A DNA stretch of 64,000 nt from Promethearchaeota archaeon (GTDB lineage: Archaea; Asgardarchaeota; Lokiarchaeia; Sigyniarchaeales; SOKP01): contig JAHPZA010000006.1 of the NCBI GenBank assembly GCA_019058445.1, forward strand, positions 1,024,001-1,088,000. Reading direction: 5' to 3'. Numbering within the stretch: position 1 is the first letter of the stretch; each line of letters opens with the position of its first letter. The position numbers were made by a program, and so were the translations under genes. The notes beneath the pieces were generated by a model. It ran no database searches. It had not been told where the DNA came from and worked only from the letters and a program-made list of their open reading frames with translations. Positions 1-64,000 of the stretch are shown one piece after another.

Positions 1-762
1 AAAGAATCAAAGAAAAAAAATCTACAAGAGCTTGCCAGTAAGATTCCCGGACAATCGAGTCTGGTGTTTACAAATACCGATATCTTTGAATTAAAGAAGT
101 TATTTTTAGAAAATGAGTGGATGGTACCAGCTAAACCTAATGAAATCACCCCTGTAGATATTTGGGTGCCAGCTGGGGATACAGGACTCCCAACAGGTCA
201 GGTAATAAGCGAGTTAAATATGACTTTGCGTTTACCTACGCGAATACAAAATGATACGATTTGGATAAGAGAGGATACGAGAACTCATAAGGCAGGGGAA
301 CTAGTGGATGTAAAACAAGCGGCTGTTTTGAAAAAATTGGGAATTAGACCTATAGAGTCGTTGATTAGAATTCACTTTGCTTGGTGTGATGGCGAGGTTT
401 ATCCAGAAGAAGTATTATATATGGATATAGAGCAATTTCAACAAGATGTTGCGTCTTGTTATTACACTGCCCAAACCCTTGCACTTGAACTAGGTATTAT
501 TGATGAGGCAACAATAAAGCCATTGATTCAAAAAGCTAATAGAGAAGCATTAGGTATCCTATTTGAACTGGGGATTTTTGATGAGAGTATGGTTGAAGAT
601 TACATAAAGAAAGCAGCTTTAAACGCTAACATTGTGAATTCATTGGTATTTGGAACTGGTATATCTGCACCGATAAAAGGAAAAACCCCTGAACCAAAGA
701 AAGAAGAATCTGAAGATGATGATTCCGAGGAAGAAGCCACGGGCATCGGATCGTTATTTTAA
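1..762 (+). CDS. rpl10: 50S ribosomal protein uL10 (P0), 5'-truncated by window edge
   Basis: Frame is open from base 1 (KESKKKNLQELASKIPGQSSLVFTN...); P0 motifs PAGDTGLPTG and LKKLGIRP; acidic hinge and C-terminal TGIGSLF stalk motif. Confidence 0.95.
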   Translation, partial: KESKKKNLQELASKIPGQSSLVFTNTDIFELKKLFLENEWMVPAKPNEITPVDIWVPAGDTGLPTGQVISELNMTLRLPTRIQNDTIWIREDTRTHKAGELVDVKQAAVLKKLGIRPIESLIRIHFAWCDGEVYPEEVLYMDIEQFQQDVASCYYTAQTLALELGIIDEATIKPLIQKANREALGILFELGIFDESMVEDYIKKAALNANIVNSLVFGTGISAPIKGKTPEPKKEESEDDDSEEEATGIGSLF

Positions 763-843
763 CTAATTAGGATGATTTTTTTAAAGTCCAAATTCAAAAT
801 TATGAAATAAAAATTAAAATCAAAAAAAAAAGAGGAAAAAAAA

Positions 844-1143
844 ATGGAAAGTGTATACGCTGCACTCTTACTTCATAAAGCTTCTAAAAAGATTACTGAA
901 GCTGCGATTGAAAAGATTTTAACTGCTGCTGGAGTTAAAGCAGATAAAAGTCAAATAACTAAGCTGGTTGCTGGGTTAAAAGACACTGATATTGATACAA
1001 TTTTAGCCTCAGCAACGGCAGCTCCTATAATGGCAGCTCCTGCTGCTGGTGGAGGAGCTCCTGCAGCATCTGGAGCCGAAGAAGAAAAGAAAGAGGAAGA
1101 AGAGGAAGAAGAGGAGCCTACAGGAATCGGGAGTTTGTTTTAA
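844..1143 (+). CDS. rpl12: 50S ribosomal stalk protein P1 (aL12)
   Basis: MESVYAALLLH start, Ala-rich hinge, acidic tail, GIGSLF end; follows uL10. Confidence 0.97.
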   Translation: MESVYAALLLHKASKKITEAAIEKILTAAGVKADKSQITKLVAGLKDTDIDTILASATAAPIMAAPAAGGGAPAASGAEEEKKEEEEEEEEPTGIGSLF

Positions 1144-1361
1144 ATTAACATATCAATTCGTATTTTTTTAATTATTTTTTTCTATTTTTATGAATGTGTA
1201 AACAGAAAATTATAGGGAATATGGATTCATATCATAATTTGATAGAATATTATTAATGTTTTATTTTCTAAATTGTGTAAACTTTTTATAGATTGAAATA
1301 ATTAAATTGATTTATAATTCAATTTAACAAAAAAGTATTATTCAGTCTATAGTGGTTATAA

Positions 1362-4300
1362 ATGAAATTCAATTTAAAAAAACTTACATCATTAATAGAT
1401 GAACATAGGAAAACAACAACAATAGGTATATTTGTTTTAATAGTATCAGCGGGTATCCTTGTATTTTTAGCACCTGCCTTGTTTGATTATTATTACGAAG
1501 AACCTTTGGATGAAGAAGATAATGATATAGATTCAGTATTGTGGAGGTTTGGTAAAGGAATGCCTGGTACGGGAGCAACAATGCAACCCGAAAAAGTATC
1601 TTTTATAAGCGGAGGAGAAGAGTATATTGTAGTCGGAACTGACGGAGGGATTGCTACTCTTACATTAGATGGAATTATAAGTATGAGTTATATGACTTTT
1701 GGTGATGTAATTTCGTTTGAGTTAATCGAAGATATCTCAGGGGATGGTCAAAAAGATATTGTTTTAATTGTCTATGATAGAGACCATGCTAATGTTATTG
1801 CTATTGCTTCGAGTAACGGAGAAGAGATATGGAAGTATGATCCACGAGTCAAAGGTTATGATTCCGAAACCTTTGCCACTCGAGAATTTATTACATATAC
1901 CTGGGATCTTGTAGTAATAGATGATATTGATGATGATGGTACAGATGATGTCGTTATTTCCTCTTGGAATAGAATTATTGCCTTAGAGGGGGATGAGGGA
2001 GATGAGATTTGGATAAATAATGATGCTTGTACAAATGATATTTGGAATATTGAGGTTTTAGATGATAAAATTATTGCTGGTTCAGAAGCAGGAGAATTAG
2101 TGGCAGTTGATATGGAGGATGGTAAACTTGAATGGGTTTCAGAAATAGAACCAACGACAACTATATTACTTCGAAGTATGGCAGTCGTTGTAGAGAGGGA
2201 AATAGCAAGCTCTATTAACGATATCATCATAGACGGAGACAATATTATTGTTTCTGCGGATAATGGATATATCTATCTTGTTTCAGGAGATGATGGAGAT
2301 GAACTAGATGACTATGAGGTTCATGAGATTGATGAATATGAGGATTATGTGGGTGATACCTCAGACGCTCTTACATCTCCTTATAGCTGTGAGAGAAGGA
2401 TCTTTCAGCGTGCTGGGTTAAAATTATTTGAGATCAAAGACATAAATAACGACGGTTCCAATGAATATATGGCAATTTCTTTCCACCTTGAATATTCTGA
2501 AGAAGATTTTCATGATATAGAAGATCTTGAGTTTGAGGGATTTATTTTTAAATGTGATGATGATGAGATTGATGATACGTTAGGTGGTGATTTTAGTTAT
2601 GATGAAACACTATACACCGCTTCTTATCCAGAATTCATTAGGGTAGATTCCGAAGTTAGATGCTATTTTTTTAGAAATAATTTTGAAGGCACTACGGGTG
2701 GTGAAAGTAATTATCAAGGAATTTACTATAACGATTATGTTACTGACTCTTTAAACCCTACTAGATCTACAAGAGTCGTAAAAACTGGAGATGAATGGGA
2801 AGATGAGGCGAATGACGATGATACTAGGGGAAAATACTTATTAAATGTAGGAGATGTTAACGAGGATGGCAGTGATGATTTGTTTGCAATAAGTGATGAT
2901 GGAAAATATTTGCTTATTGATACAAAAAACAGTCAGACTATTTGGTCGAGATCTAAAGCAGCTGGAGGTTCAGAACTCATCCCAATTGAAGATATTGATA
3001 ATGATGGAGTAAGAGACTTTTTATTTAAGAAATATAGTGATTTTGAGCCTACATGGAGGGAATACTCTGGTGAAGATATAGATGTTCCTAGTTGGAATTA
3101 TTATGGAACAGAAGAAGGAGATCCCGCAGAGGATCAAATTATAATCTCCGAATTTTTAACCATTAGTGCCAGAACAGGCAGAGTAATATGGGAATTTAGC
3201 GTACCTGATCCTGCTTATTACGAGGGATTAAGGGAAGTGATTAATATTGGAGATGTCGATGGCGATAATATTGATGACTATGCTGGCTGGATAATTCCCT
3301 CTGATTACCCTCCGGAAGTCCTAAATCACATCCGGGATATATCAGGAGGAACTTCTGTATCAACAACAACTTATGGACCTGAAAGAAATAATTACGTTGA
3401 AGAAGCGATTAATAGAGCATTGTTAGTAGGGTACACACGATTTCTGGCTATCAATGGATCAAACGGTTTAATTTTCTGGAATACTCCTCTAATCGATTTC
3501 CCTTATAAATACTATCGAGACTATGAATATGGGGGGAATTATAATGACCCTACTAATCCTCAAGTTAACGCGGGAGAGATTTATCATAGAACATACGATC
3601 GTATCCCTCTTAACTGGACTAACTACGCATCCGATAGCGATCGGGATCATATTCTATGGACAAATCCATGGGACAGTTCAACTTTAATGCATGCAACGAA
3701 CCTTGGACGTGAATCAGGAACAACAAGTGATTCACTTTTCGATCTTTGGGGAGATAATGGAAAAAACCATACGATTACATCTTATAATTCGTCGGCATTG
3801 GCACTAATCGGTAATCCTCAAACTAGCTCTTCAGAAGAAACTAAAGAACAAGATAATTATAATTGGGTTGTGGATTCAGAATCCTCTAGTGGAAGCCAAA
3901 AAATATCGCTTGAAATGTCATTTAATCAATCTCTAGAAATTCAGAGCGATTCAGATTACCTTATGATAGATTATGCTGGAAATCTTACAACAAAAGTTGC
4001 TCAAATTGAACTATTTATCTATAATTTCTCAGATGATAATTGGATTAAAATAAGTCCGAAATCTATAAATTCCACATCTTTTACAACCATGCAAAAAACC
4101 TTTGAAGATATTCAAGATATTGTCAAAGCTGCTGATAATAATCGAGTTAAAATCAAAATTGAAGCAACTGATTCGAATAGTTTTTCTCTCTCGATTGATG
4201 AATTAGTTGTTAACTATATATATGAGCTCGGAAATTATACCCTGAAAGCAGAGCAAGCAGGAAGCACTTGGGTGACTTCAATCAATTTAACTATTCCTTT

Positions 4301-6650
4301 ACAATTTGGAACAGATTATCATGAACTTGCTCAGATCGACAGAATATCCGCTTTTAAAATGCAAACTAAAGCATTAATTGATCTTACAGGTCCTGAAGAA
4401 TGGAGGTCATTTAACTTTATATATGAAATTCTTAATTCTACTTCCGGTCAATGGTCTCCATTTTATATTAATGCAAGTAGCCGTTATCTGAATAAGGATC
4501 ACCCCATGAATGCTTGGTATGGGGGCTATAAAAATAGTTCAACAGGTGGATTTAGGCATAATGCTACAAGTTTCGAGTTATCTGATGTCTTGAGGTATGA
4601 TATGATGTATATAATTCGACGGGGTACCTATAATCCATCAGGTTTATGGGGGATAGACGATGGCATAGATTTTGATGGTGAAAATAGAACCATTATGTGG
4701 CCATTTATTGATGCAAACAATAATGTGAAAATTCGCATAAATATCACAAATACCAATAAACCTTTTAATTTAACAATTGATAGTTTTGGACTGGGCGTGT
4801 TCTACTGGGGAGTATTTGGTAATGATTGGGATAGTAGCTATGTCTATAATTTGGAAACTGATGAATGGGACGAAAATTTAGATAATATTTTAAATCTAAA
4901 AATTTTAGACTTTAAAGCAATAAACGGTACGGGTAATGATTCTTTCGATGTAGTAGTTGTCGCCGGATTTGAAACAAGTGGTAGTTGGAGCTCTAGATTA
5001 ATTCTATTTAACGTTAAAAATCAAACTATAAACGCTCAATGGGATCGCAATAGTAGGGATATAGTCCCGTATAATATTGTGAGTATTACATATTTGAATA
5101 ATACTCAAAACGGTTGGCTATTAAGCGGTACATTTAACGATCCCTCTACTCTATTTTCTCATAAATACATTCAAAATGCGAACTGGGATAACACAATAAC
5201 TAATTACGATAACTATACTGATCCAACGATAACTTATAAAGCTACTTCTATAGATATAACAAATCAATGGTCTCAATTCTATGAAGTTCCTGGAACAGTC
5301 GAATACAGATGGGGAAAATTGGGTATCATTCTAGGGCAATACGGCGATTATAATGATTACCATGAAAAAATTAAAATTATTAATCCAGATACTTTAGCAA
5401 CTATTTGTATTATTAATCCGACTAATTTGGACTATTTAGGAAGGTCACAATATTGGACTACCAGAAGAAATGATTTTAGTATGGAAGGTGCCGGATATAA
5501 AATAAGATTTTCATACGCGGACTTTACCGGAGATGGTTATTTTGAGCACGTAGCTTTGGCTGAAGGAGGTCGGGTCATTAAAATTTTCAGCGGTACAACC
5601 GTCGATCCAGGTGATGCATTTGTCAGTATTGACCTTGAAGAATTAATTGAAGAAGGGGAAGTTAGCGACAAATACAATGAGTGGTCAGAAGAAGTTGACA
5701 CTTCTTTCAATTTGCCATTCGCATCATGCGGAGATATTAACGATGATCATCGTGAAGATGGAATAGTTGGAATGCAAATGGCCAAGCAAGAATGGGATGA
5801 AAGACTGTATTCAAAGGGAGCTGCAGTTCTATGTTTGGACATTACTTCCAGTTCTGGGACCGATTTAGAACTTATTGAATTTGAAAATAGTGGTGATGAC
5901 AACGATGATGATGATGAGCGAGGTTTTGATAAAGATGCGTGGCAATTAGAGACCTATGATTATGAGTATGAATGGTCTGATGATAGATATGAATATGTCG
6001 ACTTTATGGAAAATATCGGAGATTTCAATGATGATGGTGAAGATGACATTATTTGCGGTCATCGTACATATACACGTGCCGAAGGTGCCTATATAACCGG
6101 TTATATTACCGACTTATTGGATGTCTATAATCAAGAATTGTTATATAGGTTTAATTTAGAGAGCGTTGAAGCAATTTATCCTGTTGGTGATATTACAGGA
6201 GATGGAAACAACGAATTCATACTCGCAAGCGGTGAGTCATTTTTCTGCATAAATTCGGAATTTGAAGTCGAATTTAAAAACATTGATGATGATGATGAAA
6301 TGTCATCGAGTAGATTCACGATCGAATGGGAGACGGAAGGTGATTACGATTATTTTGAGCTAGTGATTAATGATAATAGTTATTGTATTACGGAGTATAC
6401 GGAATGCAAAGTTTCTCTTGGTCAAGGTGAGAAAAAAGTTCAAATTTTTATGTACGATAAAAGCGGAGTCGTCATAGCTGTAGACGAGGTAAACATTACG
6501 GTCCCTGCAGATTATTCAATGTGGGTGTTGACTGTTATAATAGCAGGTATATCTGCAGCCCTTGTGGTAACTTATCGACGGATGAAAAATAAGAATAAGG
6601 GGATTGTTCTAATCGATAAAGATAAAAAAATGGAGGAGTTAAAGATATGA
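1362..6650 (+). CDS. Large membrane-anchored surface protein with FG-GAP/PQQ-like beta-propeller repeats
   Basis: N-terminal TM helix, about 10 DxxxDGxxD-type Ca-binding loops, W-containing propeller blades, many N-x-S/T sequons, C-terminal TM helix plus basic tail. Confidence 0.85.
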   Translation: MKFNLKKLTSLIDEHRKTTTIGIFVLIVSAGILVFLAPALFDYYYEEPLDEEDNDIDSVLWRFGKGMPGTGATMQPEKVSFISGGEEYIVVGTDGGIATLTLDGIISMSYMTFGDVISFELIEDISGDGQKDIVLIVYDRDHANVIAIASSNGEEIWKYDPRVKGYDSETFATREFITYTWDLVVIDDIDDDGTDDVVISSWNRIIALEGDEGDEIWINNDACTNDIWNIEVLDDKIIAGSEAGELVAVDMEDGKLEWVSEIEPTTTILLRSMAVVVEREIASSINDIIIDGDNIIVSADNGYIYLVSGDDGDELDDYEVHEIDEYEDYVGDTSDALTSPYSCERRIFQRAGLKLFEIKDINNDGSNEYMAISFHLEYSEEDFHDIEDLEFEGFIFKCDDDEIDDTLGGDFSYDETLYTASYPEFIRVDSEVRCYFFRNNFEGTTGGESNYQGIYYNDYVTDSLNPTRSTRVVKTGDEWEDEANDDDTRGKYLLNVGDVNEDGSDDLFAISDDGKYLLIDTKNSQTIWSRSKAAGGSELIPIEDIDNDGVRDFLFKKYSDFEPTWREYSGEDIDVPSWNYYGTEEGDPAEDQIIISEFLTISARTGRVIWEFSVPDPAYYEGLREVINIGDVDGDNIDDYAGWIIPSDYPPEVLNHIRDISGGTSVSTTTYGPERNNYVEEAINRALLVGYTRFLAINGSNGLIFWNTPLIDFPYKYYRDYEYGGNYNDPTNPQVNAGEIYHRTYDRIPLNWTNYASDSDRDHILWTNPWDSSTLMHATNLGRESGTTSDSLFDLWGDNGKNHTITSYNSSALALIGNPQTSSSEETKEQDNYNWVVDSESSSGSQKISLEMSFNQSLEIQSDSDYLMIDYAGNLTTKVAQIELFIYNFSDDNWIKISPKSINSTSFTTMQKTFEDIQDIVKAADNNRVKIKIEATDSNSFSLSIDELVVNYIYELGNYTLKAEQAGSTWVTSINLTIPLQFGTDYHELAQIDRISAFKMQTKALIDLTGPEEWRSFNFIYEILNSTSGQWSPFYINASSRYLNKDHPMNAWYGGYKNSSTGGFRHNATSFELSDVLRYDMMYIIRRGTYNPSGLWGIDDGIDFDGENRTIMWPFIDANNNVKIRINITNTNKPFNLTIDSFGLGVFYWGVFGNDWDSSYVYNLETDEWDENLDNILNLKILDFKAINGTGNDSFDVVVVAGFETSGSWSSRLILFNVKNQTINAQWDRNSRDIVPYNIVSITYLNNTQNGWLLSGTFNDPSTLFSHKYIQNANWDNTITNYDNYTDPTITYKATSIDITNQWSQFYEVPGTVEYRWGKLGIILGQYGDYNDYHEKIKIINPDTLATICIINPTNLDYLGRSQYWTTRRNDFSMEGAGYKIRFSYADFTGDGYFEHVALAEGGRVIKIFSGTTVDPGDAFVSIDLEELIEEGEVSDKYNEWSEEVDTSFNLPFASCGDINDDHREDGIVGMQMAKQEWDERLYSKGAAVLCLDITSSSGTDLELIEFENSGDDNDDDDERGFDKDAWQLETYDYEYEWSDDRYEYVDFMENIGDFNDDGEDDIICGHRTYTRAEGAYITGYITDLLDVYNQELLYRFNLESVEAIYPVGDITGDGNNEFILASGESFFCINSEFEVEFKNIDDDDEMSSSRFTIEWETEGDYDYFELVINDNSYCITEYTECKVSLGQGEKKVQIFMYDKSGVVIAVDEVNITVPADYSMWVLTVIIAGISAALVVTYRRMKNKNKGIVLIDKDKKMEELKI

Positions 6651-7627
6651 TTAAAAAAGAGAAGGTTACGGAGAGGAAAACAGATTTTAAATACGAAATC
6701 TGGAGTAATGAACTCCAAAAAATCTACGGGAAGAAGGATAAAGCATTTGAAGCTGTAAAAAAAATAAATCTCCGTGTAGAACCCGGAATTCACGGTTTTT
6801 TAGGGCCTAACGGAGCAGGTAAAACAACAACCATGAGTATGCTGGTTGGAGCTATTTCTATAACCTCTGGTGAGGCTAAAATAAGAAATGAAGATGCAGG
6901 AAGCGTTGCTGCGAGGCGGTTATTTGGGTTCTTACCCCAAGATCCTGTTTTTTACAATCATATGACGGGAGAGGATTACCTAATTTACATGGGAAAGCTA
7001 GGAGGATTGCATAAAACAGAAGCAAGGAAGAGAGCTCAAGAGCTATGTGCGTATTTTGATATTTTCGACGATAGAGTCCGGCCTATAGGGGAATATTCTG
7101 GGGGTATGAAACAAAAAATCGGGATTGCAGCGGCACTTATTCACAAACCAAAATTATTAATTTTAGATGAACCAACGGCCAATTTGGATCCAATAGGACG
7201 TGCAAGTATAATAGAAAAAATCAAGGAAATTTCTAAAACAGTAAGTGTATTTGTATCTAGCCACATACTATCCGAAATTGAACAGATGTGCGATCGGGTA
7301 ACTATGATTAATAACGGTGAAATCGTTATTTCAGATACGTTAAAAAATATCAAGAAGAAATATATCGGAAACACTTATCAATTAGACACTAATAAAAACC
7401 AGGAAATTTTACAATCCCTAGAAAAGAAGGATTATGTGCAAAAAGCCTGGATAAAAGAGGAAGACGAAACAGTTCAAGTAATTCCTAAAGATGCTGACAG
7501 ACTACAGACGGAGATACCTAAGTTAATATTAGATAATAAAGCGATAATGTATAGTTTCCATATACCCGAGGTGTCACTACAGGATATATTTATGGAAGTA
7601 TATGCTTTGGGAGGGAGTAAAAAATGA
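6647..7627 (+). CDS. ABC-2 type transporter ATP-binding protein
   Basis: Walker A GPNGAGKTT, signature YSGGMKQK, Walker B LILDEPT, H-loop SSHILSE; ATGA overlap with upstream gene. Confidence 0.95.
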   Translation: MIKKEKVTERKTDFKYEIWSNELQKIYGKKDKAFEAVKKINLRVEPGIHGFLGPNGAGKTTTMSMLVGAISITSGEAKIRNEDAGSVAARRLFGFLPQDPVFYNHMTGEDYLIYMGKLGGLHKTEARKRAQELCAYFDIFDDRVRPIGEYSGGMKQKIGIAAALIHKPKLLILDEPTANLDPIGRASIIEKIKEISKTVSVFVSSHILSEIEQMCDRVTMINNGEIVISDTLKNIKKKYIGNTYQLDTNKNQEILQSLEKKDYVQKAWIKEEDETVQVIPKDADRLQTEIPKLILDNKAIMYSFHIPEVSLQDIFMEVYALGGSKK

Positions 7628-8628
7628 GCTTAGAAACGATTAAAAAAAAGACAAAATCTCTATTCTTAAGAGTAAAATCAGAAACTGTGGAGAATGAAGC
7701 ATTCAGAAATATGCTAATATTAACTATAAAGACCTATCAAGATTTAACATCACTTAAGAAATTTTTAATTTCGTTAGTTGGGATGATGTTATTTCCGATC
7801 ATCTTCCTTTCATTCGAAACGACCATTGATTATAATTCAATTTCTGTTCAACACGCTGCAGCAGCCATAAGCATCCAAATAATATTCCCTATGTTCTTTT
7901 GGACTTTAGGAATCGCTTTCATCTGCATTATTGGTACTAGCGGAGCGTCTCTTATTGCAGAAGAGGTTCATTCGGGAACCATGTTGATTTTAGTAAGTAA
8001 GCCAATTCGCCGAATAAAAATATTTCTGGGAAAATTTCTTGGATTATTCTTATATGGGGCAGTTTTAAGTTTTTGTGCGGTATTTCTATTAGGTTGGATA
8101 GCTGTGCTGAGATATTCTGCCAATCTACTTCACTTTTTTGCATTGATGCCATTTTTATTGGCATCCTATCTATATTCATTAGTTCTTTTGCTTATATTTT
8201 GTAGTATTACACTGGCTCTTTCATCAATCATGGATCGCCCAAGAAATGCTGCATTAGGGGTTTTATTCTTGGTTATTTTTTCTTTCATAGGAATGATGGT
8301 TCTTAAGATGTTCATTGCAGATTATTACGAAGATTATTATTTATATCATATCGATCTCGGTTATCATTTATCAAACATCTATATATCCTTTTTAGAGGCA
8401 TTTAATGCAATTCCTTTAGTAGCAGAGTGGCAGCAGTGGTTTGCTATGACGACTGGCGTATATGAAACTGCGTCACCTACGGATCCCGATCAAGATATAA
8501 ATCCTGGGGGAATGATAAGGACAGATTATTATCTACCGATCTTCTCCTTACTAATATGGATTGGTATTGCTATTGGTCTTTTAGCTTATGGCTTGTTTAG
8601 TTTAAAGAACAGAGAGATTTCGGTTTAA
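7624..8628 (+). CDS. ABC-2 type transporter permease
   Basis: About 6 TM helices; IAEEVHSGTMLILVSKPIRR..IFLGKF motif of ABC-2 permeases; ATGA overlap. Confidence 0.9.
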   Translation: MSLETIKKKTKSLFLRVKSETVENEAFRNMLILTIKTYQDLTSLKKFLISLVGMMLFPIIFLSFETTIDYNSISVQHAAAAISIQIIFPMFFWTLGIAFICIIGTSGASLIAEEVHSGTMLILVSKPIRRIKIFLGKFLGLFLYGAVLSFCAVFLLGWIAVLRYSANLLHFFALMPFLLASYLYSLVLLLIFCSITLALSSIMDRPRNAALGVLFLVIFSFIGMMVLKMFIADYYEDYYLYHIDLGYHLSNIYISFLEAFNAIPLVAEWQQWFAMTTGVYETASPTDPDQDINPGGMIRTDYYLPIFSLLIWIGIAIGLLAYGLFSLKNREISV

Positions 8629-8727
8629 AACGGAAAAATTCTAAATTTAATAAATATCCTTTTTTTTTTATTATTTCTTATATTCAAGCAATAAGAGCTC
8701 TTTTTATTAAATCAAATATTAAAGATA

Positions 8728-9930
8728 TTGATGATTAGCCATAAAGATGAAAGGTCATATGTTCAAAAAAGGTTGTACATTTATCATTTCTTAAATGACG
8801 GGATTACCTTTGTATTACCAGTTCTAATGGTTAGTTTATATTTTGAATTTAACTTAAATTGGTTCCAAATTGGGTTAATTTTTGCCTTTAATTCTCTGGC
8901 GACAATAATCTTTCAATTAATTGTGGGTTATTTCACAGATCAAAATAATAATAAAACTTTAATGTTATTTGGGTTGTTTTTATTAGCTTTATCATCCTTT
9001 TTAATGATAATTTCATTTGATTTTGTTAGTTTACTGATTTTTGCCACTATATCTGGAATTGCTTTGGCTTTTCAGCATTCTATCGCCTATGCGACGACGA
9101 GTAGAATGTATCAAGAGAAAAATGATATTATGATTGGTCGTCAAGGAGCAGCGGGAGATTTGGGCAAGTGCATTGCGGTTTTTTCATCTGCTTTACTTTT
9201 AATCTTCTTTAGTTCATGGAAATTAGTGTTGTTAATTTGGGCATTCATCTGTTTGCTGATTTTCATAGTTATTACGATTAATTTCCGTAATATAACCTTT
9301 GAAGAATATTATAATCATGATAGTGTGAATGAGATCAAGGTACCTAATAAAGTTGAGAAAGAACTCCGGAAAATATTAGTTATTTTGGTATTTATTATCT
9401 ATATCCTCTTTTTGGCAATATATTCATTGTTAATAATTAATCTGGCAATCTATTTAAGAGTAGAAAAAACGGGCATCGTTTCGGAATACTCTGGATTAAT
9501 TATGGGATATACCTTAATTTTCGGTGTCATTGGGGCGTATTTTTCAGGTAGTATGAAAAAGAAATATGGAATGACAAATTCTCTAATTTTTTTCAGTATT
9601 TTAATGATAGGGGTGGTAATAATATACATCCTTTTAGATACAAGTGATTTGATAATAAATTTATTATTTTATGCTCTGCTTGGATTTTTATTATTTTTGC
9701 TATATCCCCAATTACTTGCTGCCATAAATGATTGTTTTCATCATAAAAAAATTGGATTTGGATATGGCATAGTTCTAAGTTGTGGATGGCTTGGAAATTT
9801 TATTGGATTCTTAATTGGTGGATATTTCGCTAATCTTTATTCAGCTAATATGTTTTTCATCATTAGTATTATTTTTTTTGTCATGGTAATTGTTTTATCC
9901 CTAATAATAAAGATAAATCATAAGATATAA
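8728..9930 (+). CDS. MFS transporter
   Basis: About 12 TM helices; HFLND in TM1, GYFTD loop. Confidence 0.88.
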   Translation: MMISHKDERSYVQKRLYIYHFLNDGITFVLPVLMVSLYFEFNLNWFQIGLIFAFNSLATIIFQLIVGYFTDQNNNKTLMLFGLFLLALSSFLMIISFDFVSLLIFATISGIALAFQHSIAYATTSRMYQEKNDIMIGRQGAAGDLGKCIAVFSSALLLIFFSSWKLVLLIWAFICLLIFIVITINFRNITFEEYYNHDSVNEIKVPNKVEKELRKILVILVFIIYILFLAIYSLLIINLAIYLRVEKTGIVSEYSGLIMGYTLIFGVIGAYFSGSMKKKYGMTNSLIFFSILMIGVVIIYILLDTSDLIINLLFYALLGFLLFLLYPQLLAAINDCFHHKKIGFGYGIVLSCGWLGNFIGFLIGGYFANLYSANMFFIISIIFFVMVIVLSLIIKINHKI

Positions 9931-10077
9931 TTCCTTAAATTATACCATGTGTGCAAATGCATCTATTATCATTATTTATATGATCAATTATATGGCATTT
10001 CTTAAAGTTTGCCGTATTTATCATTATTAATAAAAGTTAATTTCAAATAACAAAAAAAGAAAACAAAAAGCGATTTT

Positions 10078-10863
10078 ATGAGACAAAAACTAGATTTAAA
10101 CATTCCTAAATATAAGATATTTGATTTTCATAGGCATATATCAAATTTGAGCGAATTCGAACAAAATTTAACTGAATTTAATATAGATAAATTTTGTTTA
10201 ATGCCCACTACGATAGAAAACGATTTTGAAAATATTTCTTCTTATATTGAAAATATTAAACCGTATTATGAAAAATACAAAGATAGAGCGCTGATTTTTG
10301 GAGCATTAGATTTCTCAAATGATTACAATTATAATAGAGAGCTATTAGAAAAACAAAAAAAAAATATAAATATAAGAGGTATAAAACTGCACCCTGACCA
10401 AGGATTTGAGCTAACTAAGAAATTTTTAAAACCGTACTTCCACGCAATATCTGATGTATTTGGTTATAAGATACCCATTTATGTTCATACGGATTGGCCA
10501 TTGAAAGAAGAACAGAGGTATGCTCCAGATAGTATAAAAAATACTTTTGACAAAATAGTTGCTAATTTTTCAGATTTTAACTTTATAATGGGACATGCAG
10601 GAGGTTCAGGTGCGTACTTAAACGTGTGGAAAAGCTGTAAAAAATTTCCTAATGTGTATCTGGAAACTTCAATGTCTCCAGTAACCTCACCTTTGGAGGA
10701 AGTTATATGGAAAATAGGTCCCCAAAAATTGCTATTTGGGAGTAATTACCCTTATTGCGCAACAAGCATAGAACTTGTAAAATTACAAAGTCTCTATAAA
10801 ATATCCGAAGAAGATATAAGGATGGCTCTAGAATCAAATGCGGAGGTGTTATTTTCAAAATGA
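10078..10863 (+). CDS. Amidohydrolase_2 family metallohydrolase
   Basis: DFHRH, GIKLHP, YVHT, MGHAG, LLFGSNYP motifs. Confidence 0.88.
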   Translation: MRQKLDLNIPKYKIFDFHRHISNLSEFEQNLTEFNIDKFCLMPTTIENDFENISSYIENIKPYYEKYKDRALIFGALDFSNDYNYNRELLEKQKKNINIRGIKLHPDQGFELTKKFLKPYFHAISDVFGYKIPIYVHTDWPLKEEQRYAPDSIKNTFDKIVANFSDFNFIMGHAGGSGAYLNVWKSCKKFPNVYLETSMSPVTSPLEEVIWKIGPQKLLFGSNYPYCATSIELVKLQSLYKISEEDIRMALESNAEVLFSK

Positions 10864-11720
10864 TAATCTATAAAGATGAGGAATACCGTTTATGGGATGC
10901 CCATTCTCACTTTTCCAATTTGGTGGCAAGACCATTGAAATCTTTTCTGAAAGCTTTAGCAATCTATGAGATAATGGATTTAATTTTCGCGAATTGGCAA
11001 AGGTTCAAAAGCATATCTGAGGACAGAACAGAGAAGAACGTGTATCTATATAAGTTAATATTAGATTTTTATCAAATTGATAAGGCAATTCACTTACCCG
11101 TTTTTAAAATGGATAGAAAACTAAGTTATAGAATGAACGAGTTATTTCCCCAAAAACTTTTTGGATTTGGTTATATTAATCCGAGGTCAAAAAAACTTGA
11201 TCAGGACCTTCAAGATCTTGTTGATCATAAGGTATATGGCATTAAAATACACCCAGATATTATGAAATTTACTTTTAAGACAGCTCAAGAAGAACTTATA
11301 AAAATTCTTCGATTTTGTGGCGAAAATAAAATTATCGTATTATCTCATACAGGGAGTCATTCAACACTTAAGAACTTAACACCCATTTTAAAGAAAAGTG
11401 AAGAATCGGTTTTTATTATAGGGCATTCAGGATTATGTCCTCAAGTTTCAGATGCTCTTCAAGTGGCAAAGGAGTGTCCTAATTCGTATTTAGAAATGTC
11501 GGGTAATCCATATACTTACAAATTCATAGAAGCCATAAAAGATCCTGACATCGGTGTGGAAAGAATATTGTTTGGCACAGATATTCCTAGCTTACATCCT
11601 AGGGTTGAAATTCAGAAAGTCTTAGCACTTCCAATCTCAACAGAAGAAAAACGACTTATATTCTCCTACAATCTAGAAAGAGTAATGAGAGATTTCTTAA
11701 AGGATAAGTTTAAAATATAA
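10860..11720 (+). CDS. Amidohydrolase_2 family metallohydrolase
   Basis: DAHSH, GIKIHP, SHTG, GHSG, RILFGTDIP motifs; overlaps the upstream paralog by 4 nt. Confidence 0.88.
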   Translation: MIIYKDEEYRLWDAHSHFSNLVARPLKSFLKALAIYEIMDLIFANWQRFKSISEDRTEKNVYLYKLILDFYQIDKAIHLPVFKMDRKLSYRMNELFPQKLFGFGYINPRSKKLDQDLQDLVDHKVYGIKIHPDIMKFTFKTAQEELIKILRFCGENKIIVLSHTGSHSTLKNLTPILKKSEESVFIIGHSGLCPQVSDALQVAKECPNSYLEMSGNPYTYKFIEAIKDPDIGVERILFGTDIPSLHPRVEIQKVLALPISTEEKRLIFSYNLERVMRDFLKDKFKI

Positions 11721-11753
11721 CAACTAACAAAAAATAAAAAAAAGGATAAAAAT

Positions 11754-13148
11754 TTATAGCCCTAATTCGGCTAATTTTTCTTTATTTATTCTTACTTTTT
11801 CGTTGTTGAGGTCATATAATTTCCAAAAGGTCAAAGTTGATATGAGAATGAAGATCATTGGAAATAAGGCAAGATGCATTTGTATTCCCCAAATGGCCTC
11901 GGCAGATTGCACTTCCACATTCTCATTAAATCCTGTGAGAGTATGCACAATTGCAAAGGTTAATGCTTGCGCAACTATAGAAAAACGGCCAAAAAAGGCT
12001 CTCACTCCATAGGTTATGCCTTCAGATCGTTTCCCAGTTCGTATGACTTGCTCATCAATGACATCCCCTAATACCGGATCCAGCAATATCCAAAAGCCTC
12101 CGAGACCAAAACCCCATATAAGGATTGCAAATACAAACAAATAATAATCCGTAATAAAAATGAGGGGTGCAGTAACTACGGTCATTATGGCCCCTGCAAG
12201 AATAATCGATTTTCGGTTATCATTAATTTTGTGTCCAATAACTATCCATACTGGGAAAGAGATTAGTGAACCGACAAGAAAGCCTACCATTACTAATGTT
12301 ATGGCTTCAGCTTCCATTCTAAAAATATAACGCACTAAATAGGGAATAGAAGCAATCATGCAGGCCGTCATGGATTGATATAATACAAAGGCAATGAAAT
12401 AGGCTACAAAATTCTTTTGTTTGATCTGTGTTATCATCGTCTTGAAAAAGGGGTCCCTCTCTGGTTCCTCTAACGTTTTTGCAAGGTAAAGATCAACGTA
12501 GACTTGATCATCTCGAACGCCAGGGATTGCTAAAGATAATGCAATTAATCCTATTATTATGACAACAATAGCTTGTATGAAGTAGGAATTTACATCGCCA
12601 AATGTTATAAATAAAGGTGGTATAACAGCTCCTAATACAATGCCAAAAACAGAGATCATGATTCCTAGTCCTGCAGCAGTTCTGCGTTCCTTAACTGAAC
12701 GAAACTTATCTGGAAACAGTGCGTAGAAATTGACCATATAAATGGATTGGAAAGTATCATACAAACATGTTGCGAGTAGTATCCACAAAAATATCAACAA
12801 CGCTCCTTTTACTGGATCTTGATTTGGGGGAGTATATAAGAGAATATAACAAATAATCCATGGAATCCCTCCAAAAAGAATAAATGGAAAGCGTCGACCC
12901 CATTTCTTAGTAAACTTAAATGGTCTATCTGTGAGGTAGCCAATAATGGGATCATTAATCGCATTATATATGGCAAAAATTATGAATCCAAGTCCAATTA
13001 ACCATACATTCAATTTAATTTCAGTTTCGTAAAAAAAGAACACGTACGCTCCAAACGCCATAGTCAAAAACTCATCATTAAACCGTCCAAACCCGTTCGA
13101 AAAATAGACGAGTTTAGAGTGTTTTACTTCAGTTTCGGATTTATTCAT
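11754..13148 (-). CDS. GPH family (MelB-like) MFS sugar:cation symporter
   Basis: NAINDPIIGYLTDR..KWGRRFPF and DVIDE...GKRSEG motifs; about 12 TM helices. Confidence 0.9.
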   Translation of the reverse strand: MNKSETEVKHSKLVYFSNGFGRFNDEFLTMAFGAYVFFFYETEIKLNVWLIGLGFIIFAIYNAINDPIIGYLTDRPFKFTKKWGRRFPFILFGGIPWIICYILLYTPPNQDPVKGALLIFLWILLATCLYDTFQSIYMVNFYALFPDKFRSVKERRTAAGLGIMISVFGIVLGAVIPPLFITFGDVNSYFIQAIVVIIIGLIALSLAIPGVRDDQVYVDLYLAKTLEEPERDPFFKTMITQIKQKNFVAYFIAFVLYQSMTACMIASIPYLVRYIFRMEAEAITLVMVGFLVGSLISFPVWIVIGHKINDNRKSIILAGAIMTVVTAPLIFITDYYLFVFAILIWGFGLGGFWILLDPVLGDVIDEQVIRTGKRSEGITYGVRAFFGRFSIVAQALTFAIVHTLTGFNENVEVQSAEAIWGIQMHLALFPMIFILISTLTFWKLYDLNNEKVRINKEKLAELGL

Positions 13149-13449
13149 TTTTAAGACCGTGTTATTTTAGTTTTGACTAAAATTTGTAGTAATTTAATTT
13201 TAATATTGAATATTCTAACTTATATAATTTATTTAAAATTCATGTTGAAACATCATATTTTATGAAGAGAGATGGTAATATAGACTCAAAATGGATCAAG
13301 AATATTTAAATGAATAATTCATAGGAATAAGCTCTTATAGAAATACTTAAAAAAATTAAAAATCAAATTTTTTTCATTATTTTTGAACTTTATTCGAGTA
13401 ATAAGCTATTAATCAAATTTATATAGTTTTTATTCACATAATTATATAT

Positions 13450-13908
13450 ATGGTTCAATTAGATGACAAAGATAGAGAAATTCTTACCATTCTACAAGAA
13501 AACTATAGAATTTCTTACAAAGATTTAGGTCGAAAGGTGAATATGGCAGCCAGTTCAGTGCATAACAGGGTTCAAAACATGATCAAATCAGGAGTAATAA
13601 AAGAGTTTGATACAATTATTGATCCCTTTAAAGTTGGTTTCGACACCATTGCTATCATAGGCCTTTCTGTGGATCCTTTAAAATTGAATGAAATTGCCGA
13701 AAAAATTGCCACTTATGATGAAGTTCAATTAGTCGCTACAACTACGGGAGATCATGATATTATAGTAAGAGTGATTGAAAAAAACGAGAAGGATCTGTGG
13801 CGATTTATAAATAATAATATCAAAACCATAGAAGGAGTAAGATCCCAAATGGATGCATCAAGCTATATAGACGTTTTTAAAATGACCCATAAGATAAGTC
13901 TAAAGTAG
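13450..13908 (+). CDS. Lrp/AsnC family transcriptional regulator
   Basis: LDDKDREILTILQEN..ISYKDLG HTH; TTGDHDII RAM domain. Confidence 0.93.
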   Translation: MVQLDDKDREILTILQENYRISYKDLGRKVNMAASSVHNRVQNMIKSGVIKEFDTIIDPFKVGFDTIAIIGLSVDPLKLNEIAEKIATYDEVQLVATTTGDHDIIVRVIEKNEKDLWRFINNNIKTIEGVRSQMDASSYIDVFKMTHKISLK

Positions 13909-13989
13909 GATAAGTTATGAAATTTTAATTTAAATCAATTTTTATAGGGAGAATAATAGTTTTAAAAAAAAGTTCGGAGGGAGTGATGA

Positions 13990-14739
13990 ATTATTCTTTA
14001 TTGGATTATTTTTTTTAGTATTTTAGGGAGTATTGGGGCAATATTAGCAGCAGTAGCTTTCATTGAACTAGGGGAGTTTGTTCAAAAATCACTTGTTTCA
14101 ATTTTGGTTGCCTATGCAACGGGAACTTTACTAGCAGCAGCTACACTCGGAATGCTCCCTACAGCAATAACAAGAGCTAAGGATGGGCTACAAATAGTAA
14201 TGATATTTTTCTTAGGAGGTATTTTGTTTTTCTTCATCTTGGAGAAATTAGTTATATGGCGTCACTGTCATGATATTGAATGTGAGGTTACCCATTCTGC
14301 TGCTGGACCTATAATTCTTATTGGAGATGCATTCCATAATCTTATTGATGGCGTTGTAATTGCCGCAGCCTTTCTTGTTAATTTTCATATTGGTATTGCT
14401 GTAAGTTTATCTGTAATTGCTCATGAGATTCCCCAAGAAATAGGCGATCTTGCTGTCCTTATCGATAAAGGTTATTCGAAAAAGAAAGCCTTTTTCTATA
14501 ACTCCTTATCTGGTTCAACAACGATCCCGGCAGCCATTCTTGGTTATTTTATTTTAGATATTATCTCTGAAGCTATACCTTTTGTGTTGGCAATTTCTGC
14601 TGCAAGTTTTATTTATATTGCTTTATCAGATTTAACTCCAGAACTTCATCAGAAAGTAGGATTGAAATATAGCTTAAGACAATTATTTTTAATTTTAGCT
14701 GGAATTGGAACTATGCTATTTATATTTTCATTAAAATAA
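13990..14739 (+). CDS. ZIP family zinc/divalent metal transporter; true start probably a non-AUG codon at 13990 or 13993
   Basis: GDAFHNLIDG and AHEIPQEIGD ZIP motifs; the frame extends upstream of the called 14104 start through TM1 (ILYWIIFFSILGSIGA) to in-frame TGA TGA at 13984-13989. Confidence 0.9.
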   Translation: MILYWIIFFSILGSIGAILAAVAFIELGEFVQKSLVSILVAYATGTLLAAATLGMLPTAITRAKDGLQIVMIFFLGGILFFFILEKLVIWRHCHDIECEVTHSAAGPIILIGDAFHNLIDGVVIAAAFLVNFHIGIAVSLSVIAHEIPQEIGDLAVLIDKGYSKKKAFFYNSLSGSTTIPAAILGYFILDIISEAIPFVLAISAASFIYIALSDLTPELHQKVGLKYSLRQLFLILAGIGTMLFIFSLK

Positions 14740-14897
14740 CAAGTATATTACCTTCAATTTTTTTTACTATATATATTCTAAATATGAGTTCTAGTAAAAT
14801 TGGGAGTATGAATATTATTCTTAGATGAAGTGTTGTCTCGAATATTCATCAGATATAATAATTAATCCTAGAATGATATTCGACAGATTTATATGCG

Positions 14898-14917
14898 ATT
14901 ATTCATATATGAATAAT
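14898..14917. promoter_or_regulatory. Perfect 20-bp palindrome, candidate transcription-factor operator
   Basis: ATTATTCATATATGAATAAT is its own reverse complement; intergenic, upstream of the NifU-like gene. Confidence 0.4.
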
Positions 14918-15154
14918 GGAAATTACCCATTTATTGTTAATATTGAAGAATAGTTAAATTGAATCCTGTTCGATAGAATGAATAGCTATCATAAGGAAAT
15001 AAATATGGAAGAATTTTCGGAAAAAATTCTTGAAAAAAATGAAAATTTAGATTCTAATAATTGCCAAAGGGTGCAAAATTTTGGCAATAGACTTCGAAAT
15101 TATTTTTATGGGTAAACTTCCTTCTGAACCAAAGATAGGTCAACAGGGTGCAAA

Positions 15155-15592
15155 ATGGTCAAGAATCAATTTAATAAATTTGTAGATAACCTTCAAAAAG
15201 AAGTTATAGAAAAAGAAATTGAAGATTATAATGAATATATTGTGCAATTATTTCATAATCCAAAGAACTGGGGGAGGCTACCTGAGAATGAAATCTCTAT
15301 TTCGCAATCTTATACAGGGCCCTGTAGAGATACAATGTGGTTTTTCTTGAATATTAACGATGGAGTAATTGAAAAAGCAAATTTCATTACTGACGGCTGT
15401 GGGGCTTCGGTCGCAACAGCCAGCCAAACTACATTACTAATTGAGGGTAAATCCTTGGAATTTGCAGAAAAACTAAAATCTAAAGATATAGACGAAGCTC
15501 TAAAAGGATTACCAGAAGATCATAAACATTGTGCAGAATTGGCAGTAAGAACTTTAAAGCGCGCAATTAAGAAATATAAAGATAAGATATAA
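15155..15592 (+). CDS. NifU/IscU-like Fe-S scaffold protein
   Basis: HNPKNWG, GPCRD, TDGCGASVA, HKHCAELA: three conserved Cys. Confidence 0.92.
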   Translation: MVKNQFNKFVDNLQKEVIEKEIEDYNEYIVQLFHNPKNWGRLPENEISISQSYTGPCRDTMWFFLNINDGVIEKANFITDGCGASVATASQTTLLIEGKSLEFAEKLKSKDIDEALKGLPEDHKHCAELAVRTLKRAIKKYKDKI

Positions 15593-15723
15593 TACTTAAG
15601 TTATAAAAAGATGAAAAATCAATGCCAATGAGCTGTTGTCATTATAGTTATTACCCAATCATAATAAAAAGTGATAATAAAAAGAACATTAATCAAAAAA
15701 ATAAGAAGAGGTCATAGTTAAAG

Positions 15724-15960
15724 ATGAAGTTCTGTCCAGATTGTGAGAATATTTTACTACCTAAAGGTGATAAGCTCTACTGTAAAATTTGTGATTTATA
15801 TTTTAAGTTAGATTTTATTGATAAAGATGATTATGTCTTGGAAAAAATAATATGCCATAATGAAAAAGAATTTACTCCTCTTATAACTAAAGCCCCGTTA
15901 GAAGAAGACCGGATTACTGATGAAGATAGAAAGGCTCATGAAGATTATTTTACTTCCTGA
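15724..15960 (+). CDS. TFS/Rpb9-like (RNA polymerase M/15 kDa) N-terminal zinc-ribbon protein lacking the TFIIS C-ribbon
   Basis: MKFCPDCENILLPK...LYCKIC start; no second zinc ribbon or RSADE motif. Confidence 0.7.
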   Translation: MKFCPDCENILLPKGDKLYCKICDLYFKLDFIDKDDYVLEKIICHNEKEFTPLITKAPLEEDRITDEDRKAHEDYFTS

Positions 15961-16308
15961 AAATGGTTAAGCATATAAAATTTAATAAATATTGTCAGAG
16001 TTCAGAATTATTTGAGTAATAAGAGTTTATATTATTATGGAATCAATGGTTCTAAGAAGGGCAAAATTATTGTTGACCTATCTTCTAAATGATGAAAGTG
16101 GTGCGAATTACTCTATATAATCTTAGAGAAATTTCGAGATGATGGTGTAATAGACTTAAAACAAATTAATTTCGATGAAAATTGCAAACTAGCTAAGGAT
16201 GAATGTATTTTAAAATGAACTAAAAGAAATAAGAACACCAAAAATCCAACAATAAACGATGTTTTGATTATTAACCATTGTCTTTTTGATTTTTATTAAT
16301 ACTTGGAA

Positions 16309-16488
16309 CTACTTTCTGACTATTTTTGTTCCACATTTTGGACAAGTCTGTTGATAACACGGCATTCCGATTTGATGTTTAACTTCCTTACCACAATTTG
16401 GACAGACACATAATCCATCGGGTCCTGCAGCTTTAGAACCCCCCATTCTTCCTCTTCCTCCACCACTTCTTCTACCTCGACCACTCAA
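16309..16488 (-). CDS. Small Gly/Arg-rich double CPxCG zinc-finger protein (59 aa, not in ORF track)
   Basis: SD GGAGGT then TTG; MSGRGRRSGGGRGRMGGSKAAGPDGLCVCPNCGKEVKHQIGMPCYQQTCPKCGTKIVRK*. Confidence 0.85.
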   Translation of the reverse strand: MSGRGRRSGGGRGRMGGSKAAGPDGLCVCPNCGKEVKHQIGMPCYQQTCPKCGTKIVRK

Positions 16489-16698
16489 AACTTAATACCT
16501 CCAATCATGATTTTTTTTTATTTAATATATATTTATTACATAGTCTCTTTCCTGATTTCGTTTATCTTATCAGACCTATCAGGTAAGTTGATATCTTATT
16601 CTTAATTTGTGTATTCTACAAGTAATTCGCGAATGCTGATGGTATAAAATTTTCCCTTTTAATACAGTATTTTTTAGCAAATAATCAGATAAAATCAA

Positions 16699-17283
16699 TT
16701 ACAGAATGATCCAATCTTGATTATTCATTTTTTGTGTCTGACTTAGACTAATAATTTGTTTACTAAGTCTTTGAACATTTTTCAAGGCTTCTTCATCCTT
16801 TGAAACATCATTTTCATGGAAACCAAATCCGAGGACTCCTGCTAATTTATTCATTTTTAGTCTTGATAAATATCCTTCCATCTCGTTTAGTCCAGAGCCA
16901 ATATCACGTCGCCCAACAATAATATAACTTCCTATTTTATCTTTTAGTTGCCCTTTTCTTAAATGCCAAGTTCTTTCCATAAAAGCTCTCATTAATGAAG
17001 TTACACCCCCCATAAAGATAGGACTCGATAAAATAATCACCTGGGCCTCCCTAAGCTTATCATAGAGAATTTGCATGTCGTCTTTAATGGAACAGGCATC
17101 GTTATCCATACAATAATAACATTCTTTGCAAGAGTTTATGGTGTAATCTTTTAAAAAAATTTTCTCTATTTTAAAATTATCTTTTAGCAAATCTAAAAGC
17201 TTATTTGTTAAAAATGCTGTATTTCCGTTTTCTCTCGGTGATCCAATAATTGCAAATACGTTATTCTTTTCCATATTACTCAT
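16699..17283 (-). CDS. Iron-sulfur flavoprotein / NADPH-dependent FMN reductase family
   Basis: GSPRENGNT, CKECYYC..C..KDDM, SPIFMGGV motifs. Confidence 0.9.
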   Translation of the reverse strand: MSNMEKNNVFAIIGSPRENGNTAFLTNKLLDLLKDNFKIEKIFLKDYTINSCKECYYCMDNDACSIKDDMQILYDKLREAQVIILSSPIFMGGVTSLMRAFMERTWHLRKGQLKDKIGSYIIVGRRDIGSGLNEMEGYLSRLKMNKLAGVLGFGFHENDVSKDEEALKNVQRLSKQIISLSQTQKMNNQDWIIL

Positions 17284-17434
17284 AGATTTTTTTATTTTAT
17301 TTTGAATAATTATTCACTACTAGATGATCAATTATTAGATATAAATATACTATTTAAGCATTATGAATAATCATCCAGTATATTCGTTTGTATCTTCCTC
17401 ATATTGTTTAGTTGTTATGTCAATCATAATTTAC

Positions 17435-17590
17435 TTAACTTCTAATAATTTCTACGTTTACATACTTCTTCTCTTCAGGAACACCCTTTAGAACATCTAT
17501 AAAACCTAGTATGATATTATTGAGTACATTACTCATTATTTCATTTAATGGGACCTCTTTATCATCAACCAATAACTTTACTTTTTGCAT
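17435..17590 (-). CDS. Small protein resembling the C-terminal domain of archaeal MobB (51 aa, not in ORF track)
   Basis: MQKVKLLVDDKEVPLNEIMSNVLNNIILGFIDVLKGVPEEKKYVNVEIIRS*. Confidence 0.65.
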   Translation of the reverse strand: MQKVKLLVDDKEVPLNEIMSNVLNNIILGFIDVLKGVPEEKKYVNVEIIRS

Positions 17591-18153
17591 TATTATCAAT
17601 TCCTTATTTTTTATTATCTAAGTAGAAATAAATAATGGGAGTAAATAAAAGAGCATTATATTTTTATGACCACTTTTATTTACTCTCTTTCTTTCTATAA
17701 TTTCCTAATGGATCACTAAAACGTTTAGCTCTCCTAGGGGATACTCTAGCGTAATAATTAGTATTGAAAAAAGATTGCAGTTACTCGCTGAATTAGAAGA
17801 AAACGAGTATATAGAAATAAAGAAATGTTGACAGATTAGATATACTCATCTCAAATTCAGAAAAAAAACATTAAAAGAAATCTAATTTCAAGAATTGAAA
17901 TATTTTAAATTTTTTTTTTATGCTTTTTATATTTGCAATTATGAATGAAGCAAGCCAAACGTTAAATTTGTAAATGAACGAAAAAAAATAAGTTCTAAAC
18001 AGTTCATTAAGGTAAGTGATAAAACTATTAGGTCCTTTTATAAAAAATATTTCAATATGTTGGTTTCACATTGTAAAAAAGCGTAATCTTTTTTTTGTAA
18101 TTTGAATTTTTGTTAAATATTCGATAAAATAAAAATTCTATTAATTAATATTT

Positions 18154-19620
18154 ATGCCGAGTAATTTTCTGAAGTTCTTCTCTCCGTTTGTTAGAGTTAT
18201 GCCGGAAATCAAAAATCCGCAGAGAGAAGTATCTTTCAAAGAAAAGTTTGTTTGGACTGCCATTGTACTCGTAATTTATTTGATTATGTCCAATATCCCT
18301 TTATATGGTGTTGAACTCCAAAATTCAACAGATTATTTTTATTGGCTAAGAGTAATTCTGGCAAGCCAGAGAGGAACTTTAACCGAATTGGGAATAGGAC
18401 CAATTGTGACTTCCGGATTAATCATGCAGTTGCTACTTGGTTCCAAAATGATTAATGTTGACATGAGCGACCCCTATGACCGGTCATTGTTCAGTGGAAC
18501 TCAAAAAGTCGTATCAATTTTCCTAACAGCTTTTAACACGATTGCTTATTTGCTTGGGGGAGCATTTGGACCTCCTGAGACTTTAGGGTTAGAAAATATG
18601 GTTCTCATTTTTCTCCAACTAATGTTCGCTGGAGTAATAATTGTCTTACTTGATGAGCTACTCCAAAAAGGATGGGGGCTCGGTAGTGGAGTTTCTTTGT
18701 TTATTGCTGCCGGGGTTGCGGGTCAAATCTTTTGGAACACGTTTAGCTTTATTGAAGCTCCTGATGAGGCTCGCTTGCCAAGAGGTATAATTATTGCCAT
18801 ATTTTATGTACTATTCGATGATGATCCTGACACGAATATACAGGATCTCTGGGTTCGGGGACAATTACCAAGTATATTAGGATTAATTACTACATTCATT
18901 ATTTTTTCATTAGCTGTATGGTTCGAGGCGACACGTGTGGAGATACCGTTACAATATAAAGGTTATAGAGGCTTCAAAGGTAAATATCCAATGAAATTAA
19001 TGTATGTTTCTAATATTCCAGTTATTTTAGTAAACGCTCTATATGCCAACATCCTTTTCTTTGGTCAAATCCTAGCTGGACCTGACTCACAATTGCGAGG
19101 ACAAGGATATGACTTTTGGTTGGATTTAATTGGAACATTTGAATATCAAAGTACCGGAAGTACAGGAGGATATCTTGTCCCATCTTCAGGATTGATTTAC
19201 ATTCTCTCGCCGCCTCAAGGTATAGAAGCCCTTTTGGATGATCCGTTGCGAGCAGTTATATATCTTTTTATATTGATAATACTCTGTATATATCTGGGAA
19301 AAATATGGGTCGAAGTCTCGGGTCTAGCACCTAGAGATATAGCAGATCAAATTATAGACTCAGGAATGCAAGTACCTGGTTTTAGAAGTTCTTCAAAGAT
19401 TATTGAACGTATATTAAAAAGATATATACCTACCCTTACTATTCTTAACGGGATAATAATTGCAATTTTAAGTTTCACAGCCGACAGTTTGGGTGCATTG
19501 ACATCAGGTACCGGACTTCTTATTTCGATAGGAATTACTCATCAGTATGCTGAAACGATTTCGAAAGAGGTTGCCGCTGAGCAATATCCCTCAATGAGAG
19601 GCTTCCTTGGCTTAGATTAA
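18154..19620 (+). CDS. secY: Preprotein translocase SecY/Sec61-alpha
   Basis: GTLTELGIGPIVTSGLIMQLL, KGWGLGSGVSLFIAA, YPMKLMYVSNIPVIL, SGTGLL motifs. Confidence 0.98.
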   Translation: MPSNFLKFFSPFVRVMPEIKNPQREVSFKEKFVWTAIVLVIYLIMSNIPLYGVELQNSTDYFYWLRVILASQRGTLTELGIGPIVTSGLIMQLLLGSKMINVDMSDPYDRSLFSGTQKVVSIFLTAFNTIAYLLGGAFGPPETLGLENMVLIFLQLMFAGVIIVLLDELLQKGWGLGSGVSLFIAAGVAGQIFWNTFSFIEAPDEARLPRGIIIAIFYVLFDDDPDTNIQDLWVRGQLPSILGLITTFIIFSLAVWFEATRVEIPLQYKGYRGFKGKYPMKLMYVSNIPVILVNALYANILFFGQILAGPDSQLRGQGYDFWLDLIGTFEYQSTGSTGGYLVPSSGLIYILSPPQGIEALLDDPLRAVIYLFILIILCIYLGKIWVEVSGLAPRDIADQIIDSGMQVPGFRSSSKIIERILKRYIPTLTILNGIIIAILSFTADSLGALTSGTGLLISIGITHQYAETISKEVAAEQYPSMRGFLGLD

Positions 19621-19712
19621 GGATTCGAACGTCCTAATATAAGTTTTAAATTTTTCTTTTATTTAATTGTAAATTATAATCGATCAAGATTTAGATATTA
19701 ATTCAATCAGAA

Positions 19713-20260
19713 TTAACATACATAAAAAATCAATTTGGCGAAAAAATAATATATTGGTTTAAAAAAGTAATTTTCCTTAAACATTAAATTCGTAATCAAG
19801 AATTTTTCTTGAGTTGCTTCATAATCTAAACTAATGATGCCCGAATATTTATCATACATGAATTCATCAGTGTTGAAGATAGTAAATTCTCTCTGCTCTA
19901 TATTATGCACCATAGTCTGTGAGGCAACTCCATACATGGAACCAAAAATAGGGATACCTTGTAAATATGCATATTCATCATCGGTCTGGAACTCCTCTCC
20001 TAAATCTTTGCAAGAAATCAGGTATGCTTTTATTACGGGGATGTCATATGAATGGAATGGGTGCTATATTTAGGCAATAACGGAATGTCTGAACCCTCAT
20101 CAGCCCAGATTTTAAAAATGGTATGATATTCATCCTTTAACCTGCTCTAATAGGCTTCTTCGGACACGATAATCGGGTAATCCTCATAAAATTCGGGAAT
20201 CGGGGTGTGTATATCAGAACTGGTGAACGTGAGGATCGGATAATATATTACTTTTCCAAA
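19713..20260 (-). pseudogene. Degraded fragment of an unrelated gene between secY and DUF106
   Basis: Minus-strand protein-like reading FGKVIYYPILTF...VSEEAY*SRLKDEY...[frameshift]...YDIPVIKAYL...GIPIFGSMYGVASQT..., with an internal TAG, one frameshift and no start. Confidence 0.5.
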
Positions 20261-20457
20261 CTATTAAAAAAAAAGAGATAAAAATAGATCCAAGATTATC
20301 CATTTTCTGCCTTAGTCTTAAAATCAATTTTTAACCGTAAATAATCTGAAGTCTATTTACTCGATTTTATAAAGTCAATACTTTTAAAAAAGTGTAAAAA
20401 ATTTATTAAGCAAAAGTTAATATAATAACACATAAAGTTGTTTAAATTCATAAATAG

Positions 20458-21102
20458 TTGAAGGTTAATAAAATGGGTTTGTTAGTGGTCTTTCAAGATT
20501 CGGGTTGGATGAATACTCCTCCAGGTTCAATGTGGTTTATCTTATTATTATCTTTAATTATTTCTATTGTAAGTGTTATCCTTACGAAGTTATTAATTGA
20601 TACAAAAGAAATGGATAGAAAGCAAAAGCAGATAAAAGCTCATAATGAAGAGAAGAAAAAAATCATAGAACTCGCAAAGATAGATGTAGACAGATACCGT
20701 AAAGCTCGGAAAAAATGGGAAAGAAGAGATGTCATGTTGAAAAAAACCCAACAGGGGATGGCAATGGACAGAATGAAACCTACATTAATTACGTTTTTGC
20801 CCATGATCATAATTTTTGCAGTTCTGAGAGGAATTTATACGAATGCCCCTGTGGCTGCCACACCGATGAATCCTTTATTTTACGGTCTTTTACAATGGCC
20901 AATTGGTATGGGAATAGCAGATGAAAGTTTATGGATTGGCGACGCAGCTTGGCTTAATTTTACTGCATGGTATTTTATTTGTTCATTAGGTATTAATACG
21001 CTACTTCAGAGAATATTAGGATTACAAACTCAAGCCTCAGGTGGAATGGAACAAATGTTTACAGGACAACAAACTGCAACATCGGAGTTTCCAGATGTTT
21101 AA
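20458..21102 (+). CDS. DUF106 / EMC3-TMCO1 (Oxa1 superfamily) membrane insertase
   Basis: TM1, basic coiled coil, MKPTLITFLPMIIIF, and NFTAWYFICS..LQRILG motif; near secY; start may be ATG 20473. Confidence 0.9.
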   Translation: MKVNKMGLLVVFQDSGWMNTPPGSMWFILLLSLIISIVSVILTKLLIDTKEMDRKQKQIKAHNEEKKKIIELAKIDVDRYRKARKKWERRDVMLKKTQQGMAMDRMKPTLITFLPMIIIFAVLRGIYTNAPVAATPMNPLFYGLLQWPIGMGIADESLWIGDAAWLNFTAWYFICSLGINTLLQRILGLQTQASGGMEQMFTGQQTATSEFPDV

Positions 21103-21244
21103 TCGTCGGCAACTGCTGAATAAAATAACCTAATCAATTTTTTCTACATTATTTATTTTATATACAATAATTTTTTATGTTCAATTTTTTTTTAGATCAC
21201 CAGCATTATTGAAGAGTACCTCTTTTAAGAAACGGTGGATATAA

Positions 21245-21742
21245 ATGGATTTAAACTGGTCCGATATTAAATCAAAGACGATGTCTATTAATGATTATTT
21301 AAAGATTTTTAAAGAAAAGACCGAAATCATTAAAAATTATGAGAAATATAAACCAAAGACGAAACATCTAGAACATATTAAAGATTTTATAGCAAAAAAG
21401 CATATAAAATTGAAAATCTTGGCAATGGGAGCAGATTGGTGTCATGATTGTGCTGAACAAGTACCGAATATGATAAAAATAGTAAAAAAATTAGGAAATG
21501 AGCACATTAATATGTTTATTTTATACGGAATAAAAGTCAATGCCTTTCGAAAAAAAGGTGAAATCTTATGGGATAAGCGACATTCTCCTCCAGAAGCAGT
21601 AGATCCTAATTTTAGTTTAGACGCGATTCCCACGTTCTTCATTTTCAAAGAAAATGAACTAATTGGTCGTATTGTAGAGCATCCAAAAAAGTTTTCTACG
21701 CTTGAAAGAGATCTCTGTAATATTTTAAGGAAGTGCTTATAG
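21245..21742 (+). CDS. Thioredoxin family protein
   Basis: ADWCHDC active site, AIPTF cis-Pro loop, IGRIVEHP. Confidence 0.88.
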   Translation: MDLNWSDIKSKTMSINDYLKIFKEKTEIIKNYEKYKPKTKHLEHIKDFIAKKHIKLKILAMGADWCHDCAEQVPNMIKIVKKLGNEHINMFILYGIKVNAFRKKGEILWDKRHSPPEAVDPNFSLDAIPTFFIFKENELIGRIVEHPKKFSTLERDLCNILRKCL

Positions 21743-21945
21743 AAACTTTTTATAACCTTTTTTAAACTCATTCATAATCTACTTTCACTTAATCCATAAA
21801 TGTTTACCGATGTAACTCTCTATTTTTTTCTCTCATTAAAAGTTCTTGAAGCGAATGAGAGGATAGTTCAAATCTCAGTGAGGTTTTAATAGGCATTTTT
21901 AAAAATATAATTACTATTTGAAAGAAATTTTCTTGTTGGATTACT

Positions 21946-22110
21946 ATGGTAAGGTGTAATAAATGTAAGAAAGAAATTAAGAAAAACCAAATAAATAAGG
22001 TTTTTCAGTTAGTATTAGGGAATATGGATAACGGCAATTTTTATGGAAGTGAAATTCTCTTTTACCACGTTAAAGAATTAACTAACCCATATTCAATGAG
22101 GACGAAGTAA
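21946..22110 (+). CDS. Small hypothetical protein with CxxC...H (54 aa, not in ORF track)
   Basis: MVRCNKCKKEIKKNQINKVFQLVLGNMDNGNFYGSEILFYHVKELTNPYSMRTK*, followed by a T-tract. Confidence 0.55.
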   Translation: MVRCNKCKKEIKKNQINKVFQLVLGNMDNGNFYGSEILFYHVKELTNPYSMRTK

Positions 22111-22195
22111 ATTACCCATAACAAAATTTTTTTTTTGTTATCTTAATTTTTAAGAAAGCACTCTTTTTTCTAATGAATTATGTTAAGTATAAGAG

Positions 22196-22327
22196 CGCAA
22201 CGGGAGGGAATTTCGTATTCCAAGAAAATTGGAACAATACTTCGAACCCCCGAGTGCGAAGCACACCAGCTTTCTGGGAGAGAATTCCACTCCAAGCTGG
22301 CGCCGTACCAGGCTAGGCTACCGTTGC
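22196..22327 (-). tRNA. tRNA-Ser(GGA) with two introns (37/38, 18 nt, 22272-22289; 59/60, 31 nt, 22210-22240)
   Basis: Acceptor GCAACGG/CCGTTGC with G73; D-arm GCCTAGCCTGGTACGGC; anticodon stem CCAGC/GCTGG; anticodon at 22291-22293; long variable arm; BHB geometry at both introns. Confidence 0.9.
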
Positions 22328-22381
22328 TTAATAAATAAAAAAATAAAAATATTGTTAACTTATAGAAGTTGTTCTATAAAG

Positions 22382-22654
22382 TTATTTTAGAGGGATTGAA
22401 ACAGTTTGATTCATTATTTTAGCTTTTTTAGCTTTTTTAATGGCCGCTTCAACTGCGCTATGGTCAGCACCTTTTTGAATTTCTATTACGTCTGTCGTTG
22501 GTTCGATGTGTTTATAGTTAACTCTTCTTCGTCGAACAGTTAATCCATCGACAAGCAAATAATTTTTATCAATCACGTCAACAATGACGCAGTAGCTTCC
22601 TGCTTCGCGTCCCATGGTTTTTATACATATCCTTCCTATATCGTAAATACTCAT
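22382..22654 (-). CDS. rpl14e: 50S ribosomal protein L14e
   Basis: IGRICIKTMGREAG..CVIVDVIDKN..LVDG..VRRRRVN.KHIEPT. Confidence 0.97.
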   Translation of the reverse strand: MSIYDIGRICIKTMGREAGSYCVIVDVIDKNYLLVDGLTVRRRRVNYKHIEPTTDVIEIQKGADHSAVEAAIKKAKKAKIMNQTVSIPLK

Positions 22655-22783
22655 AATTTGTCACCAAATTATTTTTAGTGAATTTATCCTTGCTGAATTT
22701 TTTAAAGAGTCCAGTAAAGATAAATGAAATATGTTAGATTAAAGAAATTAAACTAAAAATAAATTTTTTGTGATTTTCACAAA

Positions 22784-23332
22784 TTAGCTTTTTTTCAAAT
22801 TTTTATCTTTGATGATTTGAAGGAGATTTTGTAAAACTTGTTCAATAGTAAGTCCTTCAGTGCCTAGAATGATATCATGAATTTCTTTAATATTTGTAAA
22901 ATTACTTAAATCAATATTATAGAGAAGTTTAAATCGTTCTAGCTCAGATGTTTCCCTTAAAATGGTTTCTTTCATGCTTTCTTCAAATGGTCTCTCATCC
23001 CTTGAAGCGATTCTTTTCACTCGGGTTTCAAGTGGGCATGTAAGGTGTATTCTAAGATCTGCGATACCCTTAAGTAAATGTCCGCTCAATTGACTATCAA
23101 TAATTACATTTCCTTCTTTTGCAACTTCTACCACTTTATCATCTAAGGCGTTATCAATTTCAGGGTGATCTTCAACGTATTTAGTAAACTCTTCTAAGGT
23201 CATATCCATTTCGATTGCCAGATCTCGAAAAGCTTGGCCAGTTGAGTAGTATTTAATCCCAAGGGCTTCAGCAATTAATTTAGCTATAGTGGATTTACCA
23301 GTACCATGTAGACCAGAAATGCTTAAAATCAT
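22784..23332 (-). CDS. cmk: Cytidylate kinase (archaeal type)
   Basis: ISGLHGTGKST P-loop, STGQAFR; lies between L34e and L14e. Confidence 0.93.
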   Translation of the reverse strand: MILSISGLHGTGKSTIAKLIAEALGIKYYSTGQAFRDLAIEMDMTLEEFTKYVEDHPEIDNALDDKVVEVAKEGNVIIDSQLSGHLLKGIADLRIHLTCPLETRVKRIASRDERPFEESMKETILRETSELERFKLLYNIDLSNFTNIKEIHDIILGTEGLTIEQVLQNLLQIIKDKNLKKS

Positions 23333-23444
23333 AGGTTTAATTAATCCTTTATTGATTAAAATTATGATGATAAATATTAAATAAAAACATATAGAATCTA
23401 GTAAAATGTAATGAATTAACAGTGATATAACAAGTTTTAAAATC

Positions 23445-23714
23445 TTATTGATTCCAAATCGATTCTCTTATTAAGTTTCTAAGGCATATCGCACAATAAC
23501 GTCCACTTTCTAATCTGTTAGGTCTTCGAGACGCCTTGTTAGTGTTCCTTATTTTAGCAGGTCTAAGTCTTGGGATTGAAGAAATGGGTTTTTTACATAT
23601 AGCACAATGGCTTTTTTTAGGTTTTCTTCTGGAATAATGTGTATTATTGATATTCCCTGGCGTTCTTATTGTTTTTCGTGCTTGAGAATGGGATCTTAAA
23701 CCTGGTCGCGGCAT
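23445..23714 (-). CDS. rpl34e: 50S ribosomal protein L34e
   Basis: MPRPGLRS, RTPG, CAICK...RRPNR...CAIC. Confidence 0.96.
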   Translation of the reverse strand: MPRPGLRSHSQARKTIRTPGNINNTHYSRRKPKKSHCAICKKPISSIPRLRPAKIRNTNKASRRPNRLESGRYCAICLRNLIRESIWNQ

Positions 23715-23815
23715 AAAAATTTATACTCCATGAGGTAAACTTAATTTTAATAGAATTGTTTGCTAAAGTAATATTTCTTAAAAGAATAAACAAAATATTA
23801 ATTTTATGATTTTAC

Positions 23816-24457
23816 CTACGGATTTAGATTTAACTTGCGTTGAAATTCTTTGAAGATGTGATATAGTTTATCTCCTATAATCTCTCTAAATTTTTTATTT
23901 TTGATAAGATTTTGGGGATTTTTAATGACATGATCATAAATTTCATTAATTTCAAATCGGATCGTATCTAAACCCGGAAATCTCTTTATATTACCTTTTA
24001 ATTCTTTAAACAGTTTTAAAATTAAGTCCCTACTAGTAAGCCCTTCCAATTTTAGGGCATCCATTAAAGTAATAAAAGAAGTGGTTATTTCTGAAGTGAT
24101 TCCGGGTAATTCTAATATTGAATCCCTCAGATGATTATTAAAATGAGAGATTTTTTCACTCCCAATCTCAAGAATCTCTTCTGAAGAACTAAAATCATAG
24201 ATTTCATTAAATATTTTAACTGCTCTGTTATATTGCTCTATAAAGTTCATATAGATTAATACTTCAGAGAGGGAGATCTTTTTTTCATTAAAATATAACT
24301 TGATTTTTAAGAGCCCTTTCATTGCGTTTTTGATGGCTTTTCTAAAGAAATTCTCATTTATAATACCTTCTAGATATTTTTCATAGAGGTTATTTATTGA
24401 AGTGACTAATGCATATAATTCAGATTCTATATCAGAAAGTTTCGTATTATTGTCCAT
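23816..24457 (-). CDS. vps28: Vps28-like ESCRT-I subunit (eukaryotic signature protein)
   Basis: N-terminal SELYALVTSINNLYEKYLEG resembles Vps28 AELYAII..LE.LEKAY; C-terminal EITTSFITLMDALKL resembles Vps28 FIT.MD.L.L; 213 aa. Confidence 0.8.
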   Translation of the reverse strand: MDNNTKLSDIESELYALVTSINNLYEKYLEGIINENFFRKAIKNAMKGLLKIKLYFNEKKISLSEVLIYMNFIEQYNRAVKIFNEIYDFSSSEEILEIGSEKISHFNNHLRDSILELPGITSEITTSFITLMDALKLEGLTSRDLILKLFKELKGNIKRFPGLDTIRFEINEIYDHVIKNPQNLIKNKKFREIIGDKLYHIFKEFQRKLNLNP

Positions 24458-24526
24458 TAATATAAGTAGTATTTTGAGATTAAAATAACAAAATATTATT
24501 TGAATATTAAGATGAAAAAGGCAAGT

Positions 24527-25480
24527 TTATATTCCAAACAAAGTAGGCCGTAAAAAGTAGAAAAATATAGAAACAATGATTCCAATCGCTAAGGACGATA
24601 CTAATACTCGAGTTGTAGATGAGTTGCTGAGTTCTCTAATACCTATTGTCATTAAAATAGGCACCCATACTGCAATTGTAATTGCATCTATCACATCTAA
24701 CACCGCCCACACAGGGGAACTGAACATCGCATTGAAAATCGAGTCATCAAACTCAGAACTATCGATATCTACCTCTACCGTAGGAAATGCGACTAGAATT
24801 ATTAGGATTTTTATAAGATTTACTAATAAGAATGGCGCAAAAGCACACATGAGCATTTTATATTTATATGCCGCTTGTTTTTGTAATAACGTGCCACTTT
24901 TATAGATACTAAATGGACTCATATCTGATTCTTTGTATTTCTCTTTTTTCTCTTTTCCAAATCGATCTTCTAATTTTTCTGAAAACCCGACAGCATAATT
25001 AGCTGCGAAAGTAAATAGCCAGATTAGAATGATATAAAAAACTGCTTGAAATAGAAAACCAAATATTAAGAAAGTTAAAAAAGTGGCAAAACCATAAGGA
25101 AATAATAAAGGTGAATAGGGATTAATGGGGTCTCCATCAATAGAAACGAATCTAAAATGAGAGAGGAAAGCCAATCCCATAAGTCCCCAAAGGATAGAGT
25201 TGAAAAGTAATATATAATAGCCTGGAGCTCGAGACCTCTTATGATTAATATCCCAGAAGGCTCGAGATGGATCTATGAAAAGGTATATGATATTTAAATA
25301 CCATGGATTGGGACTGACCCATTCGCTTTCAATTCTTTGGAAAATCTTTTGAAAATATGGAAGATTTTCGATTTTTTCAATTCTTAATCTTTTTCCACAG
25401 AAGGAACATGAAAATGCTTCAGCTCTATTTTCATTACCGCATCGAGGACATTTTATTAAGCTTTCAGCCATTTTTATCAA
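24527..25480 (-). CDS. Zinc-ribbon plus Yip1-domain membrane protein
   Basis: N-terminal CPRCG..N...CSFCG; FIDPSRAFWDI then about 5 TM helices ending IGIRELSNSSTTR (Yip1 pattern); likely start ATG 25471. Confidence 0.75.
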   Translation of the reverse strand: MIKMAESLIKCPRCGNENRAEAFSCSFCGKRLRIEKIENLPYFQKIFQRIESEWVSPNPWYLNIIYLFIDPSRAFWDINHKRSRAPGYYILLFNSILWGLMGLAFLSHFRFVSIDGDPINPYSPLLFPYGFATFLTFLIFGFLFQAVFYIILIWLFTFAANYAVGFSEKLEDRFGKEKKEKYKESDMSPFSIYKSGTLLQKQAAYKYKMLMCAFAPFLLVNLIKILIILVAFPTVEVDIDSSEFDDSIFNAMFSSPVWAVLDVIDAITIAVWVPILMTIGIRELSNSSTTRVLVSSLAIGIIVSIFFYFLRPTLFGI

Positions 25481-25599
25481 TCCTATTTAAATCCAATAAC
25501 TAGTTTTCTAGTTTTTTAGTAATAATAACATAACACAGAATTTATTTAAAAATTGGTATTAGTTTTCAATTTTTAACATAATAATAATTCAAGATAAAC

Positions 25600-26667
25600 T
25601 TAAAAATATTCTATTATAAAGCCATTTTTTTCTTTTACAATTCTATATTCTCGATTGGCAAATAATTGAATTAATTCTAAATTAGTTCTTGTATGGCTAG
25701 TAATTTCTAGTACCTTTATACTTGAAGGCGCTCCGATATAGGCCATTAACGGGATTAGTTGATCACTGAGATAATTATCGACAGGAATATTGTGTTGAAT
25801 ATATTTTACAATTTCATTTGCAGCCATACCACCGAGTTTTTCTGAAGTTAATCCTTTTTCACCTAATAGAGTTCCTGTAGAGATTATGGCCCCTGTATCA
25901 GATTCTGACCACAAGGAGAGCCCAATTCCAGGACTTGTTGAATTTACCCAGGAATATTTGATGTCTGTATCAATCCTTAATTTTCTTTTAAGTGATTGAT
26001 TTATTGCTTTTCTAATCCTTACAGCAATATTATCTCTGTTACGCCTTAATTGGTTGGTAATTATTATTTCACCTCGGATAAGATCTACATCCCCTAATTC
26101 AGTTAAATTCAAAGCTTTTAATTTTATATTTGGAGGTTTTATCCTACATTTAACTCGAGCTCCGCCTTTCGGATACCACCCGTGTTTTTGAATATCGATA
26201 TCAATCATAAGCCCAGCTTTAGCAAAAATGGGATAAGTGACTTTTTGAAGATAATTCAAACTAGGTGCCCATTTTCCAAAAGTTCCACCTCCACTAAGAG
26301 ATATTTCAATTTGCCCAGTCTCTCTTAAACATAAGCTTGCTATTTGGATGGGTTGAAGTAGCAAACCTATACTGGCAGCTGTGCTAATATTTAAATGAAT
26401 ATCTCTCTTCGCATTTTTTTTAGGAATAAATGACAATTCGGTAGTGCCTACTTTACAATTACTTAGAGTACTATTGGTTAATTCTGATAACGTTTCTAGT
26501 CCCAGGAGATGCTGTAATCGTAATCCTGGTTTAGGACGATTCGCGCGTATATTCTTGATTTTGATGGGGATATTGAATAAAATAGAACATCCTGCAGATA
26601 ATCGCAATATGGCTCCCCCTCCCTCACCAAAAGCACCATCAATTTCTAAAAATGTCGTATCATTCAT
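25600..26667 (-). CDS. rtcA: RNA 3'-terminal phosphate cyclase
   Basis: IDGAFGEGGGAILR, IRANRPKPGLRLQH, GWYPKGG, DQLIP, catalytic His in TSHTRTN. Confidence 0.95.
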   Translation of the reverse strand: MNDTTFLEIDGAFGEGGGAILRLSAGCSILFNIPIKIKNIRANRPKPGLRLQHLLGLETLSELTNSTLSNCKVGTTELSFIPKKNAKRDIHLNISTAASIGLLLQPIQIASLCLRETGQIEISLSGGGTFGKWAPSLNYLQKVTYPIFAKAGLMIDIDIQKHGWYPKGGARVKCRIKPPNIKLKALNLTELGDVDLIRGEIIITNQLRRNRDNIAVRIRKAINQSLKRKLRIDTDIKYSWVNSTSPGIGLSLWSESDTGAIISTGTLLGEKGLTSEKLGGMAANEIVKYIQHNIPVDNYLSDQLIPLMAYIGAPSSIKVLEITSHTRTNLELIQLFANREYRIVKEKNGFIIEYF

Positions 26668-27809
26668 GCCTCTTCCCGGATTTCATATAACGTTTGTATT
26701 CTTTCAATGCCCTTAAATTTTATCATCAAATTAGCGACTTCTTTTGGAACTAAACTGGTCCAATTTTTCTTTTCTTTACTAATTAGTTTTCTTACATTAC
26801 TGGCATTATATTTCTTTTTAAATATTCCCAATTTTTTGCCAACTAAATAACCTTTATTTTGAAATAATTGTCGTACCCAATCGCTATTTGAATAAATCAC
26901 ATCAAAATCTCCTACTATCGAAACCACATGATCTACCCATTTTTGAGCATTAAATATATCAGGAATTTCATAGATTTTATATCTATTTTTAGAAATTTTT
27001 CTTTTTTCAAAAGCACTGGTAATGAATTTGATTCGTTCTTCGCTGGTGAAAGGATCATTTTTGGTTTTTGATAACTGTGAACTACCTATTCCTATCTTCA
27101 GTTTTTTATGCGATTCTAAAATCCTATATATTACATAGATATGTCCGTGGTGTAAGGGCTGAAATCGCCCTATAAATAAGGCAATATCTTGAGAACCATT
27201 CATTTTTAAATTTTGATTATTTTTAAAAAGAGAAATAATGTCTTTTTGTATTAAATAATTCCAGATCTCTTTTGAATAATCTACAGAATTTTTATTACTA
27301 AGTATGTTTTTAAGCTCTTTCTTGGAATAAAATCTACTTCCATTAACTTCCAACTCTTTAGAATCAGGATTCAATTTCACACCATAATCAACAAGTCCCA
27401 AAAAAATATAAGCTATCTCCGTAGTAAGATTATCTTGTTCTGTACTTAATTTATGAAAAATGATATTTTTTATGCTATTTGGGGTGATGCCAAATTCCTC
27501 TTCGAGCTCCCTAATTGCATTTTCTTTTATATCATTAAGTTCCAAATTTGGACTGTAAATTACATGTCCTGAGGCAGAATCCGTAAAATATTCGGGATAA
27601 CTCTTTTTGTTTTTTCCCCTTTTTTGGACGAGATACATGATTTCATTGTCCGGTGTAATTGCCATTATAAAGAAACGTATTATCAAATGACTTATTTGCC
27701 TTTTATGTGCTTCAGATCTTTCTAATGGAAAAATATATTTCGATATCTGCCCTGAATGTAAATATTTAATATTATTATCCTCAATGCAGGCTAAAATCTC
27801 TTTTTCCAT
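26664..27809 (-). CDS. Nudix (IDI-like) plus nicotinamide-nucleotide adenylyltransferase fusion
   Basis: N-terminal QKRG..K..YP...SASGH...AIRELEEEFGI; C-terminal FIGRFQPLHHGH, NDPFT..ER, NASNVR. Confidence 0.88.
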   Translation of the reverse strand: MEKEILACIEDNNIKYLHSGQISKYIFPLERSEAHKRQISHLIIRFFIMAITPDNEIMYLVQKRGKNKKSYPEYFTDSASGHVIYSPNLELNDIKENAIRELEEEFGITPNSIKNIIFHKLSTEQDNLTTEIAYIFLGLVDYGVKLNPDSKELEVNGSRFYSKKELKNILSNKNSVDYSKEIWNYLIQKDIISLFKNNQNLKMNGSQDIALFIGRFQPLHHGHIYVIYRILESHKKLKIGIGSSQLSKTKNDPFTSEERIKFITSAFEKRKISKNRYKIYEIPDIFNAQKWVDHVVSIVGDFDVIYSNSDWVRQLFQNKGYLVGKKLGIFKKKYNASNVRKLISKEKKNWTSLVPKEVANLMIKFKGIERIQTLYEIREEA

Positions 27810-27834
27810 TTTTTATTCCTCTATCCTTTAAACC

Positions 27835-28689
27835 TTACTTTTCTAAAATTATAGTAATGAGATCTCCTAATTTAAAACCTATTTGCTCTGCTGCATTTCC
27901 TTGATTAATAGCAATTTCGAGATACCCACTCGATCCTTTCATAAATAAAAATGACCCCTTGGGCACTTTAGTGAAGTGAGAAGAATAGGTCCCTTCATAC
28001 TCTTGATTATTAAGTGTCATTTTAAGGGTATCTCCTTGCTTGATTTTGAGGGATGTTCCAGTAATAGTCTCATTTTCCAGAGGAATATTCGTAGTCCCAT
28101 TCCCAAAAGAATCTATATACTGTATAGTACAATTAATTAGCTTTTTATCTTCTAAAACCTCAAATAAAATGGTATAGTCTATAAAATTATCTGGATCGAA
28201 TGGTTCTCCAAAATTTCTCAAAGGAACGCCATTTACAATATGAGCTCCTACAGGTGCCATTATATCCCTTCCATGAAACGTATTGGAAACCGGCTTAATA
28301 AAGTAATTCTCATTAGTAACTATTACACATTCTTTAATATCAGTTTTGTTAAATAAATTAAAAAAGATTCCATTGTTGGGACCCACAAAGAAAAAATTTG
28401 ATGCAGTTTCAAAAGCTAAAATCTCTCTTGAACTTCCAACTCCGGGATCTACAACTATAATAAACACAGTATATTCTGGAAAATATTTATACGTTGCCTT
28501 TATTAAATATGACGCTTCTAAAATGGAATAGGAAGAGATATTATGGGAGATATCAATTATTTTAATATTGGGATTGATTTTCAGTATAACTCCTTTCATA
28601 CTCGCAATATAATGCTGACCTAAGGGACCAAAATCTGTTAAAAGAGCAACAACATCTTGATATAATTCAGTCACGATCTCATCAAACAC
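27835..28689 (-). CDS. SAM hydroxide adenosyltransferase / chlorinase-fluorinase family (DUF62)
   Basis: LLTDFG, DISH, VVDPGVGS.R, GPNNG, STFHGRDIMAP-like, YIDSFGN, LEIAINQG motifs. Confidence 0.93.
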   Translation of the reverse strand: MFDEIVTELYQDVVALLTDFGPLGQHYIASMKGVILKINPNIKIIDISHNISSYSILEASYLIKATYKYFPEYTVFIIVVDPGVGSSREILAFETASNFFFVGPNNGIFFNLFNKTDIKECVIVTNENYFIKPVSNTFHGRDIMAPVGAHIVNGVPLRNFGEPFDPDNFIDYTILFEVLEDKKLINCTIQYIDSFGNGTTNIPLENETITGTSLKIKQGDTLKMTLNNQEYEGTYSSHFTKVPKGSFLFMKGSSGYLEIAINQGNAAEQIGFKLGDLITIILEK

Positions 28690-28731
28690 AATTAATTAAA
28701 TTTAGAAATAAAAAAGTGATAGGTTAGAAAT

Positions 28732-29631
28732 TTACTTTTTTGTTTTCATTCGTTCTTCAAATAAATATATGTCTTGGAGAGCTTTGGATTTTAAGCTATA
28801 TTCCTCCTCTTTCTCAGGTTGCATCAATTCCTTTGAGAGTTCTGCTGCTCGAAGATAAAATATATATGCAGAATGAAAATTCTCATTTCTGAGTGCGCTT
28901 CTTGCTTCTTTTACTATATTGTCTCGTTTTTTCGTTAAATCTGGAATATTAAAAGATAATTTGGCCCTCTCATTTAATGATTTCGCAAGTTCTTTTTCTA
29001 AAAGTTCTTCCGCAGCTTCTGCTGCTTTTTTATACTGTTTTGAAGCTTTTTCATAATCCAAGTCCTTTAAAGCATCTTCCGCAGATTGATAATAATAAGT
29101 AATTTTCGTATGGTCATTATTTTCAATTTTCTCTAATAATTCTTGAGCAATTCTTCTTTCTTTTTTACCTCCGCTTAGCATTTCTTTAGTTCGGTTAATT
29201 ATACTTTCTTTTAGGGCTTCAGGGTCTAGAATATCTGTCAATGTTTCCAAAAACTCATGGTAAATTTCCTTTAATTTGGGTTGAAATTCTTCTTTAGTCA
29301 TATCAAGCAGGTTAATCTGTTCTAAAGCTACCGCAGTATTCTTTAAAGGTGTTCTTAGTTTTTCGGGATCATCACTTTCACTTAATAATATACCAACTAT
29401 AAGTCCAAGAGCTTTTCGACTTAATTTTCCTTTGAATTTATGAATATATGAAACTAAATGATGATCTTTTAATTTTAATATCGTATATTCATTTTTTGAA
29501 TGGTCTAAATTTAGTCTCAAGTATAAATCGCTTGTAATGTTAAAGTCTGATGTACTTTCCTTAAAGTAATAACCTAACACATTATATTCAGATTCACTAT
29601 TGAGTAATATTACAAAACATCCAACTGGCAT
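28732..29631 (-). CDS. Hypothetical protein, possibly an N-terminal longin/uDENN-like domain with C-terminal TPR/MIT-like helices
   Basis: Beta/alpha N-terminal pattern (GCFVILL..VLGYY..LYLRL..LVSY..LIVGILL..DPEKLR) followed by A..A....YEKA...Y..AAE helical repeats; fold is inference. Confidence 0.6.
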   Translation of the reverse strand: MPVGCFVILLNSESEYNVLGYYFKESTSDFNITSDLYLRLNLDHSKNEYTILKLKDHHLVSYIHKFKGKLSRKALGLIVGILLSESDDPEKLRTPLKNTAVALEQINLLDMTKEEFQPKLKEIYHEFLETLTDILDPEALKESIINRTKEMLSGGKKERRIAQELLEKIENNDHTKITYYYQSAEDALKDLDYEKASKQYKKAAEAAEELLEKELAKSLNERAKLSFNIPDLTKKRDNIVKEARSALRNENFHSAYIFYLRAAELSKELMQPEKEEEYSLKSKALQDIYLFEERMKTKK

Positions 29632-29699
29632 TTAAAATATCACCTTGAATAGTAATACGATCTACAAATATATTAAGAGTTAAAAAGAAAATATTAATG

Positions 29700-30119
29700 T
29701 TATTTTCTACTTAATAAAATACGATTAGTTTCCTCTCTTATAGAACGGATAATAGAAAGTAATTGAGCATAATATAGATTGTTAGCAACTGATTTTTCTC
29801 CTTCTCGAATTTTATCAATTGCTTCCTTTTCTTGCTTTAAAATTGCCTCGACCGATTTTTTAGTCCAGAGTTCTTCGATTTTTTCACCCACTTCTTTCGA
29901 AAGCTCATTTATCGATTTGGATGATTGCACTCTAAATTGTTTTAGGATTTCCACTATGAGTCGTATGTTCTCCGTTAAGCTTACTATTTCTTCGCTAAAT
30001 CTTAGGCTCATCGAGTTAATGGAGGTATTCATGTTCTGTAGCTGTGCAATAGTTCCATCTAAAGATTGAGTAATTGCGTTTATCTTCTGTATCATCTCTT
30101 CCAATAACACCTCGGCCAT
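29700..30119 (-). CDS. Hypothetical coiled-coil protein
   Basis: Heptad-rich helical ORF, SD GGAGGTGA upstream, tightly coupled to the upstream gene. Confidence 0.75.
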   Translation of the reverse strand: MAEVLLEEMIQKINAITQSLDGTIAQLQNMNTSINSMSLRFSEEIVSLTENIRLIVEILKQFRVQSSKSINELSKEVGEKIEELWTKKSVEAILKQEKEAIDKIREGEKSVANNLYYAQLLSIIRSIREETNRILLSRK

Positions 30120-30121
30120 TT

Positions 30122-30562
30122 TCAGCCACTCACCTCCTCCTTTTCTTCGGTCTCTACTTGAGTAAGAGACTCTTTCATCTGTTTTACAGAGTCAATAGCC
30201 TCAGAGAGTAATAAATTTACAGTGTCTTGATTTAATACCTCCTGTGCTAATTTTTCAAAATTTTGGAGATTTTTTAGTATATTTTCAAAAGAATCAAGAG
30301 CAAGTCCTTTCTTGACCTTTTCCAACTCGTGAGTAACCCCTTCTCCTATTTCCTTGATCGCATCAATATGAATTGTTTGAGTCACATTTATCTCATTTGA
30401 AAAATCTGATATTCTTTCATTCAAATTAGATATTTTAGTCTCTATATTCTGATTTAATTCATCTAAGGAGGTTTTTAAAGCCTGAATGGCTTGTCCTAAT
30501 TGTGCGATTCGCTGATAAATAGATTGAAGCAAGTCTTGAAGCATTTCAGCCGTTGTAAACAC
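30122..30562 (-). CDS. Hypothetical coiled-coil protein (possible ACG start at 30553)
   Basis: Heptad-rich helical ORF similar in size and N-terminus to its downstream neighbour. Confidence 0.75.
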   Translation of the reverse strand: MFTTAEMLQDLLQSIYQRIAQLGQAIQALKTSLDELNQNIETKISNLNERISDFSNEINVTQTIHIDAIKEIGEGVTHELEKVKKGLALDSFENILKNLQNFEKLAQEVLNQDTVNLLLSEAIDSVKQMKESLTQVETEEKEEVSG

Positions 30563-30754
30563 CTTTTTTTATTCTATTTAGAGATAATTTTAAGCTATAG
30601 TATTAATCTAATTTAAAACACTAATGTTTTTATTAAATTTAAATGTATCTTGACTCTAAATATAAAAAAATTTTTATTTTTTTTATCCTTTTGAGTTTTA
30701 AAGATATAATTAATTATATCATTTATTGAATATAATTAAGCTTACAATAGATTA

Positions 30755-30917
30755 GCTCCCGTAGCTCAGCTTGGTTAAAGCGCGGGTCTTATAAGGCCCT
30801 ATAGACATACATAGAATTTAAAGAAGATTTTCGTGTCTATACTGCATAAACGCCCGAGATCGGGGGTTCGAATGGGTTTTTTGATTTAAAGAAACCCCGA
30901 TATTCCCCCCGGGAGCA
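30755..30917 (+). tRNA. tRNA-Ile(UAU) with two introns (anticodon loop 37/38 or 38/39, about 57 nt; 59/60, 31 nt, 30873-30903)
   Basis: Acceptor GCTCCCG/CGGGAGC with A73; anticodon stem CGGGT/GCCCG; loop CT-TAT-AA with TAT at 30790-30792; T-stem GGGGG/CCCCC; intron hairpins TATAGACA/TGTCTATA and GGGTTT/AAACCC. Confidence 0.88.
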
Positions 30918-30971
30918 GTTATTATTCCTATAATTTGAATAAATATTTTTTTTTTGGTTACTTTAGTGATT

Positions 30972-31475
30972 TTATGTTTTAAGATGCTTTTTAAAAATGA
31001 CTTTGGGGTTATTTATTTTATAATAATTAAGGGTTACTGGAATTCCATCAATTTCTCCATCTCCGGGTTCAATTATGAATCCTAACCTAACATGAAATTT
31101 AATTGAATCTTTATTTATAGGAGATGTAGCTGCATGAATAACTGTACGATTGTTGAGATTACATAGATTAAAAAACTTCTTATAAAGAGAGAGGCCTAGA
31201 CCCTTTTTTCGGAAATGGGGATGAATTCCTATAAAATGAATATATGCTTCATTTGAAAAATATTGTGAAAAAAAACCAATTAAAAATCCAACAATTTCTC
31301 CACCTTTCTCTGCGATAAAAATAGTATCTCTAAAATGAATGAAAAATATTTTTAGAATTAAGCTAGTTAAATCACGGCCATTCCACCATAATGGTTGTAC
31401 TTTAATTATTTTTTCAAAATCCAATGGATTTCCATTACGAATGGTAATATCATTAAGATTTGAATCTTGATTCAT
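30972..31475 (-). CDS. GNAT family N-acetyltransferase
   Basis: AYIHFIGIHPHFRKKGLG motif A; N..SIKFH..LGF. Confidence 0.9.
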   Translation of the reverse strand: MNQDSNLNDITIRNGNPLDFEKIIKVQPLWWNGRDLTSLILKIFFIHFRDTIFIAEKGGEIVGFLIGFFSQYFSNEAYIHFIGIHPHFRKKGLGLSLYKKFFNLCNLNNRTVIHAATSPINKDSIKFHVRLGFIIEPGDGEIDGIPVTLNYYKINNPKVIFKKHLKT

Positions 31476-31564
31476 AAATTAAATAAAATACTGTGAAATT
31501 AGTAAGTTTTCATTTCGTAATTGGACGAAAATTAAAACTTTAGAATAGGATAATTGAGAGGTAT

Positions 31565-32245
31565 TTATTTTTCCAAATTCACAGAAATTAAATTCAGAAG
31601 CCATTTTTTAATTTGCATTAAATTCTTTAATAAACCGGGTTGAAAATTTTCAGGGAAGTTTTTCTCTTGTTCTAAATTCTGAGTGGTAGTCATCCATTTA
31701 TTCAATGCTAATTGGACTAAACTGGCGCCTTCTGCTTCCATGAACATTGGGACTACGGCAGCAGATTCTCTTGCGTCACCTATAGCGAAATAGATTTTTC
31801 TATTAATTCCTTTAAGCATAACTAAATTGGCACATTCATCAATTTTACGCTCTACTAAAATTGATTTTAGAATCTGAGTTTTTTGATCTTTTTCTTTCGC
31901 AGAATAAATTAATTTTCTTGTTTCAAGGGCTGGTTTAATCTCGTTTATTAATTTATCTCCGGTATTTCCCTCGGCAAAATATTTCCTTAATACAATATGA
32001 TCATCTAACGCTTCAATGGAAATAAATTTTTTAGTATTTGAATAAAGGATTGCTTTTGATCCCGCCTTATTTTCATCTTGAGATAATTTAATAAATATAT
32101 TTCTCATACTAACCGAATTATTTGTATGATAAGCTAATTCGAACATTTCTCTATGGTTTACGGGAGTATATTCCAGTGTAAATTCCGTTTTGGACCATTG
32201 GCTGATAATTGTGTTGTTATATTGGTCTAATAACCGATTTTCCAT
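31565..32245 (-). CDS. Hypothetical protein
   Basis: 226-aa ORF with normal codon usage; no family recognised. Confidence 0.7.
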   Translation of the reverse strand: MENRLLDQYNNTIISQWSKTEFTLEYTPVNHREMFELAYHTNNSVSMRNIFIKLSQDENKAGSKAILYSNTKKFISIEALDDHIVLRKYFAEGNTGDKLINEIKPALETRKLIYSAKEKDQKTQILKSILVERKIDECANLVMLKGINRKIYFAIGDARESAAVVPMFMEAEGASLVQLALNKWMTTTQNLEQEKNFPENFQPGLLKNLMQIKKWLLNLISVNLEK

Positions 32246-32436
32246 AATAAAAAACTCTTTTGAAGTGTATTTCTTTACAATATTTTAGAACAGATTTTAA
32301 AATTAAGATTGTTGTTGAATAAATTCTAATAATTATTATCTAAACAATAATATTTATACTTTTTAATTATTGTTATTTTTAATTTCATTATTGGAAAGAT
32401 GGTAATTATATTTTCATATAAAGTATTATGACATAA

Positions 32437-33792
32437 CTATAATACAACTTGCTTGTAAGCTTTTTCAAACCGTTCAACTGCAAAAGATACATCTTCTTGC
32501 TTAGCTCCAATCGCAGCATTCATCACAATATAGGGTGTTGGGTAATATTTACAACAAGTTCCAAAAATAGATTCGCCAGAACTGTAGACTCTTGGTCCTG
32601 TTACTCTTAAATTGTATAAAGCACCTCCAAGTGCGGTTAATTGCTCTTTTTTTAGGTTATCAAGAGAAACTGCTACTGCCACAGGATTAAATATTTCTAA
32701 TACTCTTTCATTAATGGTTTTTGCGGTTTCTCTTAATTTTTCTTCTAGAAGGTTACGATTAAATTGTTGCTGTTCAATTAGTTTTTGATATCCATTGATT
32801 CCTAAAGATAGCATAGAAATTAAAAAATTGACCACAGGAGTAGCAGATGCTCGACCCGCATATGCCTGACTGATTTTTGTTATCACTTCTTCCCGAGGTG
32901 AGGCAATGACTGCACCACCGACTGGTGTGAGGAAATTTTTATCAGTAGATTGAATGATTACATCAACTCTTCCCGCATCTATTGCAGATCGTATTAATTT
33001 CATCCATTCCGGGCTTTGTACTCCGTATGCATTAATTATGATATGCAGGAGTTTTTTGTCTTTGGCAAATTTGCTAATTTCTTTAATATCATCATGTTCC
33101 CGTGGAGGGAAGAAACTGGTTAAAGAGATAATTGCGAAACATTCTGAATCTAAGTTTTCCTTAATATCTTCTATGGGAATCCTTACCGCATCGCCAAATA
33201 CTTTTCCTTCAATTATTTTTGGCGTAAATCCCATTAAAGCAATAGCTTTTAAAAGCGATTTATGGTCTACTTGTGGTACTAATATTTTAGTCTTCTTAGA
33301 GCGAAATTCTGGTTTTAACGCTCCTAAAGATAAGGCTAAAGACATCCCAGTACATAAGGGGATGACTATTACCTTACTAATATTAGGCAATCCAAAGTTT
33401 TTCAGAAAATTTCGAGCTAAATAATTGGTAAGTTCATACATTATGGACCCTCCAGGTGCTTTTGGCTGGGGTGCCGTTAAAAATCCGCTTCTGCCTACTC
33501 CATGACAAAACCCCGCGCTAGTTTTAAGATGTAGTCTAGACGCAATTCGAGCTTCTCTTTCCCCAACTCTACTTGCTTGAGAATCTTTATCAGTGTCCAT
33601 GTTTGAAAGCGTTTGAAGTAAGAATTCAATTTGATCATCGCTCCAAGGTTCTTTAGGAACGTTTTTCTGTTCGAATAAAATCTTTATTGGTTTTAAGAAC
33701 TCATTCAGTACTAACTGCCCTCTTTTGAGCATATTTTCAGGAATTTGAGTTTGACTAAAATAATCTATAATTTTACTATAATCTACCAACAT
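32437..33792 (-). CDS. spcS: O-phosphoseryl-tRNA(Sec) selenium transferase (SepSecS)
   Basis: MDTDKD...RVGEREAR, GFCHGVGRSG.L..PQPKAPG, DHKS, INAYG, QSTDKNFLTPVGG (PLP Lys), YAGRAS. Confidence 0.97.
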   Translation of the reverse strand: MLVDYSKIIDYFSQTQIPENMLKRGQLVLNEFLKPIKILFEQKNVPKEPWSDDQIEFLLQTLSNMDTDKDSQASRVGEREARIASRLHLKTSAGFCHGVGRSGFLTAPQPKAPGGSIMYELTNYLARNFLKNFGLPNISKVIVIPLCTGMSLALSLGALKPEFRSKKTKILVPQVDHKSLLKAIALMGFTPKIIEGKVFGDAVRIPIEDIKENLDSECFAIISLTSFFPPREHDDIKEISKFAKDKKLLHIIINAYGVQSPEWMKLIRSAIDAGRVDVIIQSTDKNFLTPVGGAVIASPREEVITKISQAYAGRASATPVVNFLISMLSLGINGYQKLIEQQQFNRNLLEEKLRETAKTINERVLEIFNPVAVAVSLDNLKKEQLTALGGALYNLRVTGPRVYSSGESIFGTCCKYYPTPYIVMNAAIGAKQEDVSFAVERFEKAYKQVVL

Positions 33793-33945
33793 ATATCACG
33801 ATATTTAGCGAGTAGTATTCGATAATCTTATTTTATATCAAATACAAATTATAAAGTCTTTATTTTAAATAATTCTTTTACTATTTTTTTAAAAAAATCA
33901 ATTTATATTTTAAATTACCATTGGGAATTAAATATGACAATGCGG

Positions 33946-35658
33946 CTATAGATGTCGTTTTAGCATTGCTCCCTCGTGAAATTGGGTGGCATTTTGATGC
34001 CACGCCACAAGCACACCTTCTTTTATTCTTGGTTTAGGAGGTACAAACTCTTTAAGTCTTTGCGCTATTTCAGATTCATCTAATTTTACATCCACTCTTT
34101 TATTTTTCAAACTTATGGTGATGCTATCCCCATCCTTTACAGCAGCCAATGGACCTCCTACGTACGCTTCAGGAGAGACGTATCCTACATAAAGAGCACC
34201 TTCTGTTGCTCCAGAGAATCTACTGTCTGCTACAACTGCGACATCATTTAGTCCTAAAGCATCAAGCAATAAGACAATTTTAAAGTTTTCAGAAAATCCT
34301 GGACCACCTCTTGGTCCTTGATATCGAATAACCATAACATCTCCGGATTGAACTTTTCCTTGTAAAATCCCCATTAAAGCATTTATTTGAGTATCGAAGC
34401 ATTTGGCAGAACCAGTAAATTCTGCTAATTTGGATCCAACTACAGTATGTCGGAGTAAGCTTCCCTTAGGGGCGAGATTTCCTTTTAATACTACAATGCC
34501 GCCAGTCGGAAATATGGGATCTTCTAAGGATCTGATAATTTGAGAATCTTTAACTTGAACATTATGTAAATTGTCTGATAACTCTACTCCTTTCACGGTA
34601 AGACAATTTAGATTTAGAACTGGTTTAAGTCTTGCCATCAGACTCATAACTCCTCCGGCGTGATGAAAATCCACCATGGAATAAGGTCCACTAGGGCGTA
34701 ATGGACTTATGTAGGGAGTAGTTTCGCTTATTTGTTGAATAGTATCTACAGTGAAATCAATATTCATGCTCTTCGCAAGTGAAAGCAAGTGTAAAATACC
34801 GTTTGTAGAGCCAGAAACTGCCATGATACATCGGAATGCATTAGAAATTGATTGTTTAGTCATAAGTTTCTTCAACTTCAATTTTGACTTTACCATATCC
34901 ATAATAACATGACCAGTCTCTCTTGATTGGCGAATTTTCTCCATATCATTTCCCGGAGTAGTCGAAACACCAGGGAGGCATAGACCCATGGCTTCTGTGG
35001 CTATCATGGTTGTATTTGCTGTAGTAAGTTCTGGACATGCCCCACAACCTGTAATCCAACATGATTCCATGTTATTGATTTCTTCAAAGAATTCCTCCTC
35101 TTTTAATTCGCCAGAAAGTACCATATTGAGCCCTTTTATGATTATGTTAGTAGGAAACACAATTTCAGCGTCGCGCCATTTTCCTGGAGTTGCAGGACCT
35201 CCTAAAAGGAAGATCGTGGGCAAATTTAGTCTTGCGGCACCTAACCACATACCAGGCACAATTTTATCGCATGTACCAATACAAACGAGACCGTCAGCTC
35301 TGTAATTCATCATCTGAATTTCAATTGAATCTGCGATTGCCTCTCTCTGCGGTAAATCATAGAGAAGGGTAATATCATCCGTAGCTGGGCTTTTTGCATA
35401 CCCCGCACAAGGACCAATAACATTAAATTCAATAGGCGTACCGCCTGCCGCATACACACCTTCTTTTACATGTCTCGCAAGCTCTCGCAAATGAACATGA
35501 CCAACACCAGCATCTTGCATAGAATTAGCGATTGCAATTATTGGTTTTTCAAGATCCTTATCTATATATCCAGACGCTTTCCAATAAAATCTATGAGCTT
35601 CGATCTTATTTAATATCTTTTGAGCTTTTGAAATCTGTTCAGATGTAAGTTTAACCAT
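33946..35658 (-). CDS. ilvD: Dihydroxy-acid dehydratase (IlvD/Edd family)
   Basis: KPIIAIANS, CDKIVPG, GCGAC...TANT, GSTN..LHL, LKGNLAP, RYQGPRGGPG, SRFSGA, VSPEA motifs. Confidence 0.88.
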   Translation of the reverse strand: MVKLTSEQISKAQKILNKIEAHRFYWKASGYIDKDLEKPIIAIANSMQDAGVGHVHLRELARHVKEGVYAAGGTPIEFNVIGPCAGYAKSPATDDITLLYDLPQREAIADSIEIQMMNYRADGLVCIGTCDKIVPGMWLGAARLNLPTIFLLGGPATPGKWRDAEIVFPTNIIIKGLNMVLSGELKEEEFFEEINNMESCWITGCGACPELTTANTTMIATEAMGLCLPGVSTTPGNDMEKIRQSRETGHVIMDMVKSKLKLKKLMTKQSISNAFRCIMAVSGSTNGILHLLSLAKSMNIDFTVDTIQQISETTPYISPLRPSGPYSMVDFHHAGGVMSLMARLKPVLNLNCLTVKGVELSDNLHNVQVKDSQIIRSLEDPIFPTGGIVVLKGNLAPKGSLLRHTVVGSKLAEFTGSAKCFDTQINALMGILQGKVQSGDVMVIRYQGPRGGPGFSENFKIVLLLDALGLNDVAVVADSRFSGATEGALYVGYVSPEAYVGGPLAAVKDGDSITISLKNKRVDVKLDESEIAQRLKEFVPPKPRIKEGVLVAWHQNATQFHEGAMLKRHL

Positions 35659-35759
35659 GATAACATCTTAATCGTATTACTTTAAAAAATTATCGATAAT
35701 GTATCTTATCTTGATTATAAGCTCAAAAATTTCAGATAATCTCTTGAAGGATGAGAAAA

Positions 35760-35917
35760 TGGCGGCCCTCGAGGAGATTTTCAAAATGTAGGGTATTTCC
35801 CAACGATTATCGAACTCCTATCCCTCCGCAGGATAACTGGGTTTGAAGCCCAGCGTCAGAGACCACTTATCGTTGGAGATCGAACCGATCTCAATACAAT
35901 TCCGACCGTCAAGGGCC
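35760..35917 (-). tRNA. selC: tRNA-Sec(UCA), 9/4 fold, CCA encoded, with two introns (D-stem, 34 nt, 35867-35900; 59/60, 31 nt, 35778-35808)
   Basis: 9-bp acceptor GGCCCTTGA/TCGAGGGCC with G73 and CCA; after splicing a 7-bp D-stem GTCGGAG/CTCTGAC with TGGT loop; 6-bp anticodon stem and CT-TCA-AA loop (35844-35846); long variable arm; 4-bp T-stem. Confidence 0.95.
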
Positions 35918-36037
35918 ATATTAAATAATAAAATTTAGTGTGTTAAAAGAAATTTATGGTTTATTATTCAAATTATACTATTTTATAATCTTCAGTTTCT
36001 TCAGGTTTTTTGCCTAAAATTAGCAGCAGGACTTCTG

Positions 36038-36251
36038 AAGAGTATTAAAAATCATACTGATTGTTGATATTGTCGTCGCGATTTACTATGGCATGCTATA
36101 TCTGCTGATGCCGGAGCTCTATTATCAAATGAATGATGTTCCTGCGTTTGATCTTCATATGTGGCGGCTTTTCACCATAGGGATTTTTATAGTGATTATT
36201 ATAGAAAATGATAAGTTTTTATCAATAATTGTAAGGTTAAAATATCTTTAA
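36038..36251 (+). pseudogene. Start-less fragment of a membrane-protein gene
   Basis: Reading RVLKIILIVDIVVAIYYGMLYLLMPELYYQMNDVPAFDLHMWRLFTIGIFIVIII... is preceded by an in-frame TGA; boundaries approximate. Confidence 0.35.
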
Positions 36252-36267
36252 ATCTTAAATTTAGTGT

Positions 36268-36723
36268 ATGGAAGAAACCAAAAATTTCACTAAAAAATCA
36301 CAGGAATTACAATATATAATCCTTTCTTTTATCTTTTGGGTAATTGTTGAATATATTACTGTATGGCATGCTAGATTAGCTGAATGGATCTCTTATATGC
36401 CATTTATTCTATTTTTATATTTGGGTATAATTCTAATATTTTACATTTTTATTAAAAAAGATTGGAGCGAAAAAAGACTTTTTATTGTTATGTTGATTGT
36501 AATGTATGTTTTTGAGATTTTTATTTGGTTTAATCCTCTTCTTTTTAATCTTTTTCTTTTTATACCAGGTTCGCTTCTTTTAATTAGTATTTGGGGTTGT
36601 TTAACTTTCATTCCATTATGGATTGTTAATAGAACTTTAAAAGAACATAAATGGCAGGTCATATGTTATTTGTTTTGGATTCTAGTCGCTCTCATAATGA
36701 TAATATTGGTATTGAGTTCTTAA
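36268..36723 (+). CDS. Hypothetical membrane protein (about 5 TM helices)
   Basis: Strongly hydrophobic ORF with ATG start. Confidence 0.7.
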   Translation: MEETKNFTKKSQELQYIILSFIFWVIVEYITVWHARLAEWISYMPFILFLYLGIILIFYIFIKKDWSEKRLFIVMLIVMYVFEIFIWFNPLLFNLFLFIPGSLLLISIWGCLTFIPLWIVNRTLKEHKWQVICYLFWILVALIMIILVLSS

Positions 36724-36790
36724 CAATTTATCGACAATGACAAATTTTTACTAACTATTGAAAAAAGAAATATATGGTTTATTATTAAAA

Positions 36791-36940
36791 TTAAACTACT
36801 TTATAATCTTCACTATCTTCTGGTTTTTTGCCTTTCTGTGGAAAGATTCGATGCCTTAATTTTTTCCTTTTCTTTAACACTACACCGTATTCAACACTTT
36901 CATTTTCTTTAGATTCCTTTCTCTTTCTCGTGGGGCTCAT
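36791..36940 (-). CDS. Small basic hypothetical protein (49 aa, not in ORF track)
   Basis: MSPTRKRKESKENESVEYGVVLKKRKKLRHRIFPQKGKKPEDSEDYKVV*; co-oriented with the upstream Nudix genes. Confidence 0.5.
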   Translation of the reverse strand: MSPTRKRKESKENESVEYGVVLKKRKKLRHRIFPQKGKKPEDSEDYKVV

Positions 36941-37026
36941 TTGTACTTTTCATCCTTTTTTGATAATTATTTATTATTATACGAGTTTGAATTCAAGGGA
37001 TATTCAATTTTTTTTTTTGAATCAAT

Positions 37027-37707
37027 TTATTGAACAATTTTATCTCTAATGTCATTACATTTAATTCTTCTACATCCGGGCGTCATTAATCCAGCTTTAT
37101 AGACAGAATCGATAAAATTCACTATTATATGGGATGTCGCTCCAAAAATTACGTATTTTTTCTCATTAGGTGCCCGATAATTAAATTTGCCAACACTTAT
37201 TAAATCTTTTTTAATATAATAAGTCCTTTCTCGGTAATTTTTTTTATTTGCAAAAAATGTTATAGGGATTTTTATTATTTCTTTTACTTCTTCATCTTGT
37301 TTGAGCATTGTTTGATTTTGATCAACAACATAGCAAACGACGGGAGTTATGATGAATCCTTTTGGCGTTAAATGATCATCAAGGCAGCCTAATAAATTGA
37401 TTTTCTTTCTTGGAATACCAAGTTCTTCTTCTGTTTCTCTAAATGCAGTATCAATATATGTGTTATCAAATTCAGGATCAACTTTTCCTCCGGGAAAAGA
37501 CATTTCACCAGCATGTTTATCATGTTCTCTCTTTGTTCGTCTAATTAAAACCAGATCATAAGGTTTATCTTTATAGGGGATAATTAAAAAGGCTATAGCT
37601 GAATTTACAAAAGGTTCCTCTCCCATAGTAAGCCTATCTGGAGAATTAAGAGCTTTTAATTTACTTTTTATTAAATATTCATCAAATTTAAAGTTCGAAG
37701 TGTCCAT
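37027..37707 (-). CDS. Nudix CoA pyrophosphatase (NudL/PCD1-like)
   Basis: HAGEMSFPGGKVD..DTAFRETEEELGI Nudix box; IFGATSHI. Confidence 0.9.
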   Translation of the reverse strand: MDTSNFKFDEYLIKSKLKALNSPDRLTMGEEPFVNSAIAFLIIPYKDKPYDLVLIRRTKREHDKHAGEMSFPGGKVDPEFDNTYIDTAFRETEEELGIPRKKINLLGCLDDHLTPKGFIITPVVCYVVDQNQTMLKQDEEVKEIIKIPITFFANKKNYRERTYYIKKDLISVGKFNYRAPNEKKYVIFGATSHIIVNFIDSVYKAGLMTPGCRRIKCNDIRDKIVQ

Positions 37708-37714
37708 TTTTTTG

Positions 37715-38425
37715 TTATTTTAATTTATCAGTAATTTGATCTCTATATTTTAAAAAATCTTTCAATTCTTTAATCTCATCTGGATTAAATCTTCTTATTC
37801 CAAGCTTAGACAATTTTAAACCGTACACCAGCTCAATAAAGCTTACAATCAAGTACGCAGTAGCCCCCCAGATCGTATAGGTTTTATTAGAGATTTTATC
37901 CTTATAATTAAAATAAAATACCGGCAGTTTCTTTCCTGCTATATCGAATGTTTGCTCTCTGAACTTCTTTTTATTTATAAAAAAGTCAATGGGCACTTTT
38001 ACAATTGCTTGAACCTCTCTTTGATCTCTTATCATGTCCTGATCTTCTTTAATAATACCGATAAAGGGAGTAATAATGTATTGGCTCATGGTAGGAAAAT
38101 CATGAAGGCACCCCAAAATTTTCACGTTCTCTCTGGGAACCCCAATCTCTTCTTCAGTTTCTCTTAGTGCGGTATCCATTAAGGATTTATCTTTAGGATC
38201 TATTTTTCCTCCTGGAAATGACATCTCACCACGATGTTTTACACCTTTATTAGTTCGATGAATAACAACTAACTCATAGGGTTTATTTTTATAGGGAATT
38301 ATAGTGAATAACACTGCTGAAGGTGTAAAAAACTCATCTTCAATAATAATTCTTTCTGAAGAATCATACGTATAGAGTTTTTTAATGATTAAATCTTCGT
38401 TGAATATTAAGTCTAAATTGTCCAT
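37715..38425 (-). CDS. Nudix CoA pyrophosphatase (NudL/PCD1-like), tandem paralog
   Basis: HRGEMSFPGGKID..DTALRETEEEIGV; IWGATAYL. Confidence 0.9.
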   Translation of the reverse strand: MDNLDLIFNEDLIIKKLYTYDSSERIIIEDEFFTPSAVLFTIIPYKNKPYELVVIHRTNKGVKHRGEMSFPGGKIDPKDKSLMDTALRETEEEIGVPRENVKILGCLHDFPTMSQYIITPFIGIIKEDQDMIRDQREVQAIVKVPIDFFINKKKFREQTFDIAGKKLPVFYFNYKDKISNKTYTIWGATAYLIVSFIELVYGLKLSKLGIRRFNPDEIKELKDFLKYRDQITDKLK

Positions 38426-38510
38426 TAGCTTTAGAAAAAATTTTAAGATATAAACAATTTTAAAATCACAAATATTCTATTTGTAATAAAATTTTTAGTT
38501 AATTTAGAAA

Positions 38511-38813
38511 ATGAAACTCCCGAAAGAACTTAGAGAGAAAAGAGATTTAAGCGGAACAGCAAGCAAAGCAAAACTTTGTTCTGTAAAAGAATGTGGAAAA
38601 ACCGCTATTCGGTCTCTTAGTGAAAATAAATGGTCGCAGTATGTCGAAAAAGCGAAGTTGAAAGTTGATGAAAATAAAAAACATAAAATATACCTCTGTA
38701 AAGCTCACTATAAAGATGTCAACAAATTAAGAAAATCTGAAGAAAAACTCTATCAGCAAAAGGGATTTCTTGATAATTCTCTTGCCGGCAAAAAAGGAAA
38801 GTGGGATTATTAA
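38511..38813 (+). CDS. Small archaeal zinc-binding hypothetical protein
   Basis: CSVKEC...AIRSLS...YLCKAHYK (C-x4-C...C-x2-H). Confidence 0.75.
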   Translation: MKLPKELREKRDLSGTASKAKLCSVKECGKTAIRSLSENKWSQYVEKAKLKVDENKKHKIYLCKAHYKDVNKLRKSEEKLYQQKGFLDNSLAGKKGKWDY

Positions 38814-39026
38814 TTACTAATTGCTTTTATATTCAAAATTAGATATAGGCTGATTTTTAGTCTATTTGTGCCATTTCTTCATAAAAAGGTTCAAATAGAT
38901 AAATTTGCCCCTCAATTATTCCTATTGTTAATAAACTTAAAGCAACTATGAGAATCATAACAGCTATTAATTTTTTTCTCATCGTTATCAAATTGTAAAA
39001 TTATAGAATACAAATAAAATTATTCT

Positions 39027-39902
39027 TTATTTTTTCTTCTTTTTTGTTAAGTTTTCTAGAGTCTTTATTTTACTTTCTAATTTATTAAGTTTTAGTTCAA
39101 AATCACTGTCTTTTTCCTTATATTCTTCTTCAGTAATTTCTTTTGAAGAGAACCTGGCTTTATTAAATTTTCTTTCAGTATTCATCTCAACTTTTTCCTC
39201 TATTAAATCATCAATCCATAATTGTATGCCAGCGATTAGTTCTGCTTTTTCCTCTATGAAAGTTTCAAGTTGGTTTTTATATTTCTCTTTTAACTTTTTT
39301 ACAACTTCCTTATCTTTGATTTTTTTTAATTTATGCTCCCTCATCAAATTTTTCAATTGGTCTCGCTTTGTGTCAATATCGTAATCTAATTTTTCTACGA
39401 TAAATTTATCAGTCATTTTATCTTTCACAGCATCACCTTGTTGCTTTAAATCATCCATAACACTTTTGACCGCCTTTAATTGAACATCAATTTTTTCGCC
39501 GAACTCAAAATCCGTTTCGTATCTTGAACTTTTTAATTGCTTTTGTAAATCATTCAATTTATCAGCTAAAGTTACTTTTTTTAAACGTATATCATTAAGT
39601 TCCAAATAATATTCTATTTGTTGTTTCACCTCATCTGGGAGCGGCTTAGCTTCTACAACCTTATCCTCTTCTACTTCTAATTCATCATCTTCGATTGGTT
39701 CTGGTTCTATTTTTTCCTCTTTTAGTTTCTCTTTTTTATTTTTCTTAGGTTCGGATTTTGCTTCAGGTTGCATTTCAATACTTGGTTGTTCGACCTTTTT
39801 TTCGGTTTTTGGGAGGCTAGAAAGTCGCGGTTTTCCACAGTGTATACAAAATTTATCCGACTCTTTTACAGGTTTACCACAATACACACAAAATTTAGTC
39901 AT
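39027..39902 (-). CDS. Zinc-ribbon plus CdvA-like coiled-coil protein
   Basis: N-terminal FCVYCG...FCIHCG, charged linker, long coiled coil ending ARF..KEITEEEY. Confidence 0.7.
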   Translation of the reverse strand: MTKFCVYCGKPVKESDKFCIHCGKPRLSSLPKTEKKVEQPSIEMQPEAKSEPKKNKKEKLKEEKIEPEPIEDDELEVEEDKVVEAKPLPDEVKQQIEYYLELNDIRLKKVTLADKLNDLQKQLKSSRYETDFEFGEKIDVQLKAVKSVMDDLKQQGDAVKDKMTDKFIVEKLDYDIDTKRDQLKNLMREHKLKKIKDKEVVKKLKEKYKNQLETFIEEKAELIAGIQLWIDDLIEEKVEMNTERKFNKARFSSKEITEEEYKEKDSDFELKLNKLESKIKTLENLTKKKKK

Positions 39903-40086
39903 AATAATTCACATTCAGTATTTTTTCAGTTTTTAGTTATATTATGATCAAAATAATAATAAATTATATTAAATTTACTGGAGTTCAGTTTTTGATATTG
40001 ATTTTTCTTGAGTTAAAATTTTTAATTTTGAAATAATATCTTAACACAATTTAATTTGATTGCAAGTTTTTTCAAGATTTTAAATC

Positions 40087-41490
40087 ATGGATATTAAGAA
40101 TAAAATCCCGATTCATATAGGATTATTCGGGCATATCGACTCAGGAAAGACGAGAATTGCTGCTGTTTTATCTGAAATAATCTCAACAGCAGGAATTGAT
40201 GCTCATCCGCAAAGTAAAGAACGAGGAATTACGATTGATTTAGGTTTTACAAGTTTTATCATTGATAAATATCTGGTTACTTTAGTAGATGGTCCTGGTC
40301 ATGCTGATTTGATTAAAATAAGTGCTTCTTCAGTAGAAATAATAGATTGTGCAATATTGGTTATTGATATCAATAAGGGCCCTCAGGTCCAGACCGGAGA
40401 GCACCTTATAATGATTGATTCATTAAAAATTGAAAATATAATCGTAATTCTCAATAAAATAGATATTTTCCAAGGAGATATTAATGAGGAGATTGAAAAG
40501 ACAAAGAAATTCTTTGCATCTACCATTTTTGGCTCAAATATCCCGATCTTTGCCGTATCTGCGAAAGCAAAAGAAGGCTTCGAAGATTTACGACATGGTA
40601 TTTTAAATACCATAGAATCTTTAGAAATTGAAAGAGATTATGGAGACGATATCATTATCCCTATTGATCACCATTTTTCTATTAAAGGTATGGGAGCGAT
40701 TATAACAGGAACTATTTTAAAGGGTAAATTAAGGTTAAATGAAACCCTAGAAATACTACCTCTAAAAACATCAGGAAGGATTAAAAACATTCAGATTTTT
40801 CATCAGAATGTTGATTCTGCAAAGGCAGGAGATCGAGTTGGTATAAATGTTAAAAACTTAGACGTTAAAAAAATTTATAGAGGATGTATTGCCACTAATA
40901 ATCCAAATGCGTTTGATTATTGTGATATATTAGAAATAAAAGTGAATAAAAATAAGTTATTTAAACCTGAAACTCAATTTGGGACACAAGTACATGTTAC
41001 AATAGGAATGTTTACAACTACTGGAAAAATATATCCCTATTTTGAATTGGACAAAAAAAAGATTCAAAGTAGTGCTGATAAGAAAGATATTGAGTTTAAA
41101 GCAATACTATGGTTAAATGAGAAAGTTTTGATCAATAAGGGAAAATCAATTATGCTCCTGAGTCGTTTAGATTTGCCTCCAACGACGCTTAGGATATTAG
41201 GGTCTGCACAGTTAATAGAAATTCATAAAGCACCACCTTTACTTCATAAGTTCAAAATAAAAAAAGGAAAAATTCAAAAGGATTTAATTTGTATAGGGCT
41301 CGCTCAATCTGCAGCTGGTGCAAAAAAAATTGTGGGCAGGCAACTAGAATCACCTTTTACTAAAATCTTGGACACTTTTGGAACCAAAGGAGCTGTAATC
41401 GTAGGAGTTGAAAGCACGGATATTGTGGTAAAGAAAGGCGATCCGGTTGTTTTAAAGGAATTAAGAAGTTTTTATCTAAAAAAGATTTAA
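40087..41490 (+). CDS. selB: Selenocysteine-specific elongation factor SelB/eEFSec
   Basis: GHIDSGKT, DAHPQSKERGITIDLGF, DGPGHADLI, QTGEHL, NKID, IDHHFSIKGMG, RLDLPPTTLRILG. Confidence 0.96.
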   Translation: MDIKNKIPIHIGLFGHIDSGKTRIAAVLSEIISTAGIDAHPQSKERGITIDLGFTSFIIDKYLVTLVDGPGHADLIKISASSVEIIDCAILVIDINKGPQVQTGEHLIMIDSLKIENIIVILNKIDIFQGDINEEIEKTKKFFASTIFGSNIPIFAVSAKAKEGFEDLRHGILNTIESLEIERDYGDDIIIPIDHHFSIKGMGAIITGTILKGKLRLNETLEILPLKTSGRIKNIQIFHQNVDSAKAGDRVGINVKNLDVKKIYRGCIATNNPNAFDYCDILEIKVNKNKLFKPETQFGTQVHVTIGMFTTTGKIYPYFELDKKKIQSSADKKDIEFKAILWLNEKVLINKGKSIMLLSRLDLPPTTLRILGSAQLIEIHKAPPLLHKFKIKKGKIQKDLICIGLAQSAAGAKKIVGRQLESPFTKILDTFGTKGAVIVGVESTDIVVKKGDPVVLKELRSFYLKKI

Positions 41491-41555
41491 ATTCTTAATC
41501 ATTTATAATATAATTAAGTTTCCTTTTATAAAATGCAAGGTTTGGATGAAAAAAC

Positions 41556-41960
41556 ATGGAAATTAAAATTGATCAAGAAGTCCTAGATGATTTGATGCGT
41601 TTACTTGAAACACTTGAAGGTAGCACTGATTTAGAAGCGACGGCAATTGTTTCAAAAACAGGTTTAAGAATTGCCAGCTCTGAAACAGCCGACGTTGTTG
41701 CAGATATCTATAGTGCAAGTCCTGCTACATTAATTTCCTTGGGCCAAAAAATTAGTCAAGGATTAGATCAGGGTGAATTGCAAGAGATTGTAATAAGAGG
41801 CACAAAAGGATATACTATTATTTTAGTGGGAGCACAAGATAATAATTACATGCTTTTTTCAAGCTGTAAAAAGGCATTTAAGCTCGGATACTATGTACAT
41901 AAGTTAAAAAAAGCGTTTGAAATAATGGAGCCTGTATTAAAACAAATCCCTACGGCATAA
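41556..41960 (+). CDS. Roadblock/LC7 domain protein
   Basis: ATAIVSKTGLRIAS..., GELQEIVIRGTKGY roadblock pattern. Confidence 0.88.
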   Translation: MEIKIDQEVLDDLMRLLETLEGSTDLEATAIVSKTGLRIASSETADVVADIYSASPATLISLGQKISQGLDQGELQEIVIRGTKGYTIILVGAQDNNYMLFSSCKKAFKLGYYVHKLKKAFEIMEPVLKQIPTA

Positions 41961-42117
41961 GGATAATTGATATACTTTTTCTGGAATTATCGTTAATAAT
42001 TGTTTACTTAAAGGGATTGTAAAATTCCAAGTTTGATAAATAAATTATTTATAGAAATTTCTAATGGAATTAATTCATTTTAAATCAAGAAATAAATAAA
42101 AAAAAAATATAAGAAAT

Positions 42118-44013
42118 TTAAACTAAACTCCATTCAATTTCATCTCCATCACGTAAATAATGTCTGTCAGCACCGTGACCAGGCTGTTCACCATTAACTT
42201 CATATACCCAATCACCCTCAACACCATCAATTTCAGTTACCAATATTCCCCAGCCGTAGTCTTCATATTTTATATCACAATATTTATCCAAAGCGTCCAA
42301 AACCGAAGTCTTTCCTTCTGTAAGGGTAAAATCTTTCCAGATTTTTACAGTACCATCTCCGAAATCTACTATCAGCGTAATATCTTCTACAACTTCTAAA
42401 GGGGTCTCATCGCTATCCTCATCAATAGAGGCTACGCCCGTTGAAAGCCAATAATTATATACTAATAAGGAACTAAAACATATAGCCCCCAAAATTCCGA
42501 TAAATATGTTTTTCAACATTTTAATATCTCTCTTCCATACTAACATGCTGAAAGACGCTGCTGCACCACATACTAAAAGCACAAAAGGTAACGTAAAATT
42601 ATCGTATTCAGTATCTCCCTTTTTCTCTGTAACATCAGTAATATAAATTGTTTTGGTGTATGGGTCAGGCGGTGGGATTGGATCAGACTCTTGATAAGAA
42701 AGGACTAGTTCCATCTCGAGTGAGAAATTGCCTGAAGTACTTTTAACCCACATCAAGAGCCCAGTGTATTTATCATAAGTGGTGGCTGAAAAGTTCACAC
42801 CCCCTGTTTTTATAAAGATAAATTTTATTGTCAAACCAGTCTCTTCAATTCTAAGAAATCCACCTGCATCTCCACCTGAACCTTCAAGAATCGCTTTTTC
42901 TTTTATTTTTGTTAAGTTATCTGTTGGAATAAGAAACCCGGAACTGAAGTTATTAAATCCAATATGTAAATTAAGCGCAGTTTCACTATTAGAGACGTTA
43001 TATATTGTATTGTTAATATTTAAAACTCCTGTAGTGTTCTCAATAAATGAAATATTTAACCACGGAATTGGGTTATCAAATATACTTTCATCATGAATAT
43101 CTTTGTTATACTCACCTGTAAAATTAACTTTTATTATTCCAGTTGCGTTTGTATTAACATATCCTTGAAATTCATCAGTGAAATTAACCCATTTTAATGG
43201 TTCACCAAAATTTTTTACTGTGTAATTGAAAGGCAAATCCCGATTAAAAGTAAAATTTAGTGTTTTAATTTCCAGGCTATATTGGCCTAATGATGCGTTT
43301 GCCCAAACTAATAATCCCGTCCATCTATCGTAAATCAAACTAGTCTTCAATCCACCTATATTTTCATGTTCGACATATAAGAAATTATACGACTCCTCCA
43401 CAATAGACTGCCCCGGAAAATAACCTGTAGAGGCATGATCTATTGCCAATTTCTTAACATTTGTTAGATTATCAATTGGGATTAGGAAGCCCGGTTGAAA
43501 ACTACTATAACCAAGGATGAGATTATTAGATAATTCGGTATTTGACCTGTTAGTTAAAGTAAAATTACTTACTAACACTCCAGCATCATTTTTAATTATT
43601 TCAATATCCATCCAAGGGATTGGATCATCAAACTCATCACCCCAATTATTAGGATCCTTATCAAAAAAACCAGTAAAATTTATTTTGATTTGCCCACCAA
43701 CTTTTGGCTCCCAATCTCCCTCATACGAATCTCCAGGCCAGCTTGTGAAATTATACCACCCAGCAGGTCCACCAAAATCGGTTACATTATAGACATATTC
43801 TCCATCTAAATCTAAATCTTGACTATATGTTATGGGAATAGAAGACGATTTAGGATTAACCTGTGTTCTAAAGTCGCGATTTGAAGAATATGCAATTTCA
43901 TCTTCAAATGAATTATTTTGGAGTGCTGAAAATAGAAATATAGCTCCGAGTATCATAAAAAAGATGAAAAAGCATATCAATAACAGCTTTTTATTTGCTA
44001 TTTGATTTTTCAT
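42118..44013 (-). CDS. Membrane-anchored protein with a duplicated extracellular domain and C-terminal DUF4430 (transcobalamin-like) domain
   Basis: C-terminus ITLIVDFG...SVLDAL...YGWGILVTEIDG...WVYEVNG...GAD.H.L.DGD.I.W; internal repeat of about 190 aa. Confidence 0.82.
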   Translation of the reverse strand: MKNQIANKKLLLICFFIFFMILGAIFLFSALQNNSFEDEIAYSSNRDFRTQVNPKSSSIPITYSQDLDLDGEYVYNVTDFGGPAGWYNFTSWPGDSYEGDWEPKVGGQIKINFTGFFDKDPNNWGDEFDDPIPWMDIEIIKNDAGVLVSNFTLTNRSNTELSNNLILGYSSFQPGFLIPIDNLTNVKKLAIDHASTGYFPGQSIVEESYNFLYVEHENIGGLKTSLIYDRWTGLLVWANASLGQYSLEIKTLNFTFNRDLPFNYTVKNFGEPLKWVNFTDEFQGYVNTNATGIIKVNFTGEYNKDIHDESIFDNPIPWLNISFIENTTGVLNINNTIYNVSNSETALNLHIGFNNFSSGFLIPTDNLTKIKEKAILEGSGGDAGGFLRIEETGLTIKFIFIKTGGVNFSATTYDKYTGLLMWVKSTSGNFSLEMELVLSYQESDPIPPPDPYTKTIYITDVTEKKGDTEYDNFTLPFVLLVCGAAASFSMLVWKRDIKMLKNIFIGILGAICFSSLLVYNYWLSTGVASIDEDSDETPLEVVEDITLIVDFGDGTVKIWKDFTLTEGKTSVLDALDKYCDIKYEDYGWGILVTEIDGVEGDWVYEVNGEQPGHGADRHYLRDGDEIEWSLV

Positions 44014-44125
44014 TTTTATTTTTAGTCAAATGATTTTTTATATTAATAGAAGGTTGTTTGAATAGGAAACATAACCTATATTTTTAAATTATGATTAATT
44101 AATGTAAGTAAGTATAAAAACATAG

Positions 44126-44164
44126 TGGGTAATTTACCCTACGATCTCTAGGGTTCTAGACCCA
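44126..44164. promoter_or_regulatory. Tandem GGGT-N5-ACCC palindromes between divergent DUF4430 and ECF-S genes
   Basis: GGGTAATTTACCC (44127-44139) and GGGTTCTAGACCC (44151-44163) in an otherwise AT-rich spacer. Confidence 0.55.
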
Positions 44165-44226
44165 ATAAATTATGTTTCCAAGATAAATTATTTAATTCAC
44201 ACTATAAGAAGAGAATTATACTGGAA

Positions 44227-44865
44227 TTGACACGCATGAATGAAAAACAAAAGTTAGAATTTGAAGAGTCTGAAAAGTCGAATGGAACTCCTTGGCTTGA
44301 AAGGAGCACCTTTAGAATTGCTCTATTAAGTACTTTTACTGCGTTATCAGTAGTATTAGGTTATATGTTAGTCTTTCTCCCGAATATCGAAATATTTACA
44401 CTAATGATATTTTTAACGGGCTTTATACTTGGGAAACGAGACGGAGCAATCTCAGGATTAATGAGCTCATTTATTTTTGTCTTTTTTAATCCTTATGGTG
44501 TGTCACCTTTACCATTATTTGCATATCAGTTAGCACATTATTCTTTAGTTGGCATTTTAGGCGGAATTTCCCATAGTCTTTTGCGTAAAAAGGACTATTT
44601 CAAACCAGAAGAAGATTTGTATGTATTTCGTGTGCTCTTAATTTTTGCAATAATTGGAGCAGTAGTGACATTTGTCTATGATATACTCTCCACATTGATT
44701 GGAGCCTTAAGTATATTCGGAACGCTAGATACTTTTTGGGCAACCTATTTAATTGGATTACCATTCACAACTGTACATCTTATCGGGAATACCCTTGGTT
44801 TTATTTTTATTCTCCCAGGGTTAATCCAGTTGATATATAAAATGCTTGATATTACTGATGATTAA
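44227..44865 (+). CDS. ECF transporter S component (CbrT-like, probably cobalamin)
   Basis: IALLSTFTAL....Y....LPNIE..T...F..G..LG motif, about 6 TM helices, GLPF...H..GN; divergent from the DUF4430 gene. Confidence 0.82.
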   Translation: MTRMNEKQKLEFEESEKSNGTPWLERSTFRIALLSTFTALSVVLGYMLVFLPNIEIFTLMIFLTGFILGKRDGAISGLMSSFIFVFFNPYGVSPLPLFAYQLAHYSLVGILGGISHSLLRKKDYFKPEEDLYVFRVLLIFAIIGAVVTFVYDILSTLIGALSIFGTLDTFWATYLIGLPFTTVHLIGNTLGFIFILPGLIQLIYKMLDITDD

Positions 44866-44959
44866 ATAACTAACTAAACCTATCTAATTTTTTCTAATTA
44901 CACAAGAAAAAGAATTGAGTTAATTATCAATAATCTAAAAAATATAAATAATTTTAAAC

Positions 44960-45439
44960 TTACTTTGCTTCTGAGAGAATTGTAACTTTCCCTCCAGCCT
45001 CTTCAATTTTTTGTACGGCTCGTTCAGAAGCCTTGTTTACAGTTAAGTTTATTTTTTTATTGATTTCTCCACGACCGAGAAGCTTTTGAATGTTAACACT
45101 TTCCAAATTAAGAGTATAAGTATCTCCAGATTTGGTTGCTTTTTTCTCTTCCACAAATTTTTCGATTTTATAATCTAAATCTTTCACATTAACGGTATTA
45201 ATTGTAGAGAGTCGAACCATATCTTGAGGTCTTTTAAATCCTTTTTTCCCCATATCCCAATCAGGATCGGGAAAGCCAAGTTCTTTTTGTTTTAAATAGA
45301 AGGATTTTTTACTTTTTTTCCATTGAGTTGTTTTTCCCTTTCCAGCTCGTTGTCCGGTCTTTCTATGTTGTCCCACTCTCCCATACCCAATGGTACGGGT
45401 TCCTCTCTTTTTTCTAATTTTTTTAGGATACTTTCTCAT
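44960..45439 (-). CDS. rpl15: 50S ribosomal protein uL15
   Basis: RGTRTIGYGRVGQHRK, GKKGFKRP, KLLGRG, AVQKIEEAGG. Confidence 0.97.
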   Translation of the reverse strand: MRKYPKKIRKKRGTRTIGYGRVGQHRKTGQRAGKGKTTQWKKSKKSFYLKQKELGFPDPDWDMGKKGFKRPQDMVRLSTINTVNVKDLDYKIEKFVEEKKATKSGDTYTLNLESVNIQKLLGRGEINKKINLTVNKASERAVQKIEEAGGKVTILSEAK

Positions 45440-45457
45440 ATCTAAGGTATCTCCTCA

Positions 45458-45994
45458 CTATAGCATTTTATGAATTATATCATTGATATAAGGTCCAACA
45501 TTTCCTAAAGTTCCTCCCTCACCATAATGCTTTTTGATATTACCTCTATGACCTTTTCGAGGGGGATGTAATCGAAATACTGGTTTAAGCTTATACACAT
45601 CATTTTCTCGATATTGTATTTTACCATCTAATAGAGCTTTCGCAAATTCACTGATATTTTTATATTCGGTTAAATTTTTAAGATGCTCATCTGTGAGTGG
45701 TTTATTTCCCTCAATTCTTCCTCTTACTCTTAGTAAACGTACTAAGGTTTTTTCTTCAATCTCTCCGAACGCAATATAGTCTTTACATTTATTTAGCATG
45801 CCTCGATAACTTTTTTCTGCCCAGATTAGCACTCCATGATTTACTTTATGCATTCTTAGCATCTTTAAAGTATCTAATATCTTTCTTTTCATACCCGGAG
45901 CTCCCCTAATCCGAACTGCAAAATAAAGTTTGGGGGTATACGTATCGTGTTTTATTTTTGCTTTTTTATTTGTTGCCATAACCATATCCACCAC
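45458..45994 (-). CDS. rpl30: 50S ribosomal protein uL30
   Basis: AVRIRG, DTLKMLRM, KDYIAFGEI, FRLHPPRKG; likely start ATG 45979. Confidence 0.97.
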   Translation of the reverse strand: MVDMVMATNKKAKIKHDTYTPKLYFAVRIRGAPGMKRKILDTLKMLRMHKVNHGVLIWAEKSYRGMLNKCKDYIAFGEIEEKTLVRLLRVRGRIEGNKPLTDEHLKNLTEYKNISEFAKALLDGKIQYRENDVYKLKPVFRLHPPRKGHRGNIKKHYGEGGTLGNVGPYINDIIHKML

Positions 45995-46001
45995 TCAATA
46001 A

Positions 46002-46616
46002 TTATACATTAAAATTGTATTTATGAGCATTTTTAAGAGCGTCAAATGTTGCTTTTACGAGATTCTCACTTGTTCGAGTATCTCCATAAGTTTTACTCCA
46101 AATATCTTCTATGCCGCAAAGTCTTAAGACTTGTTTAACTTTATCGGCACATGCCAATCCAACTCCAGCAGGAGATGGAATTAAATTAATCTTAACACTT
46201 CCACACTTACCACTAATTTTGAATGGGATACTGTGAGTTCCACCGCATCCACATTCTTTGCTTCCACAACCCCTTTGAACGGGAACTACGGAGAGTTTTG
46301 CTTTATCTATTGCTTTTCTAATTGCAGGTCCAACTTCTCTACTCTTTGCTGCACCTACACCTAAAAATCCATCAGCACCTACGATAACCACCGCTTTAAA
46401 TCTACTACGCTGTCCACTGGCTGTCATTTGTTGTACCATCTTTATGGTAATTACGTCTTCGCGGAGTTGTGGGAGAAGTATATCTATAATTTCTTTTTCT
46501 TTTACAACTAAATTATTTTGAAAAATCCGAGGTAAGTCGATTAATCCCTCTTTGACTAATTCTCCGAGTTTAGTTTTCGGAATCCATTCTTCTTCTATTC
46601 TTCTTGTTCGACTCAT
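46002..46616 (-). CDS. rps5: 30S ribosomal protein uS5
   Basis: WIPKTKLG, SGQRSRFK, RGCGSKEC, HSIPFK..GKCGSV. Confidence 0.97.
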   Translation of the reverse strand: MSRTRRIEEEWIPKTKLGELVKEGLIDLPRIFQNNLVVKEKEIIDILLPQLREDVITIKMVQQMTASGQRSRFKAVVIVGADGFLGVGAAKSREVGPAIRKAIDKAKLSVVPVQRGCGSKECGCGGTHSIPFKISGKCGSVKINLIPSPAGVGLACADKVKQVLRLCGIEDIWSKTYGDTRTSENLVKATFDALKNAHKYNFNV

Positions 46617-46635
46617 TTAAATTTCTCTCTTAAAA

Positions 46636-47229
46636 TTAAGCAGTATTTTCTATTTTTTGTAAAGTATTTGATATAATTTTACTAATTTTATTAGGGTCTA
46701 TTTTATTTTTCTTTAAATATCCAGAAAAGATTTGGTCATATTTTTCTGGCTCACTCTGTTTTAGAATTTTCGCATAATTCTCAATATGAGTTCCCTTGAT
46801 TCTTTCTTCTAAATTCTTAGGAAAGAAGTCCTCTTTATGGGGTACTTCAATTCCCGCATCTAATAGTCCTTTAAAGGCAGCAAGGACACGATTTCTGTGG
46901 TAAAATATGCCTAAATCAAGAATCGCATCATTAATATTATTCTTTTTAGCTCTTATTCCCGCCAAATAGCCTGTAAGATAGGAGGCGGGTATATTTCCTG
47001 TATTTGCTTTATAGTCATATTTTTTTAATAATTCTCCAGAAAATGCTGATACTAAAATTTTATCCCCTGCTTTTTTAGATTCAACAATTTGAACGACTAT
47101 ATGATTATTCGAGGCCCGAATGACAACTCTTAATTTTCTTGACTTTAATAGCTTCATTCTTCTATGATAATTAGTTTTTCCTTCATACCTCCTCCTTTTG
47201 GCTACTCTATACCTGGGTCCATGCGCCAT
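46636..47229 (-). CDS. rpl18: 50S ribosomal protein uL18
   Basis: MAHGPRYRV..RRR.EGKTNY, NIPASYLTG, ILDLG. Confidence 0.97.
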   Translation of the reverse strand: MAHGPRYRVAKRRRYEGKTNYHRRMKLLKSRKLRVVIRASNNHIVVQIVESKKAGDKILVSAFSGELLKKYDYKANTGNIPASYLTGYLAGIRAKKNNINDAILDLGIFYHRNRVLAAFKGLLDAGIEVPHKEDFFPKNLEERIKGTHIENYAKILKQSEPEKYDQIFSGYLKKNKIDPNKISKIISNTLQKIENTA

Positions 47230-47231
47230 AT

Positions 47232-47687
47232 TTACCTACCTCGTCTTTGTAATTCTTTATCTTTAATATAGCGATTTAACTGCCTCACACTATTAAACAT
47301 CCCACCTTTGGCATTTTTATAAAGTTTGCGGTAATTAGCGGGAGATATTAATTTTCGATCTCGCAATTTTCTTAATTCTCTTCTAATGGGACGAATTCGC
47401 TTTATGTATGCTCTTTTCTTTGGCATACGAGCTGTTTTAGGGCCTTTTCTTTTTCCTAAGCCTCTTGCTAATCCTTTTTTCTTTCTTTCATGTCGAATAG
47501 TTTTTCTATGCTTAGAAATTCCTTTTTTGTATTTCTTCTGAATAATACCTTCTTTAATTAAATTTCGGATATCTTCTCTCGTTATTGCCATTTTAATTTC
47601 ATCCATGAGATATGGGTCAAAATACACCCTATTTTCTCCACATTTTAAAATATCCGCTGCTATTCTTTTTTGCGCAGTTAAATTCAT
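47232..47687 (-). CDS. rpl19e: 50S ribosomal protein L19e
   Basis: QKRIAADILKCG.NRV, AITREDIR.LI, GKRKG. Confidence 0.97.
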   Translation of the reverse strand: MNLTAQKRIAADILKCGENRVYFDPYLMDEIKMAITREDIRNLIKEGIIQKKYKKGISKHRKTIRHERKKKGLARGLGKRKGPKTARMPKKRAYIKRIRPIRRELRKLRDRKLISPANYRKLYKNAKGGMFNSVRQLNRYIKDKELQRRGR

Positions 47688-47708
47688 TTTTCATCACATT
47701 GATTTTTA

Positions 47709-48221
47709 TTAATCTTCATCTTCTATTTCTTCTTCATCAAAAGAGTCTTCAAGATCCTCCTCATCTAAATAATCTTCGTCATCTTCTATACCCTCTAATG
47801 ACGATTCTAACAGAGCTTCATATTCTTCCATCTCTCTTTGAGTTACCCCAATGTTAAGAATTTTAAAATTTCTTTTCTGAGCTTGATCAATTATTTCTAT
47901 TCGTTTCTTAGCTCCTAATCTTCTCGCTATTTTGAGGGCATGTTTTTTAGGATTTAACTTTTCTAAATCACTTAACATTTCAACTCTGGTTTCTTGGTAA
48001 CCAGAAGGATGTAAACCTCGTATTTTTTTAGGAGTTCTATATCCAATTGAAGGGGATTTTACTCCTGACTTAGTTTTCTTTCTCGTTTGACTATCAATAC
48101 CTCTAGCTTTTCTCCATGAATCTTTAACTCTTACATATCTCCAAGATTCAACTCTTCTAAATGAAGGTTTTTTCTTTTTCATGTTTTTTCGAATTTCCAA
48201 TAATCTTTCTTTTTCTGTCAT
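47709..48221 (-). CDS. rpl32e: 50S ribosomal protein L32e with acidic C-terminal tail
   Basis: KPSFRR, WRKARGIDS, GYRTPK..RGLHPSG. Confidence 0.97.
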   Translation of the reverse strand: MTEKERLLEIRKNMKKKKPSFRRVESWRYVRVKDSWRKARGIDSQTRKKTKSGVKSPSIGYRTPKKIRGLHPSGYQETRVEMLSDLEKLNPKKHALKIARRLGAKKRIEIIDQAQKRNFKILNIGVTQREMEEYEALLESSLEGIEDDEDYLDEEDLEDSFDEEEIEDED

Positions 48222-48246
48222 GTTTTTTACCCCTTATTTTTAATCA

Positions 48247-48828
48247 TTATTGTATTTCCCAAATAATTTCATTCCCAATTTGTTTTTTGTATAGATATAC
48301 TCCATCTTGAAAAACACGAGGATCTTTTTTTCGAATACGGCAAGCTCTTTTAACATTTGCCGCTGTTAAACCTAAAGCTTCTTTATCTGGTCCGATAAAG
48401 TATACATCATCACCCTTTACTTCAATTTTTACATTATCAGGAAATTTTGCTTTTCTTGGTGCCCTTTCACCTAAAAAGTTGACGACATGAATTTCTTTTA
48501 TCTTTTCCTTAACCTCTACGGTACAGGGAAAATGCGAATAACAAATTTTTGAAACATATTTATAATTATCCTTTACTCCTATGACTAGATTATTTATAAT
48601 ATTAATAATTGTCTTAGCTAAAGCGAGAGTTGTATTTCTAGGGAAGTGTGCGGTAAATTGTAATTTATTACCTTGAAGTTCAATTTTTATCCCTCTCGCA
48701 TGACCAAAATCTTTTGTAATCGGCCCTCCTTTAGGTCCTTTCACAGTAATAAGGTTATTACCTTCAATTTTCACATCCACATCTTTCGGGATTTCCAGTG
48801 ATTCATCAAAAAACGCTACTTTAACCAT
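48247..48828 (-). CDS. rpl6: 50S ribosomal protein uL6
   Basis: VKGPKG, YSHFP, NFLGERAPR, DPRVFQDGVY. Confidence 0.97.
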   Translation of the reverse strand: MVKVAFFDESLEIPKDVDVKIEGNNLITVKGPKGGPITKDFGHARGIKIELQGNKLQFTAHFPRNTTLALAKTIINIINNLVIGVKDNYKYVSKICYSHFPCTVEVKEKIKEIHVVNFLGERAPRKAKFPDNVKIEVKGDDVYFIGPDKEALGLTAANVKRACRIRKKDPRVFQDGVYLYKKQIGNEIIWEIQ

Positions 48829-48850
48829 TCTGATTTACCTCATGATTCTA

Positions 48851-49234
48851 TTAATAAATATAACATAAAGTATGACCGCCAATACGCTTTTCTTCTGCCT
48901 CTTTCATTGTCATGATGCCTTGATTCGTGGTTAAAATAATTACCCCTAGCCCAGGAGCGGGTAATAACCTTCTTTCTAAAGCTTCATATTGGTTTACCTT
49001 ATAATTTAGACGCATTAAAGCCTTACATTCATTTATTTTTCCTAACAAGGCTATTTTGAATTTTCCTTGCCTCCCATCATCATATCTCTCAAATTCGCCA
49101 ATATAAGCATGTTTCTGAAAGATTCGAAGAATACGTTGTATTAAATTTGATGCAGGACTAATAATTACCTCTTTTTTCTTCGCAAATTCTGCATTTTTTA
49201 GCATATTCGCCATATCGGCCAAAGTATTAACCAT
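48851..49234 (-). CDS. rps8: 30S ribosomal protein uS8
   Basis: YIGEFE..DDGRQGK, LLPAPG.G..ILTTNQG, IGG. Confidence 0.97.
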   Translation of the reverse strand: MVNTLADMANMLKNAEFAKKKEVIISPASNLIQRILRIFQKHAYIGEFERYDDGRQGKFKIALLGKINECKALMRLNYKVNQYEALERRLLPAPGLGVIILTTNQGIMTMKEAEEKRIGGHTLCYIY

Positions 49235-49266
49235 ATTTTTTCACATTTTTAATCTATAATTTAATT

Positions 49267-49416
49267 CTATTCATAACGACGAAATCCAATGTCTTTGCCA
49301 ATCTCATAGAAACAGCGTCTACAAAGATACAGACCGTACCTTCTGATTAATCCTCTATGAGTATGGCATCTTCTACATTCACGGATTCCTTTACCATGTT
49401 TTTTTGATTGCGGTAT
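49267..49416 (-). CDS. rps14: 30S ribosomal protein uS14 (zinc-binding), apparent ATA start; not in ORF track
   Basis: (M)PQSKKHGKGIRECRRCHTHRGLIRRYGLYLCRRCFYEIGKDIGFRRYE*; conserved position between L5 and S8. Confidence 0.95.
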   Translation of the reverse strand: MPQSKKHGKGIRECRRCHTHRGLIRRYGLYLCRRCFYEIGKDIGFRRYE

Positions 49417-49437
49417 AATTATTCACTCCCTATTGTA

Positions 49438-50040
49438 TTAAAAGAATTCTAATTCCAATTCTTTTACTATTTTAATATTATATATTTTTTCTAAATAATA
49501 TTGAGCTTCCTCTCTACTTACATAATGATGTTTTGGAATTTTAGAGCGTTGCTTTCTCCTATATCTCACCCTCATTCCGGGTCGTACAAGTCTCCCCATA
49601 ATATCGAGCCCCCAGAGACCTGTCTGGGCGTCATACTCAACACCAGGTATGGAAATGTGTTCTGTAATTCCAAAACCGAAATTACCATAATTATCAAAAC
49701 TTTTTCTTAAAATTTTATTATTATTAACAATTATTAACCTTTTTAGCAATTTTTCTGCGTCCTTTCCTCTTACTGTTACTTTACAGCCAATAGGTCTTCC
49801 CTTCCTTAAATTAAATTCTTTAACATTCTTTTTTGATATGGTTTTTACAGGCATTTTTCCCGAGATCGTTTCGAGAACCGCAACTGCTCTTTCTAATTCT
49901 TCTCCACCAGCTCCTACGCCTATATTGAGTACCATTTTCTCTAAAAATGGTTTCCTCATAGGATTTTCCCAGATTTTATCGAATGCGTTTGCTTGAGCCT
50001 TTTTAGCTTTTTTAGTTTTGGCTGACATTGTATATCTCAC
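49438..50040 (-). CDS. rpl5: 50S ribosomal protein uL5
   Basis: NPMRKP..EK..LNIGVG, IGCKVTVRG, FDNYGNFGFGI.EHI; likely start ATG 50028. Confidence 0.97.
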   Translation of the reverse strand: MRYTMSAKTKKAKKAQANAFDKIWENPMRKPFLEKMVLNIGVGAGGEELERAVAVLETISGKMPVKTISKKNVKEFNLRKGRPIGCKVTVRGKDAEKLLKRLIIVNNNKILRKSFDNYGNFGFGITEHISIPGVEYDAQTGLWGLDIMGRLVRPGMRVRYRRKQRSKIPKHHYVSREEAQYYLEKIYNIKIVKELELEFF

Positions 50041-50058
50041 GTTATTTTTTTTTATTTT

Positions 50059-50814
50059 TTAAGCCCCCACTTTTGGTAAGCTAATTTCAGATTGATCTTC
50101 ACCTAGGACAAAAGTATAATCATACAAGGTTTCGGTATGTTCTCCATCATGTTCAATGGATACAGTATTAGCATTAGGACCAAACAGTTTTTTTATACTT
50201 TTGATGGTGCCTACTTGTCCGATATTTTTACCAGACATAATAATCGCTAAATTATTTTCTTTAAATTTTAAGGTTTTAAGGATTTCTTGTTCTGGAACGG
50301 AGATTTTTAAGACATCCATTCTTTTATAAATATCTTCTTTAGGATTCTTTGGATCAGCTATGCGAATTAAGATATTTCTTCCATCATGTAAATTTAATTG
50401 CAAATGCCCCCCCTTTACAGTAGTTTTTTGTCTTATTCTACATAACTTGAAAGTGCTCTCTGATTCAGGTATTTCGTGGAGAATTAACCCGTAATGAGAG
50501 TCTGGGAGTAATCGATAATTTCTATTAATCTTTTCAATACTTAACACATCCATTAATCCAACTGGATACGCTTTATCTCTTACAATCTTTCCGTCAACTT
50601 TGAAATAACCTAAGCCTATTAATTTTTTTGCTTCTCTATGATTGTCAGCAAAATTAAGAAGATCTCGAACAATATGTAATAAAGGTAAACAGTCTCTTGA
50701 TGGATGAGGTCCTGATGAAGTTTTCACGAAGAATTTCCCATGCTTTCTTTTAATTTGTAAGAATTTAGGGGTATTTAATCGTTTTAAAGTCTTTTTTCCT
50801 CCATGGCTTGTCAT
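50059..50814 (-). CDS. rps4e: 30S ribosomal protein S4e
   Basis: LKRLNTP, GPH...CLPL...RDLL, PVGLMDV, QLNLHDGRN. Confidence 0.97.
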   Translation of the reverse strand: MTSHGGKKTLKRLNTPKFLQIKRKHGKFFVKTSSGPHPSRDCLPLLHIVRDLLNFADNHREAKKLIGLGYFKVDGKIVRDKAYPVGLMDVLSIEKINRNYRLLPDSHYGLILHEIPESESTFKLCRIRQKTTVKGGHLQLNLHDGRNILIRIADPKNPKEDIYKRMDVLKISVPEQEILKTLKFKENNLAIIMSGKNIGQVGTIKSIKKLFGPNANTVSIEHDGEHTETLYDYTFVLGEDQSEISLPKVGA

Positions 50815-51267
50815 TTATTCTTCCTCCTCCTCCTCTAATTTTTGTTTTGTTTTTTTCGGAGCCAGCAGATAATCCTCATCCCAATATCCCGCTTTTCGTT
50901 CTATCATACTAGCTCTCCAACCATCCATTTTCTTCGCTTCAGCTTTAAACTTAGTTATAATAAGATTTGAGATATGAATAGTGGGGTGAAATTGTGTTCC
51001 ATCGGTTTTTTCAAATACCGCTTCCTTTACTTTAACCCGTAAATCTTTATTAATTTCTAATACTTCCCCTTCGAAATCTTTGTATTCTCCTTTACAAATT
51101 TTCACCGAATCGCCTGCTCTAAGAGGGATCCTTTTGATTCCATACTCATCTGAAAGGAAATCAGCTAGTCTACAGGTCAATAATTTTGATCTGTGATGAT
51201 TTTTGTAATTAAAAAGTGCTTTTCTCTGCTTGTTTGGTTTTCTTGATTTAATTTTCATATTGGTCAC
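50815..51267 (-). CDS. rpl24: 50S ribosomal protein uL24
   Basis: S.KP.KQRK, PLRAGDSVKI..GEYK, IHISNL; likely start ATG 51258. Confidence 0.96.
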   Translation of the reverse strand: MTNMKIKSRKPNKQRKALFNYKNHHRSKLLTCRLADFLSDEYGIKRIPLRAGDSVKICKGEYKDFEGEVLEINKDLRVKVKEAVFEKTDGTQFHPTIHISNLIITKFKAEAKKMDGWRASMIERKAGYWDEDYLLAPKKTKQKLEEEEEE

Positions 51268-51282
51268 TTTTTTAACATTTTA

Positions 51283-51708
51283 TTAAATTATAAGAGATGA
51301 GATGGAAGCTAATCTGGGAAATTGTTCTGCTGCTTCTCTTGCTATCGGTCCTCTAATTTCAGTACCTCTAGGATCCCCTTCCTTGGATACTAATACGCCC
51401 GCGTTATCTTCGAAGCATAAACGCGTTCCATCTTTTCTTCTAAATATCATTTTCTGTCGTACAATTACACATTTTAATATATTTCCTCTAAGTTCTGGTC
51501 TCCCTTTTTTAATGGTAACTGTACATACGTCACCTACGGAAGCTTTAGGTAACCTTCTTAACCGGGTCTTACTATGATCAACATTTATAATTTGCGCAAT
51601 TTTTGCTCCAGAATTATCTGTGATAAGCACTTTTGAACCGTTACATAATCCCGCGCTGGTTCGCGGCTTGGCCATTTTTTTTCTGCCTGATTTTCTTCGT
51701 GTTCCCAC
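51283..51708 (-). CDS. rpl14: 50S ribosomal protein uL14
   Basis: DNSGAK, VGD, KKGRPELR, FEDNAGV, GTEIRGP.AREAA. Confidence 0.97.
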   Translation of the reverse strand: MGTRRKSGRKKMAKPRTSAGLCNGSKVLITDNSGAKIAQIINVDHSKTRLRRLPKASVGDVCTVTIKKGRPELRGNILKCVIVRQKMIFRRKDGTRLCFEDNAGVLVSKEGDPRGTEIRGPIAREAAEQFPRLASISSLII

Positions 51709-52065
51709 TTAACTCTCCCCAGTGACTATTTTTTGTAATACAATAAATGCTTTTGTTTTCGAGATTTTTCTGCTCTCACCAACACGTACTAAATCTCCGA
51801 TTTCTATTTCTGATCTTAAGCATTCGGGTAAATGACATGAAAGTCGTGAATTTCTTCTTTCATATCTTTGATACTTTTTGACAAATTGTACGTAATCACG
51901 TCTAATTATAACTGTATTTCGGGACTTTTTAGAGACTACCACCCCTTGGGTAATTTTTCCTCTAATTCTTGTTGTCCCATGAAACGGACAAAAATTATCA
52001 TTACATTCTTTCATTTTAGGAGCTGTTACTCCAGGCACACCAATGTTCCTACTCATTTCAACCAT
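51709..52065 (-). CDS. rps17: 30S ribosomal protein uS17
   Basis: C.D..CPFHG..RIRG, KYQRYERR, ESRKISKTK. Confidence 0.97.
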   Translation of the reverse strand: MVEMSRNIGVPGVTAPKMKECNDNFCPFHGTTRIRGKITQGVVVSKKSRNTVIIRRDYVQFVKKYQRYERRNSRLSCHLPECLRSEIEIGDLVRVGESRKISKTKAFIVLQKIVTGES

Positions 52066-52367
52066 CTTCTTTTTCTTAAATTTCTTAGTCTATTTTCGGG
52101 ACGACCAACAATTTTAGCCCCCTCTACTTCCACCATATATTCTTCACGCTGATTCTTTTCACTTGGAAGTTTAATCCTAAATATATGGTCTTTTTTGACA
52201 TATTTTTTAGTAATTTTATTTTTTTCAGTAATTAACATATTTTTTGTATCGTCAATAATCATTCCTATATCTTTATACACTTCATTCTGCTTCTTCGATA
52301 TAAGTATCGCATAAGCATTAAAACCAATTAAATCGTGATATATTAAATATTTGGGATTTGCCTTCAT
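52053..52367 (-). CDS. rnp1: Ribonuclease P protein component 1 (Rpp29/Pop4)
   Basis: HDLIG, G.IIDDTKNML, G.KIVGRPENR; canonical position between L29 and S17. Confidence 0.93.
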   Translation of the reverse strand: MKANPKYLIYHDLIGFNAYAILISKKQNEVYKDIGMIIDDTKNMLITEKNKITKKYVKKDHIFRIKLPSEKNQREEYMVEVEGAKIVGRPENRLRNLRKRRWLK

Positions 52368-52600
52368 TCTTCTTCTTCATACCATCCTTCTTCTATTTTT
52401 TGTAATTTTTCTTCTCTTCTAACGGTCAAAATTCTAGCTATTTGCTTTCTTAACATTTTTGCTTTGGCAGGATTATCAGAAACTCCACCACCCGTCTGGG
52501 TAGAATATAATATCATCAATTCTTCTCTTAAATCAACTAATGCTCTTTGCCTTTCTCTCTCATCCATTTGTCGGATTTGCTCAGCAGTAATAATTTTCAT
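52364..52600 (-). CDS. rpl29: 50S ribosomal protein uL29
   Basis: IRQM....R...L..LREEL, NP.K...LRKQIARILT. Confidence 0.95.
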   Translation of the reverse strand: MKIITAEQIRQMDERERQRALVDLREELMILYSTQTGGGVSDNPAKAKMLRKQIARILTVRREEKLQKIEEGWYEEEE

Positions 52601-52632
52601 TTATTTCACCTTTTAAAAAGTTATTATTCTTC

Positions 52633-53406
52633 TTACTTTTCCTCTTCTTCTGACTCTATAGAGATTTCTTCCACTTCCTCTTCGTCCACTTCATCGATTA
52701 TTTCTTGAACTTCTTCATCAATTTCCCCTTCTATTACCTCTTCTTCAACATCCAATCTACTTCGGTTCTTGCCAAGTTTTATCTCAATTTCTTTTTGTAC
52801 TTTTTTTAACTCGTCCATTTTAATTTCAACACCGTCTCCTGTTTTAAAATCAGCACGCATAATTTTGACCACTACTCCTAGTACACCGCTTTTTTGAATA
52901 CATTGAGCTACCCCTTTATCGACAGCTTCTTGGGCAGGTTGTCCACTTTTTTTCATTGTTCCTGCCCGAAAAATTTGGGTTCTTGCTCTTTGAGAGGTTA
53001 CCTTACCTGAAACCTTAATCTCAACTCCTTTTGCCCCCGCATCCATTACTTTCCTTAAAATATAATATCCTGCTCTTCGATAATGTCTTCCTCGATCTAA
53101 ACTGTAGGCTAATCTCTCCGCCATTATTTGAGCATCTAAATCGGGTTGTTCTACTTCTTCCACTTCGATTTGAGGCATTTCTAAACCAAATCGCTGTTCT
53201 AGAACATCGGTAATTTCTTGAATCCTTTTTCCACCCTTTCCAATAACGAGTCCTGGACGGCTTGTTTTAAGCGTAATCCTAACTCCTAATGGAGTTTTCT
53301 GTAAATCAACTCCCGCAAATCCTGCTCTTACTAGTTCTGAGCGTAAATACTCATTAATTTGCATTAACTTTATTCCTTGTTCAATAAAATGCTTTGATAA
53401 TGGCAA
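52633..53406 (-). CDS. rps3: 30S ribosomal protein uS3 with acidic C-terminal tail
   Basis: RAGFAG, TPLG, RPGLVIGKGG, AGAKGVEI.VSGK; TTG start. Confidence 0.97.
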   Translation of the reverse strand: MPLSKHFIEQGIKLMQINEYLRSELVRAGFAGVDLQKTPLGVRITLKTSRPGLVIGKGGKRIQEITDVLEQRFGLEMPQIEVEEVEQPDLDAQIMAERLAYSLDRGRHYRRAGYYILRKVMDAGAKGVEIKVSGKVTSQRARTQIFRAGTMKKSGQPAQEAVDKGVAQCIQKSGVLGVVVKIMRADFKTGDGVEIKMDELKKVQKEIEIKLGKNRSRLDVEEEVIEGEIDEEVQEIIDEVDEEEVEEISIESEEEEK

Positions 53407-53459
53407 GTTTTTCTCAATTTCTTTAAATTATTTTAATATTTTATAATCATTAATTAAAT

Positions 53460-53939
53460 TTATCCAGGGATTTCATATATTACAAGTTCTACATGTGAAA
53501 GATGTTTATATTTTGCTGAAGATCGACCATGCGCACGCTCTATATAGCGTTTTATAATCCTTCCTCTATGCGCCGCAGCGTGAATAATTCGACATAAATC
53601 CACATCTAAACCTTTATATTCGGCGTTAGATTCTACAGCCGTAAGGACTTCGTAAATTCTTGCGCAAGTTTTTATAGGATATCTCCCAGCGTACCATTTA
53701 AATTCTTTTAAGTCTTTCCTGTGAGCTTGTTTCTTTTTATGACGCCTAAACGGAACCGATCGCTTTAATTGAATTACATCTTCTAAAAATGTTTTCGCTT
53801 GATAGACTCTCATTCCCTTAATAGTTGCACAGATTTCTCTTGCATGTTTGGGTTTGATTCGTAAATCTCTTCCAGATGCCTTAGCGATTCTATCTGTATC
53901 ATATTTTTGTTCTTGAAAACTATAATCCCATGTAGGCAT
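53460..53939 (-). CDS. rpl22: 50S ribosomal protein uL22
   Basis: KHAREIC..IKGM, VPFRR, GRYP.K, NAEYKGLD, RAHGRSS. Confidence 0.97.
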   Translation of the reverse strand: MPTWDYSFQEQKYDTDRIAKASGRDLRIKPKHAREICATIKGMRVYQAKTFLEDVIQLKRSVPFRRHKKKQAHRKDLKEFKWYAGRYPIKTCARIYEVLTAVESNAEYKGLDVDLCRIIHAAAHRGRIIKRYIERAHGRSSAKYKHLSHVELVIYEIPG

Positions 53940-53972
53940 AAATGTTCATCTCTCTTAATAGTATAATTATTA

Positions 53973-54479
53973 TCATTTTAATGGAACATATTTAGAACTT
54001 CTAGTGGCTCCAATTCCGGGCGAACCATGTTGTACATGCTTTCGAGTTAAGGAAAATTCTCCTAAATAATGACCAATCATTTCAGGTTTTATATCAACAG
54101 TTTCGAACTTTAATCCGTTATATACTCCGATTTTTAATCCCACCATTTCTGGAAAAATGATCATATCTCTCACATGAGTTCGGGTGAGGAGATCTTTTCC
54201 TCTTTTTTTTGCTCGATATGCTCTTCTTAATCGTTCTAGTAGTTTTTTTTGGCGAGGTGGAAGACCACGTTTGAGGGAACGCCTAGCTCTTGCGGGAAGT
54301 AATTGAATAAATTGATCCATGTTCATTTTTTTCAGCTCGTCTAGCGTAAAGCCTCGATAATGAAATCTAAGACGGTCTAACTCTGCTTCTGTATCTAATT
54401 CATCTTCTTCTTCTTCAGAGATTTCTTCTTCTTCCAATTCCTCTGATTCTTCTCCATCAAATTCTTCATTAGGAGCCAT
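53973..54479 (-). CDS. rps19: 30S ribosomal protein uS19 with acidic N-terminal extension
   Basis: [50 protein letters not shown]. Confidence 0.97.
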
Positions 54480-54711
54480 TTTTCATCAATCTACTTGTTC
54501 CTTTTATTAAAATCCGTATATAATTTATAGTTTAATTATTACGTGTAAGGTTTTTAGTATTGCTTAATTTTTTAACTTTATTAAATAGAGTTATAAATTT
54601 ACAAAGAACGTAAGTAAAAAGCATAAAATTTAAAAAGGAATAAGTTAAGTTTGAAAGAAACGCAATTTTTATCGTTTATTTTGGCTATCTTCATTTGAAA
54701 GAGCTTTTCAC

Positions 54712-55383
54712 TCAAGTATAGTTATTGGGATTAAACACCCTTTTAATATCTTCCTCGTCAAAATATCCACTCCATTGCTCCTTTAAAATTACAAATTTGT
54801 CTACATTTGGGTTAATTACAGAATGAAAAGTATTAATAGGAATTTCAAACTTGGAATTATTCTCTACAAAATAGTGAACTATATCACCATTAATTATTAT
54901 CGGTTTTCCTTCAAGAATTTCCCAGAATTCGTTTCTATGGTTATGTGTTTGAAGTGAAATACCTAATTGGGGTCTCACAAAAATAATATTATAATCTTTA
55001 TACGTAAATTTAAAGCTATACCACTTTGGTAATATATCGATATAATCTTCGGGAACTTGATATATTTGTTTTAAATAATCAGGAGTATAATTTTTTTTTT
55101 CTACTTTTTCAAATTTATATGGATCATAGATAATTTCATGATTCGAAATATCTAAACTGTACCTTACTTCAACCGTTTCATTGCTGTTGTTTATGAGCAT
55201 ATAATAGTCATTTGGTTGTATAATTATTCCCGCTGAGAATAGATCAGTTGTCATCAGTTTCTTGCCATTGATTACAAATAGATCAGGGGATCTAGTGTGA
55301 TTAATGGATAATTGCAATTCTAATGAACCATTTTTTCGCAGACAAGTTCCTCGTTTGCTAAAAATTGCTTCTTTTCGCTTCAT
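54712..55383 (-). CDS. Cupin protein (mannose-6-phosphate isomerase type II C-terminal-like)
   Basis: ISLQTHNHRNEFW.ILEG, IP....H, E...G.FDEEDI.R motifs. Confidence 0.8.
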   Translation of the reverse strand: MKRKEAIFSKRGTCLRKNGSLELQLSINHTRSPDLFVINGKKLMTTDLFSAGIIIQPNDYYMLINNSNETVEVRYSLDISNHEIIYDPYKFEKVEKKNYTPDYLKQIYQVPEDYIDILPKWYSFKFTYKDYNIIFVRPQLGISLQTHNHRNEFWEILEGKPIIINGDIVHYFVENNSKFEIPINTFHSVINPNVDKFVILKEQWSGYFDEEDIKRVFNPNNYT

Positions 55384-56372
55384 GATAATTTTTTTACCCT
55401 TAACTTCTGATTTATTTTTTTAAATTGTTCTTCAATTTCTTCGGCAAAGGGCATTGAAGCCTGGGCTCCTTTTCGAGTCACAGCTATGGAAGCAGCCGCA
55501 GTAGCATATTTAACCGCATTTATGATGGATTCACCATTACTTAATTTACTAGCTAAAACACCATTGAAACAATCCCCCGCTCCTACTGTATCTATAGCCT
55601 TTACCTTGACTGCGGGTACTCCAATGACCTCTTCATTTTCTCTGTCATAAATAAGACAGCCCTCACTACCTAATGTAGTAATAACGAAGTTTATTCCTAA
55701 CTCTGCGATAGCTTTCGAAGTTTGGATGATTTTGTTTTTCCCGTCAGATTTTACTTCGGGGAGATTTAAGAGGGTATACAGACGAATTAATTCACCTTCA
55801 TTTGGAATTAATATATCAATATTTTTTAAAACATTTACAGGAATAGCTTTTAAGGGTGCGGGATTTAGAATTTTAATTACATCGCCTTCGGAAGCAATTC
55901 TAAGTAGTTCCTCAATTGTATCAATCGGAATTTCCATCTGCACCACTAAAGAAGATGCATTTTTGATAATATCAGCATATTTGATTATATCTGATTTGTC
56001 TAAATGAAAATTAGCCCCAGGTGCTACACTTATCATGTTTTCACCGCTTTCATCAATCATAATAAATGCAACTCCGCTGGCGTGTTGAGAATCCCTAATT
56101 ATATAACTTATATCGATACCTTCTGAACTTAATTGAGAGATCATCTGCTCTCCAAATGCATCGGTTCCGATTTTTCCTATAAAAACAGTATTCGCACCCG
56201 AGCGCGTTGAAGCAACCGCTTGGTTTGCTCCTTTGCCACCCAAAAATTGCTGAAAGGTTCCACCGGTAACCGTCTCTCCTGGTTTAGGGAGCCTTTGGGA
56301 ATAGATATTTAAGTCCATATTACTAGATCCGATAATTAGAACATATTTTTGGTTATTCTCCTTTTTACTCAT
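55380..56372 (-). CDS. rbsK: Ribokinase (PfkB family)
   Basis: GSSNMDL, GGKGANQAVA, QMEIP, NPAP, PNEGE, DTVGAGDCFNG; likely start ATG 56372 (ORF track 56408). Confidence 0.95.
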   Translation of the reverse strand: MSKKENNQKYVLIIGSSNMDLNIYSQRLPKPGETVTGGTFQQFLGGKGANQAVASTRSGANTVFIGKIGTDAFGEQMISQLSSEGIDISYIIRDSQHASGVAFIMIDESGENMISVAPGANFHLDKSDIIKYADIIKNASSLVVQMEIPIDTIEELLRIASEGDVIKILNPAPLKAIPVNVLKNIDILIPNEGELIRLYTLLNLPEVKSDGKNKIIQTSKAIAELGINFVITTLGSEGCLIYDRENEEVIGVPAVKVKAIDTVGAGDCFNGVLASKLSNGESIINAVKYATAAASIAVTRKGAQASMPFAEEIEEQFKKINQKLRVKKLS

Positions 56373-56397
56373 AATATTCTTACCTTGAGTTATTTTT

Positions 56398-56850
56398 TTA
56401 ATTTTCAAATTCTATTCCTAATAATACATATTCTTCATTAAAACCAGCCTTTATATAGAAATTTTGAGCTCTAACATTTGATACTTCTGTTCCAACCTCA
56501 ATCTCATCCATTCCCCTCGTTTTTGCTAATTGGATCGCTTGTTTAATCAAACTTTTACCAATTCCTTTATTTCTGTGACTTTCAGCTACAATTAATTCAT
56601 TTATTAAAGCAGTGCCTCCTTTATGAAGAAAAGTTTTATAAAACACCATAGAGATAAATCCAACCATTTTATTTTCTTCTAAAGCAACATAATTTGTATA
56701 AATTTCGGGATACTTACTAACACCTGTATATGTAGAATTTATAATTTTTTCATTAATTTCATGTTTATGTTCTAATGCGTTATGTAAGTCGTCTAACAGA
56801 TTTCTCAATGATGGTAAATCTTCCTTTCTAAGATCCCTTAGTGTTATCAT
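56398..56850 (-). CDS. GNAT family N-acetyltransferase
   Basis: INELIVAESHRNKGIGKSL; N.RAQNFY.KAGF. Confidence 0.9.
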   Translation of the reverse strand: MITLRDLRKEDLPSLRNLLDDLHNALEHKHEINEKIINSTYTGVSKYPEIYTNYVALEENKMVGFISMVFYKTFLHKGGTALINELIVAESHRNKGIGKSLIKQAIQLAKTRGMDEIEVGTEVSNVRAQNFYIKAGFNEEYVLLGIEFEN

Positions 56851-57036
56851 ATAAGTTTACCTTTTCTCATAATTTTGTAATGGTCTAAGAATACGAAATC
56901 GCTAATATTATTTATACATATTATTGAATTTCATAATAATTTATTCTTAAAAGTTCATATTTATGAGATTGAATGGTTATAAGGGAAAAAAAGGGAAAAT
57001 AAGAAAAAAAATTAATAATTTATATTAGGAAATCTT

Positions 57037-57390
57037 CTAATCGTTTTCAGCAGCTTCTTCAGCAGCCAATTCTTCCTCAAGTTCTTCTAGCGGCACAGGC
57101 GCAGGAGTAGTGAGCATACTATACCCGATCCATATGGCTATAATGCTAATTAAAATTACAAGCAACCAAAGAGGTAAAACTACAAACAATCTCCAGTTGA
57201 AAATATCAATTCCACCAAATAAACCGGTGATAAATCCAACTTCGAAACCTCCAGTCTTACCGCCTAAAGTTTCCATATATAAATCGACTACTGAACCTAA
57301 GGTATAGACGATAGCGATTATAACGCCAACTATCATAATCAAGAAGCCAATTATCTTATCTTTTGCGATATAGATCACCTTTTTGAACAA
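57037..57390 (-). CDS. Small two-TM archaeal membrane protein with acidic tail (DPM2-like pattern); possible ATC start at 57369
   Basis: KDKIIG.LI...VY..., W.GYSMLTTPAPVPLEELEEE. Confidence 0.7.
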   Translation of the reverse strand: MFKKVIYIAKDKIIGFLIMIVGVIIAIVYTLGSVVDLYMETLGGKTGGFEVGFITGLFGGIDIFNWRLFVVLPLWLLVILISIIAIWIGYSMLTTPAPVPLEELEEELAAEEAAEND

Positions 57391-57589
57391 TATATTTTTA
57401 GTTTTTGATTATTTTTTATGTTTTATTAGATTAATGCTATTTTTTTTGTAGCACTTATATTAAAATTTAAAATATGTTAAAATTAAAACCATTTCATTTT
57501 CACTAGATAACTTGGTAATAAAAATCAAAATTAGTGATTAAAAACATTGATTAGAATCTAATTCTTTAAAAGAATTAAAAAAATATTAG

Positions 57590-58516
57590 TTAAAGATGTG
57601 TATTTAACCAATCAATTACATCGTTAAATACTTCATCTCTATTAATTTCATTAAAAACTTCATGACGGGCGCCCTCGTAAAATTTATATGTGACATCTTT
57701 AATGCCATAGGTTTTATAACGCTCAACCAATTTTAAAAGATTTTTGGTCATTTCATTTGAGGGATCATCAGAGCCAGAGATTAAGTAAATCGGTAATTCT
57801 AGGGGTATCTTTCGCTCATTTTCTTCTTTCCAAATTTTTATTAATCCTGATATTAATTCATCAAAAAGACTTGATGTCGAGATAAACCCGCAGTAAGGAT
57901 CTTTTACATATTTATTCACTTCGTCTTGGTCGCGACTAAGCCATTGAAATTTTGTCGGTGCTGGCTCATAGGGCTTATTAAATGTACCAAATGTTAACTG
58001 ATCAAGTTTCTCATTACGTTTCATGGGACCGAATTTTTTAATTTCTTTTTCTATTATAGTTTTTCCTAACTTAAGAAGGGTTTCGTCCATATAACCATTT
58101 GTTCCGCTAAGAATTACTCCTTTTAACTCATTTCCCCATTGTTGGATATAATCTTGAGCCATTAACGATCCCCAACTATGTCCAAGAAAGAAAATTGAAA
58201 GATTTGGATGTTCTTTTTTGATAAGATCGGTTAAGACTTTTTGAGCCCTCACTGTACTCTCCCATCCTCCGGGACCAAGATATCCCGTATTTTCTAAGTT
58301 TCCAGCTGTTTTCCCATGTCCTCTATGATCATCAGCATAACAAATATAACCCGCTGAGGTTAATGCTTCTGCCACTCTTTCATATCTAGCCGCATGTTCG
58401 GCCAATCCATGCGAAATTTGTATAGCAGCTTTGATTGGATCTGAGTCCGGAGCCCATTTGTAGACGAAAATTTCGATTCCATCTTGATCTTTATAGGTAA
58501 ATGTCATAATTTTCAT
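57590..58516 (-). CDS. Alpha/beta hydrolase (lysophospholipase/monoacylglycerol lipase family)
   Basis: HGLAEHAARY, DHRGHG, GHSWGS nucleophile, WLSRD, RHEVFNE. Confidence 0.93.
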   Translation of the reverse strand: MKIMTFTYKDQDGIEIFVYKWAPDSDPIKAAIQISHGLAEHAARYERVAEALTSAGYICYADDHRGHGKTAGNLENTGYLGPGGWESTVRAQKVLTDLIKKEHPNLSIFFLGHSWGSLMAQDYIQQWGNELKGVILSGTNGYMDETLLKLGKTIIEKEIKKFGPMKRNEKLDQLTFGTFNKPYEPAPTKFQWLSRDQDEVNKYVKDPYCGFISTSSLFDELISGLIKIWKEENERKIPLELPIYLISGSDDPSNEMTKNLLKLVERYKTYGIKDVTYKFYEGARHEVFNEINRDEVFNDVIDWLNTHL

Positions 58517-58799
58517 AACATATTAGAATTTAGAGAGATTATAAAAATTTTCTTAATTAGAATCAAATTTTTACTTTTATATTATGTTTCTTTTCCTTAA
58601 TATTCAAGATTTTTTTTACTAAAGAGTATTAAAACATTTGCGTTATTTTTAGAAATAAGACACATAAGGGATCTTTTTTGGAATAAAAAAGAAGTTTTTA
58701 TTTTTTCTATAATTTTTTAAAAATAGAATATTTAAAATTATTATATATTCTTAAATTCAGTAAATAATTATTAAAAAAACAAAAAAGAGATAAATTATC

Positions 58800-58997
58800 A
58801 TGTCATTTGGAATCGAAATCGATATGGATGCGTGCACTGGCTGTGGCACTTGCTACGAAGTATGTCCAAGCGAATGCTTTGATGAGCCAGAGGGTGGAAA
58901 GGTCAAAATTAATGAAGATAACAGGCCTGATTGCGTAGGATGTAGAGCATGCGAGACGCAATGCCCCGAAGAGGCAATTACCATAATAGAAGAGTAA
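58800..58997 (+). CDS. 2[4Fe-4S] ferredoxin
   Basis: CTGCGTCYEVCP and CVGCRACETQCP. Confidence 0.95.
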   Translation: MSFGIEIDMDACTGCGTCYEVCPSECFDEPEGGKVKINEDNRPDCVGCRACETQCPEEAITIIEE

Positions 58998-59155
58998 ATA
59001 TCGCTGAGCTCCTTATAGAATATTTAACCAATCTTAGAAGAAGTAATTTTATAATACTTTTTTTTATTTTTAATTTGCCTTCTAATATTAAAATATATTT
59101 CATTTTGAAATTTAAAATAATAAAATTGAAAAAATTTAACTAAATTATTAATATT

Positions 59156-60433
59156 CTACAAATCAGCACATAAGAACAAAATAATCTCTTTAATATATGT
59201 TAGAACATCCTTGAACTTAATAGTTTCATTGATCCCATGAGCATTTGAAACGACACTACTATTTCCGTGAATAAGTACATCATACTTTGTCAAGAAGCCC
59301 ATATCAGTTGAACCGGAGGATCCAACAACAGCAATCTCATCTTCAGGAAGACCTTGAACTAAACTCATAACTTTCTTTATTCTCAAATTAGCCAGTGAGT
59401 TCGGATCATTTTTAAAAGCAGGGTAATCATACTTAATCGTAATTTTAACATCTAAAGCTTTGCTTTTAGCTTTACCTCTGTTAACGGCATCTTCTATCTC
59501 TTGAATTACCTCTTCATATTTCTCATCTGGTATATATCGACGGTTTATTGTTAATGTACAGATGTCTGGAACAATATTTTCTTTTTCCCCAGAACGTATT
59601 ATATCGAGGTTAAACATCGGACTCATATTCATTCTTTCACCCCTATCAGAAGGTTTTACTCCCGGAATGTCAGCACTTTCGCGTTCCTCAACTTCTTTTT
59701 TCAATTCCATTAATTCTACCATAATTGGAACCATTTCTTCTAAAGCATTTATTCCCATGAAATTCATTCCTGAATGACAGCTTCTACCGATGGTTTCAAT
59801 AATAATATTTACTGCTCCAGCAGCTCCAACTGGTATTATGGGATTAATAACACCCTCCATACAAAACACAATATCTTTTACATATCCTTGCTCCTCTAGA
59901 TATCGAACTCCAGGATAAGTGCCAATTTCTTCGTCAGTACAATTCATAACCCTAATATTATATTTTGGGGTAAGCTTTAATTTATCCATTATTTGGAGTG
60001 CTAAAATCAGACATACCATGGCACCTTTCATATCGGAGGTTCCTCGTCCGTAAATTTTACCACTTTTAATCATGGTTGCTTGAAAAGGAGGAAAGCGCCA
60101 TCTTTTTTCTCCATCATTGGGTGCTGGTACGACATCCATGTGGCCATAAAAGCAAACGTAATTTTTTTGGCCATAATCTTTCGTTGCCACCAAATTTACA
60201 CGAGGCCCTTCAAGAGGATAGGGTATTTGTTTTACCAGCTCTTCAGGCATAATAATTTCTTCTAAATCATATCCCAATTCCTTAAAATAGGGAGAGATAA
60301 GATCTACGTACTCTCGATATGTATTGCCCGGGGGGACCGTGGTGTCAACCACAATAACCTTCTCCATGAGATCCATAACTCGCTCTCTCCCTATATTATC
60401 AACTTCTTCATAAATTTTCTCTAAATCTTCCAT
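59156..60433 (-). CDS. M20 family (ArgE/DapE-like) metallopeptidase/deacylase
   Basis: YGHMDVVP, GRGTSDMKG, TDEEIG, HSG, NAHG.NE. Confidence 0.92.
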   Translation of the reverse strand: MEDLEKIYEEVDNIGRERVMDLMEKVIVVDTTVPPGNTYREYVDLISPYFKELGYDLEEIIMPEELVKQIPYPLEGPRVNLVATKDYGQKNYVCFYGHMDVVPAPNDGEKRWRFPPFQATMIKSGKIYGRGTSDMKGAMVCLILALQIMDKLKLTPKYNIRVMNCTDEEIGTYPGVRYLEEQGYVKDIVFCMEGVINPIIPVGAAGAVNIIIETIGRSCHSGMNFMGINALEEMVPIMVELMELKKEVEERESADIPGVKPSDRGERMNMSPMFNLDIIRSGEKENIVPDICTLTINRRYIPDEKYEEVIQEIEDAVNRGKAKSKALDVKITIKYDYPAFKNDPNSLANLRIKKVMSLVQGLPEDEIAVVGSSGSTDMGFLTKYDVLIHGNSSVVSNAHGINETIKFKDVLTYIKEIILFLCADL

Positions 60434-60549
60434 TATATAATAACCATTTTTGAAGTTTATTAACTGAAAAAATTTATTGTAAGATATAAGATATTCGCTA
60501 AATGATTAATCATAAAAAAAGGAAATAAAAAAGATGGTTATTAAAGAAT

Positions 60550-61839
60550 TTAGAGGTCTGCGCACAGAAATATGATAAGTTCTTTTATGTATGTTTTTAT
60601 GTCTTTCAATTTAACAGTCTCATTTACACCGTGAGCGTTGGATCCAAGAGTCGCTATACCGTGTATGATAATATCATCAATATTTAAGATTTCAGATACA
60701 TAGCTCATATCTAATGATCCCGCCATTCCTAACATTTCAATTTCATCTTCTGGTATTTTTTGCACAATGGACATGACTTTTTTAATTCTTTTAATTGGAG
60801 CAGTGTTTGGATTAACTCTTAAGGCGGGGTACATATAATTAAAAGTTGTTTTAACTTCAATTGCTTTACTTTTAGTTTTTCCTCTTTCAATAGCATCTAA
60901 AATTTCCTGTTTCACATCATCATAGTTTTCATCTGGTATGATTCGTCTGTTGATTGTCAATACACACGAGTCAGGGACAATGTTCGATTTTTCTCCAGAT
61001 CTAATAATATCTAAATTAAACATAGGGCTCATGTTGAAACTATCTTGTGAACCCGGTCTTGGAAGTCCTAAAATATCCTTACTCTGACGAGCCTCAACTT
61101 CTTTTTTCAATTCCATCAACTCATTTAAAATTGGAATCATTTCTTCAAGGGCATTTATTCCGAGAAAATTCATTCCAGAATGACAGCTTTTTCCAATAGT
61201 TTCAACGATTACATCTAGTGATCCTGCAGCACCTGTAGGTACGAATGGATTAATAGCAAGTTCCATGCAAAAGATTATATCTTTCAAATACCCTTTTTCG
61301 GCCAGATAGCGTACTCCAGGATAATAACCTACTTCCTCATCAGTACAATTAACTATCCTAATATTATATTTTGGAGTAAGTTTTAATTTCTCCATTATTC
61401 GAAGCGCTAATATCAAACATACCATTGCACCTTTCATATCAGAGGTACCGCGCCCGTAAATTTTTCCGCTTTTAATCATTGTAGCTTCAAAAGGGGGGAA
61501 GCGCCATTTATCTTTACCATCCATGGGAGCAGGAACCACATCCATATGTCCGTAGAAAGTAACATATCTTTCTGAATCATAATCTTTTGTTGCCACCAGA
61601 TTTATGCGAGGGCCATCTAAAGGGAGAGGGATTTCTTTAACTACTTCTTCTGGAACAAGTACCTCCTCTAAAGAATAGCCTAGTTCCTTAAAAAAAGGAG
61701 ATATAGTATCAACATATTCCCGATAAGTATTAGCTGGGGGAATTGAAGTATCAATACTTATAAGAGCTTTCATCAGATTCATAAGCTCTTCACGATCTAA
61801 ATTATCTACAGCATCGAAAATCTCATCTAAATTTAGCAT
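60550..61839 (-). CDS. M20 family (ArgE/DapE-like) metallopeptidase/deacylase, tandem paralog
   Basis: Same motifs and long identical stretches shared with the 59156-60433 protein. Confidence 0.92.
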   Translation of the reverse strand: MLNLDEIFDAVDNLDREELMNLMKALISIDTSIPPANTYREYVDTISPFFKELGYSLEEVLVPEEVVKEIPLPLDGPRINLVATKDYDSERYVTFYGHMDVVPAPMDGKDKWRFPPFEATMIKSGKIYGRGTSDMKGAMVCLILALRIMEKLKLTPKYNIRIVNCTDEEVGYYPGVRYLAEKGYLKDIIFCMELAINPFVPTGAAGSLDVIVETIGKSCHSGMNFLGINALEEMIPILNELMELKKEVEARQSKDILGLPRPGSQDSFNMSPMFNLDIIRSGEKSNIVPDSCVLTINRRIIPDENYDDVKQEILDAIERGKTKSKAIEVKTTFNYMYPALRVNPNTAPIKRIKKVMSIVQKIPEDEIEMLGMAGSLDMSYVSEILNIDDIIIHGIATLGSNAHGVNETVKLKDIKTYIKELIIFLCADL

Positions 61840-61932
61840 AATAATTAACTCCAGTTTTAAAAAATTTGAGTTATAATTTGTATGATATATAAAATTTTAC
61901 ATGATTAAAAAGAAGTTATAAAGTTTAAAAAG

Positions 61933-63054
61933 TCACCATAATAGAATTCTACCACAATTCTTACAAACTCCTTCATTAATTTGTTGATTTAAGCAATTTT
62001 CATGGTAAGGTGCGCTACATTCCTTACATATATAGATTTTGCCCTTAACTTCACTGAAGTCATAGCCGCAATACACACACTTACTATTAAACGTAAAGTT
62101 AGTATCATTAGCTTCAACTATTTGGGAAGTACCCGTTAATCCAACACCATTTCCTACATTTGAAGGTGTAACGTAATTATCTTGCTGAGGGAATGAAACC
62201 CATTGATCTTCCAAAGATTGTTGGGGATATTGTTGCCTTGGTGATTCCCCATAGGACACATATCCTGGTGATGCATTCTTAGAAAGTCCCATCTTTTGGG
62301 TTATTTTTTCGTCTAATATGTTAGTTAGAATTAACGCAGAAGCGTATTTTCCCTTGGAGCCCCCTTTTTGTAAATGTGTGTGTGAAATCATGTGAATTAC
62401 TCTACCTCCATTCTGTCCGTAATCGAAATAACAAAATACAGGGGATTCACCCCACTTTTGTTGTAGTTCTTGAGAGGAAATTAATACCCGTACAGCATTA
62501 TGGTTCAGGATCTGAATAGGGAATGAGCGATACTCAAGCCACCATTTAAATTCTTCTTGTTTTATATTATTGGCGGATTTCTTAGTCCATTTATCTTGTT
62601 TAATTTCACTTATGACGCCATCTAGAAATGGGTGGTTTGGTTCAATTATCTGACAGGTTACAATTGCGTCTTCGGTTCTATCTTTATTCCATCTTATAAA
62701 TCCAGGGAAAACCGGTTCCACAAAATTTTTTATACACCAATCTGTAGTGAGAATCCAACCCCCTTTTGCCACAAAATCTTTTATTTTTTGATAGGCAGGC
62801 GTTGGAATTTTATCTCCAGGGCACCCTATTATTATCAGGTCATAATTATCAAAATTATATTTTAACACGTCCTTAGGATCAATTATTTTTTTCTCTGAGG
62901 CGTATAAATTATTAATTACTTTTTTTGGCTTCTCAAACCTCCCATTTATACATAAGACCTTACCATGTTTTTCTACTGCTTTGACAATATCCTTTTTATT
63001 TAACGCTTCCATTTTGCGTTTTTTCACTTCAGAGTAGAGATCTTTCCAGCTCAT
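61933..63054 (-). CDS. GATase-1/DJ-1-like domain fused to a C-terminal C4HC3 RING-variant/PHD-like finger
   Basis: YDLIIIGCPG...IKDFVAKGGWILTTDW; C-terminus CVYC-x13-CKEC-x4-H-x2-C-x9-CKNC. Confidence 0.7.
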   Translation of the reverse strand: MSWKDLYSEVKKRKMEALNKKDIVKAVEKHGKVLCINGRFEKPKKVINNLYASEKKIIDPKDVLKYNFDNYDLIIIGCPGDKIPTPAYQKIKDFVAKGGWILTTDWCIKNFVEPVFPGFIRWNKDRTEDAIVTCQIIEPNHPFLDGVISEIKQDKWTKKSANNIKQEEFKWWLEYRSFPIQILNHNAVRVLISSQELQQKWGESPVFCYFDYGQNGGRVIHMISHTHLQKGGSKGKYASALILTNILDEKITQKMGLSKNASPGYVSYGESPRQQYPQQSLEDQWVSFPQQDNYVTPSNVGNGVGLTGTSQIVEANDTNFTFNSKCVYCGYDFSEVKGKIYICKECSAPYHENCLNQQINEGVCKNCGRILLW

Positions 63055-63148
63055 TTTTTTAATCTAAATAAAGTTTTAAGGAAATAGAGTGTATTTTATA
63101 AATAGTAAACTTCTATTCATATATATATTTTCATTGGAAGCGATTTTA

Positions 63149-64000
63149 GTGACTCAAATATTAAAAGATTTAGGTGAACCTTTGGAATTTTGGGAATATT
63201 TTGAACAAATTTCTAAAATTCCCCATTGTTCTGGAAAAGAAGAGAAAGTGAGAGAGTATATTAAAAACGAAGCAGAAAGGTTAGGGTTTAAAACTCAAGT
63301 TGATAAAACCGGAAACCTTTTGGTAAAATCTGCTATAAATCAGAATAGGAAAAATCATCGTAAAGTTATTTTACAATGTCATATGGATATGGTATGCGAA
63401 AAGAATGAAGGTGTCGTGCATGATTTTTCTAAAGACCCACTACAATTAGAAGTAGTTAAAATGGAGGGTGAGAAATGGCTTACGGCAAAAGGAACGACTC
63501 TTGGAGCAGATAATGCGGTTGGAATTGCATATATTTTAGCATTGATGAAAAGGTTGAATTCAAAAGCGTTAAAATTTGATCCTCTTGTAATCGAAATGTT
63601 ATTTACAGTCGATGAGGAGGTTGGGTTGGTTGGAGCATTTAATATCGACAAGGAATTAATCAAAGGGGGAACTTATCTTCTCAATTTAGATTCCGAAGAA
63701 GATGATAGATTTACAATTGGATGTGCTGGAGGAATTAATACAGTTGGAGAAATTAAATTTGAATACAGCCCGCTTAAAAAATGTCTAAAAAATGCTATTC
63801 CTCTTAGATTATCTATCACTGGTTTACTGGGGGGTCATTCTGGTACAGATATCCACAAAGATCGGGCAAATTCAATAAAAATTATGAGTAAGATTTTATG
63901 GAAAGTAAATCATGAGTTTTCGATTTGCTTACATTCACTGAATGGAGGAAACAGAGCAAATGCGATTCCACGAGAAGCTCAAGCAATTTTATTTGTGGAA
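63149..64000 (+). CDS. pepD: Aminoacyl-histidine dipeptidase PepD (M20C), 3'-truncated by window edge; not in ORF track
   Basis: GTG start; FWEYFEQISKIPHCSGKE, ILQCHMDMVCEK, GTTLGADNAVG, TVDEEVGLVGA, NLDSEE, IGCAGG, GGHSG.DIH..RAN. Confidence 0.93.
   Translation, partial: MTQILKDLGEPLEFWEYFEQISKIPHCSGKEEKVREYIKNEAERLGFKTQVDKTGNLLVKSAINQNRKNHRKVILQCHMDMVCEKNEGVVHDFSKDPLQLEVVKMEGEKWLTAKGTTLGADNAVGIAYILALMKRLNSKALKFDPLVIEMLFTVDEEVGLVGAFNIDKELIKGGTYLLNLDSEEDDRFTIGCAGGINTVGEIKFEYSPLKKCLKNAIPLRLSITGLLGGHSGTDIHKDRANSIKIMSKILWKVNHEFSICLHSLNGGNRANAIPREAQAILFVE

Follow-up and report, generated by a model that had tools for sequence, protein, structure and literature searches.

Three tRNA genes, for serine (GGA), isoleucine (UAU) and selenocysteine (UCA), lie in the window, by which we mean the whole 64,000-nucleotide stretch of Promethearchaeota archaeon DNA analyzed here (Table 1). 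The first-pass annotation, made from the sequence alone, spoke of these as all the tRNA genes present, and our own genome-wide scans and a GC-island scan likewise find only these three in the window. None of them is detected by ARAGORN or by Rfam at the gathering score. Since standard tools thus overlook all of the tRNA genes in the window, annotations of such genomes under-report tRNAs. Since ARAGORN run with introns and the genome-wide Rfam tRNA model gave partial or wrong calls, we wrote a tRNA search of our own, on which the census given below is based.

Table 1. Features of the three tRNA gene loci in the window. BHB scores are from our own scoring and list the central, outer and inner helix, in that order.
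Feature	Position	Strand	Basis
tRNA-Ser(GGA) gene	22196..22327	-	Hand dissection, cloverleaf solver, orthologues in 17 relatives
Ser T-loop intron, 31 nt, 59/60	22210..22240	-	7-nt T-loop arithmetic, BHB score 4,5,4
Ser canonical anticodon-loop intron (37/38), 18 nt	22272..22289	-	BHB score 4,5,2
tRNA-Ile(UAU) gene	30755..30917	+	Own solver, weak Rfam tRNA match here, orthologues
Ile anticodon-loop intervening sequence, 57 nt	~30794..30851	+	Own solver, relatives
Ile T-loop intron, 31 nt, 59/60	30873..30903	+	BHB score 3,5,6
SepSecS gene	32437..33792	-	Pfam PF05889, E 1.5e-113
tRNA-Sec(UCA) gene, two introns	35760..35917	-	Dissection, Rfam, orthologues, SepSecS nearby
Sec T-loop intron, 31 nt, 59/60	35778..35808	-	BHB score 4,5,1
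Sec D-arm intron, 34 nt	35867..35900	-	BHB score 4,2,3; comparison with relatives

Each gene is interrupted twice, once in the T-loop and once elsewhere; the three inserts outside the T-loop (Ser 18 nt, Ile 57 nt and the Sec D-arm intron of 34 nt) are absent from the first-pass annotation. The tRNA-Ser(GGA) gene spans 132 nt including its two introns, with a mature form of 82 nt plus the discriminator, and its 37/38 intron occurs at the same site in relatives, where it measures 17–28 nt. The tRNA-Ile(UAU) gene is 163 nt long with its two intervening sequences. The one in the anticodon loop has a junction that is ambiguous by 1–2 nt, giving a mature loop of either CUUAUAC or CUUAUAA; our BHB scoring found no strict BHB for this insert, and relatives carry one of 47–59 nt at the equivalent place. 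The third gene displays the hallmarks of an archaeal-type tRNA-Sec, namely the UCA anticodon, a 9-bp acceptor stem combined with a 4-bp T stem, a long variable arm and selenocysteine machinery in the vicinity: the SepSecS gene, only 2 kb away, supplies the genomic context for the Sec identity. Its CCA end is encoded, it matches the Rfam tRNA-Sec model at a sub-threshold 28.1 bits, and it agrees with the tRNA-Sec published for Lokiarchaeota (PMC4989117). Relatives lacking its D-arm intron read GGCCCTTGACGGTCGG directly into AGTGG, and in those that possess it the intron is 30–34 nt long.

The coordinates and lengths that the first-pass annotation gave for the three T-loop introns are exact, and the BHB-type geometry that it described at 59/60 is upheld in all three. 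In each gene, 38 nt separate the two strands of the T stem, which amounts to a 7-nt T-loop plus 31 nt, and each insert can be folded into two 3-nt bulges around a 4-bp helix, in the Ile case in a relaxed form. The central helix joins UUCG (54–57) of the exon to a tetranucleotide near the 3′ end of the intron: CGAA at intron positions −6 to −3 in Ser (4 of 4 pairs), TGAA in Sec (4 of 4, one of them a G·U) and CGAT in Ile (3 of 4, with a U·U mismatch). The T stem serves as the outer helix, with 5 bp in Ser and Ile and 4 bp in Sec, and the inner helix is the hairpin of the intron itself, 4–6 bp of which directly adjoin the bulge in Ser and Ile; in Sec it is weak, with 1 bp next to the bulge followed by a covarying hairpin. 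The Ile intron forms a hairpin with a 9-bp stem (−10.3 kcal/mol, z −4.0), and placing this intron at 60/61 instead gives an identical mature loop. In silico excision of each T-loop intron yields a canonical cloverleaf with a 7-nt T-loop, and relatives without the intron show the predicted uninterrupted T arm. Comparison with relatives also bears on the folds themselves: 7 of the 10 pairs of the Sec consensus fold (four of the T stem and six of the intron hairpin) keep pairing through double-sided changes in at least one sequence, as do 4 of the 10 predicted pairs of the Ser T-loop hairpin through changes on both sides.

The three inserts are, judging from these sequence comparisons, most likely ordinary archaeal BHB introns situated at 59/60 in Lokiarchaeia-type Asgard tRNA genes. 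In the precursor fold, the T stem acts as the outer helix, and the 4-bp central helix arises from the pairing of U54-U55-C56-G57 with intron bases −6 to −3. One 3-nt bulge is made up of bases 58 and 59 plus the first base of the intron, the other of the final two intron bases plus base 60, and the hairpin within the intron provides the inner helix. EndA would then cut both bulges and a ligase would join the exons, leaving a 7-nt T-loop. The genome, whose assembly is 92.6% complete, encodes one EndA of 202 aa (C9:770313-770918, E 2.6e-24 to the M. jannaschii enzyme), and searches with Pfam PF01974, Pfam PF02778 and tblastn did not find a second EndA subunit.

The three intron sequences are unrelated, as the first-pass annotation had it, and similarity among the introns of the genome at large likewise does not rise above that of shuffles: an all-against-all alignment gives a best pairwise score of 10, against 9.6 ± 1.2 for shuffled sequences, 49% of which reach that score. 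Donors were not found elsewhere in the genome by blastn-short, the best matches being 12–21 nt with E ≥ 0.001, and transposed families of the Thermoproteales type (at least 70–80% identity across isoacceptors) were not found in this genome. The identical length does not extend to relatives as a rule. The Ser orthologues range over 28–33 nt, with both 28-nt and 33-nt versions in close relatives, those of Sec over 29–32 nt, and those of Ile over 30–31 nt, with a 22-nt version in another family. Orthologues thus mostly shift in length by a few bases as their sequences diverge.

A census of the whole genome by our own search and solver recovered 49 introns, distributed over about 42 tRNA genes; it is incomplete, since genes whose T stem or acceptor stem is broken up, as well as the two Gln tRNAs, have been worked out only in part. 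The introns have a median length of 30 nt, and the 28–31-nt range holds 30 of the 49, drawn from D-arm, anticodon-stem, variable-region and T-arm sites. The first-pass annotation had named a broad spread of 59/60 lengths across the genome as the observation that would tell against its reading, and the T-arm lengths prove to be narrow: the 14 T-arm introns comprise one of 29 nt, nine of 30 nt, three of 31 nt and one of 64 nt, the last being the length of the tRNA-Met T-loop intron, which has a good BHB score (4,5,3). Thus, 13 of 14 T-arm introns lie at 29–31 nt versus 13 of 35 others. The introns of the D arm, anticodon stem and variable region likewise peak at 29–30 nt, with D-arm lengths uncertain by 1–2 nt owing to the D-loop assignment, and the same genome also holds introns of 18–24 nt and 45–69 nt. 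A recurrent build can be discerned among the 34 introns of 26–36 nt, of which 18 begin with a 1-nt 5′ tail, 19 end in a 6-nt 3′ tail and 20 have a hairpin spanning 22–25 nt. The GC fraction of the introns varies from 0.16 to 0.53 and their folding energy from −0.6 to −12.1 kcal/mol. Length is correlated with neither (rho −0.01 and −0.15, respectively). This speaks against stability simply setting a lower limit on size, and the proposal that AT-rich hairpins need length is accordingly not supported. Within the genus, tRNA-Arg(UCG), tRNA-Asp(GUC) and tRNA-Ile(GAU) have introns of 29–30 nt, with clean boundaries, in some members and lack them in others; hence, the introns that differ between close species are already of about 30 nt. 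Two such introns belong to tRNA-Arg(UCG), and the one of tRNA-Ile(GAU), a T-loop intron found in one genome, has full-length BLAST matches in two further genomes and none in another two. Beyond tRNAs, at least one protein gene, outside the window, is interrupted by an insert of 31 nt that follows the same build, the one case examined being recognized by the restoration of the reading frame; a quick check for an intron in rps26e recovered none. Scanning the genome for a strict BHB accompanied by a hairpin, or for inserts of BHB type that reopen a frame when excised, gave no peak at 29–31 nt; about 25 chance matches per length, together with the 70-codon rule, swamp the small real set. Two further candidates were discarded: an apparent 13-nt T-loop intron of tRNA-Tyr is an artefact, the true T-loop being CTCAAAT and the insert lying in the variable region, and the long introns (45–75 nt) do not resolve into nested or tandem 30-nt units, as an inner BHB was not found in them.

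A lineage-wide intron size class of about 30 nt is real, and the equal lengths of the three T-loop introns probably point neither to a rule of the T-loop nor to a recent copying event. The three exact lengths of 31 nt are most likely a coincidence within this narrow class of BHB introns. Three draws from the 14 T-arm introns give equal lengths in 23% of cases and three 31s in 0.3%. The three introns are the only 31-nt T-arm introns of the genome and lie within 14 kb of each other (post hoc p 0.003 under random dealing of the T-arm lengths), and a local effect may be behind this clustering. As for the class itself, almost all of the lineage's non-canonical tRNA introns would consist of 1 nt, then a hairpin spanning about 23 nt (8–9-bp stem, 4–6-nt loop) and finally 6 nt. 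Such a common build would account for the sharp length mode at 30 nt (28–31) at every tRNA position, and selection on the hairpin would hold the intron size steady while the sequence turns over.

An alternative raised by the first-pass annotation is a ruler, whereby the endonuclease or a T-loop modification enzyme accepts only about 31 nt at 59/60. The T arm is the tightest of the classes, and the 28–33-nt range of orthologues could be read in this way; some T-arm-specific narrowing may exist. However, the supposed specificity for the T-loop does not survive the sharing of the mode by the D arm, anticodon stem and variable region, which a modification enzyme cannot explain, and the 18–24-nt and 45–69-nt introns of the same genome contradict a strict endonuclease ruler, as does the 64-nt tRNA-Met intron for the T-loop itself. 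The Ser orthologues at both ends of their range and the 22-nt Ile version indicate that 31 nt is not fixed. Moreover, the precursor T-loop is paired with the intron, so that modification enzymes would not see their substrate. We hence consider such a ruler improbable. Still less credible is pure luck, with lengths here as broad as in other archaea: it is true that the equal lengths are themselves what drew attention, which makes for a post hoc effect, but such breadth is contradicted by the census, in which 30 of the 49 introns occupy a 4-nt band, when archaeal tRNA introns in general span 11–129 nt (PMC4090602) and other Asgard lineages have different medians (see below).

The first-pass annotation also suggested the spread of one ancestral intron followed by drift. 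As a recent event this has no support in the sequences, given the chance-level alignment scores and the absence of donor-like matches from the genome. In a more general form, the ~30-nt introns would descend from one ancestor or from one ~30-nt insertion mechanism, either intron transposition as proposed for Thermoproteales or the reverse splicing of excised introns, with subsequent site adaptation and drift and with the hairpin preserving length. The same size and build at many tRNA positions, whatever the GC content or folding energy, the clean presence or absence of introns within the genus and the protein-gene insert all speak for it. The same lack of similarity and of donors weighs against it, the differences in presence may be losses rather than gains, and, according to a preprint on Asgard introns, cross-isotype families at 80% identity account for 1.5% of Asgard introns versus 28% in Thermoproteales (10.64898/2026.10.13.758758). 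On balance, we regard this origin as possible but doubtful. It is compatible with the explanation by hairpin selection.

The three introns by themselves are ordinary, and one of them was published in 2016; the broader point is the single size and build across many tRNA positions. Should the size class record the way in which introns arise or are selected, it would have a bearing on the spread of endonuclease-type introns. We tentatively offer the conjecture that one ~30-nt hairpin mini-intron class (1 nt, 23-nt hairpin, 6 nt) has colonised at least 12 tRNA positions as well as protein genes in this Lokiarchaeial lineage, with a fast turnover among congeneric species. The independence of its size from composition and stability would point to a common generating mechanism, such as the re-insertion of excised introns, or to an unrecognised size rule in splicing. 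Were this conjecture true, the lineage would furnish a live system for studying how introns spread among the archaea most closely related to eukaryotes.

Non-canonical BHB introns were reportedly described in Thermoproteales and other Crenarchaeota by Sugahara (2008) and Fujishima (2010). As in the genome studied here, those of Thermoproteales and Crenarchaeota have a BHB, include T-arm sites, occur several per gene and go with a broad-specificity EndA (PMC4090602). Unlike here, where similarity is at chance level, the Thermoproteales introns form families of similar sequence across different tRNAs, a sign of transposition. The length norm differs too: across all archaea, the median tRNA-intron length per isodecoder is mostly 12–25 nt, compared with 30 nt in this genome (PMC4090602). 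The closest precedent is the 31-nt T-loop intron of Lokiarchaeota tRNA-Sec published by Mariotti et al. 2016 (PMC4989117), which agrees with the Sec intron of the window in gene, T-loop position and length and is its orthologue. That report concerns one intron in one tRNA; it mentions neither the second intron of tRNA-Sec, in the D arm, nor the T-loop introns of Ser and Ile, nor the genome-wide 30-nt norm. The Asgard preprint, in its accessible text, presents a similar picture of tRNA genes that each hold many introns, of T-arm and D-arm hot spots, BHB motifs at the boundaries and repeated gains for which a copying route was not found; it differs in its focus on Jordiarchaeia and Atabeyarchaeia, with medians of 22–23 nt, and that text reports no uniform 30-nt build (10.64898/2026.10.13.758758). 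Finally, the 31-nt insert in a protein gene of this genome resembles the BHB intron in the cbf5 pre-mRNA of Crenarchaeota, in that both are introns of the endonuclease type residing outside tRNA.

Neither ARAGORN nor Rfam at gathering score reported a tRNA in the window, which occupies C6:1024001-1088000 (C6 being contig JAHPZA010000006.1) of a 4.6-Mb assembly with a GC content of 31%. Hand dissection combined with a custom cloverleaf search uncovered three GC-rich tRNA genes, for Ser(GGA), Ile(UAU) and Sec(UCA), and a GC-island scan of the window found no tRNA-like region besides these. The tRNA-Sec gene, lying at the place of a sub-threshold Rfam tRNA-Sec match, has acceptor and T stems of 9 and 4 bp, encodes its CCA, and has as a neighbor the SepSecS gene of selenocysteine synthesis. 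A tRNA-Ile with the UAU anticodon was found in 16 of the 41 genomes searched in the order.

Interrupted tRNA genes of the window and the neighboring SepSecS gene
Feature	Length (nt)	Position	Strand	Basis or remark
tRNA-Ser(GGA) gene		22196-22327	-	hand dissection and cloverleaf search
Ser T-loop intron	31	22210-22240	-	T-stem spacing
Ser canonical intron	18	22272-22289	-	
tRNA-Ile(UAU) gene		30755-30917	+	hand dissection and cloverleaf search
Ile anticodon-loop insert	57	~30794-30851	+	ambiguous junction
Ile T-loop intron	31	30873-30903	+	T-stem spacing
SepSecS gene		32437-33792	-	2 kb from tRNA-Sec gene
tRNA-Sec(UCA) gene		35760-35917	-	hand dissection and cloverleaf search
Sec T-loop intron	31	35778-35808	-	T-stem spacing
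Sec D-arm intron	34	35867-35900	-	relatives without it read uninterrupted

In all three genes the T-stem strands are 38 nt apart, i.e., a 7-nt T-loop plus 31 nt, which bears out exactly the coordinates and length that the first-pass annotation gave for an intron at T-loop position 59/60 in each. The bulge-helix-bulge (BHB) geometry that it claimed likewise fits in register: the T stem forms the outer helix, intron bases -6 to -3 pair with UUCG(54-57) as the central helix, and a hairpin within the intron provides the inner helix; one bulge comprises bases 58 and 59 with the first intron base, and the other the last two intron bases with base 60. The central helix has four pairs in Ser (CGAA), four in Sec (TGAA, one being G.U) and three plus a U.U mismatch in Ile (CGAT). 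The three intron sequences are indeed unrelated. The other interruptions in the table had escaped the first reading; of these, the Ile anticodon-loop insert has no strict BHB in the scoring used here and measures 47-59 nt in relatives, and the Sec D-arm intron is 30-34 nt in relatives or lacking.

To survey the genome independently of the splicing motif, we searched for T-stem pairs at any spacing with an acceptor strand behind them that pairs upstream, the 5' part of each tRNA being handled by a cloverleaf solver permitting inserts anywhere. This resolved ~42 tRNA loci, only ~4 of them intron-free, and after curation 49 introns with a median of 30 nt, 30 of which fall at 28-31 nt. T-arm introns measure 29, 30 (nine times), 31 (three times) and 64 nt, a narrow distribution where the first-pass annotation had counted a broad one against its reading. 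They occur at 53/54, 58/59 and ~64/65 as well as 59/60, and are hence not confined to the last site. D-arm introns, in the 18 solver calls that leave out three curated additions, measure 18, 24, 26, 27, 28, 29 (three times), 30 (four times), 31, 33, 34, 36, 45 and 69 nt, and those of the anticodon loop spread more broadly (18-57 nt). Thus, the length regularity is real and its proposed specificity to the T-loop is not, as a ~30-nt size class spans all tRNA arms in the lineage.

The sole T-arm outlier, the 64-nt T-loop intron of tRNA-Met(CAU) (C7:14171-14338, +; contigs are those of this genome, G000), yielded no nested 30-nt unit when one was sought. A tRNA-Thr(GGU) gene (C9:575644-575761, +) has an unusual T-loop, AUCAUAG, and a ~42-nt insert following the acceptor strand; its CCA is encoded, as it is in several further genes with a T-arm intron (Sec, Asp, Ile-GAU and Met). 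In both tRNA-Gln genes (C6:1113257-1113389, - and C9:655982-656074, -), with anticodon loops CCUUGAA and CCCUGAA, position 33 is seemingly C rather than U, barring a register shift caused by an unrecognised intron.

The first-pass annotation ascribed the shared 31 nt either to the spread of one intron between tRNA genes or to a constraint on length. On the former, the best score in an all-against-all alignment of 34 introns was 10, compared with 9.6 +/- 1.2 in shuffles, and blastn-short searches of the genome with each intron returned chance matches only. Related genomes speak to the latter. The Ser T-loop intron is 28 (three), 29 (four), 30, 31 (two), 32 (two) and 33 nt in 13 genomes including this one, and absent in four others; one 28-nt version results from a 3-nt deletion, in a species that BLAST matches at 96% identity over the Ser gene region, and therefore 31 nt is not fixed. 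The Sec intron is 29-32 nt in 12 genomes and absent in ~11, one of them congeneric, and the Ile intron is 30-31 nt in five including this one, 22 nt in another family and absent in eight. Three T-arm introns drawn at random agree in length 23% of the time, and are all 31 nt with p=0.003, a post hoc value. The exact match is a coincidence within a real size class of ~30 nt.

Folded alone, a typical intron of 26-36 nt consists of one unpaired base, a 22-25-nt hairpin (stem 8-9 bp, loop 4-6 nt) and six unpaired bases, a build that matches the BHB requirement of 1 + inner helix + 4 + 2. An explanation whereby AT-rich hairpins must be long is unsupported, since length correlates neither with GC (rho -0.01; GC 0.16-0.53) nor with folding energy (rho -0.15; -0.6 to -12.1 kcal/mol). 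Intron sequences are hard to align between genera, but the hairpin is preserved by two-sided substitutions in its pairs (7 of the 10 predicted in Sec, 4 of 10 in Ser), indicating that its structure is under selection. In within-genus alignments of tRNA-Arg(UCG), one intron of 30 nt lies in the D-loop and another of 29 nt lies 3' of the anticodon arm; genomes carry or lack each of them, with clean boundaries and in differing combinations: both in one congeneric genome (G008), one or the other in the rest. The introns of tRNA-Asp(GUC) and tRNA-Ile(GAU) behave likewise. Across the five congeneric genomes compared for Arg(UCG) and Asp(GUC) these are 29-31 nt; ~30 nt is already the size of the introns by which close species differ.

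The size class probably extends to some mRNAs. A 31-nt insert outside the window (C6:752444-752474, +), early in a gene for an iron-sulfur-type protein, forms a BHB-shaped hairpin built like the tRNA introns (score 4,3,5 for central, outer and inner helix), and its removal opens the reading frame from 30 to 201 codons; genome-wide scans for such inserts carried too much noise to yield a usable length distribution. The only splicing endonuclease (EndA) gene detected (C9:770313-770918, +; 202 aa) is closest to the M. jannaschii enzyme; Pfam and tblastn found no second subunit in this 92.6%-complete assembly. Asgard archaea have been assigned a two-subunit EndA, with a loop that broadens its substrate range (PMC5829648).

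The three T-loop introns belong to a known type, and one, the 31-nt intron of Lokiarchaeota tRNA-Sec, has been in the literature since 2016 (PMC4989117); a uniform 30-nt build is not described in the papers searched. Non-canonical BHB introns of Thermoproteales and their transposition are textbook material (PMC4090602), whereas this genome gives no sign of intron copying; a 2026 preprint (10.64898/2026.10.13.758758) likewise found no copying route in other Asgard lineages, unlike Thermoproteales. It also presents Asgard tRNA genes as heavily interrupted, with median intron lengths of 22-23 nt. Across archaea as a whole, the medians for tRNA introns are 12-25 nt (PMC4090602).
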